DNA of 24,103 bases from an uncultured Nitrososphaerota archaeon (lineage in GTDB: Archaea > Asgardarchaeota > Njordarchaeia > Njordarchaeales > Njordarchaeaceae), in assembly GCA_964518475.1 (NCBI GenBank), contig CAZFGR010000017.1, forward strand, positions 1 to 24,103, in the 5' to 3' direction. The notes beneath the pieces are model-generated. The model saw only the letters and a list, made by a program, of their open reading frames with translations, ran no database searches and had not been told where the DNA came from. This document shows, piece by piece, positions 1 through 24,103 of this stretch; positions within the stretch are counted from its first letter, which is position 1, and each line of letters starts with the position of its first letter. A program made the translations under genes and the position numbers.

Positions 1-84
1 GCACTAAGCCCTAATTAAACGGCTGAGAGAGGCTTAGAAGGTCGGACGGGACAAGAGGCAAAAAGATAAATTTGAAACAAAGCC
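1..84 (+). mobile_element. Right end of an IS5-like insertion sequence (last transposase codons plus terminal inverted repeat), truncated by the window edge
   Basis: 1-18 reads ALSPN*, the same C-terminus as the transposase remnant ending at 11745. 1-84 aligns without gaps to the reverse complement of 11679-11762, and the terminal 28 bp (GGCAAAAAGATAAATTTGAAACAAAGCC) are identical. Confidence 0.88.
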
Positions 85-125
85 ACTACATCAGTAAATA
101 TTAAATAGATACAACTATGTATAAG

Positions 126-155
126 TAGTGATATATGTATAGATAGTGATATATG
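126..155 (+). repeat. Direct repeat TAGTGATATATG x2 (126-137, 144-155) in the promoter region
   Basis: Exact 12-bp duplication with 18-bp period just upstream of the leader hairpin. Confidence 0.7.
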
Positions 156-2428
156 ACCTAGCCACCACCACTAAAAACATTAATAATGGAGAGAAAAAGT
201 GGTGGTGGCGGTGCAAACTAAAAGAATTTTTTTTTCTCATAATTTTTACTCTCCTTTTAATAAGCCCTACATGGCTTATTAAAAATCTGCATGCTGAAAC
301 ATTTCGAATACCAAGCAAAAGGGTCTACGAACTAATAGAGAATTGGGATTTTAACACTACTAATGGATGGAAGGTATTAACAGGGAGAGCATCCATTACC
401 AGTACAGATTCTCTTTCTCCTGCGTATTCACTGTACGCTACACCGATACTTACTTCGAATAAGATATATGTTTTTGACATGGTTTACGCATTAGATAGTG
501 AGAAATTAGATGTAGCTAAAGGCCAAACAGTTCTCTTTGGTTATAATATAAAATTGCCATCACCGGATTATTATGTAAGTGCGTATGCTAAGATCCTATA
601 CGAAAAAACTGAAAGTTTACCACCAGGTGGTGGCTGTCCATACGTTCTATCTTGGGATGGTTCAGAATACGTGATTGAGAATAATATTTTGCCTCAATCT
701 GAAGACTATTTCTGGCCAGTAATAGTGGAAGATTATTACGTGTTACAACATGCTATTTCGTCATCAAGTATTAAGGTAAAGATCGTAGAATTTGAGAGGG
801 AAAAAAGTTTTATCTACAGCGTATCAATGTACAGTATAGTTCATCCTAAAGAATATTATGTTACAGTGGATTCCAGAGGAAAAGTACTGTTTTGGACCCC
901 CTTTGCAATAAAAACTCCAAGTCTAGCTTTAAATGATAAAGGAGAAAAAATTACGGGGTATCTAAAATGGGTTGATGAGTTAGCCTACGAGGGTAGAAAA
1001 GGAGAATCTATAATCGTAACCTTCAGGAACATAACAAATAGGGATAACCTAAAACTCATAATAAGAGCAGACCTAAAGACTATTTTCTCATTAAAGATGT
1101 ATGTCCTATCAATTACGGGTAAATGGATATATATTACAACGATCCATCCAAGAGAACTATGGGCTTTCCACGGTGTAGATTTGGCACCATATGGGGATAT
1201 CCTAACACCTGATAATATTACAATAAAAATCGTCTTTACATCGAGGCACAAGATAGATTTTGTAGGTCTTGATACAGCGCCAGCACCAAACTATGATATC
1301 AGAGAACTTCCTCTCGTAAAAGCATGGCATTCAAGATTTAAGAATGTAAAAAGCAGACTAAGTAGTAATAAAAAACCAGTGATAATCATTCCTGGAGACG
1401 AGTTATATCTAGAATTCAGCAATACTGAATACGGAAACTTGACCCATACAGTCACGTATGTATTAAAAATTAGGGGTTGGTACACAAAGGCGAGTAAAAA
1501 GGAGATAATTAGCGGTAAAGCACGACTAAGAGAAATTGATCCTACTTATGTAGCAGCGGAAGCTCACTTATCAATAACTGGAAATGCATCAACTTGGTAC
1601 GAAATATTAACTCTCGGAACAATACCAAGTGATGCCACTGCAGTAAAATTTGAGATAGTATTATATAGTGACAAAGATTTCAGAGCGTACATAGATGTAG
1701 CAAAAAGTAAGTTTGTGAAACAAGCAGTGTATAGTGATTTCATAGACATGAAATTAGTAGTAATATATGCTGATTATTGGGAGTTCTCGGGCACTGGGCA
1801 TAGAGGATTAGAAATGTTCTTTACAATAGTTTTTGATGCAAGTGACTTTTGTTCAAGACCATATAGGATGGTCAAAAAATGGGGTATAGAAGCTATAGAA
1901 GAAAATACGTACTCATCCATTTGGCTCAAAATTTCAGCTGATGATTGCGTTGGTTTTGACAGTGCTAGAGGTACAAATTATAAAGCATCTGATGTGGTTG
2001 AAACCTATAGAAAAACACATTATAATATCCTACTAGCTGTAGGGACTGGATTAGAAATTATCAAAGCAGGAATAACCGCCGCTACGGCGTATTCTATATT
2101 CGCTGGCGTTACTATTCCGTATCTTGCTGTAGTGAGCTTTGCCGCCGGGGTTGCCTCACTTATATATACATATTACAAGGCTAGTGATTGGGAAGGTAAA
2201 AACCTAACTCTATACGATGCGGCGGATAATAAAGAAGGCAGTAAAAATCGGGTATGGGTATATGTCCCCAGTTACGATGTTCCAGTTTCGAAGTATAGCC
2301 AACTCGTTATCTTTCTTCAATGGGAAAAAGCTAATGAGAACACCCATTTGCGTGTAATAGGTAAAGTAATGCTTCTCGATCATCACGCTACAATTTGGCA
2401 AAAAGTTTCCATAGATATTTACTATTAA
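146..2428 (+). CDS. Large secreted/surface protein: signal peptide, CBM-like jelly-roll interrupted by a CPYxxxWDG domain, C-terminal region with a hydrophobic hairpin. Start uncertain (GTG 146 in frame, or GTG 199-211 via a poly-T frameshift)
   Basis: 760-aa ORF. H-region FLIIFTLLLISP; CBM-like motifs ENWDFN..GW and W..LGTIPSDATAVKFEIVL..AYID; GGGCPYVLSWDG at aa 161-172; Gly/Ala-rich hydrophobic stretch at ~2027-2179. Confidence 0.8.
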   Translation: MIYDLATTTKNINNGEKKWWWRCKLKEFFFLIIFTLLLISPTWLIKNLHAETFRIPSKRVYELIENWDFNTTNGWKVLTGRASITSTDSLSPAYSLYATPILTSNKIYVFDMVYALDSEKLDVAKGQTVLFGYNIKLPSPDYYVSAYAKILYEKTESLPPGGGCPYVLSWDGSEYVIENNILPQSEDYFWPVIVEDYYVLQHAISSSSIKVKIVEFEREKSFIYSVSMYSIVHPKEYYVTVDSRGKVLFWTPFAIKTPSLALNDKGEKITGYLKWVDELAYEGRKGESIIVTFRNITNRDNLKLIIRADLKTIFSLKMYVLSITGKWIYITTIHPRELWAFHGVDLAPYGDILTPDNITIKIVFTSRHKIDFVGLDTAPAPNYDIRELPLVKAWHSRFKNVKSRLSSNKKPVIIIPGDELYLEFSNTEYGNLTHTVTYVLKIRGWYTKASKKEIISGKARLREIDPTYVAAEAHLSITGNASTWYEILTLGTIPSDATAVKFEIVLYSDKDFRAYIDVAKSKFVKQAVYSDFIDMKLVVIYADYWEFSGTGHRGLEMFFTIVFDASDFCSRPYRMVKKWGIEAIEENTYSSIWLKISADDCVGFDSARGTNYKASDVVETYRKTHYNILLAVGTGLEIIKAGITAATAYSIFAGVTIPYLAVVSFAAGVASLIYTYYKASDWEGKNLTLYDAADNKEGSKNRVWVYVPSYDVPVSKYSQLVIFLQWEKANENTHLRVIGKVMLLDHHATIWQKVSIDIYY
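161..209 (+). promoter_or_regulatory. Leader hairpin covering the probable translation start
   Basis: Perfect 12-bp inverted repeat GCCACCACCACT (161-172) / AGTGGTGGTGGC (198-209) with a 25-nt loop containing GGAG (188-191). GTG codons at 199/202/205 lie in the 3' arm. A homologous structure occurs at 12830-12870. Confidence 0.7.
227..235 (+). repeat. T9 homopolymer in the signal-peptide coding region
   Basis: With T8, GTG199 reads MVVAVQTKRIFFLIIFTLLLISPTW in frame with the long ORF. With T9 that frame terminates early. Confidence 0.7.
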
Positions 2429-2450
2429 AATATTGCTGAGGGGAAAGAAA

Positions 2451-3842
2451 ATGTCAAGAAAGATTTTCCTGGTTATTTCTTTTACTGTTATTTTCCTCGT
2501 TACCAGTGTCTCCTTTTACCAAGTGTCTTTAATAGTCGTCCCAGACAACAATGAGAGATTTATTGATGTCCTTATTCAGAGAATGACGATGTATGATGAC
2601 TGGCTATTAAACAATTTTTCATATTTTTCCTTTAGAACCCCTAGTGAGAAACCTTCATTATGGATCATGTCGACCGCTTATTACTTGATCGGTCTAAAGG
2701 CTTTGGTGAAGTATTTCCCTGACGTATTAAGGGGCGTAAGGCTTAATGAGGTAATCGACTGGCTCATTAACCAATTAGAAAAGAATAATTGGAGGGTAAC
2801 TAAACCCTATGGAATATCTCCAGAAAAATACGTTATTTCTAATGCCTCATATTTCTTGTTCTTAACAATTCGGGCTCTAAGCTTATGGGGTGCTGTGGAT
2901 CGGATAAACAGAACCGCGGTCATTGAATATGTTCTTGATCGCTATAACGAAACTGTTGGAGGATTTCGAGAGATTCCTCCTCCCAATAAGACCTATGCAC
3001 CTCTATGGTTCCCTGGACTAACTGATGGAGGGTACTATAGCGAGTTAATCGCCTTTTACAGATTCTTCACTATGCCAAATCTCTTATCCACATCTCTTGC
3101 CCTCGGCATCCTCTATTACCTAGATGCCTTAGACATGATTAACGTCTCTAAGGTCATCGAATTCATCTTAGCTTGTAAGACTGAGAAGGGGTTCTTTAAG
3201 CCATCCCCCTACGGTAAGCCTGGCGAGACATATCCCATTGATGTTAACGGCACATTGGTTCCGTACATCTATGCAGGGGTCATGAGTCTTTACTATCTCG
3301 ATAGGCTAGACCTGCTGAACGATACAGAGAGGGAGAATATTGGGGAATACTTCATTTATTTAGGTATTTCTATGGATGGTAAAATGCTTCCGGGGAAGTA
3401 TATTACGTGGAACCGCGAGTTTGCTTTCTCAAGGGCGGTCATAAACTTGGAGTTGAATACTCTTAACGTCATTGAGACCATGGGTATCCTCGGATTGGCT
3501 AAAGAATACGAAAGCTGGCTCAAGAAACTCGCTTTAAGGTTTATTTACAATCCCTTCTCCCCCGCTATACATGTACCATACACCTCTGCATTCCCCATAC
3601 CCCAGCCAAATGATCATTATACCTACGGAGAAGGAACTGGTCACCAAGCTATTGCCCCGATACCCGCCTATATGCTCCATTGCTTTGACGCAGCAGGTAT
3701 TTTCAATGTCCTATATACCCTGACCCCTAGAGCAGTACAGTGCAGAGAAAACTTTGAGATTCTAGCCATAATAACTGGTCTCTTAGCAGTTGCCATTGCA
3801 CAAGTAATCAGGGTAGTCTGGAGAAAACTCCGAAAGAGCTAG
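2451..3842 (+). CDS. Membrane-anchored prenyltransferase/squalene-oxidase-repeat (alpha/alpha barrel) protein
   Basis: Repeats IEYVLDRYNETVGGF, VIEFILACKTEKGFF, STSLALGILYYLDAL and YAGVMSLYYLDRL resemble protein prenyltransferase beta-subunit repeats. N-terminal signal/TM and C-terminal TM with basic tail. ATG 2451 follows GAGGGG, 22 nt after the upstream stop. Confidence 0.72.
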   Translation: MSRKIFLVISFTVIFLVTSVSFYQVSLIVVPDNNERFIDVLIQRMTMYDDWLLNNFSYFSFRTPSEKPSLWIMSTAYYLIGLKALVKYFPDVLRGVRLNEVIDWLINQLEKNNWRVTKPYGISPEKYVISNASYFLFLTIRALSLWGAVDRINRTAVIEYVLDRYNETVGGFREIPPPNKTYAPLWFPGLTDGGYYSELIAFYRFFTMPNLLSTSLALGILYYLDALDMINVSKVIEFILACKTEKGFFKPSPYGKPGETYPIDVNGTLVPYIYAGVMSLYYLDRLDLLNDTERENIGEYFIYLGISMDGKMLPGKYITWNREFAFSRAVINLELNTLNVIETMGILGLAKEYESWLKKLALRFIYNPFSPAIHVPYTSAFPIPQPNDHYTYGEGTGHQAIAPIPAYMLHCFDAAGIFNVLYTLTPRAVQCRENFEILAIITGLLAVAIAQVIRVVWRKLRKS

Positions 3843-3860
3843 TTCTAGGAAAAAGAGCAA

Positions 3861-3888
3861 TATTTTTTATTTCTTTTTCTTTGTTTTC
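3861..3888 (+). terminator. Putative archaeal oligo-T terminator
   Basis: TATTTTTTATTTCTTTTTCTTTGTTTTC shortly after the stop at 3842. Confidence 0.45.
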
Positions 3889-4165
3889 TCATCACAAGTT
3901 TTCCCGAGTAAAATCTATTCTAAACAAATTCGAGGAAGATCCCATTTTCGCTGCTCATATCTAATTTCTTAGAGTCATTTATACCTAGCTTCTTCTCAGC
4001 CAATCCTTTATTCTTATTAGAAAGCACTTCTTTTCTTATATCGTAAATAAGAGGCTTTGTAAGCTTTCTTTATAGTCTCAATTACTGAGGTCTATCAATT
4101 CTCGTTTTTAGAACGGTGAGTGTTTGGGAAATAAAAAACAGTTACATTTATTTTAGGTTTTTAGC

Positions 4166-4181
4166 GAAGTATTAATACTTC
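4166..4181. promoter_or_regulatory. Perfect 16-bp palindrome GAAGTATTAATACTTC over a TATA-like box
   Basis: Dyad symmetry seen directly, about 27-42 bp upstream of ATG 4208. Confidence 0.45.
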
Positions 4182-4207
4182 CTAAATTAATGATTTATGG
4201 GGGATAT

Positions 4208-4345
4208 ATGATGCAGATTCCCGCAGAAACGGGTTTTGGAATAGCTCTCCTACTTATTGGTTTGCTCATGTATTTGCTTATAAGAAGCGATGTAAAATTC
4301 GTGTATTCTACTAGAAAGAGGACTAAGGAAGAGAAAACAGAATAG
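4208..4345 (+). CDS. Small single-pass membrane protein (45 aa), not in the ORF track
   Basis: MMQIPAETGFGIALLLIGLLMYLLIRSDVKFVYSTRKRTKEEKTE*: one TM helix followed by a basic tail. GGGGG precedes the ATG. Confidence 0.65.
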   Translation: MMQIPAETGFGIALLLIGLLMYLLIRSDVKFVYSTRKRTKEEKTE

Positions 4346-4364
4346 GTTTAAAGGATGCGGAAGC

Positions 4365-4427
4365 GAGTGAAATGATGAGTGTGCCCCAGGCTGAAGAGTG
4401 ATGAGCTTCCGCTCTGGCTGAAAACTC
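4365..4427 (+). ncRNA. Box C/D 2'-O-methylation guide sRNA
   Basis: C box ATGATGA 4372-4378, 12-nt guide GTGTGCCCCAGG, D' CTGA 4391-4394, C' GTGATGA 4398-4404, 13-nt guide GCTTCCGCTCTGG, D box CTGA 4418-4421, short terminal stem GAGT/ACTC. Canonical archaeal spacing. Confidence 0.9.
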
Positions 4428-4508
4428 TAGCTTTTTCCATATTTATAATTCTTCCGATGATTCGCAATGTTTTGTATGCCTATCTATTTGTTAGTTTCTT
4501 TCATCTAG

Positions 4509-5165
4509 TTAGAGTAGGTCTTTAGGAAGTTGTGATCGGAAATCGGCGATACTGACGAATCTTTCCATTATGAGTGGAGAAAGAATAATGTTTTGAGCAA
4601 TGAAATGTGCTAATAGTGGGGATATAACACCTATTATGGCGCCGGTGAGTAGTTGCATGGGTGTGTGGATTCTGAGCTTTACTCTGCTCCACCCTATTAC
4701 TGGGGCTAAGACTAAGAGGATATAGACTAGAGGGGTGGTATAGAGCCCCAGCAATATTATGGGGGCTACGAAACCGCCTACATGTACGCTCGGTTTCGAG
4801 AAGATATTTCCAATAATTAATATAGAGGAAAATATAGCATACATCACATGGAGACTTATCAGGAATGCGTAAATACCCAGACTTGCTTGTCTGCAGAAAT
4901 ATACCGCACCAGCAACATAACTGATTAAACCAATTATGACGAACGGTATTCGTTCACGATTACTTAGCATGCTGGGGCTTACTCCTTTAAATATACTATA
5001 AGCAACAACTGGGCCCCAAGGTAAAAGATATAGGAAAACAATAACTCCTATAAGAGCCTCCGTTGTTAAGTGGTAAGGGTGGAATAGGTAATATATGAGC
5101 AAAACATAAGCACATACAAACGGGGCGTTCAAAACATTCGAGATAACACTAGCGATCCTTGTCAT
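4509..5165 (-). CDS. PAP2-superfamily membrane phosphoesterase-like protein
   Basis: Multi-TM protein with KPSVH and SRVKLRIHTPMQLLTG, matching PAP2 C2/C3 motifs. Confidence 0.75.
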   Translation of the reverse strand: MTRIASVISNVLNAPFVCAYVLLIYYLFHPYHLTTEALIGVIVFLYLLPWGPVVAYSIFKGVSPSMLSNRERIPFVIIGLISYVAGAVYFCRQASLGIYAFLISLHVMYAIFSSILIIGNIFSKPSVHVGGFVAPIILLGLYTTPLVYILLVLAPVIGWSRVKLRIHTPMQLLTGAIIGVISPLLAHFIAQNIILSPLIMERFVSIADFRSQLPKDLL

Positions 5166-5202
5166 AACTCACCCCTATTACATACCATATAGTATTAATT
5201 AT

Positions 5203-6564
5203 TTACTTTTTATCTAACCGTTTCGACAACTCAATAAGAATCTTGACAAGCTTTTCGGGATCCTTACCTAGAAGCACTATCATGGGTTCCTTCCCAATAT
5301 CGCCTCTATGATATATTACGTCAGGTACTTCACCCAGCCTTTTTATAGCTTCTCGAGTACCCCAAGGAATACTCATTCCCTCGATCTTCTTTATCTCCTC
5401 CGGCTCCTGCGTTCTCTCGTAATACGATATTTTGAGCCCCATACGTTCTAACTCTCTCAATATTCCCTCATTATATTTTATATTAATAGCCGAATTTATT
5501 TCCGGATCATATTCTCTCGCAACCAAAATGTATGAGGCGAGATGCCTAGATACTCCAAAATCTGGACAACCAGCAGCTTTGGCTCTACCCATTACTGGTC
5601 TTATTCTCCCAGGAATAGCGATTACATCAGAAGAATCTACTGCATAATCAAGAGCAATAGCAATATTCATACCGACCTCCGGGACTAACTTAGCGAGACC
5701 CTCCTCAGACTCGATAATATCCAATAATCCCAGAATCTTCCTGTATTTCTTGTAACGCTCAGCCTCGCGGTAAAGCGATGCCATATGGTTAACTGGACCG
5801 AATCCCTGACCTATATCGAGCCCGAATTTTATGGCAAGGTAAATAAACTTTTTCGCTTTTTCTACTGCTTTAGAAAGAGGCTGTCCCTTAGCTAGTTCAG
5901 CCGCTATTGCTGCGGAGAATGTACATCCCGTTCCATGCGTATTTTTACTATCTATTCTAGGAGTCTTGTAGAAATAGTATTCCCCGTTCCAATACATCAC
6001 ATCGATAGCTTCTTCTCCAACCTCTACATGTCCTCCCTTTACTATAGCTGCCTCACATCCATACTTCTCTACAATCATTTTAGCGGCTTTCTTCATGTCT
6101 TCTACATTTTTTATATCCATGTTTGTTAATGCTTTTGCCTCATTGAGGTTAGGGGTCACGACTTTTGCTAGGGGAAGAAGCTCCTTTATTAAGGTCTCTC
6201 TGGCTTCTGGATCCATTAATGGGGCACCAGACTTCGCTATCATGACTGGATCAACAACTAGTGGGAAATCATAATTCTTTACCTCCCCAGCAACAGCTTT
6301 GATTATTTCTGACGTCCTCAGCATACCCGTTTTTGCAGCATCTACCCCAATATCCTCTACAACAGCTTTTATCTGAAGCTTTATAACATCTGGGGGGACA
6401 TCGTGGATAGCAAGGACTTCCCGAGTGTTCTGAGCAGTGATTGAAGTAATAACACTCATTCCAAATACTCCCAACGCAGAAAAAGTTTTCAAATCAGCCT
6501 GAATCCCTGCTCCTCCACCAGAATCAGACCCAGCTATGGTCAATGCTTTAAAAATCCGCATCAT
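5203..6564 (-). CDS. thiDN: Bifunctional hydroxymethylpyrimidine/phosphomethylpyrimidine kinase - thiamine-phosphate synthase (ThiD-ThiN fusion)
   Basis: ALTIAGSDSGGGAGIQADLKTF, VVDPVM, TPNLNEA and THGTGCTFSAA (ThiD), followed by LVPEVGMNI, FGVSRHLA and GKEPMI (ThiN). GGAGG upstream of ATG 6564. Confidence 0.95.
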   Translation of the reverse strand: MMRIFKALTIAGSDSGGGAGIQADLKTFSALGVFGMSVITSITAQNTREVLAIHDVPPDVIKLQIKAVVEDIGVDAAKTGMLRTSEIIKAVAGEVKNYDFPLVVDPVMIAKSGAPLMDPEARETLIKELLPLAKVVTPNLNEAKALTNMDIKNVEDMKKAAKMIVEKYGCEAAIVKGGHVEVGEEAIDVMYWNGEYYFYKTPRIDSKNTHGTGCTFSAAIAAELAKGQPLSKAVEKAKKFIYLAIKFGLDIGQGFGPVNHMASLYREAERYKKYRKILGLLDIIESEEGLAKLVPEVGMNIAIALDYAVDSSDVIAIPGRIRPVMGRAKAAGCPDFGVSRHLASYILVAREYDPEINSAINIKYNEGILRELERMGLKISYYERTQEPEEIKKIEGMSIPWGTREAIKRLGEVPDVIYHRGDIGKEPMIVLLGKDPEKLVKILIELSKRLDKK

Positions 6565-6730
6565 AAAACCCTCCACAAAATAAGAATGAAAGCATTTACC
6601 AGACTCGAAAAATAGACGTATCGTTATTTAATTCTAGCCTATATTAAAACCTTCCTATCCAGAATCAGTTATGGGGAAAAGAAAGCTTTAATTCCTCATC
6701 TAACAGAAAAAGAGATTGTTATTGGGTTTC

Positions 6731-7243
6731 CTAGTCAAAGAAGCGGAATGGGATAAAGTGTATTACTGGAGGATCTATGGGTCTATAAGTCCACCGTTCC
6801 ATAATTGTTGGTATAATTATCGTCTCGTAACCATTTATGGAGGGGATCCTGATCTTCTTGTACTTCCATATTATCAATTCTACGGGTCCTAATCCAGAAT
6901 TCGAGAGTTGGTGGACTAGATCGGCGTAGATAGCTGTTATTATAGCGTTAATATTTTTTATGGGATTGTTCCTGGGACTATCCACAATGGTTCTTAATTC
7001 TGCATCACTCAGGATTTTCTCATTCACAAAATTCATTGATACTTCTCCTTCCTTATTGAGAAGTACTTTTATGGTGGATTCGCAAAGTTTTACAAGCTCT
7101 AGGGCTAGTTCGGCGGATAGGGTCTCTAATCCCTTTAATCTTATAACAATGATTACTTGATCATTTTTCTTGGCGGGGAATATTTCTATGCGAGGGATAT
7201 AGGTTCTCCTCCTAACTGGGCCCCTTGTCCGCAAAAAAGGCAC
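6731..7243 (-). CDS. Hypothetical protein
   Basis: 170-aa ORF filling the gap with protein-like composition; no recognised motif. Confidence 0.6.
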   Translation of the reverse strand: MPFLRTRGPVRRRTYIPRIEIFPAKKNDQVIIVIRLKGLETLSAELALELVKLCESTIKVLLNKEGEVSMNFVNEKILSDAELRTIVDSPRNNPIKNINAIITAIYADLVHQLSNSGLGPVELIIWKYKKIRIPSINGYETIIIPTIMERWTYRPIDPPVIHFIPFRFFD

Positions 7244-7385
7244 CTAGAAGTAGAGATTTAAAAACATCGATTACATACCAATTTCTTTATAAATCTTATT
7301 GGGTAGTCTATTCATGGCATTAAAAACTAGAACTCATTATGTTTATTGGCCTAATTTAACATTGATATTTCTGGAGGAGAAGATA

Positions 7386-8150
7386 TTGCGTATAAATGGA
7401 CCAGAGAAGTTCCTGATAGTGGCTTCACTCATTCTTTTTGGAATTGGCGTTTTATCATATATAGAACCGCAAATAGGTATTGCTCTCAACAATGCAATTA
7501 CTGGCTGGATCAAAGGCTCTCTCGGCTCTGAAAACCTTATCTATCTCTACATAATCGCTATGGTATCAGTAATTATCGCGAATGCCTCGGTATTTATATA
7601 CATTCCTTACCCAATTATTCTCTTCTCCCTAGCCGCTAAACCAGAAGTAAATCTTATAGTATTAATCATTGTCTCAAGCATAGGAGCAGCAATAGGGGAG
7701 CTAAGCTCCTACTTAATAGGTTTTATTGGCAAAAAAGCAGCAGAGGATATTGAAAAATACAGGAAAAAAGCAGAAGCTATGCGACGGTTGCTGGAAACGA
7801 GACCGTTACTGGTTCCCTTTATTGTGTTTTTTATGGCTCTTACTCCTTTACCAGACGACGTCATTTTAATCCCATTAGGTTTCGTGGGTTATAGCTTGGT
7901 GAAGTCTGTCATAGCTTGTTTCTTGGGAAAATTTGTCTTAATAACTGTAATTATTCTAGGTGGTAGAATATTCGGAGAAGCAATCATAAAATGGCTCACA
8001 AATTCCAATAATACTCCATATCCATGGCTTGACGACATAATTATTCTCTACATCGTAGTAATAATAATCTATGTGATTCTGAAAATAGACTTTACAAAAA
8101 TAGCGGCTAAATTAGGCATTAGTATTGAAGAAGAAAAGGAAGAATCTTAA
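7386..8150 (+). CDS. DedA/VTT (SNARE-associated Golgi) family membrane protein
   Basis: SSIGAAIGELSSYLIG, ALTPLPDDVILIPLG and ACFLGKF motifs. TTG 7386 follows GGAGG. Confidence 0.85.
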   Translation: MRINGPEKFLIVASLILFGIGVLSYIEPQIGIALNNAITGWIKGSLGSENLIYLYIIAMVSVIIANASVFIYIPYPIILFSLAAKPEVNLIVLIIVSSIGAAIGELSSYLIGFIGKKAAEDIEKYRKKAEAMRRLLETRPLLVPFIVFFMALTPLPDDVILIPLGFVGYSLVKSVIACFLGKFVLITVIILGGRIFGEAIIKWLTNSNNTPYPWLDDIIILYIVVIIIYVILKIDFTKIAAKLGISIEEEKEES

Positions 8151-8443
8151 TACCCCATTCAAAACCAATATGTTGCATCCCTAAGCAAAAATATTACTAA
8201 ATTAGATACCTAGGCTAACTACCTCATTATAAAATTCTTGTAGTTTATAAATGAGAGGGAATGCATGAGATTAGAAAATATTCTATAGTCTCCTAAGCGT
8301 CTTTGAGCCTTGCAAAATACTAAGAAATAGTGATTTAGTAGGATGTCTAAACACGTAAGTATGGTAAAATTTAAAACAATAATCCCTTTTCAGCATATAT
8401 GTATATTTTTTACCTAGGTATTAATTCCTTAAGGGGAGAAATA

Positions 8444-8803
8444 GTGGAGTATCACCACTCCAAAAGGTTTGATAAAACTTCCCTAAGAGCTGTTCTCAGA
8501 GGGGTCAAGGAGTTATTAATACTAAGTATTATAAAAGAGAGACCAGTTCATGGAAGCGAGATCCAAAAGATCTTAAAGGAGCGGTATGGACTGGATATTC
8601 CTAAGCCGATTGTATACATGTTATTACGGAGAATGGAAGAAGAAGGTTATATCATTTCTCAGTGGGAGATAGGGGGGAGCGGCCCAGCTAAGCGGGTTTA
8701 TCGAATAACTGATGAAGGACTCGATCATCTTAACTACTCCATAGAACTTTTAGAGAAACTTAAAAAAATTATTGAGGATGTCTTGAAAGAGATAAGAAAA
8801 TAG
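8444..8803 (+). CDS. PadR-family transcriptional regulator
   Basis: LLILSIIKERPVHGSEI, VYMLLRRMEEEGYI, GPAKRVYRITDEG. GTG 8444 follows GGGGAG. Confidence 0.92.
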   Translation: MEYHHSKRFDKTSLRAVLRGVKELLILSIIKERPVHGSEIQKILKERYGLDIPKPIVYMLLRRMEEEGYIISQWEIGGSGPAKRVYRITDEGLDHLNYSIELLEKLKKIIEDVLKEIRK

Positions 8804-8808
8804 GTATT

Positions 8809-9852
8809 GTGGGGGGGTTATTTTTGAAAGATTACGCCATAGTTACTGAGAACCTTACCAAGATCTACAAAGACAAGAATCAAGAAGTTGTAGCTGTTGA
8901 TCATGTGAGTATAAAAATTAAGTATGGAGAATTTTTCGGGTTACTAGGACCTAATGGGGCCGGAAAAACAACTTTCACGAAAATGCTTGCTACCTTACTA
9001 ATCCCAGACGAGGGAGAAGCGTGGATTGAGGGATACTCGATACTAAAGGATCCTATCGAGGTAAGAAAAAGAATTGGGTGGATGATGGGAGAAACTGGTG
9101 GAAGAGCGCTTTACTGGAGGCTATCTGGTTGGGATAATCTAATGTTCTTTGCCAGTATCCTGAATGTGCCCAAGGATGTTGCTGAGAAGAGAGCTAGAAC
9201 CTTGTTAGAGTTTCTCGAACTTGAAGACGCCGCCAATAAATTAGTGATGAACTATTCTACTGGGATGAGAATAAAGCTCATGCTGATTAGAGCACTACTT
9301 CACAACCCCGACATTCTTATCCTAGACGAACCTACTCTAGGACTAGATGTTGAGTCTGCGATAAAAGTGCGCACATTTTTGAGAAGACTGACGGATGAGC
9401 TCGGTAAAACGATTCTATTTACGTCTCACAACATGTATGAGGTAGAACAATTATGCGATAGGATAGCAGTGATTAACAAAGGTCGAATAGTATTTATTGG
9501 TACTCCTAGAGAGATAAGAGAGAAAGTTGAGGAAATGAAGATAATTGAGATCATTATCTCGTCCAAGGACTCTGATTTAGAAGACGTGATTAAAAGACTT
9601 CAGGGATTATCTGTTGTAAATACGATTCTCTCCCATGAAAAAGAGGCGAAGAGTTACAGGATTAGAGTAACAGTTGATGATTACTACGTAGCAATACCAG
9701 AGATAGCTCAAGCCCTGAAGGATTTCAAGGTCGAATCTATATCGAGAGCTCTGCCTACTCTCGAGGAAGCATTCCTTAAAATAGCAGGAGTCAGACTTGA
9801 GGAAACAGAGAAGCCTCGAAGAATCAGAAGACCGGGGAGAGGTGCGCACTAA
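8809..9852 (+). CDS. ABC-2 exporter ATP-binding subunit (DrrA/NodI-like); start may be TTG 8824
   Basis: Walker A GPNGAGKTT, signature YSTGM, Walker B ILDEPT, H-loop SH, C-terminal PTLEEAFL. Confidence 0.93.
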   Translation: MGGLFLKDYAIVTENLTKIYKDKNQEVVAVDHVSIKIKYGEFFGLLGPNGAGKTTFTKMLATLLIPDEGEAWIEGYSILKDPIEVRKRIGWMMGETGGRALYWRLSGWDNLMFFASILNVPKDVAEKRARTLLEFLELEDAANKLVMNYSTGMRIKLMLIRALLHNPDILILDEPTLGLDVESAIKVRTFLRRLTDELGKTILFTSHNMYEVEQLCDRIAVINKGRIVFIGTPREIREKVEEMKIIEIIISSKDSDLEDVIKRLQGLSVVNTILSHEKEAKSYRIRVTVDDYYVAIPEIAQALKDFKVESISRALPTLEEAFLKIAGVRLEETEKPRRIRRPGRGAH

Positions 9853-10724
9853 TGGATATTATCGAGATTTTTCGGGAAGAAGGAGAAGAAAAAGGCTTCC
9901 ACGCATTTTTGAGGAGAGCCTTGGCATCCTGCTATTACCAATTAAAGATCTATACATCCTATAGAATGAATTTCGCATTAGATCTCATAGATATCACCAT
10001 AAGTGCTTTAATCTATTACTATATAGGTCTTCTAGTCTCTCCACAAGACCTTGCAAAACTAGGATACACCCCAGATTACGTAGCTTTTGCGTTAGCGGGT
10101 ATTGCATTATCGAGATACATATGGACCTCTGTAGCTAGACTAGCACATAAAATGAGACACGAAATATCCGCTGGAACGTTCGAAAGTTTAGCAGCTGTAG
10201 ATTTTGATAATTTTAAGGGCTGGTTAGTTGGTCAAATACTATACGGATTCACATGGTCATCAACAGTATTCTTTATCACCATTTTCATCGGCTATTCATT
10301 GGGAGCAACATTCACTAGGAATCCAATTTTTTGGCTCCAAGCGCTATTCATAGTACTATTAACGGTTCTTATCCATGCTGGTATCGGGGTCATGGCTGCT
10401 GGAATGTATATTATTCATAAACAATTAGAGACCCTACTGGTATTGTTAACAGCTGTTATAGAGTTCTTTGGAGGGGTTCTTTACCCATTATCCCTCCTAT
10501 GGAACTACCCACTACTCTATTACATCGCTATTCTCATACCATTTACTCATGGTTTAGAACTATTTAGGAGACTAATAATTGATGAAATACCTCTGAACAA
10601 TCCAATGATGATTCCCCACTTATTAGCCCTCCTCGTATTCGTCCCGATAATCTTCTTAGGTTTTAAAGTATTCGAGTACTACTTATACAAAGCCAAGAAA
10701 CTTGGCTTAGTAGCAGCTTATTAG
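9852..10724 (+). CDS. ABC-2 type permease
   Basis: About six TM segments, EISAGTFESL, FGGVLYPL, PFTHGLELFR. Stop/start overlap with the ATPase gene. Confidence 0.9.
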   Translation: MDIIEIFREEGEEKGFHAFLRRALASCYYQLKIYTSYRMNFALDLIDITISALIYYYIGLLVSPQDLAKLGYTPDYVAFALAGIALSRYIWTSVARLAHKMRHEISAGTFESLAAVDFDNFKGWLVGQILYGFTWSSTVFFITIFIGYSLGATFTRNPIFWLQALFIVLLTVLIHAGIGVMAAGMYIIHKQLETLLVLLTAVIEFFGGVLYPLSLLWNYPLLYYIAILIPFTHGLELFRRLIIDEIPLNNPMMIPHLLALLVFVPIIFLGFKVFEYYLYKAKKLGLVAAY

Positions 10725-10735
10725 GGGGCTTCTAA

Positions 10736-11605
10736 TTGAGTATGGAGGAAGTCTTGAATCTCTTTAAGGAAAAACATGAGGCACGAGTTAGTTCCGTTTA
10801 TAAAGTATACATGGCTTTTCTTAGAAGAGCGAAGATTAGGTTAAACTATAAGACATGGATGCTATTTGATTTCGCTACAACAATGTTTAATGTCTTCACG
10901 TATTTTCTCTTATCCTTCATTATTCTACCTCAACAAGTAGCGAAGGCTGGTTACGGGTACAGCTACTTCACCTTCGCCGTCATTGGCCTAGCTGCATCCC
11001 ATTACATAACCGCTGGATTAAGGAGCCTAGCCCTAACTATCAGACTAGAGCAGTTCTATGGCACGATAGAATCGATACTTTCCACCCCCACGGATTTCAT
11101 AGTTCTTTTCTTGGGAGATTTGTTATACTACGTTATTTACTCAAGTGTCTTCTTAGTAATGATTCTTCCCCTAGGAATATTTCTTGGGGCTCAGATAGTT
11201 ATAAACATCTATACGATAATCACATTACTAATCCTGATCCTATTATTGGTGCTGAGCAACTTACCTATCGGAATTCTTTCAGCAGCAATGGTTCTGAAAT
11301 TCAAGCAAGGAGACCCAATAGGCTGGGCCCTAACATGGATAAACCAGTTATTTGGAGGAACGTTCTTCCCAATAACTCTCCTTCCCACTGGATTAAGAAT
11401 TCTCTCTTACGGTCTTCCCCTAACATACGCACTAGATGCTATAAGATACTCCCTAGTATGGGGCGCCTCCTTAACGCATCCAAGAATACTAAACGATGTC
11501 TTAGCCATGATAGTATACACAATAATAGGATACCCCATCGCCATAAAGGTATTCAGAATGGTTTATAAAGGAGCATTAAAAGAAGGAAAACTCGGAATCT
11601 ACTAG
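10736..11605 (+). CDS. ABC-2 type permease (second subunit)
   Basis: EQFYGTIESILSTP, FGGTFFPITLLP, PLTYALDAIR. Confidence 0.9.
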   Translation: MSMEEVLNLFKEKHEARVSSVYKVYMAFLRRAKIRLNYKTWMLFDFATTMFNVFTYFLLSFIILPQQVAKAGYGYSYFTFAVIGLAASHYITAGLRSLALTIRLEQFYGTIESILSTPTDFIVLFLGDLLYYVIYSSVFLVMILPLGIFLGAQIVINIYTIITLLILILLLVLSNLPIGILSAAMVLKFKQGDPIGWALTWINQLFGGTFFPITLLPTGLRILSYGLPLTYALDAIRYSLVWGASLTHPRILNDVLAMIVYTIIGYPIAIKVFRMVYKGALKEGKLGIY

Positions 11606-11678
11606 AAATAGAATGTAGGGAATTAGTAGAGATTAGAGAATGCCTCTGCATCAAGAACACTTATTTTTTCTTTTAACA

Positions 11679-12745
11679 GGCTTTGTTTCAAATTTATCTT
11701 TTTGCCCCTTGTCTCGTTCAGCCTTCTAGACTCCTCCTAAGCCACTAATTGGGACTTAACGCTACTATCCTGGCCACGTTGTAGGCTAGGACTGCGATGA
11801 AGGCGTCGCAGATTCTCGCCTCCCAAGACCTACTATAGATCATATCCCTGAGCATAGACTTTAAGGAGAGGAAAGCAACCTCTACGAGACTCCTAACATT
11901 ACCAACTAAGTCCCAGAAGGTTCCGTAGTTCGTTTAAGGCCTAAGTCTAGATCCGCTCCTAGGCATCAACTTCTTAGTCCTAGCTAGTATAATGGGGACT
12001 AGTCCATGTCTCTCTATGGCTTCTACAGCATCAGTTGTATCCGTGAGCACTCCCCAGAAGATCTTGGTACTCACCGAGGCTTCGAAGAGGTAGTTTCTGA
12101 AGGCTTCGATCTCGGAGAATGCGCCGAGAGTGGTGACAGCGTCGAAGAAGGCGTTGATCTCCAGAGCATACAGAACAGTCACGACAAGTATTCTCGCCTC
12201 ATCCTCACCTGCTCTAGGTAGTGGTTCGACGCTCTCCCAAGTCTGATACCAGTGCCGTCCATAATCGCCAATTATTTCCATTTCCCGCGAGTTCTCATTC
12301 TCGCCAGTCTGTGGAAAGAGAGTCTTATCGGTAGGACTACAGTGGCTAGTAGGTCTCCCACCCAGTCGAGGATGCTGGACTCAGCACTTTTTCTAAGCCG
12401 ATTCTCCTATACGTGTTGAGTCTCTTGAGATCGTCTAGTGCTCGTCTATAACTCTGGTTACTGAGGACTATCCATGCCAGAACGGCTATCTTGGAGGCTG
12501 AGATATACCTCCTTGACCTCTCCTCTTTCTTTGACATGGGGGGCTTTTTTAGCCAGTTTATAAATAGCCTTAATAATTGTAAACCTACCGAGCCACATAT
12601 TTTTCATTAGGGGTGCTCTTCTTCTGGCGTGGTCGCAAGTGATACAGCTATGATACCTATAAAAGTACCCTCGTCACAAAGTCACAAGAGAGGCGTTGAC
12701 TGGCGAGAAATAGGCTGAGAAAGGAGATAAATTAGAAACAAAGTC
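11679..12745 (-). mobile_element. Decayed IS5-family-like insertion sequence, 1067 bp
   Basis: Terminal inverted repeats GGCTTTGTTTCAAATTTATCT (11679-11699) and AGATAAATTAGAAACAAAGTC (12725-12745), 19/21 match. The GGCTTTGT end and the size recall IS903-group elements. No target duplication visible. Confidence 0.85.
11745..12537 (-). pseudogene. Frameshifted DDE transposase
   Basis: Fragments in different frames: SNQSYRRALDDL (N-terminal), LAIMDGTG (first Asp), FSEIEAF..GVLTD, RSLVEVAFLSLK (Glu motif) and AVLAYNVARIVALSPN*. Confidence 0.85.
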
Positions 12746-12758
12746 TAGCCCAAAATAT

Positions 12759-12826
12759 TTTTAATACATAGATGCTTTTAATATATAGATGCTATGTTAG
12801 ATGTTTATATACTAGATGTTTTATAT
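12759..12826 (+). repeat. Four TAGATG-core short direct repeats in the promoter region
   Basis: TTTTAATACATAGATGC (12759-12775), TTTTAATATATAGATGC (12776-12792), TAGATGTTTATA (from 12798), TAGATGTTTTATA (from 12813). Confidence 0.65.
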
Positions 12827-12829
12827 TTG

Positions 12830-12870
12830 AGCCACCACTAGATATATGAAAAATGGTGAAAGTGGTGGCT
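12830..12870 (+). promoter_or_regulatory. Leader hairpin homologous to 161-209
   Basis: Perfect 10-bp inverted repeat AGCCACCACT / AGTGGTGGCT with a 21-nt loop containing GGTGA (12855-12859). GTG 12862/12865 lie in the 3' arm. Confidence 0.7.
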
Positions 12871-13213
12871 TATAAAAAATCGAAATTTATAGTTTTTTTT
12901 CATCTTAATTGCATTCTTAGCAACTCCACTCAAGTTTAATTGCCTAAATAAAAGTCATTTTTTGAACATAAATAATAGCCTTTTGTCATATTCTTATAAT
13001 GGTAATTTCAGTATAATACAAGCCTATCCTTATCCCCGTAGACAACCAATCCCATGGAATATCAAGTTTATAAATGCTGAAAATGCAACAAAATATGTTG
13101 GTAAAAGTATTTCTAAAGCTCAAATAGCTATAATAGATACAGGAGTCGATTATGACCATGAGGATCTCACAAAACATACGCTTTGGGTAAATGGTTATCC
13201 AAACAATTCATAG
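12862..13213 (+). pseudogene. Truncated secreted subtilisin-like (S8) protease with a poly-T frameshift in its signal peptide
   Basis: QPIPWNIKFINA..IAIIDTGVDYDHEDL is the start of an S8 mature domain with the catalytic Asp, but it stops before the His/Ser motifs. Removing one T from T8 (12893-12900) gives the signal peptide MVAYKKSKFIVFFILIAFLATPL. Confidence 0.8.
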
Positions 13214-13395
13214 CAAAAAAGGTATCTTCATAAACTACATTTAATTTCCCGTAATTATATGTTATTACATATTAATTCGCCATTAATAGCTCTTGATGCT
13301 CAATTGCTTGTAAAATTTTCAATATTCAAAAATAAATACTAAAAAATTCTATTTCTTTTTTTTTTAAAAAAGAGAGATTTTGCTGGTGGAAATTA

Positions 13396-15192
13396 ATGAT
13401 AATTAGAAGACGTTCTAGAAAAACGATCGTTACTATTTTACTAATAATTCTTACTTTTTCTAGTTTCAAACCAGTTGGTTATCTGGGGGACTTCTTTAAG
13501 AATAATTCAAATAAGCTTATTAGAGATGAGGAACTATTTCGTTTTACGTATATGGAATCAAAGGGTAGTTTTATAAATATCTTGGAAGAGTTCCTTAAAA
13601 CTTATGCTAGCTCGTCAAGTATTATGAGATTTGGCGCTAACGATAAGACTTTTTCACGAGGAAATGTTACAGCAAGAGTTTATTGGGTTAGAGCTGGAGC
13701 TAATGGCGATGGAAGAAGCGCTGAGAATCCAGCTGGAAATATCACATATTTATTAGAGAATTATGATTTGTCTAATTCTGTGATAAATGTTCTTCCTGGA
13801 GAGTATAATGAGAGTATTGAGAAGTTCCCCCTAATTCTCGAATACACGAATCTCACAATCCGTGCTATAGGTGACGCGTCTGAAACAGTTATCAAATTCC
13901 CTATTAAGGAAGTTTTTATCCCAGGCCTTCACGCTGCGATAATTGTTAAAGCTGCGAACATAACGATAGAGGGGCTTAAGATCTCTGGCAGTTATACAGG
14001 GATAAGAGTTATTGGTAATGCTCATGGAACTGTTATAAGGGGGAATATCTTTGAGAATACTACGTGCGCAGTAGCTTTGGATACCTCGTACAATTTGGTT
14101 AAAGATAATGTGTTTTATAGAAACTACATAGGTGTCTTTATCGGTGTTTCCTGGAGAGGATCAAACAACATTGTATCTAACAATGTTTTTAGAAAGACTG
14201 ATATTGATGTCGTCGTATATACGGCGGAGAACATCATTAGAGGAAACAGGATGTCTTCGGGGATTCTAATTGATACATCTCTGGAAGCCGCGGTTTCTCA
14301 AGTGATTGAAAATAATACAATAAATGGTAAACCAATACTCTATTACAAGAACCAGAGAGAGATCTCGGTTTCGGCTGAAATTGGTCAGCTAATTCTCGTA
14401 AACACAACTGGTTTTAGAATTAATGGACTTAGCATATCTAATGCATGCATTGGAATAGAGGTTCTTTATAGTCAAGAAATAGTGATCGAATCGAATTGTT
14501 TAGAGAATAACATATATGGGATTGGCGTAGCTAATTCTGAAAAAATCACAATCTCGAACAACAAGCTGATTAACAACACAGTTGGAGTATTCTTTAGTTA
14601 TGTGAATGCCAGCATTGTTAGGGACAATAAATTCCTCGATAATTACTATGGCGTCTTATTAATAACCTCTAGTAATAATTTAGTCACAAAAAACCTGTTT
14701 TCTGAAAACAAATTCGGTATTCTACTCATGGGTGGTCCACTAATTTTATGGAGCCCATCGCCTCCTCCATCAATAAATAATAAGATTCTAGACAATCAGT
14801 TTTCTGGGAATAAAGTAGGTATTGCCTTTAACAAAACTATGGGGAGTCTAGCAACGTCTAATTTTGTTTACCGAAACAACTTTGTTGCGAACAATATACA
14901 TGCCATAGATAACTGTGGAAAGAATTACTTCAACGATAGTTCAAGTGGGAATTTCTGGGACGATTATAATGGGTCCGATTTAGATGGAGACGGAATAGGG
15001 GATACACCATATAGAATACCTGGGGAGGGTAAAAGTTTTGATTATAAACCTCTGATGAAGCCATTAAAGATCTTTGATGAACAAAAAGGAGAAACCATTT
15101 CACTAGTTTCTGTGAAACTTATCGTGGGTGTAACTATTTTCGTGTGCATAGCAATTATCCTAGTATATTACAAGAAGAGGATTATGCATTGA
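13396..15192 (+). CDS. Cell-surface right-handed parallel beta-helix protein (NosD/CASH-like)
   Basis: Signal peptide, VLPGEYNE, many I.NN...NN..GI repeats, NTINGKPILYY, GNFWDDYNGSDLDGDGIGDTPY, C-terminal TM with basic tail. Confidence 0.88.
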   Translation: MIIRRRSRKTIVTILLIILTFSSFKPVGYLGDFFKNNSNKLIRDEELFRFTYMESKGSFINILEEFLKTYASSSSIMRFGANDKTFSRGNVTARVYWVRAGANGDGRSAENPAGNITYLLENYDLSNSVINVLPGEYNESIEKFPLILEYTNLTIRAIGDASETVIKFPIKEVFIPGLHAAIIVKAANITIEGLKISGSYTGIRVIGNAHGTVIRGNIFENTTCAVALDTSYNLVKDNVFYRNYIGVFIGVSWRGSNNIVSNNVFRKTDIDVVVYTAENIIRGNRMSSGILIDTSLEAAVSQVIENNTINGKPILYYKNQREISVSAEIGQLILVNTTGFRINGLSISNACIGIEVLYSQEIVIESNCLENNIYGIGVANSEKITISNNKLINNTVGVFFSYVNASIVRDNKFLDNYYGVLLITSSNNLVTKNLFSENKFGILLMGGPLILWSPSPPPSINNKILDNQFSGNKVGIAFNKTMGSLATSNFVYRNNFVANNIHAIDNCGKNYFNDSSSGNFWDDYNGSDLDGDGIGDTPYRIPGEGKSFDYKPLMKPLKIFDEQKGETISLVSVKLIVGVTIFVCIAIILVYYKKRIMH

Positions 15193-15375
15193 TCCCCTTG
15201 CAAATGTTATTACTGCTCCTATATCATCTCCCCCATTATACTATTTTTGGTTAAAGTTGTTTTATAATTCGCAATTCTATGGTTTAGAACATCTCTCAGA
15301 TCTTCTTGAAAGTCTAATTATTGGCTCTTTTCCGATATTTTCTTATCATATATTACGTTTTTGAGAGATCTTAAC

Positions 15376-15409
15376 TAGGCTTAAAAAGAGATAAACTTGG
15401 GACAAGGCC
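15376..15409 (-). mobile_element. Isolated degenerate IS left-end remnant
   Basis: TAGGCTTAAAAAGAGATAAACTTGGGACAAGGCC aligns with TAGGCTGAGAAAGGAGATAAATTAGAAACAAAGTC (12711-12745) in the same orientation. Confidence 0.5.
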
Positions 15410-15508
15410 ACTATTTATCTATTGTTTAAAAAAGGAAACCTTATTATATTTTCAAAAATTCTTTTTAGGGAGAATAGGTAGTATCTCTCTTGTCTTGGAG
15501 GTAGTTTA

Positions 15509-17257
15509 ATGAGTTTCTCGGATAAGTTGAAAATTATTGAAGAGATTGTGAAGCTTCCGCTCTTCTCCGCCGTAGGTTTTTCAATGAATAAGCTGGTCTA
15601 TATTACTACTTCGGAAGCTACTAGGAGTCTATGGGTTCTCGATACTAAGACTGGTGAGAAGGTAAAAATTGCTGACGAAGTTATTGGAGTTAGCGACATT
15701 GTTCCCGATTCCCCTTACCTAATGTATACTATAGATGTCATGAAGGGTAGGGAGCAGCACAGAGCATACATAGTGGATCTAAGGAAGATGGAGCGGTACG
15801 AGGTAGAGGCTATAGAGCCCCGGAGGATTACCAGTATTGCTTTTGATGGATCAGTTTTCGCGCTAAGCTCCTCAACAGCACAGGTACTTGACTTATGGAT
15901 TGTTAAACCTGATGGTTCTGCGGAGAAAGTCTATGAGTCCCAGAAAATATTCTTCGCCACCAGCGTGTCTGGTAACAAGATTGTGGGTCAGGGAGTTCTT
16001 AAAGGGGATCCCAGGGCTCAGGAAATCTTCATATTTGATAGATCCTCGGGAGAGTTCCAGGTCTATACTCCCAAGGATGGTTCAACAAACAGATCTCCTA
16101 GGATACATGATAATAAAGTATTATTCTCCACGACAGCCTTCGGTAAGGAGAAGCTAGTGATTCTAGATCTAGAGAAATTCGCTATTGAAGACCCAGTATT
16201 TGGTCACGATGATTATAGGAAACACGAATTCGTCGAGTACCTTAACTTTGACTGGACCCCAGATGGAAAGATATGGTTTATAGGTCTAAAGGATGGTAGA
16301 ACAAAAGTTTTTCTCGATGGAAAACTATTGCCAGTACCAGAAGGTTTCGCAACAAACCTTGTCTACGCCGATGGTAAAGCATACGTTACATGGTCATCAT
16401 TGGTAAACCCCTACAGAATCCTGGAGATCGATCTAGAAAAGAACGAAGCGAGAACCTTCCTCGGTGTGGAACTACCAGAGCACATAAGAGAGCGTATAGG
16501 AACTGTTAAACATATTCGCTACAAATCCTTCGACGGATTGGAGATCCCAGCCTTCATTGTTGAGAATGCAAAGATCGGTAAGCCTGGACCAACTGTTATC
16601 TATGTTCATGGAGGTCCATGGTCAAGCGTTAGTGATTCCTGGAACAGATTGCTGGTATCGATTGTGGCGTCGGGGTACCATGTAGTAGCTCCTAACTTCA
16701 GGGGATCTACGGGTTATGGTGACGAGTTTAGAAAGATGGATATCGGTGATCCGGGAGGAGGAGATCTAGAAGATGTTGCTCATGCAGCCCTATGGGCTAA
16801 GCAGAATAATTTAGCATCAAAGATAGCTATAATGGGTTACAGTTACGGCGGCTACATGACTTTCCTAGCCACTGTGAAGAAGCCAGAGCTTTGGGATGCT
16901 GGAGTAGCCGGTGCAGGTATTACCGATTGGGCTGAACTATATGAGCTGAGTGACGCACTATTCAAGAGATTCGTCGAAGTATTGTTCGCTGGCAAGAAAG
17001 AATTGCTCAGAGATAGGAGCGCGATAACCTATATAGAGAACTTGAAAGCACCGCTATGCATCATTCATCCCCAAAACGACTCCAGAACCCCACTAAGACC
17101 AGTACTAAAATACGTTAGCAAACTACTAGAACTCGGAAAAACATTTGAGCTACACGTAATACCAGACATGGGTCACTTAATAAACAGGGTAGAAGATGCC
17201 GTAAAGATACTATTCCCGGCCATAATATTCCTAGACAAAGTAATAGGCTCCACATAG
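15509..17257 (+). CDS. S9 family acylaminoacyl peptidase (beta-propeller plus alpha/beta hydrolase)
   Basis: VHGGP, PNFRGSTGYG, nucleophile GYSYGG, QNDSR (Asp), MGH (His); 582 aa. Confidence 0.93.
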   Translation: MSFSDKLKIIEEIVKLPLFSAVGFSMNKLVYITTSEATRSLWVLDTKTGEKVKIADEVIGVSDIVPDSPYLMYTIDVMKGREQHRAYIVDLRKMERYEVEAIEPRRITSIAFDGSVFALSSSTAQVLDLWIVKPDGSAEKVYESQKIFFATSVSGNKIVGQGVLKGDPRAQEIFIFDRSSGEFQVYTPKDGSTNRSPRIHDNKVLFSTTAFGKEKLVILDLEKFAIEDPVFGHDDYRKHEFVEYLNFDWTPDGKIWFIGLKDGRTKVFLDGKLLPVPEGFATNLVYADGKAYVTWSSLVNPYRILEIDLEKNEARTFLGVELPEHIRERIGTVKHIRYKSFDGLEIPAFIVENAKIGKPGPTVIYVHGGPWSSVSDSWNRLLVSIVASGYHVVAPNFRGSTGYGDEFRKMDIGDPGGGDLEDVAHAALWAKQNNLASKIAIMGYSYGGYMTFLATVKKPELWDAGVAGAGITDWAELYELSDALFKRFVEVLFAGKKELLRDRSAITYIENLKAPLCIIHPQNDSRTPLRPVLKYVSKLLELGKTFELHVIPDMGHLINRVEDAVKILFPAIIFLDKVIGST

Positions 17258-17352
17258 ATCGGATTCCTCTTCCATCACTATTTTTAACTTTTGATAGAAG
17301 CGATTTCCCGATCCAAGATATATTTTTAAGTACTTTCCATATTATTTTTTTC

Positions 17353-17378
17353 TTGTGGGAATATTGATTTTTGTGGGA
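17353..17378 (+). promoter_or_regulatory. Putative vapBC autoregulatory operator
   Basis: TTGTGGGA direct repeat (17353-17360, 17371-17378) immediately upstream of the antitoxin ATG. Confidence 0.4.
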
Positions 17379-17384
17379 TTACCA

Positions 17385-17627
17385 ATGATTGTGGAAATCG
17401 ATGAAAAAGGACGCATTCTAATACCTAAGGAAATAAGGAAAAGACTCAACATAAAGAAAGGAACAAAACTCAGGGTATACGTAGATGGAGACAAGATTGT
17501 TCTCTTCAAAGAAGAGAGCATAACAGAGCGCTATGCCGGTAAGTATAGGGCCAAGATCCCTATTCCCGAGGATCTTGATGAATTCCTCAACACGGTGATT
17601 AAGGAGTGGTGGAAAGAAAATACGTAG
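17385..17627 (+). CDS. vapB: AbrB/MazE/SpoVT-type antitoxin
   Basis: MIVEIDEKGRILIPKEIRKRLNIKKGTKLRV; overlaps the PIN gene. Confidence 0.9.
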   Translation: MIVEIDEKGRILIPKEIRKRLNIKKGTKLRVYVDGDKIVLFKEESITERYAGKYRAKIPIPEDLDEFLNTVIKEWWKENT

Positions 17628-18025
17628 ACGTTAACGTCTTTGTGTACTGGTTATCAGGAAGCGGCAAATTACTGGAAAAAGCTAAGAAATGGATAAAAGC
17701 AATAGAGGATGGTGCACGTGGAGAATTCCTAACAAGCGCACTCACAATCTACGAACTAATAATAATTATCGCTGGATTGACTGGAAAAACCCTAAAAGAT
17801 ACGGAATTTATCAAAGATGTCCTCGAGGCATTGCTTGGGCTTAGCAAACTTAGAATAGTACCCCTATCCAAAGAAGTATTTAGAACAGCATCCGAAGCAA
17901 TGACACGATTCAGCCTAGACTTTGAAGACGCTATCCATTACGCAACAGCTATTAAACATGGAGCAACAAAAATAATCTCCAACGACCGAGATTTCGAAAA
18001 AACAGATATTCAGAGAATATTCTAA
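17606..18025 (+). CDS. vapC: PIN-domain toxin
   Basis: YVDVNVFV, TSALTIYE, DFEDAIHYATA, ISNDRDF. Confidence 0.92.
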   Translation: MVERKYVDVNVFVYWLSGSGKLLEKAKKWIKAIEDGARGEFLTSALTIYELIIIIAGLTGKTLKDTEFIKDVLEALLGLSKLRIVPLSKEVFRTASEAMTRFSLDFEDAIHYATAIKHGATKIISNDRDFEKTDIQRIF

Positions 18026-18031
18026 GCAAAG

Positions 18032-18817
18032 GTGGAATATCTTTTGAGTAGAAATCTCCTAAGAAAAATCGCGGTATCACTAACCATGTTCTCCGTAGCT
18101 TACTCACTCATAGTACATTTCTACACAAGATACTCTACAGCACCTATAACTCTCCTCCACTCACTCTTCTTCCTAATCCCAATAATAGTGCTCTTAGACG
18201 CCATATCCTCGTGGAGGATAGAAGATCTAGGAAAACTTTTCACACTATCCTTCCTAATAGGTCTATTATCCGAGATAACGGGGATACTATACGGCTTCCC
18301 GTTCGGCAAATACCACTACTCAGAAATATTCCCGTACAAACTCTTTGGACTAGTCCCAATAGAAATCCCACTCTACTGGTTCGTAATCATGTACACATCA
18401 ATCAGAATAACAGACATAATAACAAAGAATACCATCTCGCAAACAATCAAAAGTTCTAAACAAGTACTACTAATCTCACTAATAGACGCAGTCTGCGCCA
18501 CATCCTGGGACTTAATAATGGATCCAGTAATGGTAAATATCCTAGGCGCATGGATATGGGAAATTCCAGGAATAATTTACGGAATACCCATCACAAACTT
18601 CATAGGATGGTTAATAGTAACCTATACAATATCCCTAACATTCAGAACAATAAGAAAAGAAACCATAACACAAAACACAATAGTCCCAGGAATCATCTAT
18701 TTTCAACTATGGTACGTAATGGTCGAAACAGCACTAATCAATAACATGCTCGAGATAACATGGATAGGCTCACTAGCCATGCTCTTCATCCTCTCAATAT
18801 ACTTTATTAATGTTTAA
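18032..18817 (+). CDS. CruF-like / DUF422 membrane protein (carotenoid 1,2-hydratase family)
   Basis: SEITG..GFPFGKYHY, GLVPIEIPLYW, WDLIMDPV, GIPITNFIGW. Confidence 0.8.
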   Translation: MEYLLSRNLLRKIAVSLTMFSVAYSLIVHFYTRYSTAPITLLHSLFFLIPIIVLLDAISSWRIEDLGKLFTLSFLIGLLSEITGILYGFPFGKYHYSEIFPYKLFGLVPIEIPLYWFVIMYTSIRITDIITKNTISQTIKSSKQVLLISLIDAVCATSWDLIMDPVMVNILGAWIWEIPGIIYGIPITNFIGWLIVTYTISLTFRTIRKETITQNTIVPGIIYFQLWYVMVETALINNMLEITWIGSLAMLFILSIYFINV

Positions 18818-19019
18818 ACACCCTATTTTGAGGGTGTGCGTTTTTTGTTTGCGTGTTCAGTAAGTATGTTCTTTGGTTTTCTTAGCAAGATTTATATGAG
18901 TTGGAAGGTTTTTAGATTAAACCGTGAGGATTAATGAAGGATTGTTGATATATTATTTTCCAGGATTTCCTGATGGATATCTATTAGTTTGGGTGTAGGG
19001 ATTTTTCTCGGGATGGTTT

Positions 19020-19676
19020 ATGCTGGTTGGGTATTTGGTTGATATTCATGGTCGTAAAGATGCGTTAAGACGTGTTTTGGAGAGACTTAAGGATGTTAGT
19101 GTTGAATTGGTTGTTGTTGGTGGGGATGTCACGGATTTTGATCCCGTATCGACTGCTATGGGTATTCTTGAGATGATCAAGGATTCTCTGGGTGTTAATG
19201 TGTATTTTATCCCCGGTAACTGTGACGATAGGCGTCTTCTGGAGTGGAGTGGGGAAGGGATCTATAATCTTCACTTGAAGGAGTATAGGGTGGGGGATCT
19301 TCTCCTATTTGGTTTAGGGGGTAGCAACGTTACGCCGTTCCATACTAATATAGAGTGGAGTGAGGATGAGATTAGAAAAATGTTGGAGGGACGGGATCTC
19401 GGGGAACGAAGCATCTTTGTTTCTCATGGTCCTCCGTATGGTACGAGACTTGACAAGGTAATGAGGATTAAGCATGTTGGTAGTAAGGAGCTTAGGAAGT
19501 TTATAGAGGAGAAGCAGCCATTGCTTGTATTAACTGGACATATTCACGAGAGTGCGGGGATTGATAGGATAGGTAGGTCTGTCCTAGTTAACCCAGGGCC
19601 TGCTAGGTCTGGGAGATACGCAGTAATAGAACTTATTCCCAATGAGGAGCCTAAGGTACGGATGAGTAAAGTGTAG
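19020..19676 (+). CDS. Calcineurin-like metallophosphoesterase (Icc-related)
   Basis: DIHG, GGDVTD, PGNCD, SHGPP, GHIHE, NPG. Confidence 0.92.
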   Translation: MLVGYLVDIHGRKDALRRVLERLKDVSVELVVVGGDVTDFDPVSTAMGILEMIKDSLGVNVYFIPGNCDDRRLLEWSGEGIYNLHLKEYRVGDLLLFGLGGSNVTPFHTNIEWSEDEIRKMLEGRDLGERSIFVSHGPPYGTRLDKVMRIKHVGSKELRKFIEEKQPLLVLTGHIHESAGIDRIGRSVLVNPGPARSGRYAVIELIPNEEPKVRMSKV

Positions 19677-19928
19677 GAAAAGGCTTAATTATTCCTTTTT
19701 CACGCGTTTTTAGATACATGTTTGGTCAAGTCTCAATCACCTAAATTCTTTAATGATTTAGAGGTACGAAATCCATAGTTCCTAACGAAATGGATCATCT
19801 GAAGCGGTTTTCTAAGAGAAAAAGTTATAGAGAGTAAATTAAGTGAAAATAATAGGGTCTCATTCTATACTGAACATGACTTGAAAATCTCTTTAAACGC
19901 CTCTATGGTAGAATAGGAGTTGTTCTTT

Positions 19929-20603
19929 ATGATTAATAAGGAGAAATGGACTCATATCCAGCAATTGCAGAAAGGCAAACACTTAATGAGTAAGCTCCAT
20001 AAACCCCTCGAAGACATCATAGTATACCTTCTCTATGACTTAGACTTTATCTCCGCCGATCATATCTCGATAATCACATATATTCTAGCATTCTACGTTG
20101 CATACCTCTTTCTCAAAACAAACATCCTATATGCTCTAATCTTAGCCTTCATAGTAGGGATCCTAGATGGTGTCGATGGGAAAATCGCGCGGTTAAGGAA
20201 GAGGAAAACATATATTGGGAAACTAGAGCACAGCATGGATATGCTCTATGAACAGACATGGTACGCAACCTATACCTGGTGTCTCTGGACTCTCTACAGT
20301 TCTTCGCAATACCTAGCTCTTGGAATGATATTCTTGATATTGGATAGCTTCGTTAGACACATATACAATACTTTCTGGATAGCGACTGGTAAATCTCTAA
20401 AATACTCTGGAGGAATAGCGGAAAAAATAACTATGATAGATGGGAGGCGCTCAGTATATGTTTTACACATGATCATATGGTACATTATTGGGAAATTCAA
20501 CTACTCCATATACACAATCCTAATACACTGCGGCGCCACGGCTATAGCATACTTCATAATCTCCATGAAGTACCTTTACAAGACAACAAATCTGCCAAAT
20601 TAA
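19929..20603 (+). CDS. CDP-alcohol phosphatidyltransferase family protein
   Basis: SADHIS, LDGVDGKIAR..GKLEHSMD; multi-TM. Start taken at ATG 19929. Confidence 0.85.
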   Translation: MINKEKWTHIQQLQKGKHLMSKLHKPLEDIIVYLLYDLDFISADHISIITYILAFYVAYLFLKTNILYALILAFIVGILDGVDGKIARLRKRKTYIGKLEHSMDMLYEQTWYATYTWCLWTLYSSSQYLALGMIFLILDSFVRHIYNTFWIATGKSLKYSGGIAEKITMIDGRRSVYVLHMIIWYIIGKFNYSIYTILIHCGATAIAYFIISMKYLYKTTNLPN

Positions 20604-20782
20604 AAACGGCTTAGCCAAATACTGGGTACTTCTAAGACCAGAAAAATAGGGAAAATATCGCCTTTCTTTTTCCTCGTTAAAGATTGTTTGTGGTTATGTT
20701 ACTCGGAATAGGCGAAAATTTTATATCTTGTGATGAGTGAACTGCAATATTCTATAGTTATTCTTCAGTGCAATGGTGTTAG

Positions 20783-21817
20783 TTGATGATAAATGATATC
20801 ATAGTCGCCGAAAAATTGAGGAAGATCTATAGGATAAAGGTTTCAAAAGGGCTCTTTAGGAAATCCCTGAAAGAGATCCATGCCCTAAAAGGAGTTGACC
20901 TCAGAGTCAAAGAAGGAGAAATCTTTGGGTTGCTAGGACCTAACGGTGCAGGGAAGACAACCCTCATAAAGATCCTTACCACATTATTACTACCAGATGA
21001 TGGGCGAGCACTGGTTAACGGCTATGATGTTGTGAAAGAGTCTAGAAAAGTTCGTGCTTCTATCGGAGTTATGCTAATGGGTGAGCGGAGTCTTTACTGG
21101 AAACTTACTGGTAGAGAAAATCTCGAATACTTCGGTTCCTTATATAGTTTATCGGGAGAGGCTCTTAAGAAACGGGTGAACGAAGTAATAGAGTTCGTGG
21201 GCATCAAGGATTTCGCAGATAGGTTGGTTGAGACCTATAGCAGTGGGCAGAAAATGTTGTTAGCATTCGCAAAGGCATTAATAAACGATGCACCACTCCT
21301 GTTTCTGGATGAACCTACTGTTGCTATGGATCCGAGAAACGCTGCTCTTATCAGGGAGAAAATCAAGCTGCTTAGGGACGAGTTTGGTAAAACAATATTT
21401 CTTACGACACATCTAATGCATGAGGCTGAGATGTTATGTGACAGAGTAGCTATTATTGATGTTGGACAGATACTGGCTGTAGGGTCTCCACAAGAACTCA
21501 AGGCTACTTTGCGAGGAAAAAGCTCTATTGAAATAGATGTGAAGTTAGATAGAATAGATGAGGTAATCCCAGCTATTAGGGCAATAGATGACGTGATCGA
21601 TGTAGCCTCGTCTTACGTAAAGGTTAACGGAATAGATGCTGTGAGAATAAGAGTCCTTTGCAATTCGCCCAGAACTCTGCTTCCAGACATCATCGAGTTA
21701 CTAGTAAAGAAAAGCATTGATGTATTATATGTTAATCCCCAAGAACCAACACTAGAGGACGTCTTCATGTACTATACTGGAAGATTATTGACCGAGGATA
21801 CTCGCCAAGGGGTGTAA
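20783..21817 (+). CDS. ABC-2 exporter ATP-binding subunit
   Basis: GPNGAGKTT, YSSGQ, FLDEPT, TTH, PTLEDVF. Confidence 0.93.
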   Translation: MMINDIIVAEKLRKIYRIKVSKGLFRKSLKEIHALKGVDLRVKEGEIFGLLGPNGAGKTTLIKILTTLLLPDDGRALVNGYDVVKESRKVRASIGVMLMGERSLYWKLTGRENLEYFGSLYSLSGEALKKRVNEVIEFVGIKDFADRLVETYSSGQKMLLAFAKALINDAPLLFLDEPTVAMDPRNAALIREKIKLLRDEFGKTIFLTTHLMHEAEMLCDRVAIIDVGQILAVGSPQELKATLRGKSSIEIDVKLDRIDEVIPAIRAIDDVIDVASSYVKVNGIDAVRIRVLCNSPRTLLPDIIELLVKKSIDVLYVNPQEPTLEDVFMYYTGRLLTEDTRQGV

Positions 21818-21823
21818 GGAGCA

Positions 21824-22651
21824 ATGCTAGAGGTCATAAAAGCGGTTTTCAAACTTAGATGGAAGTACACAGTAAGGTATCCAGGATGGGCTATCTTCTT
21901 TATCTTCGTCCCAATAGTGTTCTCATTGATACCGATAATCCTCGGATGGGCAGTTGCTGGAGGGCCTCAGCAAGCAACTATAAACTTTAAACTACGAGTA
22001 GGGACGGAGAATTACACGTTATTCATGATTCTAGGATCCGCTGTATGGGTTCTCAGTATAGGAGTTATGTGGGATTTCGGGATGTGGCTTAGAGAAGAGC
22101 AGGAAATGGGGACGCTGGAGCAATTATTATTAACTCCCGCTAATATCTATCATATCTTACTGGGGTCAACGATTTTCACCGTTGCGTTATCTGCGACTCA
22201 GTTTATATCCGTGATCCTTTTTGGAGGATTAATGTTTGGATTTCTTCCAGAATTAGCAAAACCATCAACACTCTTAGCGATTCTCTACCTCGTACTAGGA
22301 ATAGTCCCCCTAACAGGGTTCGCGTTACTAATTGGTTGCTTGATAGTTAGTATCAGGGAAGCCGAGGCAATAATTCGTCTCTTAGAACCAATAATAGCAT
22401 TCCTTGTAGGGGTCTTTTACCCCATAACAATAATGCCTAGTTTCGTGAAATACTTAGCACTTCTAATACCGTTAACGATCTCGCTACAAGACATGAGAGC
22501 CGTTATTCTAGAGCTAGATTACGTGTTTAACCCATACCTAGATATGATGATCCTCCTAACGTACTGCATAGTATGGCCCAGCATAGCAATGATTACTTAT
22601 AGATATGTTGAAAGAAAAGCCAAGAAGGAGGGTGGTTTAGGTGGTTATTAG
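21824..22651 (+). CDS. ABC-2 type permease
   Basis: EQEMGTLEQLLLTP, GVFYPITIMP, PLTISLQDMR. Confidence 0.9.
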   Translation: MLEVIKAVFKLRWKYTVRYPGWAIFFIFVPIVFSLIPIILGWAVAGGPQQATINFKLRVGTENYTLFMILGSAVWVLSIGVMWDFGMWLREEQEMGTLEQLLLTPANIYHILLGSTIFTVALSATQFISVILFGGLMFGFLPELAKPSTLLAILYLVLGIVPLTGFALLIGCLIVSIREAEAIIRLLEPIIAFLVGVFYPITIMPSFVKYLALLIPLTISLQDMRAVILELDYVFNPYLDMMILLTYCIVWPSIAMITYRYVERKAKKEGGLGGY

Positions 22652-23498
22652 AGACGCTATGAAAAACATAAGACTCCTAGGGCGAATGTCTCTTTACCTA
22701 TTAAGGATCTCTCTAAGATACCCAGTAAACTTTGTAGCCGACTTCATAGAACTTAGCTTCTGGATCCTAGTATTTTATTTTCCAGTAATCCTCTTCCTGC
22801 CACAGCAAGCTATGGAAGGATCAGCGTCTCCAGTTCTATACACTCTTTGGGGGTTCTTTATCTTCATGCTAATAAGTGATACTATTTGGTCAATAGCTGG
22901 TGGGCTAAGATATGATCAAATGACGGGGATCCTAGAGCAGAACTTTCTAGCCCCCATAAACGAGTTTATCTACCCATTAGCGAGGCTCTTCAGAATCTTT
23001 ATAAGAGACATTCCCATCCTAATCGCATTCCCGATAATTTTCTGGGCAATAACTGGGTTTTTCCTAATAAAAAACCTGGCACTAGCAATGTACATACTAG
23101 CAGTATCCCTTATGGGGTTCATAGGATTCGGATACCTCTACGCCGGCCTAGTCCTGACAATGAAAAGATCAGCAATGAGTGCCAACGTAATCCAATTCCT
23201 AATAATGATATTCTCAGCGGTATTCTATCCATTCAAAGCCTTACCAGAACCAATGCTAACGATCTCCAAACTTCTACCATTCTCATATTACATAGACTTG
23301 TTCAGAACAACAATAATAGGGACACAGCCAGAACTAATAACAGAGCCGATGAATATCCTGGGAATAACTCTCTCACCATTCATAGCAGAACTAATCCTAA
23401 TTCACATATTCACGGCAATTTTCCTTGCAATAGGAGCTATAACGTATGAGAAAATGTTGATCAAAGCCAAGAGAGAAGGAACACTACACACTTATTAG
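22641..23498 (+). CDS. ABC-2 type permease (second subunit)
   Basis: DQMTGILEQNFLAP, SAVFYPF, PFSYYIDLFR. Confidence 0.9.
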   Translation: MVIRDAMKNIRLLGRMSLYLLRISLRYPVNFVADFIELSFWILVFYFPVILFLPQQAMEGSASPVLYTLWGFFIFMLISDTIWSIAGGLRYDQMTGILEQNFLAPINEFIYPLARLFRIFIRDIPILIAFPIIFWAITGFFLIKNLALAMYILAVSLMGFIGFGYLYAGLVLTMKRSAMSANVIQFLIMIFSAVFYPFKALPEPMLTISKLLPFSYYIDLFRTTIIGTQPELITEPMNILGITLSPFIAELILIHIFTAIFLAIGAITYEKMLIKAKREGTLHTY

Positions 23499-23552
23499 AA
23501 CACACTCATTAACTTCTTCATCTCTTGTTATGAAAGGGCTCTTTTTTCAAAA

Positions 23553-24103
23553 CTACATTAAATCTTCCACTGTGTATATCTTTACTCCGTTCATCTCCGC
23601 GAACTCTTTAGCTTTCTCCTCGATAAATGGTGTCACTATCACCAAACTAGGCTTAACTTTCTCGATCCTCTCATACAACTCACTTATCCTAAGCAACTCC
23701 GCTACATCACTTTTTCTCACATGAGACTTTATCTCGACAAGAATATGCTCCCTATCCCTAATTATCAGATCAACTTCTATTCTGGCGGGTTTCCCGTAAA
23801 CAATACCGTCCTCATCAAAAGCTTCCCACCTAGAAACCTTAGCACCAAATTTCTCCGAAAGCAAACCTCTCAGAGCATTACGAACAGCGGACTCATTCAT
23901 TAGACCCCAACGAGCACCTAGAGACGACAACTTAATATCAAAAGCCTTCATCCCCCTATTGAAGTCTTCTCGCAGCTCTTCCATGCGCTTCTCGAGCATC
24001 GTTACGCGCCTGTCGAAGGCTTCGAACTGTCTATTGAAGTCTTCGCGTAGCTCTTCCATGCGCTTCTCGAGCATCGTTACGCGCCTGTCGAAGGCTTCGA
24101 ACT
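23553..24103 (-). CDS. Coiled-coil repeat protein with C-terminal PD-(D/E)XK domain (DUF3782-like); 5' end outside the window
   Basis: LGARWGLMNESAVR, EVDLII, LVEIKS; N-terminal coiled-coil repeats run to the window edge. Confidence 0.85.
   Translation of the reverse strand, partial: FEAFDRRVTMLEKRMEELREDFNRQFEAFDRRVTMLEKRMEELREDFNRGMKAFDIKLSSLGARWGLMNESAVRNALRGLLSEKFGAKVSRWEAFDEDGIVYGKPARIEVDLIIRDREHILVEIKSHVRKSDVAELLRISELYERIEKVKPSLVIVTPFIEEKAKEFAEMNGVKIYTVEDLM
23956..24103. repeat. 75-bp coding tandem repeat (25 aa, MLEKRMEELREDFNRQFEAFDRRVT), at least about 2 copies
   Basis: 23956-24030 recurs from 24031 with only synonymous differences; truncated at the window end. Confidence 0.92.

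Follow-up and report, generated by a model that had tools for sequence, protein, structure and literature searches.

A start cassette with a start-codon-pairing hairpin and an apparently out-of-frame T tract stands before two unrelated genes of an uncultured archaeon

The two leader regions and their genes

The window, that is, the whole stretch of DNA analyzed here (24,103 nt of contig CAZFGR010000017.1 from an uncultured archaeon), begins inside an IS4/IS5-like insertion sequence (IS), whose right end occupies positions 1-84 (+ strand) and carries the terminal repeat at 65-82. Downstream lies an ORF for a 760-aa product, the body of which (236-2428, +) comprises 730 intact codons and encodes the h-region, the cleavage region, and the mature part of an exported protein. 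The leader between them (copy 1) contains a tandem 18-nt direct repeat in the sequence (116-133 and 134-151, +), which overlaps the probable promoter; the TATA equivalent at 137-145 (+) aligns with the canonical TATA box, TTTATATA, of a second leader described below. The gene caller placed the in-frame start of the 760-aa product at GTG146 (146-148, +), which we judge an unlikely start. Next comes hairpin 1, a perfect 12-bp stem with a 25-nt loop (161-172 with 198-209, +), recognized as an inverted repeat and by folding. Its loop contains the Shine-Dalgarno (SD) motif GGAG (188-191, +), 11 nt ahead of GTG199, and its 3' arm contains GTG199, GTG202, and GTG205 (+). The frame that opens at GTG199 (199-282, +) encodes a signal-peptide n-region and ends after 27 residues at a stop at 280-282. 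Within it lies a run of nine Ts (T9; 227-235, +), which marks both the n-/h-region junction of the signal peptide and the junction of the two reading frames. A second perfect 12-bp inverted repeat (hairpin 2; 255-284, +; -12.9 kcal/mol) lies inside signal-peptide codons.

The second leader (copy 2) has the same order of elements, namely direct repeats, a stem, an SD-like loop motif, GTG in the 3' arm, and a T run. Its promoter region comprises two direct-repeat pairs with TAGATG motifs (12759-12821, +) and the TATA box (12804-12811, +), followed by a perfect 10-bp stem with a 21-nt loop (12830-12839 with 12861-12870, +). The loop contains GGTG (12855-12858, +), and the 3' arm contains GTG12862 and GTG12865. 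A run of eight Ts follows (T8; 12893-12900, +), directly preceded by a TAG (12890-12892) that closes the downstream frame. Every element that the first-pass annotation of this DNA had described in either copy was found in its place.

Behind copy 2 lies the stump of a subtilase (S8) gene (12902-13213, +), which retains no more than the signal-peptide h-region and the end of the domain with the Asp motif. Its Peptidase_S8 match covers only profile positions 5-24 of 288 (E 0.034), no S8 continuation was found downstream in any frame, and no close relative was found among 20 related genomes; the stump still has 103 open codons. Copy 2 stands before a truncated gene with no product to control, and the switch control earlier proposed is not borne out for this copy, since nothing functional is switched there.

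The two leaders are homologous over ~150 nt, including the promoter repeats, hairpin, SD, GTG, and T run. Their alignment score is 62, compared with 26.4 +/- 3.8 in shuffled sequences, none of which (0/500) scored as high. From the GTG to ~9 nt beyond the tract, the copies are colinear and differ in length only by multiples of 3, and the T9 of copy 1 aligns with T8C of copy 2 as a colinear 9-nt block. Overall, the cassettes have diverged by ~38%. Thus, the shared leader module of the first-pass annotation stands as a homologous cassette of promoter, 5'-UTR with hairpin, and signal-peptide start, ~150 nt long, which occurs twice on the contig before two unrelated genes. The claim of a common order of elements holds for this cassette and fails for the part upstream of it, where the similarity (24-82 vs 12700-12743) is that of the IS terminal repeat and lies outside the leader.

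The end of a degenerate copy of the same IS (11681-12743, - strand; 68-76% identical to other copies) adjoins copy 2, and a contig that reaches 461 nt further upstream of copy 1 encodes a DDE_Tnp_1 transposase fragment. The IS terminal motif is present in 34 copies in the genome, many of them at contig ends. IS ends adjoin signal-peptide genes in 7 of 20 cases, weakly above the ~17% expected.

The idea that the module is reusable was not borne out, as neither the genome itself nor 13 genomes of the order, 399 of the phylum, or the JGI metagenome contigs yielded a third copy. The next nhmmer matches in the genome (E 0.089 and 0.56) were unrelated, BLAST searches with the leader against the 13 genomes of the order returned low-complexity matches only, and protein-pattern scans of metagenome and genome contigs recovered no relatives. 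A two-gap DNA pattern scan of metagenome contigs yielded eight hairpins, all unrelated. The pattern GCCACCAC-N10-40-GTGGTGGC occurs at these two places only in the 2.33-Mb genome. Of 399 other genomes in the phylum, two have a single occurrence each, and a reversed control pattern matched equally often. The search for further hairpin copies in the genome and its relatives, as suggested by the first-pass annotation, gave none that belong to this cassette beyond the two.

Hairpins over the probable start codons

In both copies, the initiation region is paired, with GTG199-205 and GTG12862-12865 lying in perfect stems and the SD in the loop. The hairpin of copy 1 folds at -21.5 kcal/mol (z -6.8) and that of copy 2 at -15.7 kcal/mol (z -5.8), and none of 200 shuffled sequences folded as well as either. 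At 80 C, the predicted energies are -7.4 and -4.0 kcal/mol, respectively, and the stems are predicted to persist to at least 80 C. The arms are identical between the copies save for one ACC unit in the 5' arm, which is matched by one GTG unit in the 3' arm; in this comparison of only two sequences, each arm of copy 1 is longer than its counterpart in copy 2 by one compensated 3-nt unit. The upstream, inter-arm, and downstream flanks, in contrast, are only 47-71% identical. Because the arms are near-identical while the flanks have diverged, we take the hairpin to be a conserved functional element. The start-codon-sequestering hairpin with its SD in the loop, as originally described, is real and has been kept between the copies through the compensated 3-nt indel. 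Rfam gave no match at gathering score in the whole window, the best weak match within 60-330 having E 0.29. Each loop also contains a short frame that opens with ATG (186-221 and 12846-12875); a role of these frames as uORFs was rejected, as the ATGs are at non-homologous positions and the peptides are unrelated.

Similar stems occur over other genes for secreted proteins of this genome. The 760-aa ORF has a paralogue (G000:C2:59394-61202), whose short n-region (MKNFAK...) begins in the 3' arm of its own 17-bp hairpin, an arm that also contains the SD of this gene. The 12 bp of hairpin 2 were reached by only 1 of 3000 synonymous recodings. In an energy-based test in this genome, signal-peptide genes in general tended slightly to fold more strongly around the start (p = 0.01), and the tail of the distribution held no significant excess; rare perfect stems over start and signal-peptide codons are the only enriched class among these genes. 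The hairpin is one of a small, statistically supported group of perfect stems that cover start or signal-peptide codons in genes for secreted proteins. No comparable stems were seen in distant homologues from other genomes.

Choice of start codon and the shared frame offset

Across the genome assembly, which does not include the 3' end of the 16S rRNA with the anti-SD sequence, the preferred position, counted from start codons, is -11/-12 for the first base of SD-like tetramers and -65 to -55 for TATA-like hexamers, and no TATA-like peak at -35 to -25, the signal of leaderless transcripts, was detected. This spacing fits GGAG188 with GTG199, as well as GGTG12855 and TATA12804 with GTG12865, but it does not fit GTG146, which has no SD-like tetramer in -16 to -3, lies upstream of the predicted transcription start site (TSS), and would give a product with a 27-residue n-region containing WWW. 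Because of the SD peak at -11, the TATA peak at about -60, and the missing leaderless signal, the analysis supports the GTG in the 3' arm (GTG199 and GTG12865), rather than GTG146, as the probable start. A start at these codons would therefore leave both genes out of frame by the same +1 T. Frame reading confirmed that the GTG199 N-terminus joins the h-region of the 760-aa ORF only upon loss of one T, as the first-pass annotation had stated: the surplus T in the run closes the GTG199 frame after 27 residues, and with one T removed from T9, this frame continues into the h-region and ORF body to form a textbook signal peptide. With one T fewer, copy 2 likewise gives a signal peptide again, and the offset proved identical in the two copies.

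A doubtful alternative, to which we give little weight, is that copy 1 has no frame offset at all: translation would begin at GTG146, both hairpins would lie in a long n-region, T9 would read as FFF, and copy 2 would be an unrelated dead remnant. The body frame of copy 1 does happen to be open from GTG146 through the tract, which speaks against the GTG199 reading, and the resulting N-terminus keeps K/R residues directly ahead of the h-region. Moreover, a TATA-like GTATAAGT at 119-126 could yield a leaderless transcript starting near 146, or read-through from the same-strand upstream IS transposase gene could include GTG146. However, besides the lack of an SD before GTG146 and of a leaderless signal in the genome, 30 open codons are expected by chance in ~13% of cases at this base composition (our estimate), n-regions in the paralogue and other family members measure only 5-7 residues, and the WWW encoded by the 3' arm resembles an off-frame reading. 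In addition, the homologous body frame of copy 2 contains three stops in the 25 codons before the tract, and this frame was therefore non-coding in the ancestor of the cassette. The in-frame leaderless GTG146 that the first-pass annotation had kept as an alternative is, on these grounds, a poor start.

Authenticity and rarity of the T runs

At the consensus level, the T9 run is genuine and not an assembly error. A Logan contig (depth 42.8) of the source run, one of the hydrothermal-sediment runs that contain this DNA, spans 84-11707 and shows no difference and no gap, and the site reads identically in contigs from the ENA MEGAHIT, ENA SPAdes, and NCBI assemblies. T9 is present in all five contigs, from at least three assemblies, and there is no length heterogeneity at the contig level, where minor alleles are invisible. 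The concern that the true tract might be T8 only is answered by the independent 43x contig and the three other assemblies, all of which carry T9. No T8-type protein or N-terminal fragment of the 760-aa gene was found among 15 billion catalogued proteins.

Both T runs lie inside signal-peptide codons of exported-protein genes and provide a slippery run of sufficient length (T9 and T8) at the frame junction, with the two frames overlapping at the run. Such runs are rare: the genome contains only 51 A/T runs of 8 or more, and only 8 sense-strand T runs of at least 8 are found in ~1.85 Mb of coding sequence. No other genomic run of at least 8 lies at a frame junction. A genome-wide scan that deleted or added one T in search of rescued signal peptides was too permissive and was dropped.

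The density of T runs of at least 8 is 24-fold higher just 3' of stop codons than in coding sequence. In archaea, an oligo-T run is itself a terminator, and the runs, enriched past stops and avoided in genes, behave as terminators here. This brings in transcription attenuation, whereby T9/T8, ~65-75 nt past the TSS, would terminate most transcripts, hairpin-blocked ribosome loading would decide on read-through, and the offset would be incidental. The preserved pairing of hairpin and run, 17-23 nt apart in both copies, and an A-rich stretch able to pair with the U run in both copies are in line with such a scheme. Nevertheless, we consider it very improbable, as it leaves the +1-frame translation of the body unexplained and in-frame T8 runs occur early in two other genes (on contigs C52, - strand, ~4229, and C10, - strand, ~47959).

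The shared offset bears on a different explanation, in which the tract is a site of programmed or tolerated recoding at the RNA level. Here, the +1 offset would be ancestral and selected, and either a fixed fraction of transcripts would lose one U or ribosomes would shift +1 on UUU_UUU_U, giving a low set protein level on top of the hairpin lock. The same offset in both copies, together with the colinear 9-nt T block, points in this direction and argues against the mechanism proposed below: an ancestral, tolerated offset is more parsimonious, requiring no event after the duplication as opposed to two independent +1 T events. Furthermore, the stump has kept its open codons despite the ~38% divergence of the cassettes, which suggests a long-translated cassette-S8 fusion, and the runs, at 8-9, are as long as those of known slippage sites (PMC1088944, PMC5009743), in a genome whose coding sequence is otherwise almost devoid of T runs of at least 8.

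Several observations nonetheless make recoding an unlikely explanation. The change required is the loss of one U or the gain of two, whereas known slippage sites in T/A runs (mxiE, dnaX) mostly add one. The non-shifted peptides (27 aa in copy 1 and 24-28 aa in copy 2) show no similarity beyond the tract, and hence there is no conserved second product. The codons that follow the tract and would occupy the A site, TCT (14.3 per 1000) and CAT (10.1 per 1000), are both common and offer no "hungry codon" for a +1 ribosomal shift, and copy 2 has no stimulatory structure 5-9 nt from the tract. The divergence of copy 2 may also reflect import with an old IS rather than time in place. Finally, genome and metagenome searches recovered no orthologue with a +1 offset; the one orthologue found (P0002, on contig L008; Ga0180302_10011278 of JGI sample 3300014887), 63% identical to the 760-aa product and conserved in synteny with the downstream partner gene, lies on a contig that lacks the 5' end and stops inside the signal peptide, 28 nt before the mature region.

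A proposed mechanism

Taken as a whole, these data lead us to propose, with a probability of roughly one half, that copy 1 is a signal-peptide cassette locked by its hairpin and thrown out of frame at a hypermutable T tract, and that the 760-aa gene is OFF or very leaky. From the genome-wide spacing, transcription is expected to start ~30 nt past the TATA-like box, where the 5' arm begins or close to it (~161-168), and the mRNA would therefore begin with the hairpin. Sequence and predicted folding show the SD exposed in the loop and the GTG start codon or codons paired in the 3' arm. The 5' arm, built of CCA/CAC units, would mimic an anti-SD/anti-start sequence, and initiation would therefore need melting of the stem. 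The GTG frame encodes a normal, positively charged n-region followed by T9 (T8 in copy 2), with the gene body in the +1 frame. On the sequence as it stands, ribosomes starting at the SD-positioned GTG would stop after 27 codons (24-28).

One T beyond the in-frame length would be the usual product of replication slippage at a homopolymer, here in an organism whose 91%-complete genome gave no MutS_V match and two NucS matches. With a tract one T too long, the 760-aa gene would therefore be OFF or very leaky in the sampled population, and full-length exported protein could be made only from DNA that has lost one T or from a minority of transcripts with RNA polymerase slippage. An intact body of 730 codons and the conserved synteny count against the OFF reading; if dead, the gene would have to be very recently dead. 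Within the proposed mechanism, the T tract may be a reversible, programmed switch, or it may be no more than the earliest damage to a decaying gene in a region riddled with IS elements. We regard as improbable the more far-reaching version in which the +1 offset is ancestral and selected and the exported proteins are made only via T8-T9 slippage, by RNA polymerase or as a heritable DNA contingency switch, layered on a 5'-terminal start-hiding hairpin that is one of the small set of perfect stems in this possibly Asgard-related archaeon.

Discussion

A homopolymer frameshift at the start of a gene is a familiar kind of event. In bacteria and archaea, poly(A) and poly(T) tracts show a preference for the 5' ends of genes, and a reversible frameshift has been described in inlA of Listeria monocytogenes (Orsi, Bowen & Wiedmann, 2010; PMC2831843). 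As in the inlA poly(A) tract (PMC2831843), an A/T homopolymer lies here among the opening codons of an exported-protein gene, and a one-base change in length severs the start from the body. Unlike in inlA, the tract is situated in the signal-peptide h-region and not just past the ATG, two homologous cassettes share one offset, and, in an uncultured archaeal host, only the out-of-frame state is seen at the contig level. Transcriptional slippage is triggered by runs of 8-9 or more, which are also under negative selection (PMC1088944). The T8/T9 runs have the slippage-prone length known from IS elements, Thermus dnaX, and Shigella type III secretion genes (PMC1088944, PMC5009743), and, like those runs (PMC1088944), they are counter-selected in coding sequence, in this genome too. 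Known programmed slippage is conserved across species and yields two functional products, whereas the unshifted peptides described here are not conserved.

With regard to the hairpin, the bacterial RNA thermometers ROSE and fourU and the fdnG signal-peptide stem-loop are 5'-UTR hairpins that sequester the SD or the start codon. The present stems resemble them in pairing the initiation region with an upstream arm and in being kept by a compensated change. Unlike in ROSE and fourU, pairing is confined to the start codon and leaves the SD in the loop, and, in contrast to mismatched, easily melted thermometers, the stems are perfect and G+C-rich, with a predicted stability that extends to 80 C or above. 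The arrangement of one promoter, leader, and export-signal start before unrelated gene bodies recalls the upstream homology box of the Borrelia Erp genes; unlike that box, the cassette exists in just two copies, which have diverged by ~38% and of which one stands before a gene stump, and gives no sign of ongoing homogenization.

The locus illustrates how gene callers can hide a frameshift, as the ORF was extended to an implausible GTG and a "WWW" N-terminus was produced. If mixed tract lengths or U8 transcripts prove true, the 760-aa gene would be among very few documented archaeal homopolymer switches or slippage-dependent genes, and a true switch would couple slippage to a conserved translational lock. 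The small group of perfect stems that cover start or signal-peptide codons in genes for secreted proteins forms a wider regularity of this genome.

A leader cassette shared by two unrelated genes

The leaders preceding the 760-aa ORF (copy 1) and the subtilase stump (copy 2) contain all elements described in the first-pass annotation, at the coordinates given there. Both carry tandem direct repeats 5' of a perfect stem, which comprises 12 bp with a 25-nt loop in copy 1 (161-209; -21.5 kcal/mol, z -6.8) and 10 bp with a 21-nt loop in copy 2 (12830-12870; -15.7 kcal/mol, z -5.8). The loops contain the SD-like motifs GGAG and GGTG, respectively, the 3' arms hold GTG codons, and a T9 (227-235) or T8 (12893-12900) run follows 17-23 nt past the stem. 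Read from the GTG, both copies begin with a short n-region of positive charge; in copy 1, this frame terminates after 27 residues. The proposed common +1 T offset holds as well: with one T removed, the n-region of either copy runs on into a hydrophobic core and the long ORF, and a textbook signal peptide results. An A-rich stretch able to pair with the U run is also present in both copies (191-198 with 231-238; 12874-12879 with 12893-12897), the copy 1 partner being the SD side of the loop (GAGAAAAA). Such pairing would create an alternative fold linking SD exposure to the tract.

Local alignment of the two regions scores 62, a value reached by none of 500 shuffles (26.4 +/- 3.8). The similarity farthest upstream (24-82 versus 12700-12743) corresponds to a terminal repeat belonging to an IS4/IS5-like element of ~1.06 kb with a DDE_Tnp_1 transposase. 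Genome-wide, 34 ends of this element occur, and many of them coincide with contig breaks; the window starts within one copy (1-84), and another lies at 11681-12743. True homology spans ~150 nt, beginning ~14 nt past each IS end and stopping ~9 nt beyond the T run. The shared unit is thus a cassette of probable promoter, predicted 5'-UTR and signal-peptide start placed before two unrelated bodies. A search with nhmmer found no third copy in the genome. The IS end lies 14-16 nt before the start of homology at both copies, in opposite IS orientations. Together with those at C2:59050-59067 and C26:518-535, these IS ends are directly 5' of several secreted-protein genes; overall, IS ends adjoin signal-peptide-type genes in 7 of 20 cases, versus ~17% expected, a weak excess.

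The copy 1 body encodes a 760-aa exported protein outside any Pfam family. One JGI metagenome supplies an orthologue with 63% identity (P0002), and contig C2 encodes a paralogue with 34% identity, which shares the motif TATAAGTAGTGAT with the copy 1 promoter repeats. The copy 2 body is a 103-codon subtilase stump retaining only positions 5-24 of the 288-position S8 profile; none of the frames continues with S8-like sequence. The following gene, a 598-aa NosD/beta-helix ORF, starts independently, with an SD, ATG and signal anchor of its own, and is separated from the stump by a T10 run followed by A6 (13356-13365), probably a terminator.

Identity between the copies is 65% in the upstream sequence and 47% from the arms to the T run. 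The hairpin arms are the same except for an extra ACC in the 5' arm and an extra GTG in the 3' arm of copy 1, a compensated indel. This pattern matches the expectation from selection for pairing, as far as two sequences with triplet repeats, which can expand unaided, may indicate, and on this comparison we take the hairpin to be a conserved element. The stem-arm pattern occurs only at these two sites in the genome; across 399 further genomes from the phylum, it gave 2 single matches, versus 2 for a reversed control, which is chance level.

Start codon assignment

Among ~1,900 crude gene calls of this genome, SD-like tetramers cluster at -11/-12 and TATA-like hexamers at -65 to -55 from starts, with no TATA peak at the position expected for leaderless promoters. 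GGAG188/GTG199 and GGTG12855/GTG12865 match this spacing, and copy 2 has a canonical TATA, TTTATATA, at 12804. By the genome-wide SD/TATA spacing, the predicted TSS falls at or near the opening bases of the 5' arm. The GTG at 146, raised earlier as a leaderless in-frame start, fares poorly: it lacks an SD, lies upstream of this predicted TSS and belongs to a genome without a leaderless peak. Its product would have a 27-residue n-region including WWW. The equivalent copy 2 frame contains three stops within 25 codons before the tract and is therefore non-coding in the cassette. In the C2 paralogue, a 6-residue n-region begins at a TTG that sits, with its SD, in the 3' arm of a separate perfect 17-bp hairpin (C2:59304-59340, or 1411-1447 of the surrounding stretch L004; -31 kcal/mol). 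From these sequence features, we place the intended start in the 3' arm, which would leave both genes off frame by one T. JGI, NCBI and ENA gene calls all place the start of the 760-aa product at GTG146 (146-2428), so that the catalogued protein carries a 27-residue N-terminus that is probably untranslated; actual use of GTG146 is, in our assessment, improbable.

The T runs and the shared offset

The T9 run is not an assembly artefact, since an independently built contig from the probable source run (depth 43) shows no difference or gap over 84-11707. MEGAHIT, SPAdes and one NCBI assembly yield contigs identical across the site, contigs being a consensus in which minority alleles are invisible. 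The 90% protein cluster holds only two 760-aa forms, differing solely in the first codon, written V or M, and catalogued proteins include neither a T8-type product nor an N-terminal fragment.

A/T runs of at least 8 number only 51 in the whole genome. On the sense strand, gene bodies (1.62 Mb) contain 5 T runs of this length and the initial 120 nt of genes another 3; such runs are 24-fold denser directly past stop codons, as expected from archaeal oligo-T terminators. Attenuation at oligo-T in the leaders strikes us as very unlikely. Two further early T8 runs (C52, C10) are in frame, and no other run of at least 8 lies at a frame junction in the genome; the +1 offsets are therefore peculiar to the cassette, with no genome-wide spray of homopolymer errors.

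The source MAG (2.33 Mb, 121 contigs, 38% G+C, 91% complete) derives from hydrothermal sediment, and the window covers the initial 24.1 kb of its contig C17. The organism is an archaeon, with Bathyarchaeia and Baldrarchaeota (57-58%) as the best named relatives for a housekeeping gene; Asgardarchaeia is the label on one homologue of the 760-aa protein. MutS (PF00488) has no match in this 91%-complete genome, and there are two NucS/EndoMS genes (C11:57833-58174, C18:11485-11802). In mycobacteria, NucS-type repair is not known to correct indel loops, a gap that would render homopolymers unstable.

Between the GTG and the end of the tract, the two copies are colinear, with length differences in multiples of three and T9 aligned to T8C, so the shared offset would be either ancestral or have arisen twice. 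An ancestral offset, tolerated through programmed slippage, is favoured by parsimony, by the subtilase stump that is still open and by the intact 730-codon body. Against it, the unshifted peptides lack conservation, the change required is -1 U or +2 U versus the usual +1, the A-site codons are common, copy 2 borders an aged, degenerate IS and may already have diverged when it was imported, and searches recovered no orthologous leader. We regard such programmed RNA-level recoding as unlikely, if somewhat less so than a start at GTG146. We favour, at roughly even odds (about 0.5), a frameshift at a hypermutable tract that would leave the genes OFF or leaky and expressed solely through DNA or RNA slippage, any adaptive switching being conjectural. 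On the plainer reading, the homopolymer would simply be the first site to alter once a gene becomes dispensable or is selected for silence; remnants of genes and copies of the IS abound in the region. Among described cases, the 5' poly(A) tract of inlA comes closest (PMC2831843). A/T tracts are generally biased to the 5' ends of bacterial and archaeal genes (PMC2831843), and slippage-prone runs have been reviewed (PMC1088944, PMC5009743).

Perfect stems over secreted-protein gene starts

Genome-wide, 11 of the 122 perfect stems of at least 10 bp lie on signal-peptide-type gene starts, versus 1.6% for random windows; neither cassette copy is counted among the 11, whereas two stems nested within the C8 palindrome are. 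Starts of other genes show no enrichment among these stems. A second perfect 12-bp inverted repeat (255-284; TTTTAATAAGCC / GGCTTATTAAAA; -12.9 kcal/mol) sits in the part of the 760-aa ORF that encodes the signal peptide, 19 nt past T9, and its length is matched by only 1 of 3000 synonymous recodings. In three secreted proteins that are paralogues, the signal-peptide codons likewise form stems of 20 bp (C33:13789-13840, or L016 390-441; reached by 0/3000 recodings), 18 bp (C8:51788-51827, in L017; 1/3000) and 10 bp (C91:922-961, in L019; 18/3000). A compensated change of G-C to A-T distinguishes the C33 and C8 stems, which also have different extensions; the C91 stem is absent from the orthologue in the same-genus genome G002. 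Across the genome, 5 signal-peptide-codon stems fall in signal-peptide genes, versus 0.9 expected. Besides the C2 paralogue, a signal-peptide gene on C13 has a perfect hairpin (18 bp; C13:8989-9038, or L018 290-339) with, as in C2, the SD (GGTGA) and start codon both in the 3' arm.

Overall folding energy is slightly shifted for signal-peptide genes (p = 0.01), with no significant excess in the tail, and comparable stems are absent from the homologues inspected in other genomes. The enrichment is limited to a handful of genes from a few paralogous families. Less commonplace is the placement, in this genome, of exceptionally perfect stems across the starts of several genes for secreted proteins.
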